Shown: positions 1 to 64,000, counted from the first letter of the stretch. The stretch: DNA of 64,000 nt from Paracoccaceae bacterium (GCA_020446815.1 JAGRDY010000001.1:5203-69202); one strand, 5' to 3'. Program-made: numbers and translations. Notes: a model not told the origin generated them from the sequence alone.

Positions 1-404
1 TCGTCAATCGCTGAAAACGGATCGTCAAAGGGCCGTTTCATGAAAACCTGCCCGAGCACCTGCGCCACCAGAACCCTGCGCCCGCCCGTGGCCTCGAACA
101 CCCGTGCGCCCTTGCCGGGGGCATTCCGGGCGAAATTGATCGGGCGCAGGATGCGCGGCTCGGTCTCGACAAACGTCAGCATGTCCTTTTGGTCGAAGGC
201 ATGATCGCCCAGGGTCACGCAATCGGCCCCCGCCGCCAGAAGCGCCCTGGCATGGTCCGCCGAAAGCCCCGCCCCCGAGGTCGCGTTTTCGCCATTGACC
301 ACGACGAAATCAAGCCCCCAGTCGGCCCGCAGCCCGGGCAATCGCCCGGCAATCGCCGCACGGCCCGCACGCCCCATGACATCGCCCAAAAACAATAGCT
401 TCAT
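1..404 (-). CDS. YmdB-type metallophosphoesterase (2',3'-cyclic-nucleotide phosphodiesterase family), C-terminus cut by window edge
   Basis: Absent from the ORF track because it runs off the window. Reverse strand from ATG at 404 reads MKLLFLGDVMGRAGRAAIAGRLPGLRADWGLDFVVVNGENATSGAGLSADHARALLAAGADCVTLGDHAFDQKD..., which has the GDxxG and NGEN motifs of the YmdB family. Confidence 0.8.
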   Translation of the reverse strand, partial: MKLLFLGDVMGRAGRAAIAGRLPGLRADWGLDFVVVNGENATSGAGLSADHARALLAAGADCVTLGDHAFDQKDMLTFVETEPRILRPINFARNAPGKGARVFEATGGRRVLVAQVLGQVFMKRPFDDPFSAID

Positions 405-580
405 GCCTCACTGGGTAAGGCCGGAGGGCGCGGCTGGCAAGCACACATTGGCCAATTCGCCGCGTCGGTCATAGGCGGCATTCCGCCACCGCATGTCGGC
501 AGATTCGCGCGCCTGTTGACCGATACCCTTGCACGCACCTACCGTTTGTGCGGGGGAAAGACATATTGAGAGTAAATTTC

Positions 581-1249
581 ATGAACCTTAGCATATTTGG
601 AAACACCGCGATCACGATTTTTGCCTTGATCGCAGCCCCCGCCGCCCATGCCACCACCGTCACCTTCGATGCCTTGCCCGACTATGGCACAGCGATTGAC
701 GACTATATCAACACCGGCGGTTTCACGCCCTATGTCGAAAACGGCGTGACGGTCACACCGACAGACGGTCTTCTGGCCTGGTATAGCGCCCCCGGCTTTG
801 CCCATATGGACGATTCCGGCACCGATTTTGCCTCGGGCCTGCTATTCAACATGGCCACCGCCTTTGACGCGGTCAGCTTTTCGCTGATTTCGCTGGGCTA
901 CAACTTTTTCGGTGAACATGGGCCGCTGGGTGAAACCATCAATGTCACAGGCTTCGCGGGCGGCAGCGCCATCGCCTTTGCCGATTTCATGATGTCAGGC
1001 GATTATCTCGACAGTCAAAGCTTCACGCTTGGCAGCGGCTTTTCCGCGCTCGACGCGCTTTTGATCGAGATCGTCTATCCCGCCAACGCGCCCTATTGCG
1101 ACGCGCCCTGCGGCCATTTCGACCTCGACAGCGTGGTTCTGGCCCCCATCGTGCCAGCCGTGCCGTTGCCTTCGTCCATGGCCATGCTGGGCGCGGCGGG
1201 GCTGGCGCTGTTCGGTTTGCGCAAACGCAGACGGCGGATCAGCGCCTGA
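581..1249 (+). CDS. Secreted protein with VPLPA-CTERM (PEP-CTERM-like) sorting signal
   Basis: N-terminal signal peptide MNLSIFGNTAITIFALIAAPAAHA. The C-terminus VPLPSSMAMLGAAGLALFGLRKRRRR has the motif / TM helix / Arg-cluster architecture. Start taken at the ATG at 581 within ORF 548..1249. Confidence 0.7.
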   Translation: MNLSIFGNTAITIFALIAAPAAHATTVTFDALPDYGTAIDDYINTGGFTPYVENGVTVTPTDGLLAWYSAPGFAHMDDSGTDFASGLLFNMATAFDAVSFSLISLGYNFFGEHGPLGETINVTGFAGGSAIAFADFMMSGDYLDSQSFTLGSGFSALDALLIEIVYPANAPYCDAPCGHFDLDSVVLAPIVPAVPLPSSMAMLGAAGLALFGLRKRRRRISA

Positions 1250-1254
1250 GCGGT

Positions 1255-1818
1255 CTAGGGGTGATGACTTCTAGGGGTAATGACATCGGATTCGGTTACG
1301 ATCAGATCCAGCGGCTGGTCGGTTGATTCGGTTGGTACAGCCTCCACTTCCTGCGCGCCAAATGCAAAACCGATCGCGGTCACGGGGCCGCGGGCGCGCA
1401 ACCCTTCCAATGTTCGGTCATAAAACCCGCCACCATAGCCGAGCCGGTAGCCGCGCCGGTCAAAGGCCAGAAGCGGTATGACAAGAATCTCCGGCACCAG
1501 CCAGGCGCCCGCCTCGGGGATCAGTGCACCGAAAGCGCCCGGCACCATGACCGCTCGGGGCGTCCATTGACGAAACAGCAACGGCGCCCCCGCCGCCTCG
1601 ATGACCGGCACGGCGACCGGTCCATCATGGGCCGCCATTGCCGGCAGGCAGTCGATTTCCGTGCGCATCGGCATATACCCGGCAAGAATCTTGCCAGCCC
1701 AGGCGCCCAGAACTTCGGTCAGCCTTGCCGCTTCGCCCTTACGGCGCGCGCCATGGGCCATCTTGCGCCGCTTGAATGCCTCGGCGCGCGTGGCGGCCTT
1801 GATTTCGGCCATGCTCAT
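1255..1818 (-). CDS. 5-formyltetrahydrofolate cyclo-ligase
   Basis: C-terminal 187 aa of ORF 1255..2304 (MSMAEIKAATRAEAFKRRK...GYGGGFYDRTL) match the 5-FCL family. The ATG at 1818 overlaps the mgtE stop codon (ATGA). Confidence 0.85.
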   Translation of the reverse strand: MSMAEIKAATRAEAFKRRKMAHGARRKGEAARLTEVLGAWAGKILAGYMPMRTEIDCLPAMAAHDGPVAVPVIEAAGAPLLFRQWTPRAVMVPGAFGALIPEAGAWLVPEILVIPLLAFDRRGYRLGYGGGFYDRTLEGLRARGPVTAIGFAFGAQEVEAVPTESTDQPLDLIVTESDVITPRSHHP

Positions 1819-3197
1819 AGCAGCACCAGTGTGGCAAGGCCCAGGAAGGCGAAAAATCCAACCACATCGGTAACCGTGGTCACGAAGGCGCCCGAGGCAA
1901 GGGCGGGATCGACGCCGGCTTTGTCCAACGTAACCGGAACCACGATCCCGGCGACCCCGGCAACGACGAGATTGACCATCAGCGCTGCGGCGAGCAGCGC
2001 GCCGAGCGTCAGGCTGCCGAACCAGAACGCCCCGACCGCACCCATCAGGCAGGCGAAGACGACCCCGTTTATCAGCCCCACCGTCGCCTCGCGCCGGATG
2101 ACGCGCAGAAGGTTCGAGCCGGTAAGGTCGCGGGTCGCGATGGCCCTGACCGCCACCGTCAGACCTTGGATGCCTGCGCTGCCGCCCATCGAGGCGACGA
2201 TGGGCATCAGCACGGCCAGCGCAACCACCTTGGCGATGACATTTTCGAACTCGGAGATGACATAGGCGGCGATATTGGCTGTGACGAGATTGACCGTGAG
2301 CCACGGCAACCGCCGCCGCGCCGTCTCGAACACACTGTCGGAAAGCGATCCGTCGCCGACACCTGCCAGACGCAGGATGTCTTCTTCAAGCTCTTCATCG
2401 AGAACGGCCATGGCATCATCGATGGTGATGACGCCGACCAGACGTTCATCGGCATCGACGACGGGTGCGGAAATCAGGTGGTACTGGTTGAACGCATAGG
2501 CAACATCGCCCTCCGCCTCCATCACATCGATGGTGCGAAAGCTTTCCTCGACGATATCGACCAGCCTGACCGCGCGTTTGGAAGACAAGAGCTTGCCCAG
2601 CGTCACGTTGCCGACCGGGTGCCAGCGCGGATCGACGATGATGACATGGTAGAACTGATCCGGCAGTTCTTTGGCATTGCGCAGAAAATCGATCGCCTCG
2701 CCGACTGTCCAGTGTTCGGGGGCAGTCACCACCTCGCGTTGCATCAGGCGGCCGGCGGAATATTCCGGATAGGCCATCGACTGTTCGACGGCGGCCCGGT
2801 CGCTGTCTTCCAGAGCGCCCAGGATTCGTTCCTGCTGCGGGACTTCGAGATCTTCGATCAGATCGACAACATCGTCGGAATCGAGTTCCCGGACCGCGTC
2901 GGAAAGAACGTCATGCGGCAGTAGGTCGATCACTTCCTCGCGGATCGATTCGTCCAGTTCCGAAAGAATTTCCCCGTCGATACCGCCCGACCAGAGCGCA
3001 ATCAGCCCGGCACGGTCCGCCGATCCGATCTGTTCCAGCAGGTCGGCGATATCGGCCGCGTGAAGCGGCTCCATCAACGCGGCGATGGTTTCCGCATCGT
3101 TCGCCTCTACGGCATCGAGAATGGCATCGACGACGCGCGAATCGAGGATATACTCGTCCTCTTCGCGGTCGATCACCCCATCTTCGGTCTCGGCCAT
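1815..3197 (-). CDS. mgtE: Magnesium transporter MgtE
   Basis: 460-aa ORF with an acidic N-domain, tandem CBS region and C-terminal TM domain (VVALAVLMPIVASMGGSAGIQ...TDVVGFFAFLGLA) typical of MgtE. Confidence 0.95.
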   Translation of the reverse strand: MAETEDGVIDREEDEYILDSRVVDAILDAVEANDAETIAALMEPLHAADIADLLEQIGSADRAGLIALWSGGIDGEILSELDESIREEVIDLLPHDVLSDAVRELDSDDVVDLIEDLEVPQQERILGALEDSDRAAVEQSMAYPEYSAGRLMQREVVTAPEHWTVGEAIDFLRNAKELPDQFYHVIIVDPRWHPVGNVTLGKLLSSKRAVRLVDIVEESFRTIDVMEAEGDVAYAFNQYHLISAPVVDADERLVGVITIDDAMAVLDEELEEDILRLAGVGDGSLSDSVFETARRRLPWLTVNLVTANIAAYVISEFENVIAKVVALAVLMPIVASMGGSAGIQGLTVAVRAIATRDLTGSNLLRVIRREATVGLINGVVFACLMGAVGAFWFGSLTLGALLAAALMVNLVVAGVAGIVVPVTLDKAGVDPALASGAFVTTVTDVVGFFAFLGLATLVLL

Positions 3198-3338
3198 GCC
3201 ACCTCCTGTTTCATTACCGCGAACTTACCGGAAGCAGTTTCAAAGAAACAGAGGCAAGCCAGAGATTTCCCTTGCCGCTTCCGCGCGTTAGGCTTTTCTC
3301 GAGGAACCCCGAGGAACCTGCCCCCGAAGGAACGCATC

Positions 3339-4619
3339 ATGACTGACCTGCTGATCGGACAAACCCTGAGCTTTGCCGGCACACCGGTGACCGACGGGGC
3401 AGGGGCGGCAAGGCACAGCGCGCGCGGGGGCGTCATTGTCGAAGGCGGCCGCATCACCGCCGTGGGCGAGGCCGATGAGTTGCGCGCGTCCCGCCCCGAT
3501 GCGCGAGTGACAGATTACGGATCGGCGCTGATTTCCGCCGGTTTCATCGACGCTCACGTCCATTACCCGCAGACCGCGATAATCGCGAGCTGGGGCAAAC
3601 GGCTGATCGACTGGCTGAACAGCTATACCTTTCCGGAAGAAATGAAATTTGCCGACCCCGCCTATGCGGCAAAGATTGCCGCGCGCTACGTCGATCTGGC
3701 CCTGGCGCATGGGACGACATCGATGTGCAGTTACACTACGATCCACCCCGCCAGTGTCGATGCCTTCTTCGAGCAGGCGCGCGCAAGGGGATTGCGCGCC
3801 TGGGCCGGAAAGACCTGCATGGACCGCAACGCCCCCGAGGCGCTTTGCGACACGCCACGGTCCGCCTATGACGACAGCAAGCGGCTGCTGGAAAGATGGC
3901 ACGGGGTTGACCGGTTATCCTATGTCGTCACCCCGCGGTTTTCGCCAACCTCGACCCCCGATCAGCTTGCCGCGATGGGGGCGCTCTGGGCCGAACACCC
4001 GGACTGCCTGATGCAGACCCACCTTTCGGAACAGCCCGACGAGGTTGCCTGGGTCCGGTCGCTTTTTCCCCGGGCGCGCGACTATCTCGACACCTATGAG
4101 GCGCACGGTCTGCTCGGCCCCGGTGCGCTTTTCGGCCATGCGATCCATCTTGAACCACGCGAAATCAGTCGGATCGGGGAGGTAGACGCCAGCCTGATTC
4201 ACTGTCCGACATCGAATACCTTCATCGGCTCTGGCCTGTTTGACATGGATGGGCTGGCGCGCGGCGGCCACCGCATAGGCCTGGCCACCGACACCGGCGG
4301 CGGATCGAGCTTTTCGATGCTGCGCACGATGGCGGCGGCCTATGAGGTGGCCCAGTTGCGCGGCCATGCGCTGCATCCGGCGAAGCTCTGGTGGCTGGCG
4401 ACGCAGGGCGCGGCGCGATCCCTGCGCGCCGATGACAGGATCGGCAATCTCGCGCCGGGAATGGAAGCCGACATCGCCGTGATCGACCTTGCCTCCACCC
4501 CCGCCATCGCCCAGCGCGCCGCCCGCGCCGGTGATCTTTGGGAAGCGATCTTTCCGACGATCATGATGGGCGACGACCGGGCGGTGAAAGCGGTCTGGGT
4601 CGGCGGAAAATTGCAGTGA
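3339..4619 (+). CDS. guaD: Guanine deaminase
   Basis: From the ATG at 3339 (MTDLLIGQTLSF...) within ORF 3060..4619. Amidohydrolase HxH motif (FIDAHVHYPQ) and guanine-deaminase-like core (PRFSPTSTPDQL, THLSEQ). Confidence 0.9.
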   Translation: MTDLLIGQTLSFAGTPVTDGAGAARHSARGGVIVEGGRITAVGEADELRASRPDARVTDYGSALISAGFIDAHVHYPQTAIIASWGKRLIDWLNSYTFPEEMKFADPAYAAKIAARYVDLALAHGTTSMCSYTTIHPASVDAFFEQARARGLRAWAGKTCMDRNAPEALCDTPRSAYDDSKRLLERWHGVDRLSYVVTPRFSPTSTPDQLAAMGALWAEHPDCLMQTHLSEQPDEVAWVRSLFPRARDYLDTYEAHGLLGPGALFGHAIHLEPREISRIGEVDASLIHCPTSNTFIGSGLFDMDGLARGGHRIGLATDTGGGSSFSMLRTMAAAYEVAQLRGHALHPAKLWWLATQGAARSLRADDRIGNLAPGMEADIAVIDLASTPAIAQRAARAGDLWEAIFPTIMMGDDRAVKAVWVGGKLQ

Positions 4620-4748
4620 CCAGAAAGGAGACGCCTGCGGCGTCGCCGCATGGCCGGGTCGCCGCGAACCGCGGCTCCCGCTGCCTCCGGCGGGAGTATT
4701 TTCGCAAAGCAGAAGCGCGGCGTTGTTCTTTTCTACGGGTGCGCAGGA

Positions 4749-6086
4749 TCAGCCCATGAGCCTTGCGGCAAGGCGGTGCTGATCCTCGATGTAGCGTGGC
4801 AGCTCGATTGTCGCGAGCTGCCCGTCGCGCACCACCTGACGCCCTTCCACGAAGAGATCGCGCACCCGCCCCGGACCGCACAGCACCAGTGCTGCGACCG
4901 GATCCCATGCGCCTGCCGCCTCGATTCCCGAGACATCCCAGATCGCGATGTCGGCGCGCTTTCCCGGCTCCAGCGATCCGCAATCGGGGCGCCCGAGAAC
5001 CCGCGCGCCACCCAGCGTGGCAATTTCCAGCGCCTCGCGCGCGGCCATCGCTTCCGCGCCGTTCGCAACCCGCTGCAACAAGAGCATCTGCCGCGCCTCG
5101 AGCGCGAGGTTTCCGGCGTCGTTGGAGGCCGATCCATCGACCCCCAGCGCCACATTGACGCCGCTGTCACGCATCGCGCGAACCGGTGCGATCCCCGATC
5201 CGAGGCGGCAATTCGAGCAGGGGCAATGGGCGATCCCGGTACCCGAGCGGGCGAAAAGATCGATCTCGGCGCGATCGAGTTTCACGCAATGGGCGTGCCA
5301 CACATCATCGCCGGTCCAGCCCAGATCCTCGGCGTATTGGCCGGGACGGCAGCCAAAGCTGGCCATCGAATAGGCGATATCTTCGTCATTTTCGGCCAGA
5401 TGTGTATGCAGCATGACGTGCTTGTCGCGGGCCAGAACCGCCGCCTCGCGCATCAGATCGCGGCTGACGGAAAAGGGCGAACAGGGGGCCAGCCCGATCC
5501 GCACCATCGCCCCTTCGGCCGGGTCGTGAAAAGCGTCGATGACCCGCACCATGTCGGCCAGGATAGCCGTTTCGCGTTCTACCAGGGTGTCGGGCGGCAG
5601 CCCGCCCGCGGATTCGCCGATCGACATCGCGCCGCGTGTCGGATGGAACCGCAAGCCGATTTCGCGGGCGGCGTCAATCGTATCGTCGAGCCGCGCCCCG
5701 CCGGGGAACAGATAAAGGTGGTCTGAACTTTGCGAGCAGCCCGACAAGGCCAGTTCCGCCAATCCGATCAGGGCCGATATGCGCATTTCATCCGGTCCGA
5801 ACCGCGCCCAGATCGGGTAGAGCGTTTTCAGCCAGCCAAACAGCAGTGCGTCCTGCCCGCCTGGCACCGCGCGTGTCAGGGTCTGATAGAGATGGTGATG
5901 GGTGTTAACCAGACCCGGTGTGACAACACAGCCGCGCGCCTCGACCACCGGTCCCTTCGTTGTCAGCCCCTTGCCGACCGCGGCAATTATGCCGCCCCGG
6001 ACCAGCACGTCGCCGCCGGCAATTTCGGAGCGCGCGCCATTCATCGTCACCACCGAAGCCGCCCCGCGTATCAGGGTTTCCGACAT
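4749..6086 (-). CDS. Amidohydrolase, 8-oxoguanine deaminase-like
   Basis: MSETLIRGAASVVTMNG...VNTHHHLYQTLTR motif and length fit the 8-oxoguanine/isoxanthopterin deaminase subgroup. AAGGAG Shine-Dalgarno sequence ahead of the ATG at 6086. Confidence 0.7.
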   Translation of the reverse strand: MSETLIRGAASVVTMNGARSEIAGGDVLVRGGIIAAVGKGLTTKGPVVEARGCVVTPGLVNTHHHLYQTLTRAVPGGQDALLFGWLKTLYPIWARFGPDEMRISALIGLAELALSGCSQSSDHLYLFPGGARLDDTIDAAREIGLRFHPTRGAMSIGESAGGLPPDTLVERETAILADMVRVIDAFHDPAEGAMVRIGLAPCSPFSVSRDLMREAAVLARDKHVMLHTHLAENDEDIAYSMASFGCRPGQYAEDLGWTGDDVWHAHCVKLDRAEIDLFARSGTGIAHCPCSNCRLGSGIAPVRAMRDSGVNVALGVDGSASNDAGNLALEARQMLLLQRVANGAEAMAAREALEIATLGGARVLGRPDCGSLEPGKRADIAIWDVSGIEAAGAWDPVAALVLCGPGRVRDLFVEGRQVVRDGQLATIELPRYIEDQHRLAARLMG

Positions 6087-6181
6087 CCGTTTCTCCTTGT
6101 GCCGGGGGCCGCGGTGCAAGGCCGGCCGGCTCCAGCCGGGCCAGCGACTTCCGTTGGCCGAGTCCCGCCGCTGGCGTCCGC

Positions 6182-6985
6182 TCAGGTCGAGGAGAGTATC
6201 GCCAGGGCCTCGGCATGAACAGCGCTATTGGCGGCGGCCAGCACCTGACCGCCCTGATGCACCGGCCCGCCCTGCCAATCCGTCACGATGCCGCCCGCCG
6301 CTTCTATCACCGCAATCGGAGCTTGCACGTCATATGCCTTGAGACCGGCTTCGATCACCAGATCGATCTGACCCGCCGCGATGAGCGCATAGGCGTAGCA
6401 ATCGATCCCATAGCGGGTCAACCGCGCCCTGTTTGACACCTGCGAGAAGGCCGCACCTTCCTTGGGGGTTCCGACGCTCGGAAAAGTGGTGAACAGGATC
6501 GCCTCGGACAGCGGCCGCGCCGGGCGGGCGCGCAGGGGCTTGCGCCCCATCGGTCCGACGACCTCGGCCACGCCAAGCCCGCCGGAAAACCGCTCTCCGA
6601 TATAGGGCTGGTCAATGATGCCGAAAATCGGGCCGCGCGCATCGGCGACCGAGATCAGCACACCCCAGGTCGGCGTACCCGACAGATAGCTGCGCGTGCC
6701 ATCAATGGGGTCAAGAACCCAGGTCAGCCCGGATGTACCTGATTTGGCGCCGAATTCCTCACCCAGGATCGCGTCACCCGGGCGCCGCTTGGCGAGAATG
6801 TCGCGCATTTCGCGTTCGCAGCCGCGATCGGCCACCGTTACCGGATCAAAATGCGATTTTTCCTTGTTTTCGGCGTCAAGTCCGTCGGCGCGGAAATGCT
6901 CAAGAGTTGCCCGCCGCGCTGCATCGGCCAGGATATGCGCGGTTTCGACCAGGATCATGCGCTCTTGGTCGGAAATTCGGGTCAT
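6182..6985 (-). CDS. hisN: Inositol monophosphatase-family protein, probable histidinol-phosphatase
   Basis: 267-aa ORF with IMPase motifs (DPVTVADR, WVLDPIDGT, IDCYAYALIAAGQIDLVIE). The HisN assignment is by family resemblance only. Confidence 0.75.
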   Translation of the reverse strand: MTRISDQERMILVETAHILADAARRATLEHFRADGLDAENKEKSHFDPVTVADRGCEREMRDILAKRRPGDAILGEEFGAKSGTSGLTWVLDPIDGTRSYLSGTPTWGVLISVADARGPIFGIIDQPYIGERFSGGLGVAEVVGPMGRKPLRARPARPLSEAILFTTFPSVGTPKEGAAFSQVSNRARLTRYGIDCYAYALIAAGQIDLVIEAGLKAYDVQAPIAVIEAAGGIVTDWQGGPVHQGGQVLAAANSAVHAEALAILSST

Positions 6986-7036
6986 CAGGGGCCTCTTGCT
7001 CTCATGACCGAGCGTTAACCCCGAGGCCAGGGGCGG

Positions 7037-7399
7037 TCAAGCCGCGTCGGACAGAACCTTGGCCAGATCGAACAATCTCCGGCGTTGCGGTTCGGGGATC
7101 GCATAATAGGACCGTACCAGCATGAGCGCCTCTTTGTCGGCCATGATATCTCCGGCGATTTCATCGACTTCGGGCGCACGTGCGTCCAGCCCTTCGAAGA
7201 AAAAGCTGATCGATACACCAAGTGCATCGGAAATATCCCAAAGACGAGAGGCCGAGATCCGATTCATACCGGTTTCATATTTCTGGATCTGCTGAAACTT
7301 GATGCCAACCATATCCGCAAGCTGTTGCTGGGTCATCCCAACCATCCACCTGCGGTGGCGAACGCGTTTGCCGACATGGACGTCTACGGGGTGTTTCAT
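7037..7399 (-). CDS. XRE-family helix-turn-helix transcriptional regulator
   Basis: MKHPVDVHVGKRVRHRRWMVGMTQQQLADMVGIKFQQIQKYETGMNRISASRLWDISDALGVSISFFFEG is the conserved alphaproteobacterial HTH_XRE protein. TGGAGA Shine-Dalgarno sequence before the ATG at 7399. Confidence 0.85.
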   Translation of the reverse strand: MKHPVDVHVGKRVRHRRWMVGMTQQQLADMVGIKFQQIQKYETGMNRISASRLWDISDALGVSISFFFEGLDARAPEVDEIAGDIMADKEALMLVRSYYAIPEPQRRRLFDLAKVLSDAA

Positions 7400-8091
7400 T
7401 GTCGTCTCCATTTTGTGTCGAATACCATACAAGCAATTACCATGCCAAAATCACATCTTGATCGAAATATTTTTTAAAAAAGCCTTTTCGCGAAAAAACT
7501 CCCGACTCGGTGTCATGTTACGACAAAATCCGCCCCTGGGATATGGTCGCCTTATGAGATTCTGTAAAAGGCGCAACTCGCCTTAAATACTCTCGCATTA
7601 TTTTTTGCAAAACGCAACAAGTTGGCCAATCGATTCCCATTTTGCGAAGATTTGGCATCTCTTTCAACCCGTTTGTGACGCCGGCTGCCACGAAAATAAG
7701 GCTGGATTCGTTGCCCGCCAATTGGCATGATATTGATTTAAAATGAGAAATTCCGAAAAAGGGGGCCGCGCAGCGAAAATGCAACCGTTGCCTAGCGAAG
7801 ATCCGCCGGTGCCTTGGCCCGGCCAGAGCGGACCGCCGGAAACTCCCGGCGCGGCCTGCCTCTCATCCGGATCTCGGGCAGCGGAAAAACCACAGCACAA
7901 TCAGCCAAACACGAAATCACGACCGGGCATTCGCGCAGCTCGGACCAAATCGCTTGGACCTTGACCCGGTTCGCCATATCAAGGGCAAAGCGCAACGGTT
8001 CCCGGGGCTCGCCTGCCCCGGTTTGCCGCAAATCCGATGCAGATCGGCGGCAGACTGCGCCAGTTCCGATTCCGCGATCCGGGGGCAAGCG

Positions 8092-9051
8092 ATGAAAGCA
8101 CTACAAATCACATCTTTCGGCGGCCGGCCGGCGCTTTGCGACATCCCCCGGCCCACCCCTGCCAAGGGTGAGATCCTGATCGAGATCAAGGCTTGCGGGC
8201 TCAACTTTGCCGATCTCTTGATGATCGACGGCAAGTATCAGGAACGCCCTTCCCTGCCGCTGACGCTGGGGATGGAACCGGCCGGTATTGTTCGCTCTCT
8301 TGGCCCCGATACCGAAGGCCCCGCCCCCGGCACCCGTGTTGCGGTCTATACCAACGGAGGCGGCCTGGCCGAGTTTGGCTGCTTTGCGGTTGACAGGTGC
8401 CTGCCGCTGCCGCCGGATATGCCCTTCGATCATGCGGCCGCTTTGCAGATCGCCTATGGCACCAGCCATGTCGCACTGGATCATCGCGCGCAATTGAAGC
8501 AGGGCGAAACGCTTTTGGTTCTTGGTGCCGCCGGCGGTGTGGGGCTGACGGCGGTCGAGATCGGCAAACGGATGGGGGCGCGGGTGATCGCCTGTGCGCG
8601 TGGGGCGGAAAAGCTGGGTGTCGCCGAAGCCGCCGGTGCCGACCACCTGATCGACAGCGACGCGGGTGATCTGCGTGCCGCGGTTAAGGCCCTTGGCGGC
8701 GCGGATGTGGTTTATGACCCCGTCGGCGGTGATCAGTTCGATGCCGCATTTCGTGCCACCAGACCCGGCGGGCGGATCATCGTCATCGGCTTTGCCAGCG
8801 GGCGCGTACCGCAGATCGCCGCCAACCACCTGCTGGTCAAGAACATCACCGTCATCGGTCATTACTGGGGCGGGTTCTTGCGGTTTCGGCCCGACCTGCT
8901 GAGACAAAGCCTGCACACCCTGCTGGCCTGGTATGGCGAGGGCAAGCTTCATCCGCACATAGGCCACACCCTGCAACTGCCCTGCGCCGATGCGGCGCTT
9001 GACCTTCTGCGGACGCGCAAATCGGTCGGCAAGGTCGTCGTCACGATGTAA
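8092..9051 (+). CDS. NADPH:quinone oxidoreductase (zinc-type MDR family)
   Basis: From the ATG at 8092 (MKALQITSFGG...). Contains GETLLVLGAAGGVGLTAVEIGKRMGARVIA Rossmann motif. The upstream part of ORF 7954..9051 is non-coding-like. Confidence 0.85.
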   Translation: MKALQITSFGGRPALCDIPRPTPAKGEILIEIKACGLNFADLLMIDGKYQERPSLPLTLGMEPAGIVRSLGPDTEGPAPGTRVAVYTNGGGLAEFGCFAVDRCLPLPPDMPFDHAAALQIAYGTSHVALDHRAQLKQGETLLVLGAAGGVGLTAVEIGKRMGARVIACARGAEKLGVAEAAGADHLIDSDAGDLRAAVKALGGADVVYDPVGGDQFDAAFRATRPGGRIIVIGFASGRVPQIAANHLLVKNITVIGHYWGGFLRFRPDLLRQSLHTLLAWYGEGKLHPHIGHTLQLPCADAALDLLRTRKSVGKVVVTM

Positions 9052-9083
9052 GATTTCGCGGTAAGATTTCGCGGCAAGATTCC
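9048..9083. repeat. 13-bp tandem direct repeat GTAAGATTTCGCG x2 plus a degenerate third copy, spanning the qor-like stop codon
   Basis: Read directly from the sequence. 9048-9060 and 9061-9073 are identical. 9074-9083 (gcaagattcc) is a diverged partial copy. Confidence 0.85.
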
Positions 9084-9376
9084 TCTGCCGCATCCAGCAA
9101 CTGACCGCCACGCCCGGCGCCCACCCGGATCGCGCGGATGCCCGCCGCCGCACGCAAGCGCAGCGGCTGGTTTCCCGGCGACATGTGAATCGACCGCCAA
9201 GCAGCCCGCAGCGCGGCAGTTCGGCCGATCGGGTGTGTGCCAGAATGCTGGCACAAGCACTATCGGGACAATAAATGAGGGAAACGCTTGAAAATGATCG
9301 CCGCATTCCCGATATTCCCTCGTGAGGGTGCGCATCCGCTCCGGCGCGCGCCATAGGGATTTATCAGGAGGCTTGG

Positions 9377-10156
9377 ATGGCTGACTACAGAATCGTCGGT
9401 GCCGGTCAGGTTGGCGCCCGTACCGCTGCGATTGACGAAGGGCTTCGCGCCCATATGAACAAGGTCTACGGAACAATGTCCGTGGGCATGCTGATCACCG
9501 CTCTGGCGGCCTGGGCGATTTCCGGCCTGGCCGTGACCACGAACCCGGCGGCGGCGGTCGCACAGATCGGCGCGGGCACATATCTGACCCAGTTCGGTTC
9601 GGCCCTTTACATGTCGCCGCTCAAATGGGTGGTGATGTTCGCGCCGCTGGCCTTCGTGTTCGGCTTCGGCGCGATGATCAACCGGATGTCGGCGGCCACG
9701 GCGCAATTGGTCTTTTACTCTTTTGCCGCAACAATGGGCGTGTCGATCAGCTCGATCTTCCTGGTCTTTACCGGCATGTCGATCGTCCAGACCTTTCTGG
9801 TGACCGCCATCGCCTTCGCCGGGCTCAGCCTGTGGGGATACACGACGAAAAAGGATATCTCGGGCTGGGGTTCGTTTCTGATCATGGGTGTGATCGGCCT
9901 TCTGGTCGCGATGATCGTCAACCTGTTCATGCAGTCCGCCGCCATCATGTTCGCGGTTTCCGCGATCGGCGTGCTGATCTTCGCGGGGCTGACGGCCTAT
10001 GACACCCAGCGCATCAAGACCGACTATATCGCCCATGCCCAGCATGGCGATGCCGAATGGCTGGGCAAATCGGCGATCATGGGCGCGCTCAACCTCTATC
10101 TCGACTTCATCAACATGTTCATGTTCCTTTTGCAGCTGTTCGGAAATCGCAACTGA
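9377..10156 (+). CDS. BAX inhibitor-1/YccA (YbhL) family membrane protein
   Basis: 259-aa polytopic ORF with the family C-terminal pattern (AYDTQRIK...GALNLYLDFINMFMFLLQLFG). Confidence 0.9.
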   Translation: MADYRIVGAGQVGARTAAIDEGLRAHMNKVYGTMSVGMLITALAAWAISGLAVTTNPAAAVAQIGAGTYLTQFGSALYMSPLKWVVMFAPLAFVFGFGAMINRMSAATAQLVFYSFAATMGVSISSIFLVFTGMSIVQTFLVTAIAFAGLSLWGYTTKKDISGWGSFLIMGVIGLLVAMIVNLFMQSAAIMFAVSAIGVLIFAGLTAYDTQRIKTDYIAHAQHGDAEWLGKSAIMGALNLYLDFINMFMFLLQLFGNRN

Positions 10157-10180
10157 TCTGATGCAGACCTGACGGCAAGC

Positions 10181-10210
10181 GGGGCCGGGGAAATCCCCGG
10201 CCCTTTCGTA
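10181..10210 (+). terminator. Putative rho-independent terminator after the BI-1 gene
   Basis: GGGCCGGGG-aaat-CCCCGGCCC hairpin followed by a T-rich tail (tttcgtatt). Confidence 0.5.
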
Positions 10211-10317
10211 TTCCGGGGCAGGCATCCAGACCGGTTGCATGTTCGCTCTGCCTGTGGGTCGGCGTCCCGACGTGCCAGACTGCGTCTCGCGCGGACCGGT
10301 GGGGGGAAGGGGCTGCA

Positions 10318-10903
10318 ATGCCGTACGTCGATTTCTGGTACTCCATCGGAAGCACCTAAAGCGATCTCAGCGTCATGCAGCTTGCCGATGTCGCGCGGGC
10401 GACCGGCGTGGCATTCCGCTGGCGCCCGTTCAACGTCCGCCACGTCATGACCCTGCAAAACAACATCCCGTTCCGGGACAAGCCGGTGAAGACCGCCTAC
10501 ATGTGGCACGACATCGAGCGGCGCGCCACGGGCTGACGCCGAGGATCCCCGCGCCCTATCCGCTTGCGGAGCTCGTGTTCGCCAATCAGGTGGCCACGCT
10601 CGGCGTCGAGGAGGGCGCTGGGTCGAAGGCTTCACCCGCGCCTCCTACCGTCGCTGGTTCGAGGCGGATGAACCTGCGGGCGAAGACCCGAACCTGAGCG
10701 CAAGCCAAAGGGAAATCGGCCAGAACCCGGCAAGGGTGCGGGACGCCGCAACATCCGAAAGCACCGCAGGCGCGCTGGCGCGGGCCACCGACGAGGCGAT
10801 GGCGCTTGGCGTCTTCGGGTCGCCGAGCTTCGTGGTGAAGGGCGAAGTCTTCTGGGGAGACGACCGGCTGGAGGACGCCGTCGACTGGGCAAGGGCGCAC
10901 TGA
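10318..10903 (+). pseudogene. Decayed DsbA-family 2-hydroxychromene-2-carboxylate isomerase gene
   Basis: ATG at 10318 gives MPYVDFWYSIGST, then an in-frame TAA at 10357-10359. Homology continues (LADVARATGVAFRWRPFNVRHVMTLQNNIPFRDKPVKTAYMWHDIERRA), then shifts frame twice (GLTPRIPAPYPLAELVFANQVATLGVEEG, then WVEGFTRASYRRWF...GSPSFVVKGEVFWGDDRLEDAVDWARAH-stop at 10901-10903). The 586-nt length is not a multiple of 3. Confidence 0.8.
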
Positions 10904-10959
10904 CCCTGCCACCTGTCGCGTTCTCGCAGCGCATGCGCGCCATCGCGGACAACCGGGTG

Positions 10960-10998
10960 GTGAAAAAGCGAAAGGGCCGTGCGCTGCGGCACGGCCCC
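10960..10998 (-). terminator. Putative rho-independent terminator of rpmG
   Basis: On the minus strand, GGGCCGTGC-loop-GCACGGCCC is followed by TTTCGCTTTTTC. Confidence 0.55.
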
Positions 10999-11023
10999 CG
11001 TTGCTTGCAAGGGACAGGCGATC

Positions 11024-11191
11024 CTACTTGATCTTGCCTTCCTTGTATTCGACATGCTCGCGCTTGACCGGGTCGTACTTCCGCACGACCATCTTTTCGG
11101 TCATGGTGCGGGCATTCTTCTTGGTCACATAGAAGTGCCCGGTGCCCGCCGTCGAGTTCAGACGGATCTTGATCGTCGTCGGCTTCGCCAT
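11024..11191 (-). CDS. rpmG: 50S ribosomal protein L33
   Basis: Below the ORF-track size cutoff. Reverse strand reads [55 protein letters not shown]-stop. Confidence 0.95.
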
Positions 11192-11414
11192 AGTTCTTCT
11201 CCACTAGCCAGGCGCAATGCCGCCCGCAATGTCCTTGAAGCCCGCCTTTTACGGATGGCGGCGGCGGAGTCAACAGGCAAAGCGTGCCCGGGGGCGGCAC
11301 TTTCACCCCCGCACACGAAAAACGCCCGGGGGCAGCGTGGTTCCAGCCGAACCGGATACGCACTTCACCTTTGTCGGGAAACTCCCGCCGGAGGCAGGCG
11401 CGCACTGGCGCGCC

Positions 11415-11444
11415 AACAAAAAACCTGCCGCCCGCAGGGCGGCA
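11415..11444 (-). terminator. Putative rho-independent terminator of the methyltransferase gene
   Basis: Minus strand TGCCGCCC-tgc-GGGCGGCA hairpin followed by GTTTTTTG. Confidence 0.55.
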
Positions 11445-11524
11445 CCGCTGGATCAGGCTGGCCCGAAGGCAGGCACCTGTGACCTGAAAGCCTTAATCCG
11501 CTCACCCCGGACCATGATCCCGGA

Positions 11525-12208
11525 TCAGGCATTCTTGCGGCAAACGAAAACCTTGCCCGGGTATTGCTCGTCCGTGCTACGGTCCAGCACTTCGTGCACG
11601 CAGCCGGCGACATCCAGCACACCGGTCAGAATCTTGTGCAAGCCCGCTTCCGTGACCCCAAAGGGATCAAGCGCATTGGCCGAATCCGGAACGTGCCCCG
11701 CGGTATGATCAATCAGCAGCATCCCGCCTGGGCGCAGCGCATCAAGCCAGGCCGCAAATGCCTTTTGCGGATCATAGGCATGATCCCAAGAATTCGAATA
11801 CACGAAATCGGCCTTGCCACTCCACTCGGGGTTCACCTCGTGGAAGTCCCACTGCACGGTGTTGGGAAACCGGTTCGCGGTCTCCGATATGTCGGTGCCG
11901 ATCACATTGGCGCCCTTCAGCTTGCGCCGGAACCAGCCCTGTTCCTTGCCGCGCCGCACCCCGTGGCAGAGGCCGAAATCGACCGGGCCCAGCGTGTTCC
12001 TGAGGTAGCCGGCCAGAAAAAAGATGTGCCCTTTCGTGACAAACTGCGCTGTCAGCTTGTCCTTGTTACCTTGCTCCTGCACCTGCCGGTAAGTCTCGTA
12101 ATCGGCGTATTTGTGCAGCACGAAGTCATCGGCTTCGACAACCTCCGTCTGGGCCGCCGCTGCCGCGTTTCGCGCTGCGTTCCTGAACATTCCGGTTTTA
12201 TTGACCAT
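11525..12208 (-). CDS. Class I SAM-dependent methyltransferase
   Basis: C-terminal 227 aa of ORF 11525..12697, from the ATG at 12208 (MVNKTGMF...). Has a GxGxG-like region (FGLCHGVRRGKEQ) and a MT-fold core (VYSNSWDHAYDPQKAFAAWLDALRPGGMLLID). The N-terminal extension in the track overlaps rnpB and is not coding. Confidence 0.7.
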   Translation of the reverse strand: MVNKTGMFRNAARNAAAAAQTEVVEADDFVLHKYADYETYRQVQEQGNKDKLTAQFVTKGHIFFLAGYLRNTLGPVDFGLCHGVRRGKEQGWFRRKLKGANVIGTDISETANRFPNTVQWDFHEVNPEWSGKADFVYSNSWDHAYDPQKAFAAWLDALRPGGMLLIDHTAGHVPDSANALDPFGVTEAGLHKILTGVLDVAGCVHEVLDRSTDEQYPGKVFVCRKNA

Positions 12209-12302
12209 CCGACCACCCGTGGCTTGCCCCGCGGCAAATACAACATGGCGCCCGTGGCGGGGGCAATAGAAATTGCCGCCCGCTTCGCGCGGGGTTGTAC
12301 AT

Positions 12303-12711
12303 GCGCGGATGGCCTGTAAGCCGGATTCTGTCCGCCCCGGACCGTGATCCGGGGTTGGATGACCATTCCTCTCGGCCCGCCGTTGCCGACGTGCTCTAGC
12401 TGCCAACCCGGGCCTCTCGGGCTGAAATCGCCTTGCGGACGGTATCCCGGACCAGGGTCCGCGACCGGCCCCGCACGAGGCCCCTATTTGGCATTGCTCC
12501 CGGTGGGGCTTGCCATGCCGTCCTTGTTGCCAAGTCCGCGGTGGGCTCTTACCCCACCGTTTCACCCTTGCCCTGTCCGAAGATCGGGCGGTTTCTTTTC
12601 TGTGGCGCTTTCCCTCGGGTTGCCCCGGCCGGGCGTTACCCGGCACCGTCACTTCATGGAGTCCGGACTTTCCTCGACAGTCGCCCGCCGCGGTCATCCG
12701 GCCATCCGCGC
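12303..12711 (-). ncRNA. rnpB: RNase P RNA, bacterial type A
   Basis: The reverse complement contains the universal blocks GAGGAAAGTCCGGACTCCAT, GGTGCCGGGTAACGCCCGG, AAGGGTGAAACGGTGGGGTAAGAGCCCACCGCG, GGGAGCAATGCCAAATAGGGG and ACAGAATCCGGCTTAC. The terminal P1 helix is GCGCGGATGGCC...GGCCATCCGCGC. Ends are approximate, within about 5 nt. Confidence 0.95.
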
Positions 12712-12721
12712 ACCTGTCCAG

Positions 12722-13393
12722 TTAGGCTTCCGCCCCGCCACCGTCAACAGGGAATCGGCGGGCAAGATCGGCGGCGATCCTGCGGTCGGCCGCATCCTCA
12801 GGGCCTGCCGCCCAGGGGCGGAAGCGCAGGCGGAACGCGGCCAGCATGACTTCTGGTTCCGCCTGCCCATAGCCGATCCGTCGCAGCGAAGCGGGAAGCG
12901 GAGCCTCCTCATCTGCCTTCTCGGGCCACACCGACAGCCCCGCGCGCGCCAGCCGCCACCAGTCGAACCGGGGGCCGGGGTCGCGCTTGCGCGCCGGCGC
13001 CACATCGGAATGGCCGATGACCCGTTGCGGGCCAATGGCCCAACGTGCCATCACATCGCCCAGCAGGCGCTCGAGCGCCGCCATCTGCGGTTCCGGGAAC
13101 GGAGCATCGCCCGGATTTGCCAATTCAATACCGATGGAATGCGAATTGACATCGGTAATGCGCCCCCATTGCCCCACCCCGGCATGCCAGGCGCGCGCCG
13201 TCTCGGGCACCAGGGACGCGACCGCGCCCGCCTCGCCGATCAGGTAATGCGCCGAAACCTCGGCCGCCGGATCGCAGAGCCGCGCCAGCGCTTCGGCGCA
13301 GCTAGGCATCCCGGTATAATGCAAAATGATCAGGCTCGGGCGTGCACCGTCACGCCGCGGGCCATAATTGGGCGAGGCAGACGCCTGTGCCAC
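12722..13393 (-). CDS. N-acetylmuramoyl-L-alanine amidase (amidase_2, AmpD-like)
   Basis: LIILHYTGM...VSAHYLIGEAGAVASLVPETARAWHAGVGQW...NSHSIGIELANPG...VIGHSDVAPARKRDPGP matches the AmpD/amidase_2 zinc-ligand pattern. Confidence 0.85.
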   Translation of the reverse strand: MAQASASPNYGPRRDGARPSLIILHYTGMPSCAEALARLCDPAAEVSAHYLIGEAGAVASLVPETARAWHAGVGQWGRITDVNSHSIGIELANPGDAPFPEPQMAALERLLGDVMARWAIGPQRVIGHSDVAPARKRDPGPRFDWWRLARAGLSVWPEKADEEAPLPASLRRIGYGQAEPEVMLAAFRLRFRPWAAGPEDAADRRIAADLARRFPVDGGGAEA

Positions 13394-13396
13394 GCC

Positions 13397-14125
13397 TCAG
13401 CCGCGGACCTTCTGGAAGGGTGTCGGATCCCAGTAACATGCAAATCCGTCGCCATCCGGATCAAGATTCTTGCGGTCGCGCTGCGGCCCGCCGGCCTTCA
13501 GGAATGCCATCTGCGCCTCTTCGGGGGTATTGAACCGGGCGCAGGCGCGTTCGGAATTGCCAAAAAGGCTGCGCCCGCGCTTGTAATAGGGTTGACCCAG
13601 CCGGTTGGGGGCATTGATCGCATATTCGATCAGGTCCGGCCCGGCGCTACTGCCCTTGCGCTGCGGCAATTCGGTTGGCGCGATCTGCTGGAACTGCGCC
13701 TTGTTCTGTTCGATACGCTCTTTGTCCGAAGCGATGGTTTCGCGCGATGCAACAGCGCTGAAATCCTGTTCGTCGGAAATGCCCGTGTTGTCGGCCGGCA
13801 TCATCTCGGCCGTCGGAGCCGCCGCTGCGGGCGCCATACCGGCCGGTTGGCCGGCATCGGGCTGTGCAACGGAATCGGGCGGTGCGGTAGCGATCGTCGA
13901 TTGGCTTTGCTGCATAAGCGCCGCTGCCGATGAAGGCGCCGGGGCCACCGGCAACTGGTTGACCGGCCCGTTTGCGGGCAGGACCGCCATCTTCGCTTCC
14001 AGCGCGCGGCGCTTTTGATAAGCACCGTAGCTTTCAAAACCGACGCCGCCCCCGCGATCATTCGGCACCGGCGGCTGGCACGCCGCCAACAGCGCGATGG
14101 CGACGCAAGGAACGACTACCCGCAT
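13397..14125 (-). CDS. Lipoprotein with C-terminal excalibur-like calcium-binding motif
   Basis: Lipobox MRVVVPCVAIALLAAC. Low-complexity Ala/Pro middle region. C-terminal NLDPDGDGFACYWDP motif. Ends 3 bp upstream of the amidase gene. Confidence 0.7.
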   Translation of the reverse strand: MRVVVPCVAIALLAACQPPVPNDRGGGVGFESYGAYQKRRALEAKMAVLPANGPVNQLPVAPAPSSAAALMQQSQSTIATAPPDSVAQPDAGQPAGMAPAAAAPTAEMMPADNTGISDEQDFSAVASRETIASDKERIEQNKAQFQQIAPTELPQRKGSSAGPDLIEYAINAPNRLGQPYYKRGRSLFGNSERACARFNTPEEAQMAFLKAGGPQRDRKNLDPDGDGFACYWDPTPFQKVRG

Positions 14126-14161
14126 GTCAGGAACTCACTTTGCCCATACCTCGCGCGCCCC

Positions 14162-15652
14162 TTACCACCATTTTGCCGGCTTGGAAACAAACCCGGCCGC
14201 GCGCTCCAGCACATAGGCGTGATTCAGCAAATCGCCCTCTTCCCAGGGTCGCCCGATCAATTGCAGACCCAAAGGCAGCCCCTGACGGTCCAGCCCCGCA
14301 GGAACCGCGATGCCCGGCAGGCCGGCAAGGTTTACCGTCACGGTAAAGACATCGTTGAGATACATGGCGATCGGGTCGGCATTTGCCATCTCGCCCAGCC
14401 CGAAGGCCGACGAAGGCGTGGCAGGCGTCAGGATCGCGTCGATTCCCTCGGCAAACACTGTCTCGAAGTCACGCTTGATAAGCGCGCGCACCTTGCGGGC
14501 ACGGTTGTAATAGGCATCATAGAACCCGGCGGAAAGGACATAAGTGCCGATCATCACCCGGCGCTGGACCTCGTGGCCGAAACCTTCGGCGCGGGTCTTT
14601 TCATACATTTCGGTAATTCCGTCGCCCTGCGCGAGCGCCGCGCGGTGCCCGTAGCGCACCCCGTCATAGCGCGCGAGGTTCGAGGAAGCCTCGGCCGGGG
14701 CCACCACATAGTAGGCAGGCAGCGCATATTTGGTGTGCGGCAGGCTGATATCGACAATCTCGGCGCCCGCATCCTTCATCATCGCGGTGCCCTCGGCCCA
14801 GAGCTTCTCGATCTCTTCCGGCATCCCCTCCATGCGGTATTCGCGCGGGATGCCGATTTTCCTGCCGCGAATGTCGCCGGTCAGCGCCGCTTCGAAATCC
14901 GGCACCGGCAGGTCGGCGCTGGTCGAATCCTTCGGATCGTGGCCGCACATCGCGCCCAGCATGATCGCCGCGTCGCGCACGTCGCGGGTCATCGGCCCGG
15001 CCTGGTCGAGCGACGAGGCAAAAGCCACGATCCCCCAACGCGAACAGCGCCCATAGGTCGGCTTGATCCCGGTGATGCCCGCGAAAGCCGCAGGCTGGCG
15101 GATCGAGCCGCCGGTGTCCGTGCCCGTCGCGCCAAGGCAAAGGTCCGCCGCCACGGCCGCGGCCGAGCCACCCGAGGAGCCGCCGGGGGTCAGGGCGGTG
15201 TCGTCATTGCCGCGCCTCCAGGGGTTGACCGCATTGCCGTAACACGAGGTTTCATTGGACGAACCCATGGCGAATTCGTCCATATTGAGCTTGCCGAGCA
15301 TGACCGCGCCCGCATCGGCGAGTTTCTGGCTGACGGTGGATTCGTACTCTGGGTGGAAGCCTTGCAAAATCCTGCTGCCGGCCTGCGAGGCGACCCCCCT
15401 GGTGCAGAACAGATCCTTGATCCCCACCGGAATACCACACATCGCCGGAGCCTTGTCATCGGCTTTCAGCCGCTCATCGGCCGCCCGCGCCCGTTCACGG
15501 GCGATCTCGGGCGTCTTGTGAACGAAGGCGTTCAAAGCCCCCGCGCCGTCAATCGCCGCGATGCAGGCCTCGGTCAGATCGGCGCTCGTCACCTCACCCT
15601 TGCGGAGCGCGTCGCGCGCGGCGGCTATGGTCAGTTCGTTCAGCCCGCTCAT
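14162..15652 (-). CDS. gatA: Glu-tRNA(Gln)/Asp-tRNA(Asn) amidotransferase subunit A
   Basis: From the ATG at 15652 ([23 protein letters not shown]...). Amidase signature [13 protein letters not shown]. The ATG overlaps the gatC stop codon (ATGA). Confidence 0.95.
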
Positions 15653-15936
15653 TCCACCACCTTCGGCACGGCAAAGAACCCTTCGCGCGCATCCGGCGCG
15701 TTCGACAGGATCTGTTTCTGGATATTGCCATCGGTCACCACATCTTCGCGCCGCGCAAGGCGCATGGGCGTTACCGATGTCATGGGCTCGACGCCCTCCA
15801 CATCGACCTCGTTCAATTGCTCCATGAAGCTGACAATACCCGACAATTCCCCCGCCAGTCTCGGCAGGTCGTCTTCCGCGACCGCGATACGCGCCAAATG
15901 CGCCACCCGCCGGGCCGTGTCGATATCGATGGACAT
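15649..15936 (-). CDS. gatC: Glu-tRNA(Gln)/Asp-tRNA(Asn) amidotransferase subunit C
   Basis: 95-aa [57 protein letters not shown]..., canonical GatC. Confidence 0.95.
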
Positions 15937-16203
15937 GGCTGCTCCCTTCAGAAATCCCCGCCCCGTTTAGCCGGGACGCGACCCACCTGCAAGACAGCCA
16001 GGTCATCCGCTTTCGCTTTCGGCCGCCCTATCGATTCGCCCTGAGGCCCGGCCGCGTGGCCGTCACCGCTTGGTTGGTCGCAGCCGATCCTGGCAATTCA
16101 TGATGACGAAACACGACGGGCGGGTTAACCTTGATCCGCGAAGGCGCTGATCCGGTATTATCAGCGCGGACATTTCAGTTGGTCTTTGAAGGGTTTTGTA
16201 ACA

Positions 16204-17358
16204 ATGCGTATGATGTTTCTTGCAGTCTGCTTGCGGGCAATCCTGGCATGCGCCGCGACCCTCGCTATCGGATCAGGCCCCCTGACGGCGCAGGATTCGG
16301 CTGACGCTATCGGCTGGCAACTGGTTCCTGCGGCATCCTCGGTCAGCTTTCAAAGCGTCTACAATCAGAACGTCATCGAAACCAGCAAGTTCGGCATCGC
16401 TTCGGGCTCCATTTCACCCGAGGGGTTGGCAACGGTCCGGGTCAACCTCGATTCCGTCGACACCGGTAACGAATTGCGCGACGCGCGCCTTCGGTTCCTG
16501 CTGTTTGAAACCTTTCGCGACCCGGAGGCTGTCATCACGGCCAGCATCGACTGGGTCGCGTTGCAAGATCTGGCGCTGTCGCGGCGCAAGACCCTGACAT
16601 TGCCCTACCGGCTTGACCTGCACGGTGTGACCCGATCCGCCTTTGCCGACATCGTCGTGACGATGATGACCAACGACATGGTTTCGGTATCAACCGTCGG
16701 GCCAATCGCCCTGAGCACGGATGATTTCGCCATGCAAGACGGTATTCGCAAGCTGGAAGAGGCAGCGGGTGTATCCATTTTTCCGTCTCCCTCGGTCAAT
16801 TTCAACTTTGTCTTCAGACAGGCTGCCGCGCAGGATCCGCAAGATAACCGCGCCAGTCCGGGCGATGATGCCGCAGCATCGGCAACCCAGCCCGGCGCGC
16901 CCGCACTTCCGGATATTTCGGTAGCGCCGCCGCCCGAAACGCCGCCGGAAGAGGTCGCGGCGCCAGCACCCGAACCGGCCGCCCCGGCCGCGCCCGCCGC
17001 CTCTGCGAGGGGTGCAACAACACTTCGTTGCAAGATGACCAGCTATGGAGTCGTGCCGGCCGGGTCGAATATCAAGCAGCTGGTCCCGCCGAACATGACA
17101 ATTTCAATCAATGGCAAACGCGCCAGGATCGCCGGGGTGTCGAATTCCGTTGCGGTCGAGGATACGGGCACCAGGATGAAATTTCGATACAGCGGCAATC
17201 TCGTCAAGATCGGCCCCACCGATGTGTCGATGAGTCTGGTTCCGTCGAACGGTTTCCTGTCGGTGCGGACCAAGGCCCGCCGTTCGCAGGCCTGGGAGGA
17301 AGATTTTCCCGAACGGGCCGGAAGATTCACCATATCCGGCACCTGTCGGCGCGGCTGA
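16204..17358 (+). CDS. Secreted YceI-like domain protein with Pro/Ala linker and unknown C-terminal domain
   Basis: Signal peptide MRMMFLAVCLRAILACAATLAIG. YceI-like segment (VSFQS...VNLDSVDTGNELRDARLR). PAPE-rich linker. About 115-aa C-terminal domain bounded by two Cys residues. Confidence 0.65.
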   Translation: MRMMFLAVCLRAILACAATLAIGSGPLTAQDSADAIGWQLVPAASSVSFQSVYNQNVIETSKFGIASGSISPEGLATVRVNLDSVDTGNELRDARLRFLLFETFRDPEAVITASIDWVALQDLALSRRKTLTLPYRLDLHGVTRSAFADIVVTMMTNDMVSVSTVGPIALSTDDFAMQDGIRKLEEAAGVSIFPSPSVNFNFVFRQAAAQDPQDNRASPGDDAAASATQPGAPALPDISVAPPPETPPEEVAAPAPEPAAPAAPAASARGATTLRCKMTSYGVVPAGSNIKQLVPPNMTISINGKRARIAGVSNSVAVEDTGTRMKFRYSGNLVKIGPTDVSMSLVPSNGFLSVRTKARRSQAWEEDFPERAGRFTISGTCRRG

Positions 17359-17582
17359 TGGTTTCGGGATTGCCTCAAGGCCCGCGACCGGCGCGGAAAA
17401 CCCGTTTCGCACCGGGGCCTGAGTATGTTCGCAACACGGAAAGACCCTGCCGGAGGCTGCGGCGGGCCCCGATACGTCAGCAATCCGCCAGCATCACTTT
17501 TTCGGCAAATTCATTGCGATACGGCGCGATTGGTTAGACAATGAGCCACGGCATAGCGAAATCAACAAAGCGGAAATAGACT

Positions 17583-18275
17583 ATGAATATCATCTGGCTA
17601 GGCCATTCCGGCTTTCGTATGGAAATCGAGGACGCCGCAATTCTGATCGACCCCTGGCTGACCGGCAACCCGATGTTTCCCCAGGAACGGCGCGCCGAGG
17701 CGGTTAACGGCGCCACGCATATCCTCATCACCCACGGGCATAACGACCACACCGGCGATGCGCTGGCCATCGCCAAGGAATTATCCATCCCGGTGGCGGG
17801 TATCTACGATCTCATTTCATATTGGGAAGGTCGTGAAAACATCGCCGGCATCGGATTCAACAAGGGCGGCACGGTCGATCTTGGCGGCGCCAGGGTGAGC
17901 ATGGTCAATGCCTGCCACTCGTCGTCTCTGACGGGCAAGGACGGCCCCGTCTATGCAGGCCACGAATCGGGTTACATGATCGCGGGCGAAGGCCATGTGA
18001 TCTATGTGTCGGGCGACACCGACATCATGGCCGACATGGGCTGGATGGGCGATCTGCACGATCCCGATATCGGCATCCTGTCTGCCGGCGGGTATTTCAC
18101 CATGGACATGCAGCGCGCCGCCTATGCCGCAAGGAAGTTCTTCAACTTCAAGACCGTGATCCCCAGCCATTACAAAACCTTCCCCTTGCTGGAGCAATCG
18201 GCCGAAGCATTGAAAAGCGCCTTGCCAGGGGTCAATGTGATCGAGCCAGTGGTGCTGGAACCGATCGCGCTATAA
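17583..18275 (+). CDS. UPF0173-type metallo-beta-lactamase-fold hydrolase
   Basis: MNIIWLGHSGFRMEIEDAAILIDPWLTGNP...ILITHGHNDHTGDA has the MBL HxHxDH motif and the UPF0173 N-terminus. Confidence 0.85.
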   Translation: MNIIWLGHSGFRMEIEDAAILIDPWLTGNPMFPQERRAEAVNGATHILITHGHNDHTGDALAIAKELSIPVAGIYDLISYWEGRENIAGIGFNKGGTVDLGGARVSMVNACHSSSLTGKDGPVYAGHESGYMIAGEGHVIYVSGDTDIMADMGWMGDLHDPDIGILSAGGYFTMDMQRAAYAARKFFNFKTVIPSHYKTFPLLEQSAEALKSALPGVNVIEPVVLEPIAL

Positions 18276-18323
18276 ATTGCTCCGCCCGTCTCGTCTCGGC
18301 CCGCCCTGAATGCGCGGGCCGGC

Positions 18324-19229
18324 TCAAAGCTTGGCCGCTTGTGGCGGCGGGGTGATTTCGATCCGGCCGACCCTTGCCTCACGCCAGGTGATATAGCTTA
18401 TCGCCCCGATGATCATCCCGCCGCCGATCAGGACATACGGGTCCACCGCCTCGCCGAAAACCAGGCTGCCAAGAAGCGTTGCCCAGACCAGTTGTAAGAA
18501 GGTGACCGGTTGCGTGACGGTCAACGGCGCTGCCTGAAACGCCCGTGTCATGAAATAATGCCCCGCCGTGGCAATCACCGCGACCAGCCCCAGCCATCCG
18601 ACCTGCGCATAGGTTGGCGGGACCCAGACCGGGGCGGCCATCGGCACAAGAAAGATCGTCACCATGAGCGACATCATCGCGACGATCACCCCCGGTTGCG
18701 CGATCTGGCTCAGCCGTTTCGCCATCAGATAGGAACTGGCGAAAAACATCGCCGCGCCAAGCTGCGCAAATTGCCCGGCGCCGACCTCGCGCAGCCCCGG
18801 CCGCAGAATGACCAGCGCACCGATCAGCGCCACAGCCACCGCCAGGATCCGTCTGAGCGCCAGCGTCTCGCCAAAAAACAGCGCCGCGCCAATCGTCACG
18901 CCGACCGGGTTGAGGTAGCCGATCGCCGTCACCTCGGCAATCGGGATGCGCGCCATCGCGTAAAACCATAACATCACCGCTAGTGCATGCAGCCCGCCAC
19001 GCATCACGAACAGCCGCATCGCCCCCGGCGCAAACCCGGCGCGCAGCGTCTTGACGATAGCGGGCGACAAGATCAGCACACCGATCGCGTAGCGGATCAA
19101 ACCACCTTCGGCCGCCGGCAGATCGGTGCCCAGATAGCGGACGATTCCCGTCACGGCGACAAAGGTCAGGCCGCTCGATAACATCCAGAGAATGCCCACC
19201 AGGGGGCGCGTTTCGGGTTGGGGCTGCAT
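18324..19229 (-). CDS. DMT-superfamily (EamA) transporter
   Basis: About ten hydrophobic helices and duplicated EamA halves. Start ambiguous between the ATG at 19229 and the GTG at 19259. Confidence 0.8.
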   Translation of the reverse strand: MQPQPETRPLVGILWMLSSGLTFVAVTGIVRYLGTDLPAAEGGLIRYAIGVLILSPAIVKTLRAGFAPGAMRLFVMRGGLHALAVMLWFYAMARIPIAEVTAIGYLNPVGVTIGAALFFGETLALRRILAVAVALIGALVILRPGLREVGAGQFAQLGAAMFFASSYLMAKRLSQIAQPGVIVAMMSLMVTIFLVPMAAPVWVPPTYAQVGWLGLVAVIATAGHYFMTRAFQAAPLTVTQPVTFLQLVWATLLGSLVFGEAVDPYVLIGGGMIIGAISYITWREARVGRIEITPPPQAAKL

Positions 19230-19442
19230 GGCGCGACCTGACACCAAAGATCCTGCCACCGCAAGCGGAAAGGCCGCGAACCGCCGTTGTTCGGGATCCG
19301 CGCGATGCGCCTGCGCCGTGCTGGCGATCCGGGCATCATTCTGCCGGAACCGGCTGAGGCAAGCCGCGACGATGTCGGAGGGGGGCGAATTCGGCTTTCC
19401 AACAAGAGAACACGATCAGGACCACCCGGCTGGGGCCGCGGC

Positions 19443-19898
19443 CTACACCCGCCGCCCGGCAAAAAACGTCTTCAGCAACGCTTCCGCCGCCGCGGCACCG
19501 ATTCCGCCATAGACCTCGGGCGCGTGATGGCACTGGGGGTGCGAAAACACCCGCGCGCCGTGATCCACCCCGCCGGACTTGGGATCGGGCGCGCCATAAT
19601 ACAGTCTTTCGATCCGCGCCGCCGATATCGCCGCAGCGCACATCGGGCAAGGTTCCAGCGTGACATACAGATCATGCCCTGGCAGCCGTTCCGACCCTGC
19701 CGCCGCGCAGGCCGCGCGGATCGCCAGCACTTCGGCATGGGCCGTAGGGTCCGACAGTTCGCGCGTCCGGTTGCCCGCCGCCGCCACGACCAGCCCATCG
19801 GGCGCGACCATGACCGCCCCGACCGGCACCTCGCCGCGCGCCGCCGCCGCCCGCGCCTCGGCCAGCGCCTGGTCCATATGGCTGCGAAATCCGCTCAT
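19443..19898 (-). CDS. tadA: tRNA adenosine(34) deaminase
   Basis: From the ATG at 19898 (MSGFRSHMDQALAEARAAAARGEVPVGAV...). CDA zinc motifs HAEVLAI and PCPMCAAA. Confidence 0.9.
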   Translation of the reverse strand: MSGFRSHMDQALAEARAAAARGEVPVGAVMVAPDGLVVAAAGNRTRELSDPTAHAEVLAIRAACAAAGSERLPGHDLYVTLEPCPMCAAAISAARIERLYYGAPDPKSGGVDHGARVFSHPQCHHAPEVYGGIGAAAAEALLKTFFAGRRV

Positions 19899-19997
19899 GC
19901 CCCCTGATGCCCTGCCGCACGCGCCCACGCAAGCGCTTCCCCAAAGCGCAGAATGCGGATAGAGGGGGCGCAATGTGCCGACAAGGGACCGATCACC

Positions 19998-21302
19998 ATG
20001 GCTGACGACAGGAAAACCGGCGACCGCATCGCCAAGGTGATGGCGCGCGCCGGCGTGGCTTCGCGCCGCAATGCCGAACGCATGATCATTGACGGCCGTG
20101 TCACGGTGAACGGGATCAAGATCACCAGCCCCGCGCTCGACATCCGGCCCAGCGACAGGGTCACGCTCGATGGCAAACCGATTGATGCGCCCCAGCCCGC
20201 CCGGCTCTGGCTTTACTACAAGCCGCTCGGGCTGGTGACATCGGAAAACGACGAAAAGGGCCGCCAGACCGTGTTCGACACCATGCCCGATGACATGCCA
20301 CGGGTGATGAGTGTCGGCAGGCTTGACCTGAACTCCGAAGGTCTGCTGCTATTGACCAACGACGGTGCGTTGAAGCGCCGGCTTGAACTGCCCTCGACCG
20401 GTTGGCTGCGCAAGTACCGGGTAAGGGTCAATGGACGCCCCAGCGAGGCGACGTTTGACCCGTTGCGGCGGGGCCTGGCCATTGATGGCGAGGAATTCCT
20501 GCCGATGGATATCTCGCTCGACAAGCAACAAGGCGCCAATGCCTGGCTGACCATCGGGCTGCGTGAAGGCAAGAACCGGGAAATCCGCCGCGCCATGGCC
20601 GAAGTCGGGCTGATCGTGAACCGGTTGATCAGGGTCAGCTACGGGCCCTTTCGGCTCAACGCGATGAAAGCCGGGGATGTGGTGGAAGTGAAACAACGCG
20701 TGCTGCGCGACCAACTCGGGCGCGATCCGGGACAGACGGATGATGCAGCAACAGACACCGCCACACAGCGTCCCCGGCGCGAAGCCGCCCGCAAGCCATT
20801 CGCCGCCCGCCCCGGTGCGGCCGACACGAAAGGCCCGGACAGCCGCCGGGATTTCAAGCCCAGGCCGCCGCGCGTGCCCCATGACGGCGACGAAAGAAAA
20901 CCGCGCAAGCCACGCATATCAGCCAAACAGGGCGATCGCGACAGCGCCGCGAAAAACCCTGCACCCAAAGTGCCGCGCGACAATCCCGCCGAACACCGCG
21001 ACAGGAAATCGCTCAAACCACGGCCGCCGCGCGCCCAGGATGCCGATCGGGATCGCAAATCCAGATCGCCAAATGCCAGCCATGACGACAAAGGCCGGCG
21101 CGGTCCGGCTGCCACCGGGCCGGGCAAGGCCGGGCCGCGCAAAACTCAGGCAGGCAAGCCCAAGACACCCGATCGCGGGCAGGCAGGCAAGACACCGCGA
21201 ACACCCGCCGGCAAGAGCGGCATGGGCCGGGCCAAACCCCGGCCCGGTGATCGAAGGGCACCCGGCGCGACCGCCCGGCGCGACCCCGGCGACAAGAAGT
21301 GA
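19998..21302 (+). CDS. RsuA/RluB-family pseudouridine synthase with long basic disordered tail
   Basis: From the ATG at 19998. S4 domain (RIAKVMARAGVASRRNAERMIIDGRVTVNG), catalytic GRLDLNSEGLLLLTNDG, and a roughly 190-aa K/R/P/D-rich C-terminus. Confidence 0.85.
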   Translation: MADDRKTGDRIAKVMARAGVASRRNAERMIIDGRVTVNGIKITSPALDIRPSDRVTLDGKPIDAPQPARLWLYYKPLGLVTSENDEKGRQTVFDTMPDDMPRVMSVGRLDLNSEGLLLLTNDGALKRRLELPSTGWLRKYRVRVNGRPSEATFDPLRRGLAIDGEEFLPMDISLDKQQGANAWLTIGLREGKNREIRRAMAEVGLIVNRLIRVSYGPFRLNAMKAGDVVEVKQRVLRDQLGRDPGQTDDAATDTATQRPRREAARKPFAARPGAADTKGPDSRRDFKPRPPRVPHDGDERKPRKPRISAKQGDRDSAAKNPAPKVPRDNPAEHRDRKSLKPRPPRAQDADRDRKSRSPNASHDDKGRRGPAATGPGKAGPRKTQAGKPKTPDRGQAGKTPRTPAGKSGMGRAKPRPGDRRAPGATARRDPGDKK

Positions 21303-21428
21303 CAGTACCCCTACCGGGGCGCAGGCTTGTCAGGCATGTTTTTACGCGGCGGCTCGCCGGCATTTGCAGCCCGGGCTTGGCCAGGCGCGCTTGCCGTGGC
21401 AGGTTGGGCCATCGGTGAGGGAGTCGGC

Positions 21429-21512
21429 ATGTCAGAACCCGGATTGCGACGGATAGCTTTCTTGCTGTTGCTGGCACTGACGCTCTATGTCGGCATCGCG
21501 GGGGGCGGCTGA
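21429..21512 (+). CDS. Candidate 27-aa single-pass membrane peptide
   Basis: MSEPGLRRIAFLLLLALTLYVGIAGGG, preceded by GAGGGA 7 nt upstream. Its TGA overlaps the ATG of the next gene (TGATG). Support comes from position only. Confidence 0.3.
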   Translation: MSEPGLRRIAFLLLLALTLYVGIAGGG

Positions 21513-22384
21513 TGGCGATACGATATGGCGGCAAGCACAGCCCTTCGGCCCAGAGCGGCGCACCCCCAGGTGCCCCGACCATCCCCAGCCGCGATGAACG
21601 CCGCGCGAAATGGCTTTTCCTGGCCGCGATCCCCCTGGCGGTCAGAGCCTTCTGGCAGGAACCGATCGGGCTGGTACAGAACCTTGGCGCCTTTGCCACG
21701 CTGGTTCTTGCGGCCTGGCTGACGCGTGAAGGTGTTCGTGCGGCATCAGCCTATGCCGCCCGCCGCAGTTCCCGCCGGCCCGCGATCCCGCGCAAGCTGA
21801 TGGCAACCGCCTTGACCGGCATGGGTCTGTTTCTTGGCGTAATCGCCAATGGCGGCAATCCGTGGTCGGGCGGTCTGCTCGGCCTTGCCGGCAGTGCCCT
21901 GCATCTTTTCGCCTTCGGCCCCGATCCGCTGACCGACAAGGCCATGGACGAGATCGACATTTTCCAGCAAGACCGCGTGGCGCGGGTTCTGGTCGAAGGC
22001 GAAGCCTATCTGAAGGCAATGAAAGATGCCGCCCTCCGCGCCGGAGACCGTGACATCACCGCCCGTGTCGACCGGTTCCTGATTTCGGCGCGAACCATGT
22101 TCCGCACCGTCGAGGAAGACCCGCGTGACCTGACCGCCGCCCGCCGCTATCTGGGTGTCTACCTGATGGGCGCCCGCGACGCGACGATCAAGTTCGCCGA
22201 TATCTGGACGCGCAGCAAGGATCAAAAGGCACGCGCGGATTTTCAGGCGCTCCTGACCGATCTGGAAACGAATTTTGACGCCCGCACCCGAAGCCTGCTA
22301 TCCGATGACAAGACCGACCTTGAAATCGAGATTGACGTCTTGCGCGACCGCCTGAAACGTGAAGGCCTCAAGACGCAACTGTAA
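21512..22384 (+). CDS. XpaC-like (5-bromo-4-chloroindolyl phosphate hydrolysis family) membrane protein
   Basis: N-terminal TM helices (WLFLAAIPLAV, LGAFATLVLAAWL, GMGLFLGVIA, LLGLAGSALHLFAF) followed by a helical C-domain. Sits immediately upstream of telA, as in the known XpaC-TelA pairs. Confidence 0.7.
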   Translation: MAIRYGGKHSPSAQSGAPPGAPTIPSRDERRAKWLFLAAIPLAVRAFWQEPIGLVQNLGAFATLVLAAWLTREGVRAASAYAARRSSRRPAIPRKLMATALTGMGLFLGVIANGGNPWSGGLLGLAGSALHLFAFGPDPLTDKAMDEIDIFQQDRVARVLVEGEAYLKAMKDAALRAGDRDITARVDRFLISARTMFRTVEEDPRDLTAARRYLGVYLMGARDATIKFADIWTRSKDQKARADFQALLTDLETNFDARTRSLLSDDKTDLEIEIDVLRDRLKREGLKTQL

Positions 22385-22412
22385 TGTCACGGCCCACATC
22401 CGGAGAGTAACC

Positions 22413-23597
22413 ATGTCTGAATCCATACGCGAAAAAGCCTCCAAGGCCCTGCCCGCCGTCGAGGAAGTGACAGCGGTGGTGCTGGCCGAACCCGTCAGCG
22501 ATGTCGTGCCGATGGAAAAGGCCGATGCGAAGATGGCAGATGCCATTCGCAGCCGGATCGCCGAACTCGACATGTCCGACAGCGGTTCCATTGTCGATTT
22601 CGGCTCGGCCGCACAGGCCGAGTTGCAGGAAATCAGTCAGGCGATGCTTGCCGATGTACGCAACAAGGATGTCGGGCCTGCGGGCGACAGCCTGCGAAAT
22701 ATCGTCACCACGATCCGGGGCTTTTCGGTTTCCGAGCTCGATGTGCGGCGCAAGGCGTCATGGTGGGAAAGGCTGCTGGGCCGCACGGCACCCTTCGCGA
22801 AATTCCTCGCCCGCTTTGAAAATGTGCAGGGCCAGATCGACAAGATCACCGATGATCTTCTGGGCCACGAGCACAAGCTGCTCAAGGACATCAAGTCGCT
22901 CGACCTGCTTTATGAAAAGACGCTGGAGTTCTATAACGAACTGGCGCTCTATATCGCGGCAGGCGCGGAAAAGATCCGCCTGCTGGATGCCAATGACATT
23001 CCCGCCAAAGAGGCCACGGTGGCCGCCGCCAGCGAAACCGACAAGGTGATGGCCGCGCAGGAACTGCGCGATCTGCGCGCCGCGCGCGACGATCTGGAAC
23101 GGCGGGTGCACGATCTGAAACTGACGCGACAGGTGACGATGCAGTCGCTGCCCTCGATCCGCCTGGTACAGGAAAACGACAAATCGCTTGTCACCAAGAT
23201 CAATTCCACGCTGGTCAACACCGTACCGCTTTGGGAAACGCAACTGGCCCAGGCCGTCACCATCCAGCGGTCGGCCGAGGCGGCGACGGCCGTACGCGAG
23301 GCCAATGACCTGACCAACGAACTGCTGACCGCCAACGCCCGGAACCTGCGTCAGGCCAATGCCGCGGTACGCACCGAGATGGAGCGCGGCGTGTTCGACA
23401 TCGCGGCGGTGAAATCCGCCAATTCCGAACTGATCGGCACCATCGAAGACAGCTTGCGGATCGCCGATGAAGGCAAACGCAAGCGCGCCGAGGCCGAAGT
23501 GGAATTGCAAAAGATGGAAGCCGACCTGCGCGATACCCTGGCCGCGGCCCGCGCCAGAAAAACCGGCACCGGCGACACCATCGGCACCAGTGCCTGA
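22413..23597 (+). CDS. telA: Toxic anion resistance protein TelA/YaaN family
   Basis: From the ATG at 22413 (GGAGAG Shine-Dalgarno sequence). All-helical 394-aa protein with TelA-family blocks (IVDFGSAAQAELQEISQAML, KSLDLLYEKTLEFYNELALYIAAG, LPSIRLVQENDKSLVTKINSTL). Confidence 0.88.
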   Translation: MSESIREKASKALPAVEEVTAVVLAEPVSDVVPMEKADAKMADAIRSRIAELDMSDSGSIVDFGSAAQAELQEISQAMLADVRNKDVGPAGDSLRNIVTTIRGFSVSELDVRRKASWWERLLGRTAPFAKFLARFENVQGQIDKITDDLLGHEHKLLKDIKSLDLLYEKTLEFYNELALYIAAGAEKIRLLDANDIPAKEATVAAASETDKVMAAQELRDLRAARDDLERRVHDLKLTRQVTMQSLPSIRLVQENDKSLVTKINSTLVNTVPLWETQLAQAVTIQRSAEAATAVREANDLTNELLTANARNLRQANAAVRTEMERGVFDIAAVKSANSELIGTIEDSLRIADEGKRKRAEAEVELQKMEADLRDTLAAARARKTGTGDTIGTSA

Positions 23598-23604
23598 AAT
23601 TTCG

Positions 23605-24552
23605 ATGCGCAACAACCCGTCACGCATGCGGCTTGTCGTGCCTCTGATCCTGGTGGCGGGGCTTTCGGGTTGCGATGGCCTGGGCCCAGTCAGACCCGCC
23701 CCGTGGCGCGCAAACATGCCCGACACCACGAGTATCCCGGCAGAGTCCGCCGAAACCCAGATTGCCCGGGCCTATTATCAAAGGGTGGAGGCGAACTATC
23801 TGGCGCAGGGCCAATACCGCACGGATGGCGGCGGCACGGACGCGCCTTTTGGTGCCCGCGATCTGGCGCGGAACTTCCTGAACATCGTATTTTATGACGA
23901 GTTTTCCGATGAGGGCGGGCAGCTTGTTCCGGCCAGAACGCAAAACCGGCTGCATCGCTGGCAGCAGCCGATCAGACTTGCGATCGAATTTGGCGCCTCG
24001 GTTCCGGCGCGGCAACGCCTGAAGGACAAGGCGGACATCGCCGCCTATCTCGCAACCCTTTCGCGATTGACGGGTTTGCCCATGCACATCACGACACAGG
24101 GCGCGAACCACATCGTACTGATACAGAACATCGACGAAAGGCAAGCCGCCGCGGCCCGCCTTCAGGAAATTGCGCCCGAAGCCAGTGAGGCTGCTATACG
24201 GTCCATCAAGAGAATGAAGCCCGATACCTATTGCACGGTTTTCGCCTTTACCACCGGCGACAGCGCCATCTACGATCGTGCGGTCACGGTGATCCGCGGC
24301 GAATTGCCCGATCTGCTGCGGCTGGCATGCATTCATGAAGAACTGGCCCAGAGTCTCGGGCTGGTCGACGACAGCCCCAAGGCGCGGCCTTCGATTTTCA
24401 ACGACAACCAGGAATTCGCGCTTTTGACCAGGCAGGACGAGATGATGCTAAGGATGCTCTACGATCCGCGGCTGAAACCGGGTATGACCCTGGCCGAGGC
24501 ACGCCCCATCATCGAAACCATCGCCCGTGAACTTGTCGGCGGCGATAGCTGA
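23605..24552 (+). CDS. Lipoprotein, DUF2927-like (family recalled from memory, to verify)
   Basis: From the ATG at 23605. Signal plus lipobox MRLVVPLILVAGLSGC. Conserved-looking CIHEELAQSLGLVDDS block near the C-terminus. Confidence 0.6.
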   Translation: MRNNPSRMRLVVPLILVAGLSGCDGLGPVRPAPWRANMPDTTSIPAESAETQIARAYYQRVEANYLAQGQYRTDGGGTDAPFGARDLARNFLNIVFYDEFSDEGGQLVPARTQNRLHRWQQPIRLAIEFGASVPARQRLKDKADIAAYLATLSRLTGLPMHITTQGANHIVLIQNIDERQAAAARLQEIAPEASEAAIRSIKRMKPDTYCTVFAFTTGDSAIYDRAVTVIRGELPDLLRLACIHEELAQSLGLVDDSPKARPSIFNDNQEFALLTRQDEMMLRMLYDPRLKPGMTLAEARPIIETIARELVGGDS

Positions 24553-24574
24553 GATCGAACAACAGGAGTTAGGT

Positions 24575-25696
24575 ATGGGTATTCTCGATTTTCTGACCGG
24601 TGAATTTATCGACGTCATCCACTGGACCGATGACACCCGCGACACCATGGTCTGGCGGTTCGAGCGCGAAGGCCACGCGATCAAATACGGCGCCAAGCTG
24701 ACCGTCCGTGAAGGCCAGACTGCGGTCTTTGTCCACGAAGGCCAGATTGCCGATGTGTTCACCCCCGGCCTCTACATGCTTGAAACCAACAACATGCCGA
24801 TCCTGACCACGCTGCAACACTGGGATCATGGCTTCCAGTCTCCGTTCAAGTCAGAAATCTATTTCGTCAACACCACCCGTTTTGCCGATCAGAAATGGGG
24901 TACCAAAAACCCCATCATCGCCCGCGATCCGGAATTCGGCCCGGTACGGCTGCGGGCCTATGGCACCTATGTGATGCGAATTGGCGACGCGGCGAAATTC
25001 ATGACCGAAATCGTCGGCACCGATGGTGAATTTACCGCCGATGAAATCAGTTTCCAGATCCGCAATATCATCGTGCAGGAGTTTTCGCGAGCCATTGCGG
25101 GATCGGGGATTCCCGTGCTCGACATGGCCGCCAATACTGCCGATCTTGGCAAGCTGGTGGCCAACGCCATTGCCCCCACGATTGCCGCATATGGCATGAG
25201 TATCCCGGAATTTTATATCGAGAACATTTCCCTGCCGGAGGCCGTCGAAGCGATGCTGGACAAGCGGACCTCGATGGGAATCGTCGGCGATCTGGGCCGG
25301 TTCATGCAATATTCTGCCGCCGAATCCTTGGCGCGCGGCGACGGATCGGCCGGTGCGGCAATGGGCGCGGGGATGGGTGCGGGCGTGGGTATGGCCATGG
25401 GCACCAGGATGCTTGCGCAAGCCGGTCCCTGGGGCAGCGTGCCACAGACCCAGCCCGCGGCACCACCTCCTCCACCGCCGCCGCCCGTTGAAAAGGTCTG
25501 GCACATTGCCGAAGCGGGCGCGACAAGGGGGCCCTTTGGCCGTGGCCATCTGGGACGGCTTGCCAGCGGCGGCAGTTTCACCCGCGATACACTGGTCTGG
25601 TCGCCGGGTCAGGACGGCTGGAAACCGGCGGGCGAGATCGCCGAGCTTGCCCAGCTGTTTACCGTGATGCCCCCACCGCCGCCGCCATCAGCCTAA
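24575..25696 (+). CDS. SPFH/Band-7 protein of the YdjI ('virion core protein'-like) type with C-terminal GYF_2 domain
   Basis: From the ATG at 24575 (AGGAG Shine-Dalgarno sequence). MGILDFLTGEFIDVIHWTDDTRDTMVWRFEREGHAIKYGAKLTVREGQTAVFV is the characteristic YdjI-type N-terminus. The C-terminus has P8 and P6 tracts around a WxxxxxGxxxGP...W GYF_2-like segment. Confidence 0.8.
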   Translation: MGILDFLTGEFIDVIHWTDDTRDTMVWRFEREGHAIKYGAKLTVREGQTAVFVHEGQIADVFTPGLYMLETNNMPILTTLQHWDHGFQSPFKSEIYFVNTTRFADQKWGTKNPIIARDPEFGPVRLRAYGTYVMRIGDAAKFMTEIVGTDGEFTADEISFQIRNIIVQEFSRAIAGSGIPVLDMAANTADLGKLVANAIAPTIAAYGMSIPEFYIENISLPEAVEAMLDKRTSMGIVGDLGRFMQYSAAESLARGDGSAGAAMGAGMGAGVGMAMGTRMLAQAGPWGSVPQTQPAAPPPPPPPPVEKVWHIAEAGATRGPFGRGHLGRLASGGSFTRDTLVWSPGQDGWKPAGEIAELAQLFTVMPPPPPPSA

Positions 25697-25705
25697 GGCA
25701 GCGCC

Positions 25706-26815
25706 GTGCAGACCGCCGCCGAGGAGCATCGTTTTCCCTGCACCCAATGCGGTGCCGATCTGCGGTTCGCACCGGGCGGGGGGGAATTGGTCTGCGACCA
25801 TTGCGGCCACACCGAAACAGTCGCCCAGCCGCAAGCCAGTCACCAGCCGATCCCGGAACTGGATTTCCGCCGCGCGGCAGAGGCGCGACTGCCAGAGACG
25901 GAAATTGAGCCGGTCCGCATTTCCAGGTGCCCGAACTGCGGGGCCGAGGTAGCCTTCGATCCGGCGGTTCACGCCACCGAATGCCCGTTCTGCGCCACAC
26001 CGGTCGTCGCCGATACCGGCGAAAACCGCCGGATCAAGCCGCGCGGGCTGGCACCCTTTGTGGTGCGGGAATCCGATGCACGCAAAGCCATGGCCGACTG
26101 GCTCGGGTCATTGTGGTTCGCACCCTCCGGTCTTGTCGATTACGCCCGCAAGGGCAGGGCATTGCAGGGCATCTACGTCCCTTACTGGACGTTCGACGCG
26201 GCTACCGCCTCGCGCTACCGGGGGCTGCGCGGAACCATTTATTACGAAAGCCGGCAGGTGCAGGTTCGCGACCAGCAGGGACGGGTGCGTCGTGAAACGC
26301 GGCAGGTACAGAAGATCCGCTGGCAGCCCGCATCCGGCCATGTCGCGCGAAACTTCGACGACGTTCTGGTGCTCGCTTCACGCTCGCTTCCCGAAAGCCA
26401 TACCACCGCGCTGATGCCTTGGGATCTGGCCCGGCTGGAACCTTTTCGGCCCGAATACCTGGCCGGTTTCCGGGCCGAAAGCTACACGGTCACACTTCAG
26501 GAGGGCATGGTCGACGCACGCCGGCAGATGGACCGGATGATCGAACGCGATGTCCGTTTCGACATCGGCGGGGACCGCCAGCAGATCGACCGGATCGAAA
26601 CCACGGTCTCGGATGTGACATTCAAGCATATCCTGCTGCCGGTCTGGACCGCGGCCTACCGGTTCCGCGGCCGCAGCTTCCGCTTCGTGATCAATGGCCA
26701 GACAGGCAAGGTACAGGGCGAACGGCCCTGGTCCATCGTGAAAATCGCCTTTGCCGTTTTCTTCCTCGCGGTGCTGATTGCCGCCGGGACCTATTTTGCC
26801 CAGCTTCAGAAATAG
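25706..26815 (+). CDS. Double zinc-ribbon protein with C-terminal membrane anchor (YdjG-like)
   Basis: CTQCGADLRFAPGGGELVCDHCGH and CPNCGAEVAFDPAVHATECPFCATP zinc ribbons. C-terminal TM helix WSIVKIAFAVFFLAVLIAAGTYF. Confidence 0.7.
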   Translation: MQTAAEEHRFPCTQCGADLRFAPGGGELVCDHCGHTETVAQPQASHQPIPELDFRRAAEARLPETEIEPVRISRCPNCGAEVAFDPAVHATECPFCATPVVADTGENRRIKPRGLAPFVVRESDARKAMADWLGSLWFAPSGLVDYARKGRALQGIYVPYWTFDAATASRYRGLRGTIYYESRQVQVRDQQGRVRRETRQVQKIRWQPASGHVARNFDDVLVLASRSLPESHTTALMPWDLARLEPFRPEYLAGFRAESYTVTLQEGMVDARRQMDRMIERDVRFDIGGDRQQIDRIETTVSDVTFKHILLPVWTAAYRFRGRSFRFVINGQTGKVQGERPWSIVKIAFAVFFLAVLIAAGTYFAQLQK

Positions 26816-26831
26816 CGGTTTGGGCAGGAAT

Positions 26832-27245
26832 TCAGCCGATCGGTATCCGGCGAGACTTCGCCAGCGCCTCCGGCCCGGCCTTGGCAACCGACAGGGTCAG
26901 CACCCCTTCCTTCAGATCCGCCGTGATCTTTTCAGGATCGGCATCGGCAGGCAGCCGGAAGCTGCGGCTGAAGGCGCCGTACTGGCGTTCGGAAAAATAC
27001 CATGTTTCGCCTTTTTCCTCACGGCTTTCCTTTTTTTCGCCTTTCACCGTCACCACCCCGTCGTCAACGGTGATTTCGATGTCCTCCTGCCTGACGCCCG
27101 GAAGTTCCACGGCAATCCGGTAAACCTTGTCGTCGGATGATGCCTCCGAGGCGGGCGCCACCCATTCGGCCAATCGCGCACCAAGATGACGGAACGGTTC
27201 GTAAAACGTGGGCCAGAACGCGCCCGTAGGGGATTTCTCAACCAT
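26832..27245 (-). CDS. Hsp20/alpha-crystallin small heat-shock protein
   Basis: From the ATG at 27245 (GAGGAG Shine-Dalgarno sequence). YRIAVELPGVRQEDIEITVDDGVVTVKGEKK...FSRSFRLPADADPEKITADLKEGVLTLSV is a canonical ACD. Confidence 0.9.
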   Translation of the reverse strand: MVEKSPTGAFWPTFYEPFRHLGARLAEWVAPASEASSDDKVYRIAVELPGVRQEDIEITVDDGVVTVKGEKKESREEKGETWYFSERQYGAFSRSFRLPADADPEKITADLKEGVLTLSVAKAGPEALAKSRRIPIG

Positions 27246-27398
27246 TTCGATTCTCCTCTGGAAGGTTGGACGAAACGGTGGGACGATACGCTGGCGGTGC
27301 CCTGTGCGCATTGATTTGCCTCAACATCGGAAACGCCGGTTGATGGTTTCGGGGCTCTCGCCTAAAAAGAACGTGTTATCGCTAACGAAGGCTGGCGG

Positions 27399-28322
27399 AT
27401 GATCCTTTGCTGTGGTGAGGCATTGATCGACATGTTGCCGACACGCACGCCAGATGGTGGCGCGGCTTATGCGCCATATCCGGGCGGCGCGGTTTTCAAC
27501 ACTGCCGTAGGATTGGGTCGGCTGGGTGTGCCGACCGGGCTTTTTTGCGGCATTTCAACCGACATGTTCGGCAAGATGCTTGTCGACGCCCTGTCGCTGT
27601 CGGATGTTGGCACGGGGTTGGCCGTTCGCTCGGCGCGCCCGACGACATTGGCCTTCGTCGATATGGTGCACGGCCAGGCCAGCTACGCCTTTTACGATGA
27701 AAACACCGCAGGGCGGATGCTGCGGGCCAGTGACCTGCCAGACCTGCCCGAAGAAGTGGATGCACTGTTTTTCGGTGGCATCAGCCTGGCCGCCGAACCT
27801 TGCGGCACTGCCTATGAAGCGATGCATCTGCTTGCATCACCCCGGCGCTTGACCATGATCGATCCGAACATCCGCCCCGGTTTCGCCACCGATGAAGCGG
27901 CCTACAGGCGCAGGCTGACACAGATGATTTCGGCGGCCGACATCGTCAAGCTTTCGCACGAGGATCTGCATTGGCTGTCTGGCCCTGGCGGCGTCGAAAC
28001 ACTGGCTAACGACATATTGTCAATGGGCCCGAGGGTTGTGTTCGTCACCGAAGGCGCCAAAGGGGCACATGGGTTCACACCACAAAACGCCGTGTTCGTG
28101 CCCGCGCCCAAAGTCACGGTGGCCGATACCCTTGGTGCGGGCGACGCGTTCAACGCCGGCGTTCTGGCAGAGTTGCGCCGCCTCGGGGTTTTGCGAAAAA
28201 CCGCAATCGCCGGGATTTCAAGCGCGCAGCTGACCGAGGCATTGACGCTGGGCGTCCGTGCCGCTGCGGTGGCTGTTTCGCGGCCCGGCGCCAATCCGCC
28301 CTGGCTGGCGGAAATCACCTGA
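27399..28322 (+). CDS. PfkB-family carbohydrate kinase (fructokinase-like)
   Basis: [14 protein letters not shown]...[15 protein letters not shown]...[12 protein letters not shown] has PfkB signatures 1 and 2. Confidence 0.8.
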
Positions 28323-28759
28323 TGCGGGCGCTGGTTCAGCGGGTCAGCCACGCGCGGGTCGAGGTTGCCAAGCAGGTGGTGGGCGAGATCGGCCCGGGCC
28401 TGTTGATTCTGGTTTGCGCCATGAAGGGCGATAGCGAAACCCATGCCGGACAACTCGCTGCGAAAATCGCCAAACTGCGGATATTCGGTGATGCCGAGGG
28501 CAAGATGAACCTCTCGTTGTCAGACACTGGCGGCGCGGCCCTGGTCGTCAGCCAGTTCACACTGGCCGCCGATACCTCACGCGGCAATCGCCCGGGTTTT
28601 TCGACGGCGGCGCCGCCGGAAGAAGGTGAAAGGCTCTACCGGCATTTTTCCGCTGCGCTTGGCGCGATGGGTATATCGGTCGCCAATGGCGCGTTCGGCG
28701 CTGACATGGATGTTCATCTGACCAATCAAGGCCCCGTCACCGTCTGGCTGGAGATTTGA
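28322..28759 (+). CDS. dtd: D-aminoacyl-tRNA deacylase
   Basis: [15 protein letters not shown]...[17 protein letters not shown]...[15 protein letters not shown] is canonical Dtd. The ATG overlaps the kinase stop codon (TGATG). Confidence 0.95.
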
Positions 28760-28798
28760 AAAAGGCCCGGCAAGCCGCTACCCAACCGCGAAGGCCGA

Positions 28799-30604
28799 TC
28801 AGCGTTCGGTCAGTTTCAACTCGATCCGCCGGTTCTGCGCGCGTCCTTCGGGTGTATCGTCCGACGCCACGGGCCAATATTCGCCAAATCCCGTCGCCGC
28901 CAGACGTTCCGGCGGGAAACCAAGGTCATTTTGCATGAAGCGAACGACCGACAGGGCGCGCCCCTGGCTCAGTTCCCAGTTGTCGCGATACTTGCCCGTG
29001 CCGGCCAGCGGCACATTGTCGGTATGACCATCGACGCGGATGATCCAGTCGATTTCGGGCGGAATGGCGGCCGCGACCTCTTGCAGGGTCGACACCACCC
29101 CGGCGATCTGGCTGCGCCCTTCGGCGGAAAGATCGGCCGAGGCCGGTTCAAACAGCACTTCGGAAGAAAAGACAAAGCGGTCGCCGACAACACGCACCCC
29201 TTCACGCCCGGCCAACACTTCGGAAAGTTTGCCAAAGAATTCGGAACGATAGCGCGAAAGCTGCTTGGTTTCGGCTTTCAACGCCTCGGCTTCAGCCGCC
29301 AAACGCTTGGCTTCCTCTGCCAGCCTGAGCTTTTCGGCCTCCTCAAGGGCAGCGCGGCGGCGTTGTTCCGAGGCCACCTGTGCCAGGGCTGAATTGAGCT
29401 GCGCGCCCAGCGTCTCGATCTGAACCTTGGCCTCTTTGTCTTTGGCCGCGGAGGCATCCAGCAAACCCTGAAGCGCGCCAAGCTGGCCGCGCAAGGCGGA
29501 CACCTGACTGTTGAGGAGTGCCAGCTTGCGGGCGGCTTCGGCCGAAAGGGCCTTTTCATTGTCCAGCGCCGAATTGGCTTCGGCCAGAAGCGCGGCGCGT
29601 TGGTCGGCCTCGGTCATCGACGCATCGGCAGCCGTTTCGGCGGCTTTCCGCGCGGCCAGTGCGGCCGCGATCTGGCGCTCCATCTTCTGACGCATCTCGC
29701 TCAACGCCGCCTGATTGCTCGCCACCGAGGCGCGCGCCTCTGCAAGTTCTTCGGCTGTGGACGTCTGCACCAGCAGCGCCGCGGCCAGTTTGCCATCGAG
29801 ATCCTTGCGTGCCGCATTCGCCGCCGCAAGAAGGGTAAGCGTGTCTTCTGCCTCGCGGCGCTCATTTTCGAGCGCGAGTGTCATCGACGTCAGCTCGTCT
29901 TCGGCGCCTTTGAGTTTTTCACGCAAGGCGGCGGCGGCGGCGGCTTCGGTCAACCGGGCCGCTTCCGCATCCGACAGTTTTTCCGCTGTGGCGTCTCTTT
30001 CGGCGCGAAGCTCGGCCGTCATCGCCTCAAGCGCTTCACGCCGCGCTGCGGCAAGGCGCGCGGCTTCGACCTGTGCGTCTATTTCCTGCCGCGCCTTTGC
30101 GACCGCGAGGTCAAGCGCCTCTTGCGCGGTCAAAAGCTCGTCGCGGGCCCTGGTCAGGTCGGCGACCTCGGCGCGTGCCGTATCACGTTCGCCAAGCAGC
30201 GTTGCGACCTGGGCTTCGAAATCGGTAATCCTGGCGTTGGCGGACGACAGTTTCCGGGTTTGTCCTTCGATCTGCGAAGTCAGCGTGGCGATCAGCGAAG
30301 ATTGTTGATCGGCCTTGGACCGGGCAGCGGCCAGATCGGCGTTAAGCCCGGTCACGTCGCTTTCCAGAGCCGCGCTGCGGCGACGTTCGAGGCCCAGCGC
30401 ATCAGCAAGCCCGGCCACTTGCGACGACAATGCGTCAAGTTCGACATCCTGGGTGCTGATCGTTTCACGCAAGGAAAACTGCACGATCATGAAGATCGTC
30501 AGAACGAACATGAGCACCATCAGAAGCGCGGTCATCGCATCGACGAAACCCGGCCAGATGGTCGACGAGAATCTTTGTGCGCTGCGCCCGCCTGAAAGTG
30601 CCAT
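28799..30604 (-). CDS. MotB-like TM plug plus ~400-aa coiled coil plus OmpA-type peptidoglycan-binding domain
   Basis: N-terminus WPGFVDAMTALLMVLMFVLTIFMIV parallels the MotB YADFMTAMMAFFLVMWL segment, including the Asp (codon 30539-30541). Long A/E/L/R-rich heptad-like region. C-terminal OmpA block (VDGHTDNVPL...NWELSQGRALSVVRFM...NRRIELKL). Confidence 0.8.
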   Translation of the reverse strand: MALSGGRSAQRFSSTIWPGFVDAMTALLMVLMFVLTIFMIVQFSLRETISTQDVELDALSSQVAGLADALGLERRRSAALESDVTGLNADLAAARSKADQQSSLIATLTSQIEGQTRKLSSANARITDFEAQVATLLGERDTARAEVADLTRARDELLTAQEALDLAVAKARQEIDAQVEAARLAAARREALEAMTAELRAERDATAEKLSDAEAARLTEAAAAAALREKLKGAEDELTSMTLALENERREAEDTLTLLAAANAARKDLDGKLAAALLVQTSTAEELAEARASVASNQAALSEMRQKMERQIAAALAARKAAETAADASMTEADQRAALLAEANSALDNEKALSAEAARKLALLNSQVSALRGQLGALQGLLDASAAKDKEAKVQIETLGAQLNSALAQVASEQRRRAALEEAEKLRLAEEAKRLAAEAEALKAETKQLSRYRSEFFGKLSEVLAGREGVRVVGDRFVFSSEVLFEPASADLSAEGRSQIAGVVSTLQEVAAAIPPEIDWIIRVDGHTDNVPLAGTGKYRDNWELSQGRALSVVRFMQNDLGFPPERLAATGFGEYWPVASDDTPEGRAQNRRIELKLTER

Positions 30605-30606
30605 CG

Positions 30607-31824
30607 CTAACCCCGCCGTGCCGGCCCCGTGGCCGCATCAATACGCGCCAGGGTGCGCACCGTGCGTGTCAGCTCCGCCAGATCGCCGCGCAGATCGGCG
30701 ACGCTTTCCTGCCGGCCCGCGGCCACCTCTTCCAACAGCCGCAAGAGTTGCACATCGATCGAGCGCAGCCGCATCCGGCTTTCAGCATCCACCCCATCCA
30801 CATGCGCCTCGGCTTCGCGCTCGTCGGCGGATTTGGCCGACAGGACCGCGAGCATCTTTTCCTGACCGTCGGCGATCCGCTTGAGCGTGGCCGCCGAGCC
30901 CGCCTCGGAGGCCAGTTCATTGGAAAGGCTTTCAACTGCGGCGGCCACGCCTTCCAGTGTTTCGTTGATTGAATCGCGTTCGGCGGTGGATTGCACAAGG
31001 ATGGATTGCAGGATCGACACCTGTTCGGCCATGTGATCCATGCCTTTGAGGATCACGTCCTGATCCGCGTTGCCTTCCCCACCATCTCCGGCAAAGCTGA
31101 GCCGCGTGAATGAGGTCATCCATTCCTCGAGTTCGCGGTAGAAACGGTTCTGGCCGTGGCTGGCGAAAAGCTCCAGCAGCCCCACCACCAGCGATCCGGC
31201 CAGGCCCAGCAGCGAAGAAGAAAAAGCCGTGCCCATGCCACCAAGCTGCGCCTCAAGCCCGCTCATCAGCTTGTCGAACACCTGCATACCGGTTTCGCCG
31301 TCCTTCGGCGCCAATGCCCGGATCGTATCGACCACCGCGGGAACCGTCGTCGCAAGGCCATAGAAGGTTCCAAGAAGTCCAAGGAAAATCAACAGGTTGG
31401 TAAGATAGCGCGTAATGTCGCGCGCCTCGTCGATGCGGGTTGCCACGGATTCCAGGATCGACCGCGCCGACGAACTGGAGATTTGGCTGGTATGCTTGCC
31501 GCGCGAACGGAGCAGTGCCGCCAGCGGGGCCAGCATACGCGGGGCAATGGTGATTTCATGGCCCGGTCGATGGGCGGCAAAACCTTCGATCCAGATCACC
31601 GAACTGACAAGTTGGACGACCTGCCAGAAACAGGTCAACACCCCGAGAACGAAAACCCCAAGTATGAACCCGTTGAGATAGGGATTGGCGACAAAAATCG
31701 CGAAAATGCGCCCATAGGCGAAATTGGCCCCGGCCCCCACCAGCAGGACGACCAACAACATCAATGCGATCTGACGCACGGGTCTGGTAAAGAACGGCTC
31801 TGCCTCGCGCATGGGTTTATCCAT
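30607..31824 (-). CDS. MotA/TolQ/ExbB-family ion-channel protein with ~170-aa C-terminal coiled coil
   Basis: Four TM helices, including LIFLGLLGTFYGL and GTAFSSSLLGLAGSLVVGLLELF (MotA/ExbB signature helices). Stop codon lies 2 nt before the MotB-like ATG. Start uncertain (ATG at 31824 or 31812, TTG at 31866). Confidence 0.75.
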   Translation of the reverse strand: MDKPMREAEPFFTRPVRQIALMLLVVLLVGAGANFAYGRIFAIFVANPYLNGFILGVFVLGVLTCFWQVVQLVSSVIWIEGFAAHRPGHEITIAPRMLAPLAALLRSRGKHTSQISSSSARSILESVATRIDEARDITRYLTNLLIFLGLLGTFYGLATTVPAVVDTIRALAPKDGETGMQVFDKLMSGLEAQLGGMGTAFSSSLLGLAGSLVVGLLELFASHGQNRFYRELEEWMTSFTRLSFAGDGGEGNADQDVILKGMDHMAEQVSILQSILVQSTAERDSINETLEGVAAAVESLSNELASEAGSAATLKRIADGQEKMLAVLSAKSADEREAEAHVDGVDAESRMRLRSIDVQLLRLLEEVAAGRQESVADLRGDLAELTRTVRTLARIDAATGPARRG

Positions 31825-31927
31825 CTGGATCGCTAACCCTGTCCTTGTTCTTCGTTGCTGGCACAATATGCACTACTATTGCCGGTGCCAAGCCGTATCG
31901 GCGACCGGCCTGTGGAGTTTGCCGGGA

Positions 31928-32476
31928 TTATTGGCCGCGCGTGGCCGAAATGACGGCGCGCACCCTGGCGGCCAGCCAGTCGAGATCGGGATCGGCGATG
32001 CCGAGCTCGGCCAGATGTGCCGCGGTGTTCCACAAATATTCGGTGTTGGGCCCCCGCCCACCAACCGCATGGGCGATGATGCTGGCCTGTTCGCCAAGGT
32101 CGAGCCCACCGCAATACTGCACATGATCGGGGTCGATGACATATGACACGGCGTCGACGGTTCGGCCGTCAGCCAACGCAACGGGCAGCGTCATTTCCAG
32201 ATAAGCCGAAGAAATGAGTTCGCGCTCGCGCAGGTAGGCAAGGGTCGGTTCGCAGTCGGCCGGAGCCACCGAAAAAGCCACACCGTCGCAGTGGCTTTCA
32301 TCGGCCTTATCGAGTGCAAGCACCAGCCCCGGATGGTCGACCGTGCCGCGATGATGAATGGAGCGCATGCAGAAAGACCGGTGCCAACCCCAGAGCCGCG
32401 CCTTCACCCGTTCCTGATAGGCAAAGCCCGGTTCCCAAAGAAGCGAGCCATAGCCAAAGACCCAAAGAGAATTCAT
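31928..32476 (-). CDS. chaC: Glutathione-specific gamma-glutamylcyclotransferase (ChaC family)
   Basis: From the ATG at 32476. MNSLWVFGYGSLLWEPGF...GTVDHPGLVLALD...YLRERE matches ChaC. Confidence 0.85.
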   Translation of the reverse strand: MNSLWVFGYGSLLWEPGFAYQERVKARLWGWHRSFCMRSIHHRGTVDHPGLVLALDKADESHCDGVAFSVAPADCEPTLAYLRERELISSAYLEMTLPVALADGRTVDAVSYVIDPDHVQYCGGLDLGEQASIIAHAVGGRGPNTEYLWNTAAHLAELGIADPDLDWLAARVRAVISATRGQ

Positions 32477-32549
32477 CCGCCACCCGCTGGTTCCTGCCTT
32501 GAATGGCCTATAAACATCATCGTGACGCAACAAGAAAGGCCTTACTGCT

Positions 32550-33536
32550 ATGCGTTTGATGCTTTGGCTGATGGCCGTGGCGGCGGTGCTCTATGGCGGT
32601 TTCTGGGTCGTCGGTTCCCGTGCCGTGCTGACCGGCACCAATGCCGCGCTGGCCGGCCTGAAGGCCGAGGGTCGCGGCGATTTCGGCACGGTGTCGTTGT
32701 CGGGCTTTCCCTCGCGCTTCGATCTGCGCATCGAGACGCCATCATTGCAAAGCACCGATGGCCTTGTCGCGTGGCAGGCGCCCTTTTTGCAGATCTACGC
32801 CTTGTCCTACAAACCCAATCACATCATCACGGTCTTTCCTTCGACGCAAACTGTCACTCTTGCAAGCCAAGCGCTGAACATCGCCTCGATGGATAGCCGC
32901 GCCAGCATTGTCCTTGGCATCGGGGCCGACCTTCCCGTGGACCATGCCCAGATGGTGAGCGAAAAGGTCAGCATCGCTTCAGATATGGGCTGGAGCGCAA
33001 ACCTTGCCGTGGCGCGGCTGGCAATCCGCCAGGACAAGACAGAGGCCAATGGACAGGAAATCGGTATCGAACTTTTCGGCATCGATCTGTTGGACACCCC
33101 CGCCGTTCTGATGGCCGGCTCCGCGCCGCCGCCGATGCGGATAGATCGCGCCAGGCTTGACGCCACGCTGAGCCTGGACGGGCCCATAAACCGGTTCACC
33201 CCGCAAGATGGTATAGGGATACAAACGGTCGATATCCGGGCGCTGGAACTTGACTGGGGCAAGGTACGGCTTCGCGGCGAAGGGACGTTGGTGATCGATG
33301 CCGCGGGCCAGCCCGAAGGGCGCATCGACCTGCGTGTCACCGATTGGCGGAAGGTCATGACGGCGGCCACGGATCTGGGGCTGGTGCGGACCGAATTCGC
33401 CAAAACCGCCGAAAACGCGCTGGCGCAGTTGGCACTGGCCTCTGGCGACGCCGAAACTCTGGAAATGCCGCTGAAATTTTCCGCAGGGCGGGCAAGCCTT
33501 GGCCCCTTTCCCTTGGGCCCGGCCCCACAATTCTGA
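32550..33536 (+). CDS. DUF2125-type membrane-anchored protein
   Basis: N-terminal anchor MRLMLWLMAVAAVLYGGFWVV, then SGFPSRFDLRIETPSL..., as in alphaproteobacterial DUF2125 proteins (family recalled from memory). Confidence 0.65.
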   Translation: MRLMLWLMAVAAVLYGGFWVVGSRAVLTGTNAALAGLKAEGRGDFGTVSLSGFPSRFDLRIETPSLQSTDGLVAWQAPFLQIYALSYKPNHIITVFPSTQTVTLASQALNIASMDSRASIVLGIGADLPVDHAQMVSEKVSIASDMGWSANLAVARLAIRQDKTEANGQEIGIELFGIDLLDTPAVLMAGSAPPPMRIDRARLDATLSLDGPINRFTPQDGIGIQTVDIRALELDWGKVRLRGEGTLVIDAAGQPEGRIDLRVTDWRKVMTAATDLGLVRTEFAKTAENALAQLALASGDAETLEMPLKFSAGRASLGPFPLGPAPQF

Positions 33537-33624
33537 AGCTGGCCGCGCCTAAAGGTGTGGGGCCGAACGAAAGGCGGTGCTGCCGAAGGATAGCGCCGTC
33601 GGTCTGGCAGACCAACGCGGCCGG

Positions 33625-34545
33625 TTACGGGCCATCCGGTTTGCCGCGCCCGAAATCCGGGGCGGCCGTATCTTGTCCGGCCTCGATGATGCCGCGACGA
33701 ATGGCACGGGTCCGGGTGAAATAGTCGAACAGATGCTGACCGTCCCCCATGCGAATGGCCCGCTGTAGCGCCAGCAGTTCTTCGGTGAAGCGCCCGAGGA
33801 TATCCAGCGTCGCCTCTTTGTTGGTCAGAAATACATCGCGCCACATGGTCGGATCGGATGCGGCGATACGGGTAAAATCGCGGAACCCGGCAGCCGAATA
33901 TTTGATGATTTCACTTTCCGTCACCCGGCGCAGGTGATCGGCGACGCCGACCATCGTATAGGCGATCAGATGCGGCGTGTGGCTGGTGACGGCCAGAACC
34001 AGATCGTGATGCTCTGGCTCCATTTCCTCGACATTGGCCTTCATGCCTTGCCAGAAGGCGCGCAACCGTGCCACGGCCTCTGGATCCGCGGCACCCGGGA
34101 TCAACAGGCACCAGCGGTTTTCAAATAGCGTGGCAAAGCCCGACCGCGGGCCGGAATGCTCTGTCCCGGCCAGCGGGTGGCCGGGAATGAAATGCACCCC
34201 GGGAGGAATGTGCGGGGCGACGGCCGCGATCACCGCCTGCTTGACCGAACCGACATCGGTCACCGTCGCACCAGGTTTCAGACAGGGGCCAATCTCGGCG
34301 GCGACGGCCCCCATCGCGCCCACCGGTACGGCCAGAACCACAAGATCGGCACCCCTGACCGCCTCGGCGGCGCTGGCGAATACCTCGTCGCAAAACCCCA
34401 GTTCAATCGCTGCACTGCGGCTGCCTTCGGATTTTGCGTGCCCGGCGATGCTTTCGGCCAGCCCCCATTTCCTGATCGCGTGGCCGATCGAGGAAGCGAT
34501 CAGCCCCAGCCCGATCAGGGCAACACGGCCATAGACCTTGCCCAT
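33625..34545 (-). CDS. tyrC: Prephenate/arogenate (cyclohexadienyl) dehydrogenase
   Basis: From the ATG at 34545 ([24 protein letters not shown], Rossmann motif). GHPLAGTEHSG catalytic block. Start overlaps the hisC stop codon by 1 nt (TGATG). Confidence 0.85.
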   Translation of the reverse strand: MGKVYGRVALIGLGLIASSIGHAIRKWGLAESIAGHAKSEGSRSAAIELGFCDEVFASAAEAVRGADLVVLAVPVGAMGAVAAEIGPCLKPGATVTDVGSVKQAVIAAVAPHIPPGVHFIPGHPLAGTEHSGPRSGFATLFENRWCLLIPGAADPEAVARLRAFWQGMKANVEEMEPEHHDLVLAVTSHTPHLIAYTMVGVADHLRRVTESEIIKYSAAGFRDFTRIAASDPTMWRDVFLTNKEATLDILGRFTEELLALQRAIRMGDGQHLFDYFTRTRAIRRGIIEAGQDTAAPDFGRGKPDGP

Positions 34546-35630
34546 CACACGCGCCCCTTGAACTGGCCAATGGCATGGGCCACCCGGCGGCAGGCGGATT
34601 CGTCGCCGACCGTGATACGCAGGCATTGCGGCAACCCGTAGGCCCCGACACGCCGGACGATCAACCCCTTGCTTTGCAAAAAGTCGTCACAAGCCGCCGC
34701 TTCGTCCTCGTCACTGAAACGGGCAAGGATGAAATTGGTGGTCGAGGCATCGGACGGCACCCCGCGTTCGGCCAGTGTATCGGCCAGCCAGGTGCGCATC
34801 CGCGCATTATCCTCGCGGCAGCGCGCCACATAATCGCGGTCGTGCACCGCGGCTTCGGCGGCACCCATCTGGGCCGCCGACAGGTTGAATGGATTGCGGA
34901 TGCGGTTCAGCACATCGACAATTTCCTGTGGACCGTAACCCCAGCCGACGCGCAACCCGCCAAGGCCATAGATCTTGGAAAACGTCCGCGTCATGAAAAC
35001 ATTGGGGCGCAAGGCCGCGAGCGCCGCCCCACCGTCGTAACCTTCGACATATTCGGCATAGGCGCCGTCCAGCACCAGGATGGCGCGTTTGGGAAGGCCG
35101 TCGGCCAGACGGGCGATTTCAGGCAGGCCGATCATGGTGCCGGTGGGGTTGTTGGGATTGGCCAGGAACACGATGCGGGTTTTCGCCGTGGCGGCCGCAA
35201 GGATCGCATCGACATCGACTGTGCGGTCGCGTTCGGCCACCTTGACCGGTGTCGCCCCGACGGACCGGGCGCAGATCGGGTACATGAGGAATCCGTGCTC
35301 GGTATAGATCACTTCATCCTTTGCACCCGCATAGGCCTGACACAGCAAGAGCAAGATCTCATCCGACCCCGTGCCACAGATGATCCGCGCAGGGTCGAGC
35401 CCATGCACGTCGCCGATGGCCCGGCGCAAGGCCAGATGGTCTGTCGAAGGATAGCGGTGAAGCTGATGCACGGCGCGCTGGAACGCTTCCTTGGCCTTTT
35501 CGGACGGCCCGAAAGGGTTTTCATTGGACGAAAGCTTGACGGCATCGGCTATGCCCGCCACCTGTGCCGCGCCCCCCTGATAGAGCGCGATACCCATGAT
35601 TCCGGGCTGCGGGCGGATGTGTTCAGTCAT
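34545..35630 (-). CDS. hisC: Histidinol-phosphate aminotransferase
   Basis: 361 aa. [15 protein letters not shown], and [16 protein letters not shown] (PLP-lysine block) are canonical for HisC. Confidence 0.9.
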
Positions 35631-35726
35631 GGCAGTGACTCCCCAGTTCCACGCTTTCTAGCGAGCGGGCGAAGGCATTGCCAGCAGATAAGAATCCAAC
35701 CGGGGCCGGCCGCGATGACCCTTTGA

Positions 35727-37007
35727 TCAGTTTCTCCGGCTTTCATATGCATGGCCAAGGACCACCAGCAGCAGGATCAGCGCCCCGATTGTCGCCATGG
35801 TCGAGCCGGGGAAAAATGACGTGGCGCGATGGCCTTGCAGCCAGACGAAGACATCGGTCGGCTTGACGAACATGGCCACCCCGATGATCGCGGCGGCCAG
35901 GCTCGGGCCGCGCACCCGGACAAGCACCGGCAAGGCCACACCTATCAATACGAAATCATACATGTGCAGCGGCGAAAACGCCATTATCACCAGCACCTGC
36001 GCAACGATCATGTCGGCGGCAAACGCGGACCAGGGCCCGGTGTTTTTGCTGTAGGCCCAACGCAGGAACAGTGCCACGGCCCCGCAGGCAACCAGGGTGA
36101 TACCCAGTGCCGGAATATTGCCGATGCCGGTCGCCGCGAATACCCACAACAGATGGCGGATACCGGTCATCGCCACGGCCATGTTCGCCAACGCGATCCC
36201 GTCATAGGCACCTGTCTCGTGCAGCCAATCCAGGACCGCGGTGGCCTTCACCACCATCGGCGGCACGATCAGAGCCAGCGACACCAGCGCTGACGCCAGC
36301 ACCAGCCTGAGCCCCTGCCGCCCCGACAGCGCCAGCGCCAACGCCAGAACTGCGCCGATCTGCGGTTTCATGTAGGACAGGGCCAGACCGGCGATCACCA
36401 CGCCATGCCACCCGCGCGCCAGACCGCAGAGGATCAGCACGGCGCTCAGATAGATCGGCACCGAAAACTGGCCGACAAACACCGATAGGTGCATGGCCTC
36501 AAGCGAAGCCATGAAAGCGATATGCAGGCAGAAATACCCCAGCCGGGCAAGCCCAATCGACTGCGTGGATGTGGCAGAAACCCTTTCCAGCGGCAGCCAG
36601 AATGCCAGTGCGGCGCTGGCCAATACCACGGCCACCAGTTGAACGCAGAGCCATATCCGCCAGGCTGTCTCGATATCGAAAGGGGCCAGCGCCACACAAG
36701 GCAGCCACAGGTTGGGCGGGTAGGGCCAGATATCGGGGATGTTTCCGGATGCGATCAGGCGCGGCGCAGCTTCGATGAACGGGCCGCCATAGGGCGACAG
36801 GCCCTGCGCCCAAACCTTGCCCGCCACCCAGAAGTAGCGAAAGTCATAACCCGGCTCGCCAGCGCGTTCGAAAGCCATGCCGACAAGCAAACTCATCGTC
36901 ACCAAGGCAAACCAGGCGAGCAACAGCGCCAGCAGCAATTCCCCCCTGGACATGCCGATCGGCAGGGTAATCGAGCGCGGTTTCATCGTGATTGGCGTGT
37001 CGCGCAT
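35727..37007 (-). CDS. Polytopic membrane protein, GT87/DUF2029-like glycosyltransferase candidate
   Basis: 426 aa with about 11 predicted TM helices. N-terminal YDFRYFWVAGKVW block resembles DUF2029 mannosyltransferase-like proteins. Family call is tentative. Confidence 0.55.
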   Translation of the reverse strand: MRDTPITMKPRSITLPIGMSRGELLLALLLAWFALVTMSLLVGMAFERAGEPGYDFRYFWVAGKVWAQGLSPYGGPFIEAAPRLIASGNIPDIWPYPPNLWLPCVALAPFDIETAWRIWLCVQLVAVVLASAALAFWLPLERVSATSTQSIGLARLGYFCLHIAFMASLEAMHLSVFVGQFSVPIYLSAVLILCGLARGWHGVVIAGLALSYMKPQIGAVLALALALSGRQGLRLVLASALVSLALIVPPMVVKATAVLDWLHETGAYDGIALANMAVAMTGIRHLLWVFAATGIGNIPALGITLVACGAVALFLRWAYSKNTGPWSAFAADMIVAQVLVIMAFSPLHMYDFVLIGVALPVLVRVRGPSLAAAIIGVAMFVKPTDVFVWLQGHRATSFFPGSTMATIGALILLLVVLGHAYESRRN

Positions 37008-37130
37008 TTTCCCCGCTCACCCATTCGTTGCCTGACATCTTGGTTCAGACTTACCGGTCAATGCGGCCACAATGCGGGGGCGCTCCGGCCTTTTCATGGC
37101 CGGAAAAGGCATCAGGGATTGAATCGCCAG

Positions 37131-37163
37131 AAAAAAGACCGCCGCGATCCCGCGCGACGGTCT
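37131..37163 (-). terminator. Putative rho-independent terminator of rpsD
   Basis: Minus strand AGACCGTCGCGCGGGATCGCGGCGGTCT imperfect hairpin followed by TTTTTTC. Confidence 0.5.
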
Positions 37164-37193
37164 TTGTATCCTGGACGCAAGCGAAACGCGGCG

Positions 37194-37814
37194 TCAGTTC
37201 TTGGCGTAATATTCGACAACCAGATTTGGTTCCATTTTCACCGCAAACGGCACATCGCCCAGGGCCGGGGTGCGCAGGAAGGTTGCGGTCATCTTGGAAT
37301 GGTTGGTCTCGAGGTAATCGGGCACGTCGCGTTCGGACAGGCCGACGGCCTCAAGCACCAGCGCCAGCTGGCGCGACTTTTCGCGAACGGCGACAATATC
37401 GCCTTCCTTGACGCGGTAGGAGGCGATGTTGACCCTTGCACCGTTAACGGTGACATGGCCGTGGTTCACGAACTGGCGCGCGGCAAAGATCGTCGGCACG
37501 AATTTGGCGCGGTAGACGACGGCATCCAGCCGGCGCTCCAACAGGCCGATCAGGTTTTCACCGGTATCGCCCTTGATCCGCTCTGCCTCGGCATAGATGC
37601 GGCGGAACTGCTTTTCGGTCAGATCGCCGTAATGCCCCTTCAGCTTTTGCTTGGCGCGCAGCTGGGTGCCGAAATCGGAAAGCTTGTTCTTGCGGCGCTG
37701 GCCGTGCTGGCCGGGGCCGTATTCGCGGCGATTGACCGGGGACTTGGGGCGGCCCCAGATGTTTTCGCCCATGCGGCGGTCCAGTTTGTACTTGGCAGAG
37801 GTGCGTTTTGTCAC
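37194..37814 (-). CDS. rpsD: 30S ribosomal protein S4
   Basis: From the GTG at 37814 (AAGGAG Shine-Dalgarno sequence). (M)[41 protein letters not shown]... is canonical S4. The N-terminal extension in the ORF track is not coding. Confidence 0.95.
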
Positions 37815-38031
37815 CGCTGATCTCCTTCTATCGGGTGCCGCCAGAAAGGCGGCCATGAAGGGCGTTGTCCTTTTCCCCGCTTGTGCGGGTCCGACAGGAT
37901 TCCCCTTGCGGGGTCCACCAACACCAAATGAATGGCCCGGCACTCTGGTACCGGGACGGGCGGCTTATACAGGGACGGCTTGCAGAGTCAATGCCCGCGG
38001 GCGGCATGAGCGCGCCTTTTCCGCCCGCACG

Positions 38032-39117
38032 TCACGCCGCCTGATATTGCAGAATGGCGGCCTCGGGCGTGGTCAGATTGCGGCGGGCATAGCCGCCGTA
38101 GCGGTAAGGGTCCTCGGCGATTTCCGGCATCAGATCAAGCAGGTTCGCCCTTTGAGCGGCATCAATCATGTCGAGACAGGCATTGGCCGGATGGAAACTT
38201 TCGGTCTCAAGGCCATTGGCCCAGACGATCTGGTGTCTTTCCGTCATGACGTGAATATAGCTCACCTCGCGAATCCCGGTTTCGGTCACGATCAGATGCC
38301 CGTCGACAAGATCGCGGGCGGCGACCAGCACTTCGGGTTGATTGAACAGCGACATCGCCGATGGTGTCTTGACCAGCATCCGGTGTTCGGGCGACACGAT
38401 CAGGTCGCGATCGGGCCGGTCTTCGCCCATGGCGCCGGCGCGGATACGGATGGGGCGCAGATGCGGCATCGCATAGAGCCGGGCACCCGTCATTCGCCGC
38501 TGCCCAGTCCAGAGCACTTCCTGCGCCCCGTCGTCCTTGGTGCAGATCCGGTCGCCTGCGCGGATGTCCTCGATCAGGCGCGGGCCTTCGGGTGTTTCGA
38601 GGGTCGTGCCAGGCGTGAAGCAGATCACGCCGGGCGCCTGGCCGCTTGATGCGGCAATGGCCTCGCGATCGCCGGAATGTTCGATAACAAACAGATCGAC
38701 ATCCATTGGCGGCATGCATCCGTCGAACAACACCAGCAAATCGCCGGTGTCGGCCCTGACTGCCGTCAGAGGGTAGTTGTTCACACCGTCGGTGACGACA
38801 AATCCCTGGGGCGCACCGGTATCATCGCCGGCCGGATCAGCGGCCGCCGCGCGCTTCGGCGCATTTTCGGGCATGAGCCCCACACCGCGCAGAACCCGCG
38901 CTGCCGCAAGCGCGGCATGTTCATGCAGATGGCTGGCTCCAAGCGGGTCTTGCAGCGTTAGGATTTCGTCGTGCCTGTCGATACCGGTGGCTTTGCCCCA
39001 CCACCGCCACTGCGCCCCGATCGCAAGGGCCGCGAAAGGTGCCGCCCGGATACTGTCAATCTCTGTCTGCGCCCACGAAATGACACACGCGCCCCGAGAG
39101 CCCGCATTCCTGCCCAT
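38032..39117 (-). CDS. Hint (Hedgehog/intein-like) domain-containing protein
   Basis: C-terminal half VICFTPGTTLETPEGPRLIEDIRAGDRICTKDDGAQEVLWTG...HRMLV...YIHVMTERHQIVWANGLETESFHP is the bacterial Hint module. Start uncertain (ATG at 39117 or TTG at 39156). Confidence 0.8.
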   Translation of the reverse strand: MGRNAGSRGACVISWAQTEIDSIRAAPFAALAIGAQWRWWGKATGIDRHDEILTLQDPLGASHLHEHAALAAARVLRGVGLMPENAPKRAAAADPAGDDTGAPQGFVVTDGVNNYPLTAVRADTGDLLVLFDGCMPPMDVDLFVIEHSGDREAIAASSGQAPGVICFTPGTTLETPEGPRLIEDIRAGDRICTKDDGAQEVLWTGQRRMTGARLYAMPHLRPIRIRAGAMGEDRPDRDLIVSPEHRMLVKTPSAMSLFNQPEVLVAARDLVDGHLIVTETGIREVSYIHVMTERHQIVWANGLETESFHPANACLDMIDAAQRANLLDLMPEIAEDPYRYGGYARRNLTTPEAAILQYQAA

Positions 39118-39251
39118 AAGCCTGCCTTTTTCGTTTTTTGAGCCGCTTCCGGCCAATTATTGGCAAAAGGTTAACACATGGGCGGAGTCATGAGAAGCCG
39201 TAACCTGGCAACTGCCGCCCGGCATAGGCGCAGGAGGGCTGGCGCGACCAA

Positions 39252-39273
39252 GCCCCGGCGCAAGCGCCGGGGC
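39252..39273 (-). terminator. Perfect GC palindrome downstream of gcvP (possible terminator)
   Basis: GCCCCGGCGC-aa-GCGCCGGGGC. Only a weak T tract (TTGGT) follows on the minus strand. Confidence 0.35.
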
Positions 39274-39330
39274 CGTGTCGCCCGACCGGGCGCAGCGAAC
39301 GGCCCCGGGCGGGCGCCGGATGCGGTAGGT

Positions 39331-42180
39331 CTACTCTGCGGCGTCCAGATAGCTTTCGACCGGCGGGCAGATGCAAACCAGGTTGCGGTCGCCATAGACA
39401 TTGTCGACGCGTCCCACGGGCGGCCAGTATTTGTCGATGCGAAATGCCCCCGGCGGGAAACAGCCCGCCTCGCGGCTATAGGGCCGGTCCCAGTCGCCGA
39501 TCAGCGCCTCGACCGTATGAGGGGCATGTTTCAGCGGGTTGTTGGTTGGGTCGATCTCGCCCTTTTCGATCTGGGAAATCTCATCGCGGATTGACAGCAT
39601 GGCGGTGACGAAACGATCCAGCTCGGCCTTGGTTTCCGACTCGGTCGGCTCCACCATCAGGGTTCCGGCCACTGGCCAGCTCATCGTGGGTGCGTGAAAG
39701 CCGTTGTCGATCAGCCGCTTGGCAATATCGTCGACAGTAACATGCGCGCTTTCCTCGAATGGCCTTGTGTCGAGAATGCATTCATGGGCCACCCGGCCCT
39801 TGCTGCCCTTGAACAGGACATCGTAGCCCCCTTCCAGCCGCTTGGCGATGTAATTGGCGTTGAGGATCGCCACCTTGGTCGCCTGGGTCAACCCGTCGCC
39901 GCCCATCATCAGCACATAGGCCCAGGAAATCGGCAGGATCGAGGCCGAGCCCCACGGCGCGGCCGAAACCGGGCCTTCCTGGCCGCCGGTTTCCGGGTGG
40001 CCGGGCAGATATGGGGCAAGATGCGCCTTCACGCCAATGGGGCCCATTCCCGGACCCCCGCCGCCATGCGGGATGCAGAACGTCTTGTGCAGGTTGAGAT
40101 GGCTGACATCGCCCCCCAGATCGCCGGGCCGCACCAATCCGACCATCGCATTCATGTTGGCCCCGTCGATATAGACCTGCCCGCCGCATTCATGGGTGAT
40201 CTTGCAGATCTCCTTCACGGTTTCCTCGAAAACCCCGTGCGTCGAGGGATAGGTGATCATGCATGCCGCCAGCCTGTCGCCCGCCGCTTCGGCCTTGGCG
40301 CGGAAATCGGCGATATCAATGTCCCCGTTCGCCGCCGATTTCACCACCACAACCTTGAGCCCCGCCATCTGCGCCGAAGCCGGGTTGGTGCCATGCGCCG
40401 ATACCGGGATCAGACAAATCTCCCGGTTGCTGTCGCCGTTCGCCCGGTGATAGGCCCTGATGGTCAAGAGGCCGGAATATTCACCCTGGGCGCCGGAATT
40501 GGGCTGCATTGACATCGCGTCGTAACCCGAAACGGCACAGAGCTTGGCCGAAAGATCGGCCAGCATCTCGGCATAGCCTTCGACCTGATCGGCGGGGGCG
40601 AAAGGATGCAGGTTTGAAAACTCCGGCCAGGTTATCGGCATCATTTCCGCGGCCGCGTTCAGCTTCATCGTACACGATCCGAGCGGGATCATCGCCCGGT
40701 CAAGCGCCAGATCGCGGTCGGCGAGGCGGCGCATGTACCGCATCATTTCCGTTTCGGCCCGGTTCATGTGGAATACCGGATGGGTCAGGTATTCGGATTC
40801 TCGCAGCAACGCGTCCTGGATGCGGTGTTCGGAGGTTTCCTCGGTATCTTCCCGGTCGATGCCAAAAGCCCGCCACAGCCGCGACACCGTATCGCGCCGG
40901 GTGGTTTCATCGAGCGATATGCCGATGCTGGTCGCGCCTATCTTGCGCAGGTTCAGGCGATTGTCGCGCGCTGCTTTCAGGATAACCCCCTGCATCGCGC
41001 CCACTTCAACGGTGATCGTATCGAAGAAGTGCCTGGGCGTGACGCTGTAGCCGGCCCCTTCAAGCGCATCGGCCACCCGTACCGCCTTGCGGTGAATATG
41101 CTGGGCAATGGCCTGCAAGCCTTCCGGCCCGTGAAAGACCGCATAGAACGATGCCATGTTGGCCAGAAGCGCCTGTGCCGTGCAAACGTTCGATGTGGCC
41201 TTTTCGCGGCGAATGTGCTGTTCGCGGGTTTGCAGGCTGAGCCGGTAGGCCTTGCCGCCCTGCGCGTCGATCGACACGCCGACAATGCGCCCCGGCATGT
41301 TGCGTTTGTGTTCGTCCTTGCAGGCCATATAGGCTGCCGATGGCCCGCCGAAGCCCATCGGCACGCCGAACCGCTGGGTAGAGCCCACGGCAATATCCGC
41401 ACCCATCGCGCCGGGTTCTTTCAGGATCGTCAGCGCCAGCGGATCGGCGATCAGGATGCCCACGGCCCTTGCATCGTGAAGGGCGGCGATGGGGTCGGTG
41501 AAATCGGTGATATGCCCGTATGTGCCGGGATACTGGAATATCGCGCCAAAAACCTTTGCTGGGTCCAGCTTGGCCGGATCTCCGACAATCACGTCGATGC
41601 CAAGCGGGGCCGCGCGGGTCTTCATCACCGCGATGTTTTGCGGATGACAATTTTCATCCACGAAAAAGCCGGTGGCCTTTGATTTCGCGACGCGCTGGGC
41701 CATGGTCATCGCCTCGGCGGCGGCCGTTGCCTCATCCAGCAGCGATGCGTTGGCGATTTCCAGGCCCGTCAGATCGCAGACCATGGTCTGGAAATTAAGC
41801 AGCGCCTCCAGCCGTCCCTGGCTGATTTCCGGTTGATAGGGGGTATAGGCTGTGTACCACGCGGGGTTTTCAAGAATATTGCGCTGGATCGCTGGCGGGC
41901 AGACCGTGCCGTAAAACCCCTGCCCGATCATCGAGGTGAAAACGGTGTTCTTCCTGGCAACCTGCCGCATGTACCACAAGAGTTCGCGTTCCGACATGGC
42001 CTTGCCGAAGTCGAGCGGCTCTTTCTGACGCAGGGATTTTGGGATGGTCTGGTCGATCAGTTCGTCCAGATCCCGAACCCCCAGCACCTTGAACATTTCC
42101 GCCATTTCCGCCGGCGACGGGCCGATATGGCGGCGATTGGCAAAGTCGTAGGGCAGATATCCGGTCGGTGTGAAGGGCAT
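39331..42180 (-). CDS. gcvP: Glycine dehydrogenase (decarboxylating), P protein
   Basis: 949-aa single-chain GcvP with [19 protein letters not shown]-lysine block. Confidence 0.97.
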
Positions 42181-42194
42181 CGTGTGGCTCCTGG

Positions 42195-42545
42195 TCAGGT
42201 ATGGCTGAGGATATTGACAAGCGACCCTGCCGGATCGCGCAGGTAGAAACGGCGAACGCCCCAGGGCTCGTCGACCGGGCCATATTCGACGGGCGCCGCC
42301 AACTGGTGCGCCCGGTCAAGCACCGCATCGAGATCGTCCACCTCGATCGAGACGGCCGGAACCGCCGTTCCCGAGCCACCCTCCGATGCCGCGCTGATCT
42401 GGACACTGGCCTGTGTAGCGCTGCCGAAGGTATTGATGAAACCGTGATCCATCAGCAGCTCAAGATCGAGAAGTTCGCAATAGAACGTGGCAAGCGCCGC
42501 CGGGTCGGAGGCCGCCAGATTGGCGACGATCCGGCGGACCGTCAT
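42195..42545 (-). CDS. VOC (glyoxalase/bleomycin-resistance fold) family protein
   Basis: 116 aa. [36 protein letters not shown]...[23 protein letters not shown] is typical VOC. The ATG overlaps the gcvH stop codon (ATGA). Confidence 0.8.
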
Positions 42546-42901
42546 CCGATGAGTTCCTTGTAGGCGTCTTCGTCCATGAATTCATCGAGAACCGACAGGT
42601 CATCGAGCTTCATCTTGAAAAACCACGCGTCGCCGGTGGGATCCTCGTTGACCAGCCCAGGATTGTCGACCAGCTTTTCGTTGACCGCGACAATCTCGCC
42701 ATCGACCGGGGCAAGGATATCCGACGCCGCCTTGACGCTTTCGATCACCGCCGCCTCGTCTCCGCGTGCGACCATGGTTTCGACCTCGGGCAATTCGACA
42801 AACACGACATCGCCCAGCTGCTCGGAGGCGTGATCGGTAATGCCGACGGTGACAAGATCGCCATCGACACGCAGCCATTCGTGATCTTCGGTATATTTCA
42901 T
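42542..42901 (-). CDS. gcvH: Glycine cleavage system H protein
   Basis: [40 protein letters not shown]...[16 protein letters not shown] contains the lipoyl-lysine motif. Confidence 0.95.
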
Positions 42902-42922
42902 GAGTCTTTTCCCTGATTGTGG

Positions 42923-44047
42923 TTAGCGTTTGTATCTTGTCGGCTGGAACGGCATCGGCGCAATGGTGGCGGGCAGCCGTTTGCCGCGCACCTCGCCGAA
43001 CACAATCGACCCTTCCGGCATGTCGGCGGGCAGATAGGCCATCGCCATCGGCCCACCGATCGAAGGGCCGAAACCACCCGAGGTGATGGTGCCGATCGGC
43101 GCGCCCCCTTCGGGGCCCGCGAACACTTCCGTGCCTTCGCGCATGGGCGCCCGCCCGTCAGGGCGCAGGCCGACGCGGCGCCGTGAAGGGCCATCGCGCA
43201 ATTCGCCCAGAATCCGCGCCGCACCCGGAAAGCCGCCTTCGCGCGCCCCGCCGCTGCGGCGCACCTTCTGGATAGCCCATGTCAGGTTGCCTTCGACAGG
43301 CGATGTTGCGGTATCGATATCATGGCCGTAAAGGCACATTCCCGCCTCCAGCCGCAAACTGTCGCGCGCGCCCAGGCCGATCAGCTCGACTTCGGCCATG
43401 TCGAGCAAAGTCCGGGCCAGCCGTTTGGCGAATTTCTCCGGCACCGAGATTTCAAAACCATCTTCGCCCGTATAGCCCGAACGCGAAATCCATAGCTCGG
43501 CGCTGTCCCACTGGCGGATTGCCACATCCATGAAAGCCAGGTCCACGACATCGGGCACCAGCCGTGCCAATGCCGTTTCCGCCTTCGGCCCCTGCAAGGC
43601 CAGAAGCGCCCGGTCGCTGACCATGCCCAGATCGCAATCGGTGAGATGCGCCTGAAGATGGGCGAAATCGGCATCCTTGCAGGCGGCATTGACCACCAGA
43701 AACAGGTGATCGCCACGATTGGCAACCATCAGGTCGTCGCGTATCCCGCCCGCGTCATTGGTGAACATCGCATAGCGCTGGCGGCCTTCCTTCAGCCCCA
43801 GAACATCGACCGGCACCAGCCGCTCCAGCGCCAGTGCGGCATCCTCGATGCGCCCCGATCTGGCAGAGAGCAGCACCTGCCCCATATGGCTGACATCGAA
43901 AAGCCCTGCGGCGGCGCGGGTGTGAAGATGCTCCTTCATCACCCCCATCGGGTACTGGACCGGCATTTCATAGCCCGCGAAGGGCACCATCTTGCCGCCC
44001 AGACCGACATGCAGGTCGAATAGAACCGTTCGTTTCAGGTCGGCCAT
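42923..44047 (-). CDS. gcvT: Glycine cleavage system aminomethyltransferase T
   Basis: From the ATG at 44047 (AAGGAGG Shine-Dalgarno sequence). MADLKRTVLFDLHVGLGGKMVPFAGYEMPVQY... is canonical GcvT. Confidence 0.95.
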   Translation of the reverse strand: MADLKRTVLFDLHVGLGGKMVPFAGYEMPVQYPMGVMKEHLHTRAAAGLFDVSHMGQVLLSARSGRIEDAALALERLVPVDVLGLKEGRQRYAMFTNDAGGIRDDLMVANRGDHLFLVVNAACKDADFAHLQAHLTDCDLGMVSDRALLALQGPKAETALARLVPDVVDLAFMDVAIRQWDSAELWISRSGYTGEDGFEISVPEKFAKRLARTLLDMAEVELIGLGARDSLRLEAGMCLYGHDIDTATSPVEGNLTWAIQKVRRSGGAREGGFPGAARILGELRDGPSRRRVGLRPDGRAPMREGTEVFAGPEGGAPIGTITSGGFGPSIGGPMAMAYLPADMPEGSIVFGEVRGKRLPATIAPMPFQPTRYKR

Positions 44048-44127
44048 TGCCGCCCTCCTTGTTCTTTCGCCGGTCTGCCATATGCTCCGGCACCGTTGCA
44101 GCAGAGTCAAACCCTGCTTTCGCGATG

Positions 44128-44300
44128 CCCCCTCTGTCCTTCCGCCTGAGATCGTTATCCCTTCGGCGCCCCGGGCAACATGGTCCGGGATCTCTCCAGA
44201 GTTTCGTGATCAGAACGGTCCTTGCGCCTGAGAGTTTACCGGGGCGGTTGCTCCTTCGGCACCGGCTGGGGTTTTACCCTTCGCCGATTCTCCCGATTCC
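44128..44300 (-). promoter_or_regulatory. Tandem glycine riboswitch (two aptamers) in the gcvT leader
   Basis: Minus strand reads GGGAGAATCGGCGAAGGG...GTGCCGAAGGAGCAACCGCCCC...CTCTCAGGCGCAAGGACCG, then CTCTGGAGAGATCCCGG...GGCGCCGAAGGGATAACGATCTCAGGCGGAAGGACAGAGG. Both carry the conserved GGAGA / CCGAAGG(A/G)GCAA-like / CTCAGGC.AAGGAC blocks. Confidence 0.88.
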
Positions 44301-44429
44301 GACAGGTGCTGCATAGCCGGGATCGACGTATTCTGGCAATAGGGTATACGATGGAATACACCGCGCCCGCACGGGCAGGCGGGGCAACACGCTTGCTCTG
44401 CGGCCTATCATCGGGCATGGATCGCGTTC

Positions 44430-44999
44430 ATGAGTTCTCAGAAATTTCCCGCGTTTTTCGGTTATGGCTCGCTGGTCAACCGGGCGACCCATGACTATGC
44501 GCCGGCTGTGCCGGCTCGGCTCAGGGGTTGGCGACGGGTCTGGCGGCATACGGTGCTGCGGCCTTTTGCCTTCCTGTCGGTGGAACCCGCAGATGCCGAG
44601 ATCGACGGGCTTGTCGCGGCCGTTCCGCACGGCGACTGGTCGGCGCTCGATCAGCGCGAAGCCGCATATGATCGCACCGGTCTGGCCGCCGGGGCGCTTC
44701 GTCACGATGCCGGCTGGGCGCAATCAGTCGAAATATATGCCGTCGCCAGGGATCACGCCGATCCTGCGGCACGCCACCCGATCCTGCTCAGCTATCTGGA
44801 TGTGGTGGTGCAGGGCTTCCTGCGGGAATTCGGCACAACCGGAGCCAACGGTTTCTTTGCCTCCACCCAGGGTTGGGAAACCGCGATTCTCGACGACCGC
44901 GCGGCACCTGTCTATCCCCGTCACCAGGTCCTGACAAAAGGCGAAACCGCCTTCGTGGACGAGACCCTGCACAGGCTCGGCATCAAGACCGCGCCTTGA
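44430..44999 (+). CDS. Gamma-glutamylcyclotransferase-fold (AIG2/GGCT-like) protein
   Basis: N-terminal FFGYGSLVNRATH motif and about 190 aa length. Confidence 0.65.
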   Translation: MSSQKFPAFFGYGSLVNRATHDYAPAVPARLRGWRRVWRHTVLRPFAFLSVEPADAEIDGLVAAVPHGDWSALDQREAAYDRTGLAAGALRHDAGWAQSVEIYAVARDHADPAARHPILLSYLDVVVQGFLREFGTTGANGFFASTQGWETAILDDRAAPVYPRHQVLTKGETAFVDETLHRLGIKTAP

Positions 45000-45059
45000 C
45001 GTCCGGGCGTTCATTTCGGGAAAATTCCTTTCAGGGGTCCGGGGGTGCCCCACGGGTTC

Positions 45060-46391
45060 TTAATCTGACCCGAAGGCCCGGACCTTTTGCAAAAGCGGCA
45101 TCAGATCGGCCATTTCGGGGCCATGTTGCTGGCCGGTCAACGCACGACGCAGCGGCATGAACAGCGCCTTGCCCTTGCGGCCCGTCGCCTTTTTCACCGA
45201 TTCGGTCCACTCCGCCCAGGTCGATTGCGTGTAAGGCGGCGGTGGCAGCAGCGCCATGGCTTCGGCGACGAATGCCCTGTCTTCCGGCGCCACGACGGGC
45301 TCTGCGCCATCGCGGCAAAGCGCCCACCATCCGGCAAGATCATCGATGACGGTGATGTTCTTGGATACTACCTCCCAGAACCGGCCGGCCAACGCGTCAG
45401 GCACCCCGAGCGCCGCGATCCGGTCGCGGACGGCATCGAACGGCAAGGACTGATTATGCTTCTGGGTCAACGGGAACAGATCGGCCACGTCGAATTTCGT
45501 CGGCGCCGAGCCGAATTGCGCGAGATCGAACCCATCGGCGATTTCATCAAGCGAGGCCCGCAGTTCGACCGGCTGTGACGACCCCAGACGCGCCATCAGG
45601 CTTAACAGCGCTTCTGGCTCCACGCCCTGTGCCCGCAAATCACGCAAAGACAGCGCACCGAGCCGCTTGGACAACCCTTCGCCCTGCGCCCCGGTCAACA
45701 GCGAATGGTGCGCAAACGCGGGCGGTGTACCGCCGAGCGCCTGCATGATCTGAATCTGCGTCGCGGTATTGGTCACATGATCAGCCCCGCGCACGATATG
45801 CGTGACGCCCATGTCCACATCATCCACCGAAGACGCAAAAGTATAGAGCACCTGCCCATCGGCGCGGATCAGAACCGGGTCGGAAACCGAAGCCGCGTCA
45901 ATCGAAATATGCCCCATGATCCCGTCGGCCCATTCAATGCGCTCCAGATCGAGTTGAAAGCGCCAGTACCCCTCGCGCCCCTCGGCACGCATCTTTTCGC
46001 GCTCGGGCTCTGACAGGCTCAGTGACGCACGGTCATAAACCGGCGGCTTGCCCATGTTGCGCTGTTTCTTGCGCTTCAGGTCGAGTTCGGTCGGTGTCTC
46101 GAAGCATTCATAAAAACGGCCTTTGGCCCGCAGGCCCGCCGCGGCTTCGCCATAGCGCTCAAGCCGGTCGGATTGCCGCTCGACCCGGTCCCAGGCCAGG
46201 CCCAGCCAGTCGAGATCGCGCATGATGCCATCGACATATTCCTGTTTCGACCTTTCCTTGTCGGTGTCGTCGAGGCGCAGTATGAACGTTCCCCCGGCCT
46301 TGCGCGCAATGAGGTAGTTGAAAAGGGCCGCACGCAGGTTGCCGACATGAATGTAGCCGGTGGGCGACGGGGCAAAACGGGTGGTGGTCAT
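45060..46391 (-). CDS. gltX: Glutamate--tRNA ligase
   Basis: From the ATG at 46391 (GGAGA Shine-Dalgarno sequence). MTTTRFAPSPTGYIHVGNLR (HIGH) and LSKRLG (KMSKS-like) motifs. Confidence 0.95.
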   Translation of the reverse strand: MTTTRFAPSPTGYIHVGNLRAALFNYLIARKAGGTFILRLDDTDKERSKQEYVDGIMRDLDWLGLAWDRVERQSDRLERYGEAAAGLRAKGRFYECFETPTELDLKRKKQRNMGKPPVYDRASLSLSEPEREKMRAEGREGYWRFQLDLERIEWADGIMGHISIDAASVSDPVLIRADGQVLYTFASSVDDVDMGVTHIVRGADHVTNTATQIQIMQALGGTPPAFAHHSLLTGAQGEGLSKRLGALSLRDLRAQGVEPEALLSLMARLGSSQPVELRASLDEIADGFDLAQFGSAPTKFDVADLFPLTQKHNQSLPFDAVRDRIAALGVPDALAGRFWEVVSKNITVIDDLAGWWALCRDGAEPVVAPEDRAFVAEAMALLPPPPYTQSTWAEWTESVKKATGRKGKALFMPLRRALTGQQHGPEMADLMPLLQKVRAFGSD

Positions 46392-46466
46392 GGCGGTCTC
46401 CTGTTGGCGCCCCTCTTTCACATGGCGCGCATTTTGTCCATATGGGCTCAGAGCAAGGAGACGGAC

Positions 46467-46874
46467 ATGCAGGACTGGCTGGGGCGCGTCGCGCCCGATC
46501 TGGACGCGATTGAAACTCTGGCGCGTGCGACAATCACCGATCTGCCGCCGGCATTTGTCGGGCCGGCGGGGTCGGTATTGCTGCGCATCGCCGATTTCCC
46601 GCCCGAGGAATTTCTCGACGATCTGAATGTCGAAGATCCGTTCGAACTGACCGGATTATATGACGGCGTGCCGATGACCGAAAAATCGGTGATGGACATG
46701 ATGGACCGCCCCGACACCATCTGGCTGTTTCGCCGCCCCATCCTTGATGAATGGGCCGAGCGGGGCAACGTCACGCTCGGCCAACTGGTGGCGCATGTGC
46801 TGATCCATGAACTGGCGCATCACTTCGGTTGGACCGACGCGGAAATCGCCGCGATTGACCGCTGGTGGGAATAG
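46467..46874 (+). CDS. Small zinc metallopeptidase-like protein (DUF1025-type)
   Basis: From the ATG at 46467. HExxH motif in VLIHELAHHFGWTDAEI and acidic N-region typical of the family. Confidence 0.7.
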   Translation: MQDWLGRVAPDLDAIETLARATITDLPPAFVGPAGSVLLRIADFPPEEFLDDLNVEDPFELTGLYDGVPMTEKSVMDMMDRPDTIWLFRRPILDEWAERGNVTLGQLVAHVLIHELAHHFGWTDAEIAAIDRWWE

Positions 46875-46897
46875 GCGCGGCGCCCCTCGCCCGGCCG

Positions 46898-47506
46898 TCA
46901 GGCGATGATCTTCGCGGTCATCTCGACCAGACGCCGGGCCTGGTGGGCGACGGCGGCGCGGCCCTTGTCGTCGAACGCGCCTGCCCTGGTCGAAAAGCCG
47001 TAGGGGTTGCCGCCGGCTTCGAACAGCACCGGATCGGTATAGCCGGGCGCCACGATGATGGCGCCCCAATGCATGGCGGTGGTGTAAAGCGACAGGATCG
47101 TCGCCTCCTGCCCGCCATGGGTGTTCTGGGCGCTGGTCGTGGCGGTAAAGGTCTTGTTGGCCAAAGCACCTTTCATCCACAGCCCGCCAAGCGTATCGAT
47201 GAAGGCGCGCAACTGGCTGGCAACCACCCCATATCGCGTGGGTGACGAAAAGAAATATCCGTCGGCCCATTGCATGTCGTCATGCGTCACTTCGGCGATG
47301 TCCGCGGTTTTCGTGGCCTGCGCCTTCCAGGCCTCTTGCGCCTCGACAACTTCTTTCGGGGCTGTCTCGGGGACGCGGCGCAGCCGCACTTCGGCACCTG
47401 CCGCCTCGGCGGCCTTGGCGGCAGCTTCGGCCACTTGATGATTGGTGCCATAGGTCGAATAAAAGATGATGGCGATTTTCGGCTTGTTCACTTGAGTCTC
47501 CTGCAT
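46898..47506 (-). CDS. wrbA: NAD(P)H:quinone oxidoreductase, WrbA type
   Basis: [21 protein letters not shown] flavodoxin-like N-terminus and about 200 aa length. Confidence 0.9.
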
Positions 47507-47923
47507 AGATCATGAGGTGAACATATGGGCTGGACAGCGCCACACAATTGCGAATGAATGCAGGTCTTTTGTGCGAAAGTGACAGGAACCTTGCTGTTAT
47601 CCGGGCCGCATTCGCCAACCGTCGCCAAGGCATCCAGCCCTGCAATGACCGGCCGGGCGGACAGATTCGCGCCGGGGACTGTCAGAGGTATGAACGGCCG
47701 GTGCTGACCTCCCCGCACGTTTGGCCGCCACGCCATGCAGGTACGGCGAGATCAGCCCGCGGGGCCAATTCTTCCGCCAGTCCCGCCTTTGACGCAGCGC
47801 CCGCAGCCAGGCCGTGCACCGGGCGCCCGCAAGACAACCCCTTGCCAAATGAGCGACCGGCGAAGTTAACGCGCTGAAAAAGTTTGCGTTCTGGCAGGAC
47901 CGTCGATCGAGAAAGTGCGGGGA

Positions 47924-47971
47924 TGTAAATATATTCACATTTTATTTGACAGAAATGTAAAAATATTTACA
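47924..47971. promoter_or_regulatory. Two 16-bp palindromes, TGTAAATATATTCACA and TGTAAAAATATTTACA (CRP/FNR-family-like operators)
   Basis: Read directly at 47924-47939 and 47956-47971. Centres are 32 bp apart, inside a strongly AT-rich island 137-184 bp upstream of the ABC operon ATG at 48108. Confidence 0.4.
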
Positions 47972-48107
47972 TAAATATTGTTGTTTTTAAAATAGTTATT
48001 GAAAAGTTTTCCATAACTGCCATGATGACAGCGCTCTTGTAGGGCACTGGAAAAGTTCTGGCGGTTGCCGGGGCATGAACCCCAGATGGATAATAGCGGG
48101 AGGAAAG

Positions 48108-49496
48108 ATGTCTAACGCAAATTTCACGAGAAGAGGCTTGCTCAAATCCAGCGCCGTTGCCGGTGCCGGGCTGGCAATGCCAACGATCTTCACCGGTGCG
48201 GCGTGGAGCTTCACCAATGAACCGACGGCCGGCACCGTAACTCTCGGCTTCAATGTGCCGCAGACCGGCCCCTACGCCGACGAGGGCATGGACGAGTTGC
48301 GCGCCTATCAGCTTGCGGTCGAGCATCTGAACGGCGAAGGCGACGGCGGCATGTTGTCGACTTTCTCGTCCAAGGCGCTGGATGGCGCCGGAATATTGGG
48401 CAACAAGGTTGCCTTCGTGACCGGCGACACGCAGACCAAATCCGACGCCGCGCGCGCCTCGGCCAAGTCGATGATCGAAAAAGACGGCGCGATCATGATT
48501 TCCGGCGGTTCGTCCTCGGGCGTGGCGGTTGCGGTTCAGGGCCTGTGCCAGGAGGCCGGCATCATCTTCATGGCGGGTCTGACCCATTCCAACGACACCA
48601 CCGGCAAGGACAAGAAGGCCAACGGGTTCCGTCACTTCTTCAACGCCTATATGTCGGGCGCGGCGCTTGCTCCGGTTCTGGAGAAAGCTTACGGCAAGGA
48701 CCGCAAGGCCTATCACCTGACGGCTGACTATACCTGGGGCTGGACCCAGCAGGAATCGATCCAGAAGGCAACCGAGGCTATCGGCTGGCAGACCGTGAAC
48801 AACGTCATGACACCGTTGGCGTCGACCGACTTCTCATCCTATATCACGCCGGTCCTGCAATCGGGCGCGGATGTGCTGATCCTGAACCACTACGGCGGAA
48901 ACATGGTCAATTCGCTGACCCAAGCGGTTCAGTTCGGCCTTCGTGACAAGATGGTCAACGGCAAGCAGTTCGAAATCGTCGTTCCGCTTTATTCGGAGTT
49001 GATGGCCAAGGGTGCGGGCAAGAACATCGAAGGTGTGTTCGGGTCGACCAACTGGTCGTGGAAACTGCAGGACGAAGGCACCAAGGCGTTCGTCAAGTCG
49101 TTCGGCACCAAATACGGCTTCCCGCCGTCCAATGCGGCGCAGACCTGCTATGCGCAGACGCTGCTTTATGCCGACGCCGTCAGCCGCGCCAAGAGCTTCA
49201 ACCCCTGTGCGGTTGTGGAGGCCCTGCAAGGCGACAGCAGTTCTCTGCCCGGAATCGATTCTGCCGCCAACAAGGGCTTTTTGTTCGACGGCCTCGGCAA
49301 TGGTCAGACGCTCTATCGCGCAGCCGACCACCAGTGCTTCAAGGACGTTCTTGTCATGAAGGGCAAGGAAAACCCTGAAAACGAGTATGACGCCCTGGAA
49401 ATCGTCGAAGTCACGCCCGTCAAGCAGGTCTGGTACGAGCCGGACAATCCGATGTTTGCCGGCGGCAATCTTGGCGAATGCAATCCGGGCGCCTGA
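48108..49496 (+). CDS. HAAT-family (LivK/Peripla_BP_6-type) ABC substrate-binding protein with Tat signal
   Basis: From the ATG at 48108 (GGGAGGAAAG Shine-Dalgarno sequence). MSNANFTRRGLLKSSAVAGAGLAMP is a twin-arginine leader. About 460-aa periplasmic binding fold. Ligand not assignable. Confidence 0.85.
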   Translation: MSNANFTRRGLLKSSAVAGAGLAMPTIFTGAAWSFTNEPTAGTVTLGFNVPQTGPYADEGMDELRAYQLAVEHLNGEGDGGMLSTFSSKALDGAGILGNKVAFVTGDTQTKSDAARASAKSMIEKDGAIMISGGSSSGVAVAVQGLCQEAGIIFMAGLTHSNDTTGKDKKANGFRHFFNAYMSGAALAPVLEKAYGKDRKAYHLTADYTWGWTQQESIQKATEAIGWQTVNNVMTPLASTDFSSYITPVLQSGADVLILNHYGGNMVNSLTQAVQFGLRDKMVNGKQFEIVVPLYSELMAKGAGKNIEGVFGSTNWSWKLQDEGTKAFVKSFGTKYGFPPSNAAQTCYAQTLLYADAVSRAKSFNPCAVVEALQGDSSSLPGIDSAANKGFLFDGLGNGQTLYRAADHQCFKDVLVMKGKENPENEYDALEIVEVTPVKQVWYEPDNPMFAGGNLGECNPGA

Positions 49497-49510
49497 CAGC
49501 GCGTGAAAAT

Positions 49511-49540
49511 AGGCCGGCCGCACCTTCATGCGGCCGGTCT
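49511..49540 (+). promoter_or_regulatory. Intra-operon stem-loop directly after the SBP gene
   Basis: AGGCCGGCCGCA-ccttca-TGCGGCCGGTCT, a 12-bp stem including one G.U pair, between the SBP stop codon (49496) and the permease start (49603). Confidence 0.4.
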
Positions 49541-49602
49541 ACCTGTGGCCGGGTGCGTCAGCGGGCGCCCGTGAACGCCGTCGAACCGGAAATCAGGGTG
49601 GG

Positions 49603-50637
49603 ATGATGGACGCGATCTTACTACAAATACTCAATGGTCTGGACAAGGGATCGGCCTATGCGCTGATCGCGCTTGGGCTGACTTTGATATTCGGCACATT
49701 GGGTGTCGTCAATTTCGCCCATGGGGCCTTGTTCATGATCGGTGCGTTTTGTGCTGTCACGCTCCAGCGCATCCTGAGTCTGAGTTTCGATGTCATTGAT
49801 CCGACGCAAACCGATTTTCTGGGAAACCCGAAGAAGATTCACACAACCTATCTGGAGAGCTGGCTGGGGCCTGATATCGGCAACGCCATTCTGGACTGGT
49901 CCGTGCCGCTGGCGATAATCTTCGCGATCCCGGTGATGATCCTGATCGGCTTTGCCATGGAACGGGGCCTGATCAGGCATTTCTACAAACGGCCACATGC
50001 CGACCAGATCCTGGTGACATTCGGCCTGGCGATCGTCTTGCAGGAAATCGTCAAGTATTTTTACGGCGCCAATCCCATCCCGACGCCGGCACCTTCGGCG
50101 TTCCGCGGATCGTTCGATTTTGGCGCCATTTTCGGATTTGACCCCAATGTGATCATCTATCCCTATTGGCGGATGGTCTATTTCGGGTTCGCCGCCGTGA
50201 TCATTGCCGCCGTTTTTGCGTTCCTTCGGTTCACGACCTTCGGCATGGTGGTGCGCGCCGGAATGGCCGACCGCGAAACAGTCGGGCTTTTGGGCATCGA
50301 TATCGACAAGCGATTCACCCTGATGTTCGGCCTTGCGGCGGCCGTCGCCGGTATTGCCGGGGTGATGTACACACCGATCAATTCGCCGAATTACCACATG
50401 GGAATGGATTTTCTGGTCCTGTCGTTCGTGGTGGTTGTCGTCGGAGGCATGGGTAGCCTTCCGGGCGCAGTCGCCGCGGGTTTCCTGCTCGGGATTCTGG
50501 AGAGTTTTGCGTCGATGAACGAAATCAAATCAATCATTCCCGGAATCGACCAGATCATCATCTACCTGATTGCCATCGTCATCCTTCTGACCCGCCCGCG
50601 CGGTCTGATGGGGCGCAAAGGTGTGATGGAGGAATAA
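49603..50637 (+). CDS. HAAT-family ABC permease (LivH-like)
   Basis: From the ATG at 49603 (MMDAILLQILNGLDKGSAYALIALGLTLIFG), a canonical LivH-type N-terminus. Confidence 0.9.
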   Translation: MMDAILLQILNGLDKGSAYALIALGLTLIFGTLGVVNFAHGALFMIGAFCAVTLQRILSLSFDVIDPTQTDFLGNPKKIHTTYLESWLGPDIGNAILDWSVPLAIIFAIPVMILIGFAMERGLIRHFYKRPHADQILVTFGLAIVLQEIVKYFYGANPIPTPAPSAFRGSFDFGAIFGFDPNVIIYPYWRMVYFGFAAVIIAAVFAFLRFTTFGMVVRAGMADRETVGLLGIDIDKRFTLMFGLAAAVAGIAGVMYTPINSPNYHMGMDFLVLSFVVVVVGGMGSLPGAVAAGFLLGILESFASMNEIKSIIPGIDQIIIYLIAIVILLTRPRGLMGRKGVMEE

Positions 50638-50640
50638 GCC

Positions 50641-51858
50641 ATGCTTGGACTGAACAAGACCGACACGAAATTCCTGCTGATCGTCATCTTCCTGACCCTG
50701 GCCACGCCAATTCTGCTTCAGCCCTTCGCCGAAAACTCGGGGCTTGCCCAGTTCAACGCCGGGTATCCCGACCTGATGCAACGATTTGCGATCTACGGAA
50801 TATTCGCCATCGGCTTCAACCTCCTGTTCGGATTGACGGGCTATCTTTCGTTCGGCCATGCGGCATTTTTGGGTGTGGGAAGCTATTCGGCCGTCTGGAT
50901 GCTCAAGCTTTTGTCGATGAACGTGTTACCCGGCATCTTGCTGGCGATGGTCGTTTCGGGCCTGTTCGCGCTTGTCATCGGGTTCATTTCACTGCGCAGA
51001 TCGGGCATCTATTTTTCGATCCTGACGCTGGCTTTCGCCCAGATGAGTTTCAATCTCGCCTATTCTGTGCTGACCCCCCTGACCAACGGCGAGACGGGAT
51101 TGCAGCTCAGCCTCACGGATCCGCGCATTCTGGACGCCGCAAATACCAGCGGTTCGCTGCCGGTGACCAATCTTTTCGGCGCCGCCATGAGCGAGAGCTA
51201 CAAGCTCGAATTCCTGAACCGGGTATTCACCTTCAACGTCGGGTACTATTTCTGCGCGATTCTCGCGATCATTGCCTTTTACATCTCGCTGCGCATTTTC
51301 CGTTCGCCTTTCGGGCTTATGTTGCGCGCGGTCAAATCGAACCAGCAACGGATGAACTATACCGGCCTGGCCGCGCGGCCCTATACCCTGGCGGCATTCG
51401 TTATCTCGGGCATGTATGCCGGGCTTGCAGGCGGGCTTCTGGCTTCGATGGACCCGCTGGCCGGTGCCGAGCGCATGCAGTGGACCGCCAGCGGCGAGGT
51501 GGTCATCATGACCATCCTTGGTGGTGCAGGCACCCTGATGGGCCCTGTTCTCGGCGCCGGTTTCATCAAATATCTTGAAAACATCTTTTCCAAGATCAAC
51601 GAACACGTCCTGCATGGATGGTTTTCGTGGCTGCCCGATGGCCTTCAGGATCTGGTTGTATGGATCGCCGCGCGCTTTACCGGTGAAGGCTGGCACCTCA
51701 CGCTCGGGTTGATGTTCATGCTGGTGGTGATCTTCCTGCCCGGCGGCCTGATGGAGGGCGGCCAGCGCATCGGCAAGCTGTTCAGGCGCGGCCGCGAGGA
51801 CGTGCCCGACGACGGCACCGGCAATCGGCCGAAACCCGCGCCGCATGTGGCTGAATAG
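50641..51858 (+). CDS. HAAT-family ABC permease (LivM-like)
   Basis: 405-aa polytopic [23 protein letters not shown] block typical of LivM-type permeases. Confidence 0.9.
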
Positions 51859-51873
51859 GAAAGGTTGCACCAG

Positions 51874-52632
51874 ATGGGCATTCTAGAAGTCAATGGCGTG
51901 AACAAGCGGTTCGGCGGGTTGCAGGCGCTCAACAATGTCAACCTCAGCGTCGAGGAGAACACAGTTCACGCAATCATCGGACCGAACGGCGCAGGCAAAT
52001 CGACGCTTCTCAATTGCCTGATCGGCAAGCTTGCCCCCGATACCGGGAGCGTGACCTTCGACGGGAAATCGGTTCTGGGGCGCAAGCCGCATGAAATCAA
52101 TCAGATGGGTATATCGCGCGTGTTCCAGACGCCCGAGATTTTCGGTGACCTGACGGTGCTTGAAAACGTGATCATTCCATGTTTTGCCAAGCGAGACGGG
52201 TCTTTCCGGCTGCACGCGCTGGAAAGCGTCGAGGATGAGGCCGGCATCGGTGAGCGCGCTGAAAGAATGCTGGCCGATGTCAATATGCTCGACAAGCGCG
52301 ACATGCACGCCGCATCGTTGTCACGCGGCGACAAACGCCGGCTGGAAATGGCCATGTGCCTGGTGCAGGAACCCCGGCTCTTGCTGCTCGATGAACCGAC
52401 CGCGGGCATGGCGCGTGCCGATACCAACAACACCATTGAGCTGCTCAAAGAGATCAAGGCCAGCCGCGACATCACCATGGCGATCATCGAGCACGACATG
52501 CACGTCGTCTTCAGCCTTGCCGAAAGGATTACCGTTCTGGCGCAAGGCACGCCCCTGGTCGAAGACATTCCGGCCAATATCAAAGGGCATCCCAAGGTGC
52601 AGGAAGCCTATCTCGGCCAGGCCCATTCGTAG
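51874..52632 (+). CDS. HAAT-family ABC ATP-binding protein (LivG-like)
   Basis: Walker A GPNGAGKST, signature LSRGDKRRLE, Walker B LLLLDEP. Start at the ATG at 51874 (the TTG at 51865 is also possible). Confidence 0.9.
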   Translation: MGILEVNGVNKRFGGLQALNNVNLSVEENTVHAIIGPNGAGKSTLLNCLIGKLAPDTGSVTFDGKSVLGRKPHEINQMGISRVFQTPEIFGDLTVLENVIIPCFAKRDGSFRLHALESVEDEAGIGERAERMLADVNMLDKRDMHAASLSRGDKRRLEMAMCLVQEPRLLLLDEPTAGMARADTNNTIELLKEIKASRDITMAIIEHDMHVVFSLAERITVLAQGTPLVEDIPANIKGHPKVQEAYLGQAHS

Positions 52633-52642
52633 GAGAGAAACC

Positions 52643-53392
52643 ATGAACGCGCCGTCGAACGTCAATGCCAATGTGGCCGCAACCGCCAGTGCCTTTTTGT
52701 CGGTATGGGACATTCACGCCTATTACGGTGAAAGCTATATCGTGCAGGGCGTGTCGCTGAACGTGCATGAAGGCGAAATCCTTGCCCTGCTTGGCCGCAA
52801 CGGCGCGGGCAAGACCTCGACGTTGCGCGCCATTGCCCGGCTCGACAATCCGCGGCTCATGCATGGCGAGGTGTGGCTCGACCATCAGCCGTTGCACAAG
52901 ATGACGTCGCATGAGGCGTCGCGGGCAGGCATCGCCCTGGTTCCCGAGGATCGCCGGATCATCGCGGGGCTTTCCGTCGAAGAAAACCTGAAACTGGCAC
53001 AGATTGCACCGCCTGTCGGCTGGACGCTGGATCGTTTGTACGAACTCTTCCCGCGGCTGGGCGAAAGGCGCAGGCAGGAAGGCGTCACCCTTTCGGGCGG
53101 CGAGCAGCAGATGCTTGCCATTGCCCGCGCCCTGGCCCGCGACATCAAGGTCTTGCTTCTTGATGAACCCTACGAAGGCCTGGCGCCCGTTATCGTGCAA
53201 GAGATCGAAAGGACGCTCAACATCATCAAGGCGCAGGGGATCACGACCGTCATCGTCGAACAAAACGCCATCGCGGCGCTAAATCTGGCGGACCGAGCGG
53301 TTATTCTTGACACCGGGCATGTCGTTTTTGACGGTCTGGCCAAGGAAGTTCTGGCGGATGAAGGCCTGCGCTCCGAATATCTGGCGATCTGA
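52643..53392 (+). CDS. HAAT-family ABC ATP-binding protein (LivF-like)
   Basis: From the ATG at 52643 (AGGAGAG Shine-Dalgarno sequence). Walker A GRNGAGKTS, signature LSGGEQQMLA, Walker B LLLDEP. The upstream part of ORF 52184..53392 is an out-of-frame overlap artefact. Confidence 0.9.
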   Translation: MNAPSNVNANVAATASAFLSVWDIHAYYGESYIVQGVSLNVHEGEILALLGRNGAGKTSTLRAIARLDNPRLMHGEVWLDHQPLHKMTSHEASRAGIALVPEDRRIIAGLSVEENLKLAQIAPPVGWTLDRLYELFPRLGERRRQEGVTLSGGEQQMLAIARALARDIKVLLLDEPYEGLAPVIVQEIERTLNIIKAQGITTVIVEQNAIAALNLADRAVILDTGHVVFDGLAKEVLADEGLRSEYLAI

Positions 53393-53615
53393 ACATCCGC
53401 CGACAATTCGCCCTTTTATCTCTTTCTTTGACTCCGTGCGGGTCATGGGTCTAAAATCCTGTCCTGAAGCGCATCGGCTTTACCAGTGCGACATCATGCG
53501 CCGCTTTTCGCGCCCAGCCGAAGGGAGGGGCAGAGAAAAAGCGATCACGATTTACCCGAGAACGCGATAGCGTGACGTTTCAAACCCGATGCACACTGAG
53601 ACCGGAGAGTTTACG

Positions 53616-53885
53616 ATGGCCGGAGGCTGGGCGCGCGACGGCGCCGTGCAGGAACAGATCGACGCCTCGATCGAGGACGAACTCATGCGCATGCAATCCA
53701 TGCGCAAGCCGGTGGGCGAAAGCCGCACACATTGCGCGGAATGCGACGAACCTATCCCCGAGGCGCGCCAACGGGCCATCCCCGGCGTCAAGCTCTGTAT
53801 CGACTGCCAGATGGAACGCGACGCGCGCCCGGTGCAACGTGGCGGGATCAACCGGCGAGGCTCCAAGGACAGCCAGTTGAAATAA
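53616..53885 (+). CDS. DksA/TraR-family C4 zinc-finger protein
   Basis: From the ATG at 53616 (GGAGAG Shine-Dalgarno sequence). CAECDEPIPEARQRAIPGVKLCIDCQ is a CxxC-N17-CxxC finger. Confidence 0.85.
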   Translation: MAGGWARDGAVQEQIDASIEDELMRMQSMRKPVGESRTHCAECDEPIPEARQRAIPGVKLCIDCQMERDARPVQRGGINRRGSKDSQLK

Positions 53886-53954
53886 GCGCCGCCATCTACC
53901 CTGCGACCCGAATGCTGCAAATGCGCTACGGCCAGGCAAATCGGCGTTTGTTGA

Positions 53955-54746
53955 TCAGTGCCCCAGGATCTGGCTGAGGAAAAGCTGTGTCCGGTCAGAC
54001 TGAGGATTGTTAAAGAACTCGGTGGGCTCGTTCTGTTCGACGATCTGGCCCTGATCCATGAAAACCACCCGGTTGGCGACGGCCTGGGCAAAACCCATTT
54101 CGTGGGTCACGCACAGCATGGTCATGCCTTCTTCGGCCAGCTCGATCATCGTGTCGAGCACTTCCTTGATCATCTCTGGGTCAAGTGCCGAGGTCGGCTC
54201 GTCAAAGAGCATGATCCTGGGCTTCATGCACAGCGACCGGGCGATGGCCACACGCTGTTGCTGGCCGCCGGAAAGCTGGCCGGGGTATTTGCCGGCCTGC
54301 TCGGGGATCTTGACCTTTTCCAGATAATGCATCGCGGTTTCTTCGGCTTCTTTCCTGGGTTCCTTGCGCACCCAGATCGGCGCCAGCGTGCAGTTTTCCA
54401 GGATCGTCAGATGTGGAAACAGGTTGAAGTGCTGAAACACCATCCCCACTTCGGAGCGCACCTTGTCGATGTTCTTGAGATCCGAGGTCAGTTCGGTGCC
54501 GTCGACGATGATCTGCCCCTTCTGGTGTTCCTCCAGCCGGTTGATACAGCGGATCAGGGTGGATTTGCCTGATCCAGAAGGGCCACATATGACGATGCGC
54601 TCACCACGATTGACGGTCATGTTGATGTCACGCAAGACGTGAAACGCCCCGTACCACTTGTTCATTCCGGTAATCTGGATGGCGACTTCGTCGCTCACAT
54701 GCATATGGCTACGGTCGATAGTACGGTCGACTGCGGGTTCCGACAT
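53955..54746 (-). CDS. aapP: General L-amino-acid ABC transporter ATP-binding protein
   Basis: Walker A GPSGSGKST, signature LSGGQQQRVAIAR, Walker B IMLFDEPTSALD. Last gene of an SBP / two permeases / ATPase operon. Confidence 0.88.
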   Translation of the reverse strand: MSEPAVDRTIDRSHMHVSDEVAIQITGMNKWYGAFHVLRDINMTVNRGERIVICGPSGSGKSTLIRCINRLEEHQKGQIIVDGTELTSDLKNIDKVRSEVGMVFQHFNLFPHLTILENCTLAPIWVRKEPRKEAEETAMHYLEKVKIPEQAGKYPGQLSGGQQQRVAIARSLCMKPRIMLFDEPTSALDPEMIKEVLDTMIELAEEGMTMLCVTHEMGFAQAVANRVVFMDQGQIVEQNEPTEFFNNPQSDRTQLFLSQILGH

Positions 54747-54756
54747 GGGTTGCTCC

Positions 54757-56076
54757 TTAACGTTGGCCGCGCTTCAACTTGTTTTCGAGATACATGGAGT
54801 ACCGCGACATGCCAAAGCAGATGAGAAAGAAGATTAGGCCGGGGAATATGAAAGGTTCCCAATAGACGCCTTTCCATTCGAAAGATCCACGGATCGCGTC
54901 CGTGATGCCTTTGAGCGGATCGAGCAGGCCGACAAAGATCACCAGAGTGGTGTCCTTGAATAGCCCGATGAACGACGACACGATCCCCGGAATGGAGATT
55001 TTCAGGGCCTGCGGCATGATGATCAGTTGCTGGGCCTTCCAGTAATCCAGCCCCAGTGCATCGGCGGCCTCATACTGACCGCGCGGCAAGGCCGCGAGAC
55101 CGCCCCGGATCACCTCGGCGATATAGGCCGCCGAAAAGAGCGTCACCATGATGATGACCCGCAAGATGATGTCGAAATTGGTTCCCGGCGGGAGGAAATA
55201 GTTCAAAAGCAGCGAGGCCGTGAACAGCAAGGTAATCAGCGGCACACCGCGAATGAACTCGATGAAGCCGACCGACAGCATCTTGACCAACGGCATGTCG
55301 GATTGCCGGCCCAGCGCCAGAACGATCCCAAGCGGCAAGGAAAAGGCGATGCCTGTGACCCCGATGGTGAAAGACAAAAGAAACCCACCGAACTTTGCGG
55401 ACGGTATCGCTTCGATCCCCAGGGGGATCCAGCCTTCGATCAGGTGGGCAACCGGCGCTGCCAGAATCAGCCACCAGAGCACCGGGACAAGCCCCGCCGC
55501 GATGGCCGCGATCAAGGCACCCGCGAACGGGCCCAACAGACGGAAGGCGACCCATCCAAAGGCAATGCCGGCCATGATCACCACTGGCACCCAGATCGAT
55601 CCGCCCCACAGAAGAAATAGCGCAGTTACCGGGTAGAAGGCCGTGAACCACAAAACCTTGCGCGGCACGCCGGCAAAGAGGATCGGGGCGAGCGCAACGA
55701 ACAGCAGCACGAATGCCAGGTTGACCCGCCAATAGGCTTCCGAAGGATAGAACCCGTAAAAATATTGCGCCCAGCGTTCGCGCACGACACCCCAGCATGC
55801 GCCGGTCGCACCGGGCCCGAAGTCGGCGGCAACGGTTTCGCGGCATTCCGCCGCTGAATTGGCGAACCAGACAGAGTGCAAGAGCCACGGCCCCAAGCCC
55901 TTGAGGATGAGGTAAAGCGCGAATACGCCCACTACCGTCAGAAAGGTATTCAACGGCCCCGAAAAAAGGTTCTCGCGCGCCCATTTGACAGCGCCCCGTT
56001 CGGTGAGGGGCGGTTCCTGCTCGGCCAGCATCGTGTCGCGAACGAAGCGGGTTGAATCGGCGTGTAAACCGCTCAT
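54757..56076 (-). CDS. aapM: General L-amino-acid ABC transporter permease
   Basis: 439-aa polar-amino-acid permease with the long N-terminal extension typical of AapM. EAA-loop-like AAYIAEVIRGGLAALPRGQYEAADALGL. Confidence 0.82.
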   Translation of the reverse strand: MSGLHADSTRFVRDTMLAEQEPPLTERGAVKWARENLFSGPLNTFLTVVGVFALYLILKGLGPWLLHSVWFANSAAECRETVAADFGPGATGACWGVVRERWAQYFYGFYPSEAYWRVNLAFVLLFVALAPILFAGVPRKVLWFTAFYPVTALFLLWGGSIWVPVVIMAGIAFGWVAFRLLGPFAGALIAAIAAGLVPVLWWLILAAPVAHLIEGWIPLGIEAIPSAKFGGFLLSFTIGVTGIAFSLPLGIVLALGRQSDMPLVKMLSVGFIEFIRGVPLITLLFTASLLLNYFLPPGTNFDIILRVIIMVTLFSAAYIAEVIRGGLAALPRGQYEAADALGLDYWKAQQLIIMPQALKISIPGIVSSFIGLFKDTTLVIFVGLLDPLKGITDAIRGSFEWKGVYWEPFIFPGLIFFLICFGMSRYSMYLENKLKRGQR

Positions 56077-56077
56077 C

Positions 56078-57331
56078 TCAGCGCTCCTTCAGTTTGACAG
56101 AGTTGTTATAGACATTCATCACCGCCGAAATACAAAGACTGATGGCCAGATAGATGAGCATCAGCAACAACATGCATTCCAGCTCTCGCCCGGTCTGATT
56201 GAGCGTGATCCCCCCCAGGGTTCCGCGCAGATCCATGTACCCCACCGCAATCGCCAGCGAAGAGTTCTTGGTCAGATTGAGGTATTGCGAAATCAACGGC
56301 GGGATGATCACCCGCAATGCCTGAGGCAAGATCACCAGATTCATCGTTCGCCGCGGGCGCAACCCCAGGGCAAAGGCGGCCTCCGACTGGCCGTTGGGAA
56401 TGGCCAGAATGCCCGCGCGGACGATCTCGGCAATGTAGGAGCCGGTATAGACAGACAACGCCAGCCAAAGTGCCAAAAGCGAGTTGGAAATTTCGGTGCC
56501 GCCAGAGAAATTGAACCGCTTGAGCTCCGGGTACCCCAGATGAAACCCGAGCGCGTAAAGCAAGACCACCACGGGCAGGACCAGCACCGCCAGGCTTTTC
56601 CACCAGGTAACGGGGCGGTCGCCGGTCTGTTCCTGTATCCTTGATGCCTGGGCCTTGATGGCGCGATTGACCAGAATGCTGCCGACAAGTACCGCGATGA
56701 TCGCCAGCAAATCCACGCTGATCAGAAAAATGCCGACATCGACATTGCCCAAGCTGCGCGAAAACAGCGGCTCCGGGATGACGGTGTATTGATTGGTCAC
56801 GGCAACCGAATCGTTCAGGCTCATCGTGGCGGCCGGGTTGTCACCGCGAAAATCCTTCAGCGGTGGCAAAGCCTCGGTCAGGGCCGCATAGGCCAGCAAG
56901 ATCCACAAAAGCACCGGAACATTGCGGACGATCTCGATATAGACCGTCATCAACCGGCCGACCAGCCAGTTCTTCGACAACCGCAGGACACCCGCGAAAA
57001 CCCCGATGATGGTCGCGGCAATACAGCCCAGGAACGCCACCAGCAAAGTGTTGAGCAGACCGATCAGCAGCGCCCGGGCGTGGGTGCTGTCGTTGGAATA
57101 CTCGACCAGACGCTGGTTTATGTCATAGCTGGACCGGGCCCACAGAAAACCGAAATTGAAATCCTTGCCGAGCGTGTGGAGGTTTTGAATCGCATTATCC
57201 ACCAGCCAGGCCACGCCGCCCATGAACGCCACCATCACGACCACCTGAATGGTCATCGACCGATAGCGCGTATCATAGATCAGCATGCCCAACCGAAAGC
57301 CAGCCTTCGGTGTGTCCGCGACGCTTGCCAT
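56078..57331 (-). CDS. aapQ: General L-amino-acid ABC transporter permease
   Basis: 417-aa permease. GSYIAEIVRAGILAIPNGQSEAAFALGL EAA loop. Stop codon lies 1 nt before the aapM ATG. Confidence 0.82.
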   Translation of the reverse strand: MASVADTPKAGFRLGMLIYDTRYRSMTIQVVVMVAFMGGVAWLVDNAIQNLHTLGKDFNFGFLWARSSYDINQRLVEYSNDSTHARALLIGLLNTLLVAFLGCIAATIIGVFAGVLRLSKNWLVGRLMTVYIEIVRNVPVLLWILLAYAALTEALPPLKDFRGDNPAATMSLNDSVAVTNQYTVIPEPLFSRSLGNVDVGIFLISVDLLAIIAVLVGSILVNRAIKAQASRIQEQTGDRPVTWWKSLAVLVLPVVVLLYALGFHLGYPELKRFNFSGGTEISNSLLALWLALSVYTGSYIAEIVRAGILAIPNGQSEAAFALGLRPRRTMNLVILPQALRVIIPPLISQYLNLTKNSSLAIAVGYMDLRGTLGGITLNQTGRELECMLLLMLIYLAISLCISAVMNVYNNSVKLKER

Positions 57332-57430
57332 ATTGTTTATCCCCTGAACCCGCCCGCGCCCTCGGCTTGTGCCATTTTTCCGGGGTCTGATGCCCCACGC
57401 GGTACAGGTTTCCCTGTTGAAACATAGACC

Positions 57431-57456
57431 AAGGGCGCACCTTGCGGCACGCCCTT
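57431..57456 (-). promoter_or_regulatory. Stem-loop between aapJ and aapQ
   Basis: Minus strand AAGGGCGUGCC-GCAA-GGUGCGCCCUU forms an 11-bp stem with a GNRA tetraloop. Two of the pairs are G.U only on the minus-strand transcript and are mismatches on the plus strand. Confidence 0.45.
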
Positions 57457-57470
57457 GATCTTGTTGTCTG

Positions 57471-58487
57471 TTAGCGGAACGGCGGCGAGTAGAGAAGGCC
57501 GCCCTGGGTCCACTGTGCGTTCAGCCCGCGGGCCAGGCCGATCGGGGTGGATTCGCCGATATTGGCGGCGAAGATCTCGCCATAGTTGCCACCGGCCTTG
57601 ATGGCGCGCAACGCCCATTGGGGGTCAAGGCCGAACATCGCACCAAGATCGCCTTCGGTGCCCAGAATACGGTTGATTTCCGGATTTTCGGTGCCTTTGG
57701 CCAGTTCGTCGGCATTGGCAGATGTGATGCCGAATTCTTCGGCGGCGATCAGCGCATTGAGCGTCCAGCGGCCGATATCGGCCCACTGATCATCGCCATG
57801 CCGCACGAGCGGCGCCAGCGGCTCTTTCGAGATGATTTCCGGCAGAATGATGTGGTTTTCCGGATCGGCGAATGCCGCGCGCGTCGCCGCAAGGCCGGAC
57901 GCATCCGTGGTATAGGCGTCGCAGGCGCCCGCGGAATACTGCTGTTCGCCTTCGGCGTTGGTTTCGATCGCGACCGGCTTGTAGCTCATGTTGTTGACCT
58001 TGAAGTATTCGGCCAGGTTGAGCTCGGTCGTCGTACCGGTCTGGATGCAGATGGTCGCGCCATCAAGTTCCTTGGCCGAAGTGACGCCCAGATCCTTGTG
58101 CACCAGAAAGCCCTGACCGTCATAGTAGTTCACGCCAAGGAACGTGAATTTCAGGTCAACGTCGCGCGAGAATGTCCAGGTCGTGTTGCGCGCAAGCAGA
58201 TCGACCTCGCCCGAAGCCAGTGCGGTAAAGCGTGTCTGACCAGTGGTCGGCACGAACTTCACCTTGGTGGGGTCGCCCAATACCGCCGCGGCCACCGCCC
58301 GGCAGAAGCTGACATCGAAGCCGGTCCACTGGCCGTTCGCGTCCGGTGCGGCGAAACCCACCAGACCGGTGGTGACACCGCAGTTGAGTTCGCCGCGCGC
58401 CTTGACGTCGTCAAGGGTTCCGGCAGATGCGAAACCGGCCAGCATCCCCGCGGCGGCAAGCGCGCCAAAAAATAGTTGTTTGTTCAT
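57471..58487 (-). CDS. aapJ: General L-amino-acid ABC transporter substrate-binding protein
   Basis: Signal peptide MNKQLFFGALAAAGMLAGFASA. 338-aa polar amino-acid SBP (LDDVKARGELNCGV...). Confidence 0.85.
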   Translation of the reverse strand: MNKQLFFGALAAAGMLAGFASAGTLDDVKARGELNCGVTTGLVGFAAPDANGQWTGFDVSFCRAVAAAVLGDPTKVKFVPTTGQTRFTALASGEVDLLARNTTWTFSRDVDLKFTFLGVNYYDGQGFLVHKDLGVTSAKELDGATICIQTGTTTELNLAEYFKVNNMSYKPVAIETNAEGEQQYSAGACDAYTTDASGLAATRAAFADPENHIILPEIISKEPLAPLVRHGDDQWADIGRWTLNALIAAEEFGITSANADELAKGTENPEINRILGTEGDLGAMFGLDPQWALRAIKAGGNYGEIFAANIGESTPIGLARGLNAQWTQGGLLYSPPFR

Positions 58488-58705
58488 TTTTACCTCTTCC
58501 TGAGTTTCTGCCCTTTTAAAGGCAGTTCTACCCTGCCCCAGTTCCGGGTCCAGGGCTGCTTCACAACTTTGATCCGCAACATCGCAAGTTTGTTACATTT
58601 TCGAATTGCCCGTCAAGGATTCAATCCCCCGAACGGCGCAACACGTCACAATGACCCCGCGTCAAGCCAACGGAACCGCCCGATTGGCTTGATTAATGAA
58701 TATAA

Positions 58706-59422
58706 TTACCGATGTTCGGCGCAAAGCGAAAGAAAGTGATGGGCATGCAGGAAGTCACGCTTCTTGCGATCGGCAGTTCGGGCCGCTTCCTCATCGTCGC
58801 CCCATTGCTCTGTCTGCCAATCCTCGTCGATTCGCGACAGCGACCAGATGGCCTCGGCAGGCGCATGGCCGGCCGCGGCGGCCAGCCCCAGCACCAGCGA
58901 TCCGGACATGGCGACAAGATCGTGAACCGCCACCAGCTCAAAGGCGGAAAAGCCCCGGACCCTCGCGGCAAGCCTGGCCAACGATCCTGCCGGTTGTTCC
59001 ACAGGGACAATGCCGTGGGTAACCACCAGCGGCGCGCCCAGGGCCGCTTCGGCCCAATCGAGCAGCGGATCCCAGGCAGATGATTGGCGCGCGGTCAGTT
59101 CTTGCGGGTATTCGGCACGGTAGCACAGCAGATCGCTGCCCCCGTAGGCCGCGACCAGATCGGCCACCTCGTCGAATTGCGGCATCACCTTGTCGATCGC
59201 GGCATTGGCCGAACGTGTCACCGGCATCCGGCGGGGGTCGACCTTGTCTTGCTGCGCCGCCCATTCGCCCGCCACTGCGTCGGCCATTGCCTGCGTTGGC
59301 AAGACCAGCGGCGCTTTGGCGGGGGTTGTCACCAGCCGCCCGTCCAACGCTATCCGAAAGCCGCCACCCGACACGACGACGCCGGTTTCGGACCAGAACC
59401 GCTTTTTCGCCCAGCCGCTCAT
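58706..59422 (-). CDS. ATP12-family F1-ATPase assembly chaperone
   Basis: From the ATG at 59422. MSGWAKKRFWSETGVV...GFRIALDGRLVTTPAKAPLVLPT...AEWAAQ is typical ATP12. The ATG overlaps the upstream stop codon (ATGA). Confidence 0.85.
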   Translation of the reverse strand: MSGWAKKRFWSETGVVVSGGGFRIALDGRLVTTPAKAPLVLPTQAMADAVAGEWAAQQDKVDPRRMPVTRSANAAIDKVMPQFDEVADLVAAYGGSDLLCYRAEYPQELTARQSSAWDPLLDWAEAALGAPLVVTHGIVPVEQPAGSLARLAARVRGFSAFELVAVHDLVAMSGSLVLGLAAAAGHAPAEAIWSLSRIDEDWQTEQWGDDEEAARTADRKKRDFLHAHHFLSLCAEHR

Positions 59423-60093
59423 CCCGGACCCCATCTGTCGCCAAGCACCCGCCGCAACGCGGCAAAGCTGCCGACGATTTCGGTGGCTCCGGCCTGCCGC
59501 AACATCTCGGCGGGATGATACCCCCAGACAACCCCGATCGCCTGCATTCCGGCGGCCCGGCCCATGGCCATGTCATAGCTGGTGTCACCGATCATCACCG
59601 CCTGATCGGCCGTCACGCCGGTTTCGTCCATCGCCGCCAGCAGCATCGACGGGTCGGGTTTGGACGGGTGGTCGTCGGCCACCTGGGACGTCGCGAAAAC
59701 TCCGGTCAGCCCGTGATTGTCCAGGATCCGCGCCAGTCCGCGCCGTGAATTTCCGGTGGCAACACCGAGCAACATACCGGGCCGGACCCGCAGATCATCC
59801 AGAAAGTCGCGCGCGCCGGGGTAGAGCGGCGCGATCCGGGTTGGGCTGTTGGCGGAAAATATCTGTTTGTACGCCGCCATGATCTGCGCCTGAACGGGGG
59901 CGGCCTGATCCTGCGTCAGCCTGCCGATCGCCTCGGGCAGCGACAGGCCGACGATATCCAGGACCTCGGGCCGAGATGGCGCGGTGCAGCCGGCTTGCGC
60001 AAAGGCTTCGGCCATGGCGCTGACGATATGGTCCTGACTGTCCACCAGCGTTCCATCGACGTCGAATACCACCAGTCTTGCGGTCGGGTTCAT
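59419..60093 (-). CDS. HAD-family hydrolase (phosphoglycolate phosphatase-like)
   Basis: VVFDVDGTLVDS motif I, GVATGNS motif II, and IGDTSYDMAMGRAAG motif III/IV. Confidence 0.85.
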   Translation of the reverse strand: MNPTARLVVFDVDGTLVDSQDHIVSAMAEAFAQAGCTAPSRPEVLDIVGLSLPEAIGRLTQDQAAPVQAQIMAAYKQIFSANSPTRIAPLYPGARDFLDDLRVRPGMLLGVATGNSRRGLARILDNHGLTGVFATSQVADDHPSKPDPSMLLAAMDETGVTADQAVMIGDTSYDMAMGRAAGMQAIGVVWGYHPAEMLRQAGATEIVGSFAALRRVLGDRWGPG

Positions 60094-61142
60094 GGCTGAT
60101 CCGCAAAAGGATCGTCCGGCACGTCCGCCGCCGACCAGCCCACCGTTTTCCAGGTGCGCGTCATGTGATCCGGCAATGGCGCCGTGAGCACGATACGCCT
60201 GCCGGTGATCGGATGGTCAAAGCTGATGGAGCGGGCGTGCAGGTGCAGCTTCTTGCTGATCTCGCCACCCAGTTGCGCCCCCCAGCCGTCGCCAAGGTTT
60301 TCCTGCCCCGATCCGCCGTATTTTCCGTCGCCGATGATCGGATGGCCGATTTCGGCCATATGGGCGCGCAATTGGTGGGTGCGCCCCGTCACCGGCACCA
60401 GCGCCACCCAGGCGGCACGGCCCGCCAGCTTGTCGAGAACGGCATAATCCGTCGTTGCGCGTTTGGCCCCTTCGGTCGTTCCCACCCTGCCGGGATGCAC
60501 GGCAATCATCCTTTCACCCTCGCCACCTCCGCCGCGGCCCGGCGCCTTGACCAGGCCAAAACGGATGGTGCCCATGCGCGGGTTCGGCACTCCGGCAACG
60601 ACGGCCCAGTAAATCTTGCGGGTGCTGCGCGAACGGAAGGCTTCCGAAAGTGCGCGCGCGATGCGATCGGTTCGCGCCAGCAGCAGGACCCCGGATGTGT
60701 CCTTGTCGAGCCGGTGAACCAGCTTCGGGCGGGTCTTGAAGCCGAACATCAGCGCCTCGGTCAACCCGTCCACATGGCGGTTGGTCTGGCCCGACCCGCC
60801 CTGCGACGGCAGGCCCGGTGGCTTGTTGAGCGCGATGATGTGTTCATCCTTCCACAGCACGGCGGCCTGGATCATCTTGGCATCGGCGGCAGATATGCCG
60901 GCTGCGCCGCGCCCGCGGATTTCCGCGGCTTCCTCTCCGGGCAGCGGCGGCACCCTTATTTCGGCGCCCGGCCCCACCCTCGTGGCGGCCTTGACGCGGC
61001 CACCATCGACGCGGATCTGCCCGGTACGGCACAGTTTTTCCACCGCCCCCTGGGTGATCCGGGGAAAGCGTTTTTTCAACCATCGGTCCAGGCGGCTTTC
61101 GCCGTCGTCAAGACCCACGGTCAGGCGCTTGACACCGCTCAT
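60090..61142 (-). CDS. RluA-family 23S rRNA pseudouridine synthase (RluC/RluD-like)
   Basis: S4 domain (RLDRWLKKRFPRITQGAVEKLCRTGQIRVDG) plus catalytic HRLDKDTSGVLLLA. Confidence 0.9.
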   Translation of the reverse strand: MSGVKRLTVGLDDGESRLDRWLKKRFPRITQGAVEKLCRTGQIRVDGGRVKAATRVGPGAEIRVPPLPGEEAAEIRGRGAAGISAADAKMIQAAVLWKDEHIIALNKPPGLPSQGGSGQTNRHVDGLTEALMFGFKTRPKLVHRLDKDTSGVLLLARTDRIARALSEAFRSRSTRKIYWAVVAGVPNPRMGTIRFGLVKAPGRGGGGEGERMIAVHPGRVGTTEGAKRATTDYAVLDKLAGRAAWVALVPVTGRTHQLRAHMAEIGHPIIGDGKYGGSGQENLGDGWGAQLGGEISKKLHLHARSISFDHPITGRRIVLTAPLPDHMTRTWKTVGWSAADVPDDPFADQP

Positions 61143-61516
61143 GTCATGAGCCCGCGCAACATGGCCATTCCCGCCACGACAGCGGCAAGCGACAACACGA
61201 CCGTGGCCAGGGCATACGCCGCCGCAACACCGGTGTCGCCACGTTCGAACAGGGTCATTACATCCAGCGAAAAGGCCGAAAACGTGGTGAACCCGCCCAG
61301 AACGCCGGTCATCAGAAAGGGCGCAAAATGTGTCGCCTCCTTGTGCGCCAGGAAAACCACGAGTGCCCCCATCAAAAACGACCCGACGACATTGACGGCG
61401 ATGGTGCCCCAGGGAAACCCGACGCCAAACGCCCGCATCGCCGCGACCGAGGTCAGATAGCGGGCCGAGGCCCCTACAGCCCCGCCAAGGGCCACTTGCA
61501 CGAGGTTCTGAATCAT
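61139..61516 (-). CDS. crcB: Fluoride efflux channel CrcB/FluC
   Basis: From the ATG at 61516 (GAGGAAG Shine-Dalgarno sequence). MIQNLVQVALGGAVGASARY...FPWGTIAVNVVGSFLMG...GVLGGFTTFSAFS is canonical. Confidence 0.9.
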   Translation of the reverse strand: MIQNLVQVALGGAVGASARYLTSVAAMRAFGVGFPWGTIAVNVVGSFLMGALVVFLAHKEATHFAPFLMTGVLGGFTTFSAFSLDVMTLFERGDTGVAAAYALATVVLSLAAVVAGMAMLRGLMT

Positions 61517-61547
61517 GGCGACTTCCTCTTCCGGTGCGGGTGCAAAG

Positions 61548-62861
61548 TCAACCGCCGCGTCTGTCGCGCTGCCTGGCAAACCAGTCCAGCCGCTTTTTCA
61601 GTTCACGCTCATATCCGCGTTCGACGGGTTGATAGAGGATCGGGCGCTTCATGCCATCGGGAAAGTAGTTCTGGCCGGAAAATCCGTCTTCGGCGTCATG
61701 ATCATAGGCATAGCCTTCGCCGTAACCCTGCTCTTTCATCATTTTCGTGGGCGCGTTGAGGATGTGGCGCGGCGGCGGTTCCGACCCGGTGCGCCGGGCC
61801 GCGTCCCGCGCGGCCTTGTAGGCGGTGTAGGCGGCATTGGATTTCGGTGCGAGCGCCAGATAGATCACCGCCTGCGCCAGTGCGAGTTCGCCCTCCGGGC
61901 TGCCCAGCCGCTCATAGGTTTGCCATGCCTGAAGGCAGATCGTCTGGCCATGGCTGTCGGCCAGACCGATATCCTCCACCGCCATACGGGTGATGCGGCG
62001 GGCGAGATAGCGCGGGTCTTCGCCCCCTTCCAGCATCCGCGCCAGCCAGTAGAGCGCCGCGTCCGGGTCTGAGCCGCGCACCGATTTATGCAGCGCGGAA
62101 ATGAGGTTGAAATGTTCATCGCCGGATTTGTCGTATTTGGCCGCGCGGCGCATGAGCCGTTGGCCCAGGGCATCGCGGGTCAGCGCGGCGCCAGCTTTCC
62201 AGGCGAGGATCTGTTCGATCAGGTTCAACAGGGCCCGCCCGTCGCCATCGGCCATTTCCAGCAACGCCTCGCGTGCATCGGGCTGCAGGGGCAATGCGCG
62301 GCCGACCTCCTGCTCGGCCCGCTGGGCAAGCAGTTCGAGGTCGCCCAAGTTCAGGCGTTCCAGAACGATCACCTGGGCGCGGCTCAGCAGTGCCGCGTTC
62401 AGTTCGAATGACGGGTTTTCGGTGGTGGCACCGACCAGAAGGATCGTGCCGTCTTCCATATGCGGCAGGAATCCGTCTTGCTGTGCCTTGTTGAAGCGGT
62501 GGATTTCATCGACGAAAAGCAGCGTGCCGCGGCCCTGCGTCCGGCGCAGCCTGGCGGCCTCGAACACCTTGCGAAGCTCGGGAACGCCGGTGAAGATCGC
62601 GCTTATCTGAACGAACGCCATGTCGGTCTTGTCGGCGAGCAAGCGGGCGATGGTCGTCTTGCCGACGCCAGGCGGCCCCCACAAGATCAGCGACGACAGA
62701 CTGCCCGCCGCCAGCATCGACCCAAGCGGCCCGTCGGGATTGAGGATCTTGCGCTGGCCGATGATCGACTCAAGGTCGAGCGGCCTGAGCCGATCCGCCA
62801 GGGGGCGCGGCGAATCTGCCGCCATGGCCGGTGCCGCGTTATGTTCAAAGAGGTCAGTCAC
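61548..62861 (-). CDS. rarA: Replication-associated recombination protein A
   Basis: 437 aa. Walker A GPPGVGKTT, FVDEIHRFNK, and C-terminal MgsA helical domain (HFNLISALHKSVRGSDPDAALYWLARML). Confidence 0.95.
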   Translation of the reverse strand: MTDLFEHNAAPAMAADSPRPLADRLRPLDLESIIGQRKILNPDGPLGSMLAAGSLSSLILWGPPGVGKTTIARLLADKTDMAFVQISAIFTGVPELRKVFEAARLRRTQGRGTLLFVDEIHRFNKAQQDGFLPHMEDGTILLVGATTENPSFELNAALLSRAQVIVLERLNLGDLELLAQRAEQEVGRALPLQPDAREALLEMADGDGRALLNLIEQILAWKAGAALTRDALGQRLMRRAAKYDKSGDEHFNLISALHKSVRGSDPDAALYWLARMLEGGEDPRYLARRITRMAVEDIGLADSHGQTICLQAWQTYERLGSPEGELALAQAVIYLALAPKSNAAYTAYKAARDAARRTGSEPPPRHILNAPTKMMKEQGYGEGYAYDHDAEDGFSGQNYFPDGMKRPILYQPVERGYERELKKRLDWFARQRDRRGG

Positions 62862-63056
62862 AGCGGCAGACTACATCCGACTGCGATCGCGTGAAAGCGG
62901 GGAAAACCGTCGCCAGAGCGCTGAATCAGCGCCCTGCAAGGCCGCGTTAACATACCAGACCAGACCTTAGGAACATATCCTTTTGGACAAGTTGCTTTTC
63001 TGTGGGTCAACCGTAAATTGTGAAAAGAAAGTGAGAGCATTCAAAGGAAATTCACA

Positions 63057-63239
63057 TTGTTTACGATCAATCCTGGACTTTTTACCAGACTCATGAAGCT
63101 TCCCGATGCCGCCCGGACGGATTTGCTGGAATTCATTGGCGCGACCCCGGTCGCTGATGCTCAGTTATCTGAAATAATTGATAATTTCTCCATCAAAAAG
63201 AGCCCGGAACGTGGAAAGCTGACGCTGAAGACGGGTTGA
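63057..63239 (+). CDS. Hypothetical small protein (questionable)
   Basis: 60-codon ORF (TTG start, alternative ATG at 63093) in a locally low-GC stretch. A/T-ending codons are far more frequent than in neighbouring genes. No recognisable family. Confidence 0.25.
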   Translation: MFTINPGLFTRLMKLPDAARTDLLEFIGATPVADAQLSEIIDNFSIKKSPERGKLTLKTG

Positions 63240-63290
63240 AGGGTTCAGGCCGTGGAAAGCCTGGCGCGCCGCGCAACCGCAATGCATGAT

Positions 63291-63322
63291 AAAGCCCGGC
63301 TGATCGTGTTGGCCGGGCTTTT
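63291..63322. terminator. Bidirectional rho-independent terminator between the small ORF and rplQ
   Basis: AAAGCCCGGC-11 nt-GCCGGGCTTT, a 10-bp stem flanked by an A-run and a T-run, so a U-tract follows the hairpin on either strand. Confidence 0.6.
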
Positions 63323-63437
63323 CAGTTTCGCGAAGTTCCGTGACGCTTTGGCGCTTGCCTGAACCGGCGCGCGACGCAGCGCCAGTCAAGACGTTTTGAC
63401 AGGAAGCCGAACCGCGTAGCAGTGCAACGCTTCTTGA

Positions 63438-63857
63438 TCAGCTATCGGCCGATTCTTCTGCCTCGACACGCGCCTTGTCGGCGGCACCCTTGGCCGACGC
63501 ATCGCGGTCGACAAGCTCGATGATCGCCATCGGCGCCATATCCCCGTAGCGGAATCCTGCCTTGAGGACACGGACGTAGCCGCCCTGACGGTCCTTGTAG
63601 CGCGGGCCGAGAATGTCGAACAGGCGCGCGACATGCTGGTCCTGCTTCAACTGAGACGCGGCCTGGCGGCGGGCGTGAAGATCGCCCCGTTTGGCCAGCG
63701 TGATCAGCTTTTCGATCACCGGGCGCAGCTCCTTGGCCTTGGGCAGCGTGGTCTTGATCTGTTCGTGTTCGATAAGCGAACCGGCCATGTTGGCGAACAG
63801 CGCCTTGCGGTGTTCATGGGTGCGGTTCAGGCGGCGGTATCCGCGGGCGTGACGCAT
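63438..63857 (-). CDS. rplQ: 50S ribosomal protein L17
   Basis: [59 protein letters not shown]... is canonical L17 with an acidic C-terminal tail. Confidence 0.95.
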
Positions 63858-64000
63858 TTCAGTCTCCTAACGTGTTCATTTTGCTTTGTCCGGCGGGCGT
63901 GGTCCTCGCGCCGCTCTCCTTGGGGCATTTCGCCCGATTGTTCCCCGCACCTGGCGGGCATTGCGGGGGGCCGTCCGGGGCGCGGCCCGCCCGTCTGTCA

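Follow-up and report, generated by a model that had tools for sequence, protein, structure and literature searches.

A compact plus-strand block in the window, the 64,000-nucleotide stretch of Paracoccaceae DNA analyzed here, joins two gene modules, XpaC-TelA and a cytosolic SPFH protein with a zinc-ribbon (ZnR) membrane anchor. Both were known already as separate pairs, and it is their fusion that appears to be new. As proposed in the first-pass annotation, the modules form one tight block without PspA. Its conservation reaches well past close relatives: gene content, protein families, order and tight or overlapping spacing recur between unrelated flanks, and the TelA-linked ZnR proteins group together in one clade. 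In keeping with the claim that such a block had not been described, no account of it was found in the searchable literature, with the proviso that it might be mentioned in surveys of Ter systems. The cluster probably represents a conserved proteobacterial envelope- or membrane-stress operon, which would have arisen by fusion of two pairs, each made of an anchor and a soluble sub-membrane scaffold and encoded by separate operons in Firmicutes, and in which these pairs would cooperate under the cytoplasmic membrane.

Organization of the cluster and its products

Six densely packed ORFs occupy the plus strand between positions 21429 and 26815 (Table 1), with junctions, in gene order, of -1, 28, 7, 22, and 9 nt. 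Direct reading of the sequence confirmed these ORFs and distances as annotated at first; the DUF2927 lipoprotein gene is likewise present, but its ATG had been placed one nucleotide too far downstream, at 23606. The TGA of the micro-ORF (21510-21512) and the ATG of the XpaC gene (21512-21514) overlap in a TGATG motif. GGAGAG precedes the TelA ATG within the XpaC-TelA gap, and AGGAG is found in the gap between the DUF2927 and SPFH genes, while the last gene starts with a GTG codon. A convergent hsp20 gene (Pfam HSP20) ends at 26832, 16 nt past the cluster. Pattern searches detected no plus-strand terminator-like or sigma-70-like site inside the cluster, which would weakly favor a single transcription unit. 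Upstream, EcfG, RpoH, and sigma-70 consensus patterns were not enriched, and the leader neither matched an Rfam family nor contained a notable hairpin.

Table 1. Genes of the cluster and their positions in the window
Product	Coordinates	Strand	Remark
Micro-ORF, 27 aa	21429..21512	+	First gene of cluster
XpaC-like membrane protein, 290 aa	21512..22384	+	Pfam Halogen_Hydrol
TelA/YaaN-family protein, 394 aa	22413..23597	+	Pfam TelA
DUF2927 lipoprotein, 315 aa	23605..24552	+	Pfam DUF2927
Cytosolic SPFH protein, 373 aa	24575..25696	+	Pfam Band_7_1 + GYF_2
YdjG/SamG-like tail-anchored Zn-ribbon protein, 369 aa	25706..26815	+	Zn-ribbon Pfam models

The first gene encodes the 27-residue peptide MSEPGLRRIAFLLLLALTLYVGIAGGG and is preceded by a GGGAG Shine-Dalgarno sequence 6 nt 5' of its start. 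It is a genuine ORF: of 92 related loci, 87 have a small hydrophobic ORF adjoining the XpaC start, as against 11/92 for an opposite-strand control, and its stop overlaps the XpaC ATG in 40 of the 87. The micro-peptides are alike across Rhodobacterales and in non-Rhodobacterales four-gene loci; they belong to no known family, yet they are conserved. The product is predicted to be a small membrane protein with a single TM segment, most likely translationally coupled to XpaC through the TGATG overlap. It had first been counted as an extra component of the operon, but its presence in nearly all loci makes it a core partner of XpaC. The gene callers used for the source contig took a longer start for this ORF, which yields a product of 58 aa.

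The Pfam profile search placed the other five products in the families initially named, all far above gathering scores. The XpaC-like protein matches PF10112 over residues 105-277 (6.1e-22; 79 bits for a cut-off of 29.8), and this match, its hydrophobic N-terminus and its adjacency to telA identify it as an XpaC. Its N-terminal part has four hydrophobic segments, after which comes a cytoplasmic helical domain; the four TM helices announced in the first-pass annotation all correspond to conserved hydrophobic blocks, but only two of them pass a strict hydropathy cut-off. The motifs EDPRDL..ARKFL and DLDVEIEVL are conserved in the alignment, and the gene directly precedes that of TelA in every XpaC-bearing locus compared. 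A 150-aa ORF found upstream of TelA in Paracoccus was considered as a truncated XpaC and rejected on comparison.

TelA matches positions 6-331 of the 332-position profile PF05816 (9.4e-105; 350.8 bits for a cut-off of 30), as well as the PHROG family "tellurite resistance" (2e-50). It is soluble, with no TM segment according to hydropathy, and a single-sequence AF2 model of low confidence (pLDDT 57.6) depicts it as all-helical with very long predicted helices. No kinship between XpaC and TelA was detectable by hhalign (probability 0.15%), and a profile search of PDB sequences yielded no solved homologue of TelA. The DUF2927 protein (PF11150, 2e-59) has no solved homologue among PDB sequences and no weaker Pfam match either; the PDB matches of both profiles, to cytochrome b562 helices and LpqN signal peptides, were discarded as noise. 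The Cys residue of its lipobox, LVAGLSGC, is conserved in at least 90% of the aligned sequences, and two further Cys residues are invariant in the alignment, as is the block C..HEE..Q..GL.ND...RPSIFND.

The SPFH protein covers the whole 211-position Band_7_1 profile (PF13421; 7.5e-101, 336.5 bits), followed by a Gly/Ala/Met-rich linker, a poly-Pro stretch, a GYF_2 domain (PF14237, 3.1e-17), and a C-terminal poly-Pro stretch; the PPPxP motifs that flank GYF_2 are nearly invariant in the alignment. It has no TM segment by hydropathy, shares 38-76% identity with the partners of ZnR genes in several phyla, and matches an Enterococcus YdjI-type protein (BLASTP 1e-10). With its Band_7_1 domain, low-complexity linker and small C-terminal module, and devoid of a membrane anchor of its own, it is of the YdjI/SamI type. 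The last protein, to which the Zn-ribbon models of Pfam match, combines two CxxC...CxxC zinc ribbons with a conserved α/β domain and, at its C-terminus, a TM helix (344-362); eight Cys residues are invariant and the TM helix is conserved in the alignments. Full-length similarity (BLASTP 2e-41) links it to an Enterococcus protein whose gene is flanked by those of a Band_7_1 and a TPM protein, and its two ribbons, middle domain, terminal TM helix and Band_7_1 neighbor make it a YdjG/SamG-type anchor. Its family numbers 7283 representatives at 50% clustering (E<=1e-3). The AF2 model (pLDDT 89.7, pTM 0.83) had no significant fold match in the PDB, Foldseek returning only spurious long-hairpin matches (TM ~0.12).

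Distribution and conservation of the block

Because similarity to the ZnR protein guided the sampling, the numbers of classifiable loci, namely 85 of the five-gene type, 15 of the four-gene type, 11 with the pair only, and 8 solo, are no prevalence figures. A broad ZnR alignment of 39 sequences was too divergent to seed a genome scan, and a narrower one retrieved Rhodobacterales only; the distant loci come from profile searches with distant representatives, from plasmid tblastn and from a metagenome scan. The order XpaC-TelA-DUF2927-SPFH-ZnR is that of the 85 five-gene loci, most or all of which belong to Rhodobacterales, and among 80 Rhodobacterales species genomes it is found in nearly every locus with enough upstream flank.

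The version without DUF2927 (micro-ORF-XpaC-TelA-SPFH-ZnR) is present at 15 loci with unrelated flanks and GC contents of 31-74%. Its four-gene core, with gaps usually of 3-54 nt, was found next to differing neighbors in a Geminicoccaceae MAG, an alphaproteobacterial MAG, a gammaproteobacterial MAG and metagenome contigs, so that the block is not the alphaproteobacterial feature that it was first taken to be. The unrelated flanks and wide GC range indicate that the linkage exists at the operon level and is not residual synteny. In a neighbor-joining tree, the TelA-linked ZnR proteins group in one clade across this GC range. TelA of the window is 48-59% identical to its counterparts in the non-Rhodobacterales four-gene loci and 67-77% to those of Rhodobacterales-type loci in the alignment. 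None of the 14 non-Rhodobacterales four-gene loci has the DUF2927 gene, and a single Rhodobacterales locus, L074, lacks it as well; it is an add-on limited to Rhodobacterales-type loci and the only lineage-specific addition to the block.

The junctions differ in their tolerance of insertions. Unrelated genes separate DUF2927 from SPFH in 10 of 61 Rhodobacterales loci, and SPFH from ZnR in 33 of 75, often cytochrome b561 genes in the latter case, which implies that strict co-transcription of both halves is not obligatory; the XpaC-TelA junction is never split. Partners have also been lost within the TelA-linked clade, as seen from solo ZnR genes, from Rhodosalinus, which has the pair only, and from Paracoccus, which lacks XpaC. 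The chromosomal neighborhood is stable: in many genera, the cluster has RluB on its upstream side and PfkB on the downstream side. Several orthologous loci have a TerC gene shortly before the cluster.

Relation to known systems

As an independent module, the SPFH-ZnR pair is widespread, with examples in many phyla. It stands alone in Vibrio, Comamonas, Tsukamurella, and Aminicenantes, and beside a TPM gene in Enterococcus. Stand-alone pairs, such as those of a Vibrio coralliilyticus plasmid, Aminicenantes and Tsukamurella, have the gene order and GYF_2/PPPxP tail of the window, with 32-51% identity for ZnR and 42-58% for SPFH. In contrast, they are devoid of XpaC, TelA, micro-ORF, and DUF2927, and they fall outside the TelA-linked clade in the tree. 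No PspA_IM30 match was found among the six products or the called genes within ~10 kb on either side, and TPM_phosphatase was likewise without a match over this range. The lack of PspA had been regarded as a peculiarity of the window, but every SPFH-ZnR pair sampled outside Bacillus is without an adjacent PspA; stand-alone or TPM-linked pairs thus make the PspA-less arrangement the norm. Recent work in B. subtilis has also shown that SamGHI has a role independent of PspA.

Likeness to B. subtilis YdjG and YdjI was assessed from published descriptions, with the Enterococcus SPFH-ZnR-TPM locus as a sequence proxy. In the pspA-ydjGHI (pspA-samGHI) operon, too, neighboring genes encode a cytosolic SPFH protein of the Band_7_1 kind, which has a low-complexity linker and ends in a small C-terminal domain, and a tail-anchored protein that combines two zinc ribbons with a conserved domain and a single TM helix; YdjG has been described with this architecture (PMC11237479). 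YdjG and YdjH anchor YdjI at the membrane, and YdjI is needed for PspA foci (PMC8581546). In B. subtilis, the membrane proteins thus recruit the SPFH protein. The cluster of the window differs in lacking PspA and the TPM-domain protein YdjH/SamH, in its order, with the SPFH gene before that of the anchor, in the fusion of this pair to XpaC-TelA, and in the SPFH C-terminus, which is GYF_2 flanked by PPPxP in place of the zinc ribbon of YdjI and the Enterococcus protein.

The other half resembles the Firmicute xpaC-yaaN/telA operons of B. subtilis, Listeria (lmo1966-1967) and E. faecium, in which XpaC and TelA are adjacent in the same order. These operons have been tied to envelope-active antimicrobials and to the organization of phospholipid microdomains. 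In E. faecium, the phenotype of an xpaC deletion, affecting daptomycin binding and the redistribution of phospholipid microdomains, requires intact telA (PMC6811118). Relative to its Firmicute counterparts, the XpaC of the window appears to have two additional N-terminal hydrophobic segments, judging from the start of the Pfam model at residue 105, and the pair is preceded by the conserved micro-TM ORF and runs directly into the SPFH-ZnR genes. The encoding of an SPFH scaffold with a dedicated membrane partner is a logic shared with flotillin/NfeD and HflK/C-type operons. Flotillin and HflK/C-type proteins, however, have their own membrane anchor and represent other SPFH subfamilies, and their partners NfeD/YqiJ and FtsH are unrelated to the Zn-ribbon anchor.

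Proposed working of the operon and alternatives

TelA and XpaC have long been linked to tolerance of tellurite, nisin, and daptomycin. We know of no mechanism for this tolerance, nor, to our knowledge, has the YdjG/YdjI (SamG/SamI) module been studied in bacteria other than B. subtilis. The recurrence of an operon that joins both modules in many proteobacteria argues for their action on one cytoplasmic-membrane process and provides a testable lead on the role of TelA. The physical interactions, stress signal, and output that we infer would be as follows. In the first pair, the four-TM XpaC, with the micro-TM partner encoded just upstream, would retain and restrain the all-helical, soluble TelA at the cytoplasmic membrane, which fits a published prediction that TelA builds sub-membrane structures (PMC7824862). 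In the second, the tail-anchored, YdjG/SamG-like double-zinc-ribbon protein would bring an oligomeric, YdjI/SamI-like SPFH protein with its GYF_2 end to the inner face of that membrane. Upon membrane perturbation, both assemblies might act on common patches and stabilize or reorganize lipid domains, and in Rhodobacterales the periplasmic DUF2927 lipoprotein might connect the system with the envelope's outer part.

Alternatively, the two modules might be functionally independent and only co-regulated in one envelope-stress regulon, forming no joint complex. Each pair does occur alone, XpaC-TelA in Firmicutes and SPFH-ZnR in many phyla; inserts are found on either side of the SPFH gene and never between XpaC and TelA; and the sigma-W regulon of B. 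subtilis includes xpaC-yaaN and pspA-ydjGHI as separate operons (PMC3498285). Nevertheless, we hold such independence to be rather improbable, because the contiguity of the four genes, usually kept at short spacing across lineages of very different GC content with unrelated flanks, is the usual mark of products that work together and not just simultaneously.

A more elaborate form of cooperation appears doubtful. TelA would be a membrane-remodeling or sealing effector, functionally analogous to PspA/ESCRT-III and unrelated to them; the SPFH platform, which the Zn-ribbon anchor would tether and which would assemble with itself by contacts between GYF_2 and PPPxP, would mark damaged patches, onto which an XpaC/micro-peptide sensor would free TelA, and the periplasmic DUF2927 lipoprotein of Rhodobacterales would make this a trans-envelope damage-response machine. 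If true, it would supply a mechanism for TelA and XpaC and a client for the widespread SPFH-ZnR pairs that lack PspA.

That the SPFH scaffold recruits TelA directly to the membrane as a functional replacement of PspA is suggested by the place that TelA takes, as the soluble helical partner, in a PspA-less operon with YdjG- and YdjI-like genes, by the YdjI requirement of PspA foci and by the long helices of the low-confidence TelA model. We find this proposal unlikely, since it relies on adjacency: PspA-less pairs without TelA are common, which implies that the scaffold has no need of such a client, and they possess GYF_2 and the PPPxP motifs all the same. Furthermore, even with a cut-off of E<=10, PspA, Vipp1, and ESCRT-III entries were missing from the PDB matches of the TelA profile, and TelA lies beside XpaC, on which it depends genetically in E. 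faecium. XpaC is thus a likelier partner of TelA than the SPFH protein. Together, the unsplit XpaC-TelA junction, the inserts elsewhere and the E. faecium genetics favor two side-by-side anchor-effector pairs, as in the cooperative operon proposed above.

Resistance to toxic anions (tellurite) or a Ter-like defense against phages, as opposed to general membrane integrity, is brought to mind as the function by the name and PHROG match of TelA, by the TerC neighbor in some loci, and by the proposal that Ter components hinder the entry of phages or xenobiotics (PMC7824862); Ter and kilA-telAB tellurite-resistance clusters also include a TelA-family protein. Such a function is very improbable given that the five proteins scanned, the micro-peptide being left out, had zero matches to PADLOC defense models, that TerB, TerC, TerD, and TerZ are missing from the cluster of the window and its 10-kb flanks, that the window likewise lacks TelB-type genes, and that, unlike the plasmid- or island-borne Ter and kilA-telAB clusters, the block has a conserved chromosomal context.

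Three uncharacterized players are newly highlighted by the operon, namely the conserved micro-membrane protein, the DUF2927 lipoprotein with its invariant HEE..Q, and the anchor-domain fold without a solved counterpart. The PspA link of the SPFH module is seen in Bacillus and is absent from every other locus sampled. Carriers of the cluster include cultivable genera that offer simple genetic systems, namely Ruegeria, Sulfitobacter, Leisingera and, for the variant without XpaC, Paracoccus.

Organization of the cluster and properties of its products

Direct reading of the sequence bears out the six tightly packed plus-strand ORFs at 21429-26815 proposed in the first-pass annotation, with a 1-nt overlap (TGATG) at the first junction and gaps of 28, 7, 22 and 9 nt at the next ones, as well as the convergent hsp20 gene, whose end lies 16 nt past the last gene. 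Purine-rich ribosome-binding sites precede the micro-ORF (GGGAG), the TelA gene (GGAGAG) and the SPFH gene (AGGAG), the lipoprotein (DUF2927) gene starts with ATG at 23605, and neither terminator-like nor sigma-70-like sites were found on the plus strand within the cluster. The family names given earlier also hold, as five products score far over the curated Pfam thresholds, namely for Halogen_Hydrol/XpaC, TelA, DUF2927, Band_7_1 plus GYF_2 and, in the last protein (ZnR), zinc-ribbon models. TelA matches the phage 'tellurite resistance' family of PHROGs; NCBIfam, PADLOC and PHROGs returned nothing further for the cluster proteins, and Rfam gave no family match. Hydropathy analysis predicts a single TM helix each for the micro-peptide and for ZnR, at the C-terminus in the latter, and a signal/lipobox segment for the DUF2927 protein; TelA and the SPFH protein have no predicted TM helix. 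ENA metagenome scaffolds are identical to the window sequence, and the closest named relative of ZnR belongs to an Albidovulum MAG (88% identity).

Features of the cluster, of its surroundings and of related loci (positions in the window unless a locus, L, is named)
Feature	Location	Strand	Remarks
Upstream element, window copy	~21308-21347		displaced, degenerate
Upstream element, L009	L009:5557-5588		upstream of micro-ORF
Upstream element, L052	L052:5158-5189		upstream of micro-ORF
Upstream element, L072	L072:4723-4754		upstream of micro-ORF
Micro-ORF	21429-21512	plus	27 aa
XpaC	21512-22384	plus
TelA	22413-23597	plus
DUF2927 lipoprotein	23605-24552	plus
SPFH protein	24575-25696	plus	PPPxP motifs at residues ~297-304 and 366-371 (protein alignment A9)
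SPFH-ZnR gap	25697-25705		9 nt, no inserted gene
ZnR	25706-26815	plus
hsp20	26832-27245	minus
OmpA-domain protein	28799-30604	minus	601 aa
SPFH-ZnR pair, distant genome	L083:8217-10439		followed by sigma/anti-sigma genes

ZnR belongs to a large family of full-length proteins (7283 cluster representatives at E<=1e-3) with eight invariant Cys and a terminal TM helix. Its AF2 model, built from a 50-sequence alignment (pLDDT 89.7, pTM 0.83), has two small ribbons, helices against very long beta-strands and a terminal helix, and Foldseek found nothing significant for it in the PDB (best E 3.7e-3, TM ~0.12). In public databases ZnR and its homologues are commonly called 'primosomal protein N' (replication factor Y) - superfamily II helicase', 'TFIIB-type zinc finger', 'ribosomal protein S27E' or 'RNA polymerase subunit RPC12'. 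The zinc ribbons are the sole trigger of all these names, and a helicase domain is absent from what appears to be a tail-anchored partner of an SPFH protein. The model of TelA alone is poor (pLDDT 57.6) and all-helical, with helices of 60-115 residues. Profile searches with TelA and DUF2927 yielded no solved relatives, PspA, Vipp1 and ESCRT-III entries did not appear in profile searches even at E<=10, and homology between XpaC and TelA was not detected. In the DUF2927 proteins the lipobox Cys is conserved, and two further Cys and a HEE..Q..GL.ND...RPSIFND block are invariant.

The SPFH proteins share 38-76% identity across phyla, and PPPxP motifs on either side of GYF_2 are nearly invariant among them, with or without TelA in the locus. 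As eukaryotic GYF domains bind proline-rich peptides, self-association or autoinhibition of the SPFH protein through an intra- or intermolecular GYF_2-PPPxP contact is plausible.

The micro-ORF and the upstream element

In 87 of 92 related loci, a small ORF encoding a hydrophobic tail stops no more than a few bases from the start of XpaC, compared with 11 of 92 in an opposite-strand control with looser positional limits, and in 40 loci, following the pattern of the window, its stop overlaps the XpaC ATG. The Rhodobacterales micro-peptides are alike (consensus ..QKIAYvaLLvLLFGVSTGWLGGL), and elsewhere a similar, often lipobox-like peptide precedes XpaC, with a basic residue followed by hhGhhLLhxTVGLxSCQAh. 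Given this recurrence at the XpaC start and the similarity of the peptides within and outside Rhodobacterales, comparative evidence indicates that the micro-ORF is real and a core component, not the extra envelope component it had been taken for.

Many Rhodobacterales loci also harbor a bipartite element, (TT)CCCCTAG(C/T)AA-N13-(ATC)GCCTAAGTT, in shorter form CCCTAG(C/T)AA-N13-CCTAAGTT, some 145-157 nt upstream of the XpaC ATG. Searched with a loose pattern, the 240-nt upstream windows of 92 loci contained 30 matches, versus 0.35 expected assuming an even spread; a stricter pattern is almost absent elsewhere in the loci and has no match in the 64-kb window. The element looks like a dedicated promoter of the -35/-10 type or an operator.

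Conservation within and beyond Rhodobacterales

When one genome per species was scanned, 80 loci were recovered, all from Rhodobacterales, and their gene order was mapped by tblastn with the window proteins. The order XpaC-TelA-DUF2927-SPFH-ZnR was found in essentially all loci having enough upstream sequence, the exceptions being Rhodosalinus halophilus (SPFH-ZnR only) and one MAG without DUF2927. In no locus are XpaC and TelA split apart (median gap 36 nt); unrelated genes are inserted between DUF2927 and SPFH in 10 of 61 loci, and one or two genes, often of the cytochrome b561 family, between SPFH and ZnR in 33 of 75. These SPFH-ZnR inserts (e.g. L035, L023, L031, L038, L054, L075, L078) often encode membrane proteins of 140-190 aa with a C-terminal ...FH.WRH..LRDNALR.M.P motif; they come in a longer form, which has a Pfam match to prokaryotic cytochrome b561 (PF01292, 1e-12), and a shorter one, which has none. 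Since RluB upstream and PfkB downstream are syntenic in many Rhodobacterales loci too, shared ancestry could account for adjacency within the order.

Neighborhoods were also sampled for distant ZnR members, five plasmid or chromid records and 80 metagenome loci. Classifiable loci comprised 85 with five genes including DUF2927, 15 with XpaC-TelA-SPFH-ZnR and no DUF2927, 11 with SPFH-ZnR only and eight with ZnR only; these counts follow from sampling by similarity and do not estimate prevalence. The four-gene loci, which include a Geminicoccaceae MAG, a second alphaproteobacterial MAG, a gammaproteobacterial MAG and contigs of 31-74% GC, establish that the core of the cluster extends past close relatives; their flanking genes are unrelated and their spacing is mostly tight (3-54 nt). 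In a neighbor-joining tree of ZnR proteins, those from TelA-linked loci group in a single clade, within which the DUF2927-bearing loci of Rhodobacterales type are nested, with a few secondary losses. Pair-only loci from Vibrio, Comamonas, Tsukamurella, Aminicenantes and Enterococcus (the latter with a TPM gene) lie outside it. Because the TelA-linked ZnR proteins form a single clade, the four-gene loci have unrelated flanks and the pair-only loci fall outside, these comparisons indicate that the XpaC-TelA/SPFH-ZnR fusion is of single origin, retained over wide divergence as an operon-level association.

Several neighboring features vary among loci. Some Rhodobacterales loci, a minority (e.g. 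L003, L005, L007, L014, L033), also have hsp20 directly after ZnR, which may reflect a shared stress context or merely synteny. A TerC-family gene (PF03741, 8e-35) lies directly upstream of the cluster in L014, L041, L055, L063 and L074, and a second XpaC-resembling protein of 276-302 aa, with no Pfam match, is encoded upstream of the micro-ORF in L008, L024 and L034; these genes form a loose link to the Ter network that is absent from the window. In Paracoccus ferrooxidans, TelA-DUF2927-SPFH-ZnR without XpaC resides on the large secondary replicon pFER4 (1.46 Mb, L087), where a 150-aa ORF upstream of TelA was considered as XpaC and rejected as unrelated. The other four Paracoccus records (H2, H4-H6) also have ZnR on large secondary replicons, and this genus is perhaps a convenient model, though with a variant cluster. 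Tractable carriers of the full cluster belong to Ruegeria, Sulfitobacter and Leisingera. In the distant genome of L083, the SPFH-ZnR pair precedes, in the same orientation, genes for an ECF sigma factor, a zf-HC2 anti-sigma factor and a DUF4097 protein, an arrangement that hints at envelope-stress regulation of the stand-alone pair.

Relation to known systems and possible function

The Enterococcus locus encodes a Band_7_1 protein, a ZnR whose alignment with that of the window spans first ribbon through TM helix (28% identity, 2e-41) and a TPM-domain protein, and from these matches it is identified as a YdjI/YdjG/YdjH set with no adjacent PspA. Its SPFH protein ends in a double zinc ribbon, whereas that of the window has GYF_2 instead. 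B. subtilis YdjG is described as combining a pair of zinc ribbons with an uncharacterised domain and a TM segment (PMC11237479). In the same organism, YdjG and YdjH recruit YdjI, a soluble SPFH protein that PspA foci in turn need (PMC8581546); the ydjGHI genes were renamed samGHI in a 2026 preprint. Both the xpaC-yaaN and pspA-ydjGHI operons belong to the sigma-W regulon (PMC3498285). For the other module, deletion of xpaC in E. faecium lowers the daptomycin MIC and redistributes phospholipid microdomains only if telA is intact (PMC6811118), sub-membrane structures have been predicted for TelA (PMC7824862), and Listeria TelA contributes to nisin tolerance, as cited in PMC12791056. Linkage of TelA/XpaC to SPFH or YdjG-type genes, which the first-pass annotation believed undescribed, was not found in the literature searched, a body that excluded the Anantharaman 2012 Ter-system analysis; DUF2927 was not found in it either.

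The best fit is with two anchor-plus-scaffold pairs, the micro-peptide/XpaC with TelA and the ZnR anchor with SPFH, which would have been selected to be made together and presumably work on common stretches of cytoplasmic membrane under envelope stress. The main rival is co-regulation alone, of modules that make no contact, to which the junctions permitting inserted genes lend some weight. The earlier proposal that TelA replaces PspA as the SPFH client is possible, but it is weakened by the abundance of SPFH-ZnR pairs without TelA and without PspA, by the XpaC-TelA bond, unbroken in every locus, and by the E. faecium genetics, which link TelA to XpaC. The observation behind it was confirmed and extended, and its interpretation stands in part. 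Because Ter partners are missing, PADLOC gave no match and the locus is a stable chromosomal one, a dedicated role in tellurite resistance or phage defence is unlikely. The cluster brings the TelA/XpaC pair, so far unexplained, and the SamG/SamI module, on which few studies exist, together in a single system open to experiment.

Elsewhere in the window, a TM segment at the N-terminus of the 601-aa protein and an OmpA domain at its C-terminus (PF00691, 1.6e-16) accompany a very long coiled coil; together with the 401-aa product encoded beside it, which has no Pfam match, this protein resembles a MotB-like or peptidoglycan-tethering protein pair.
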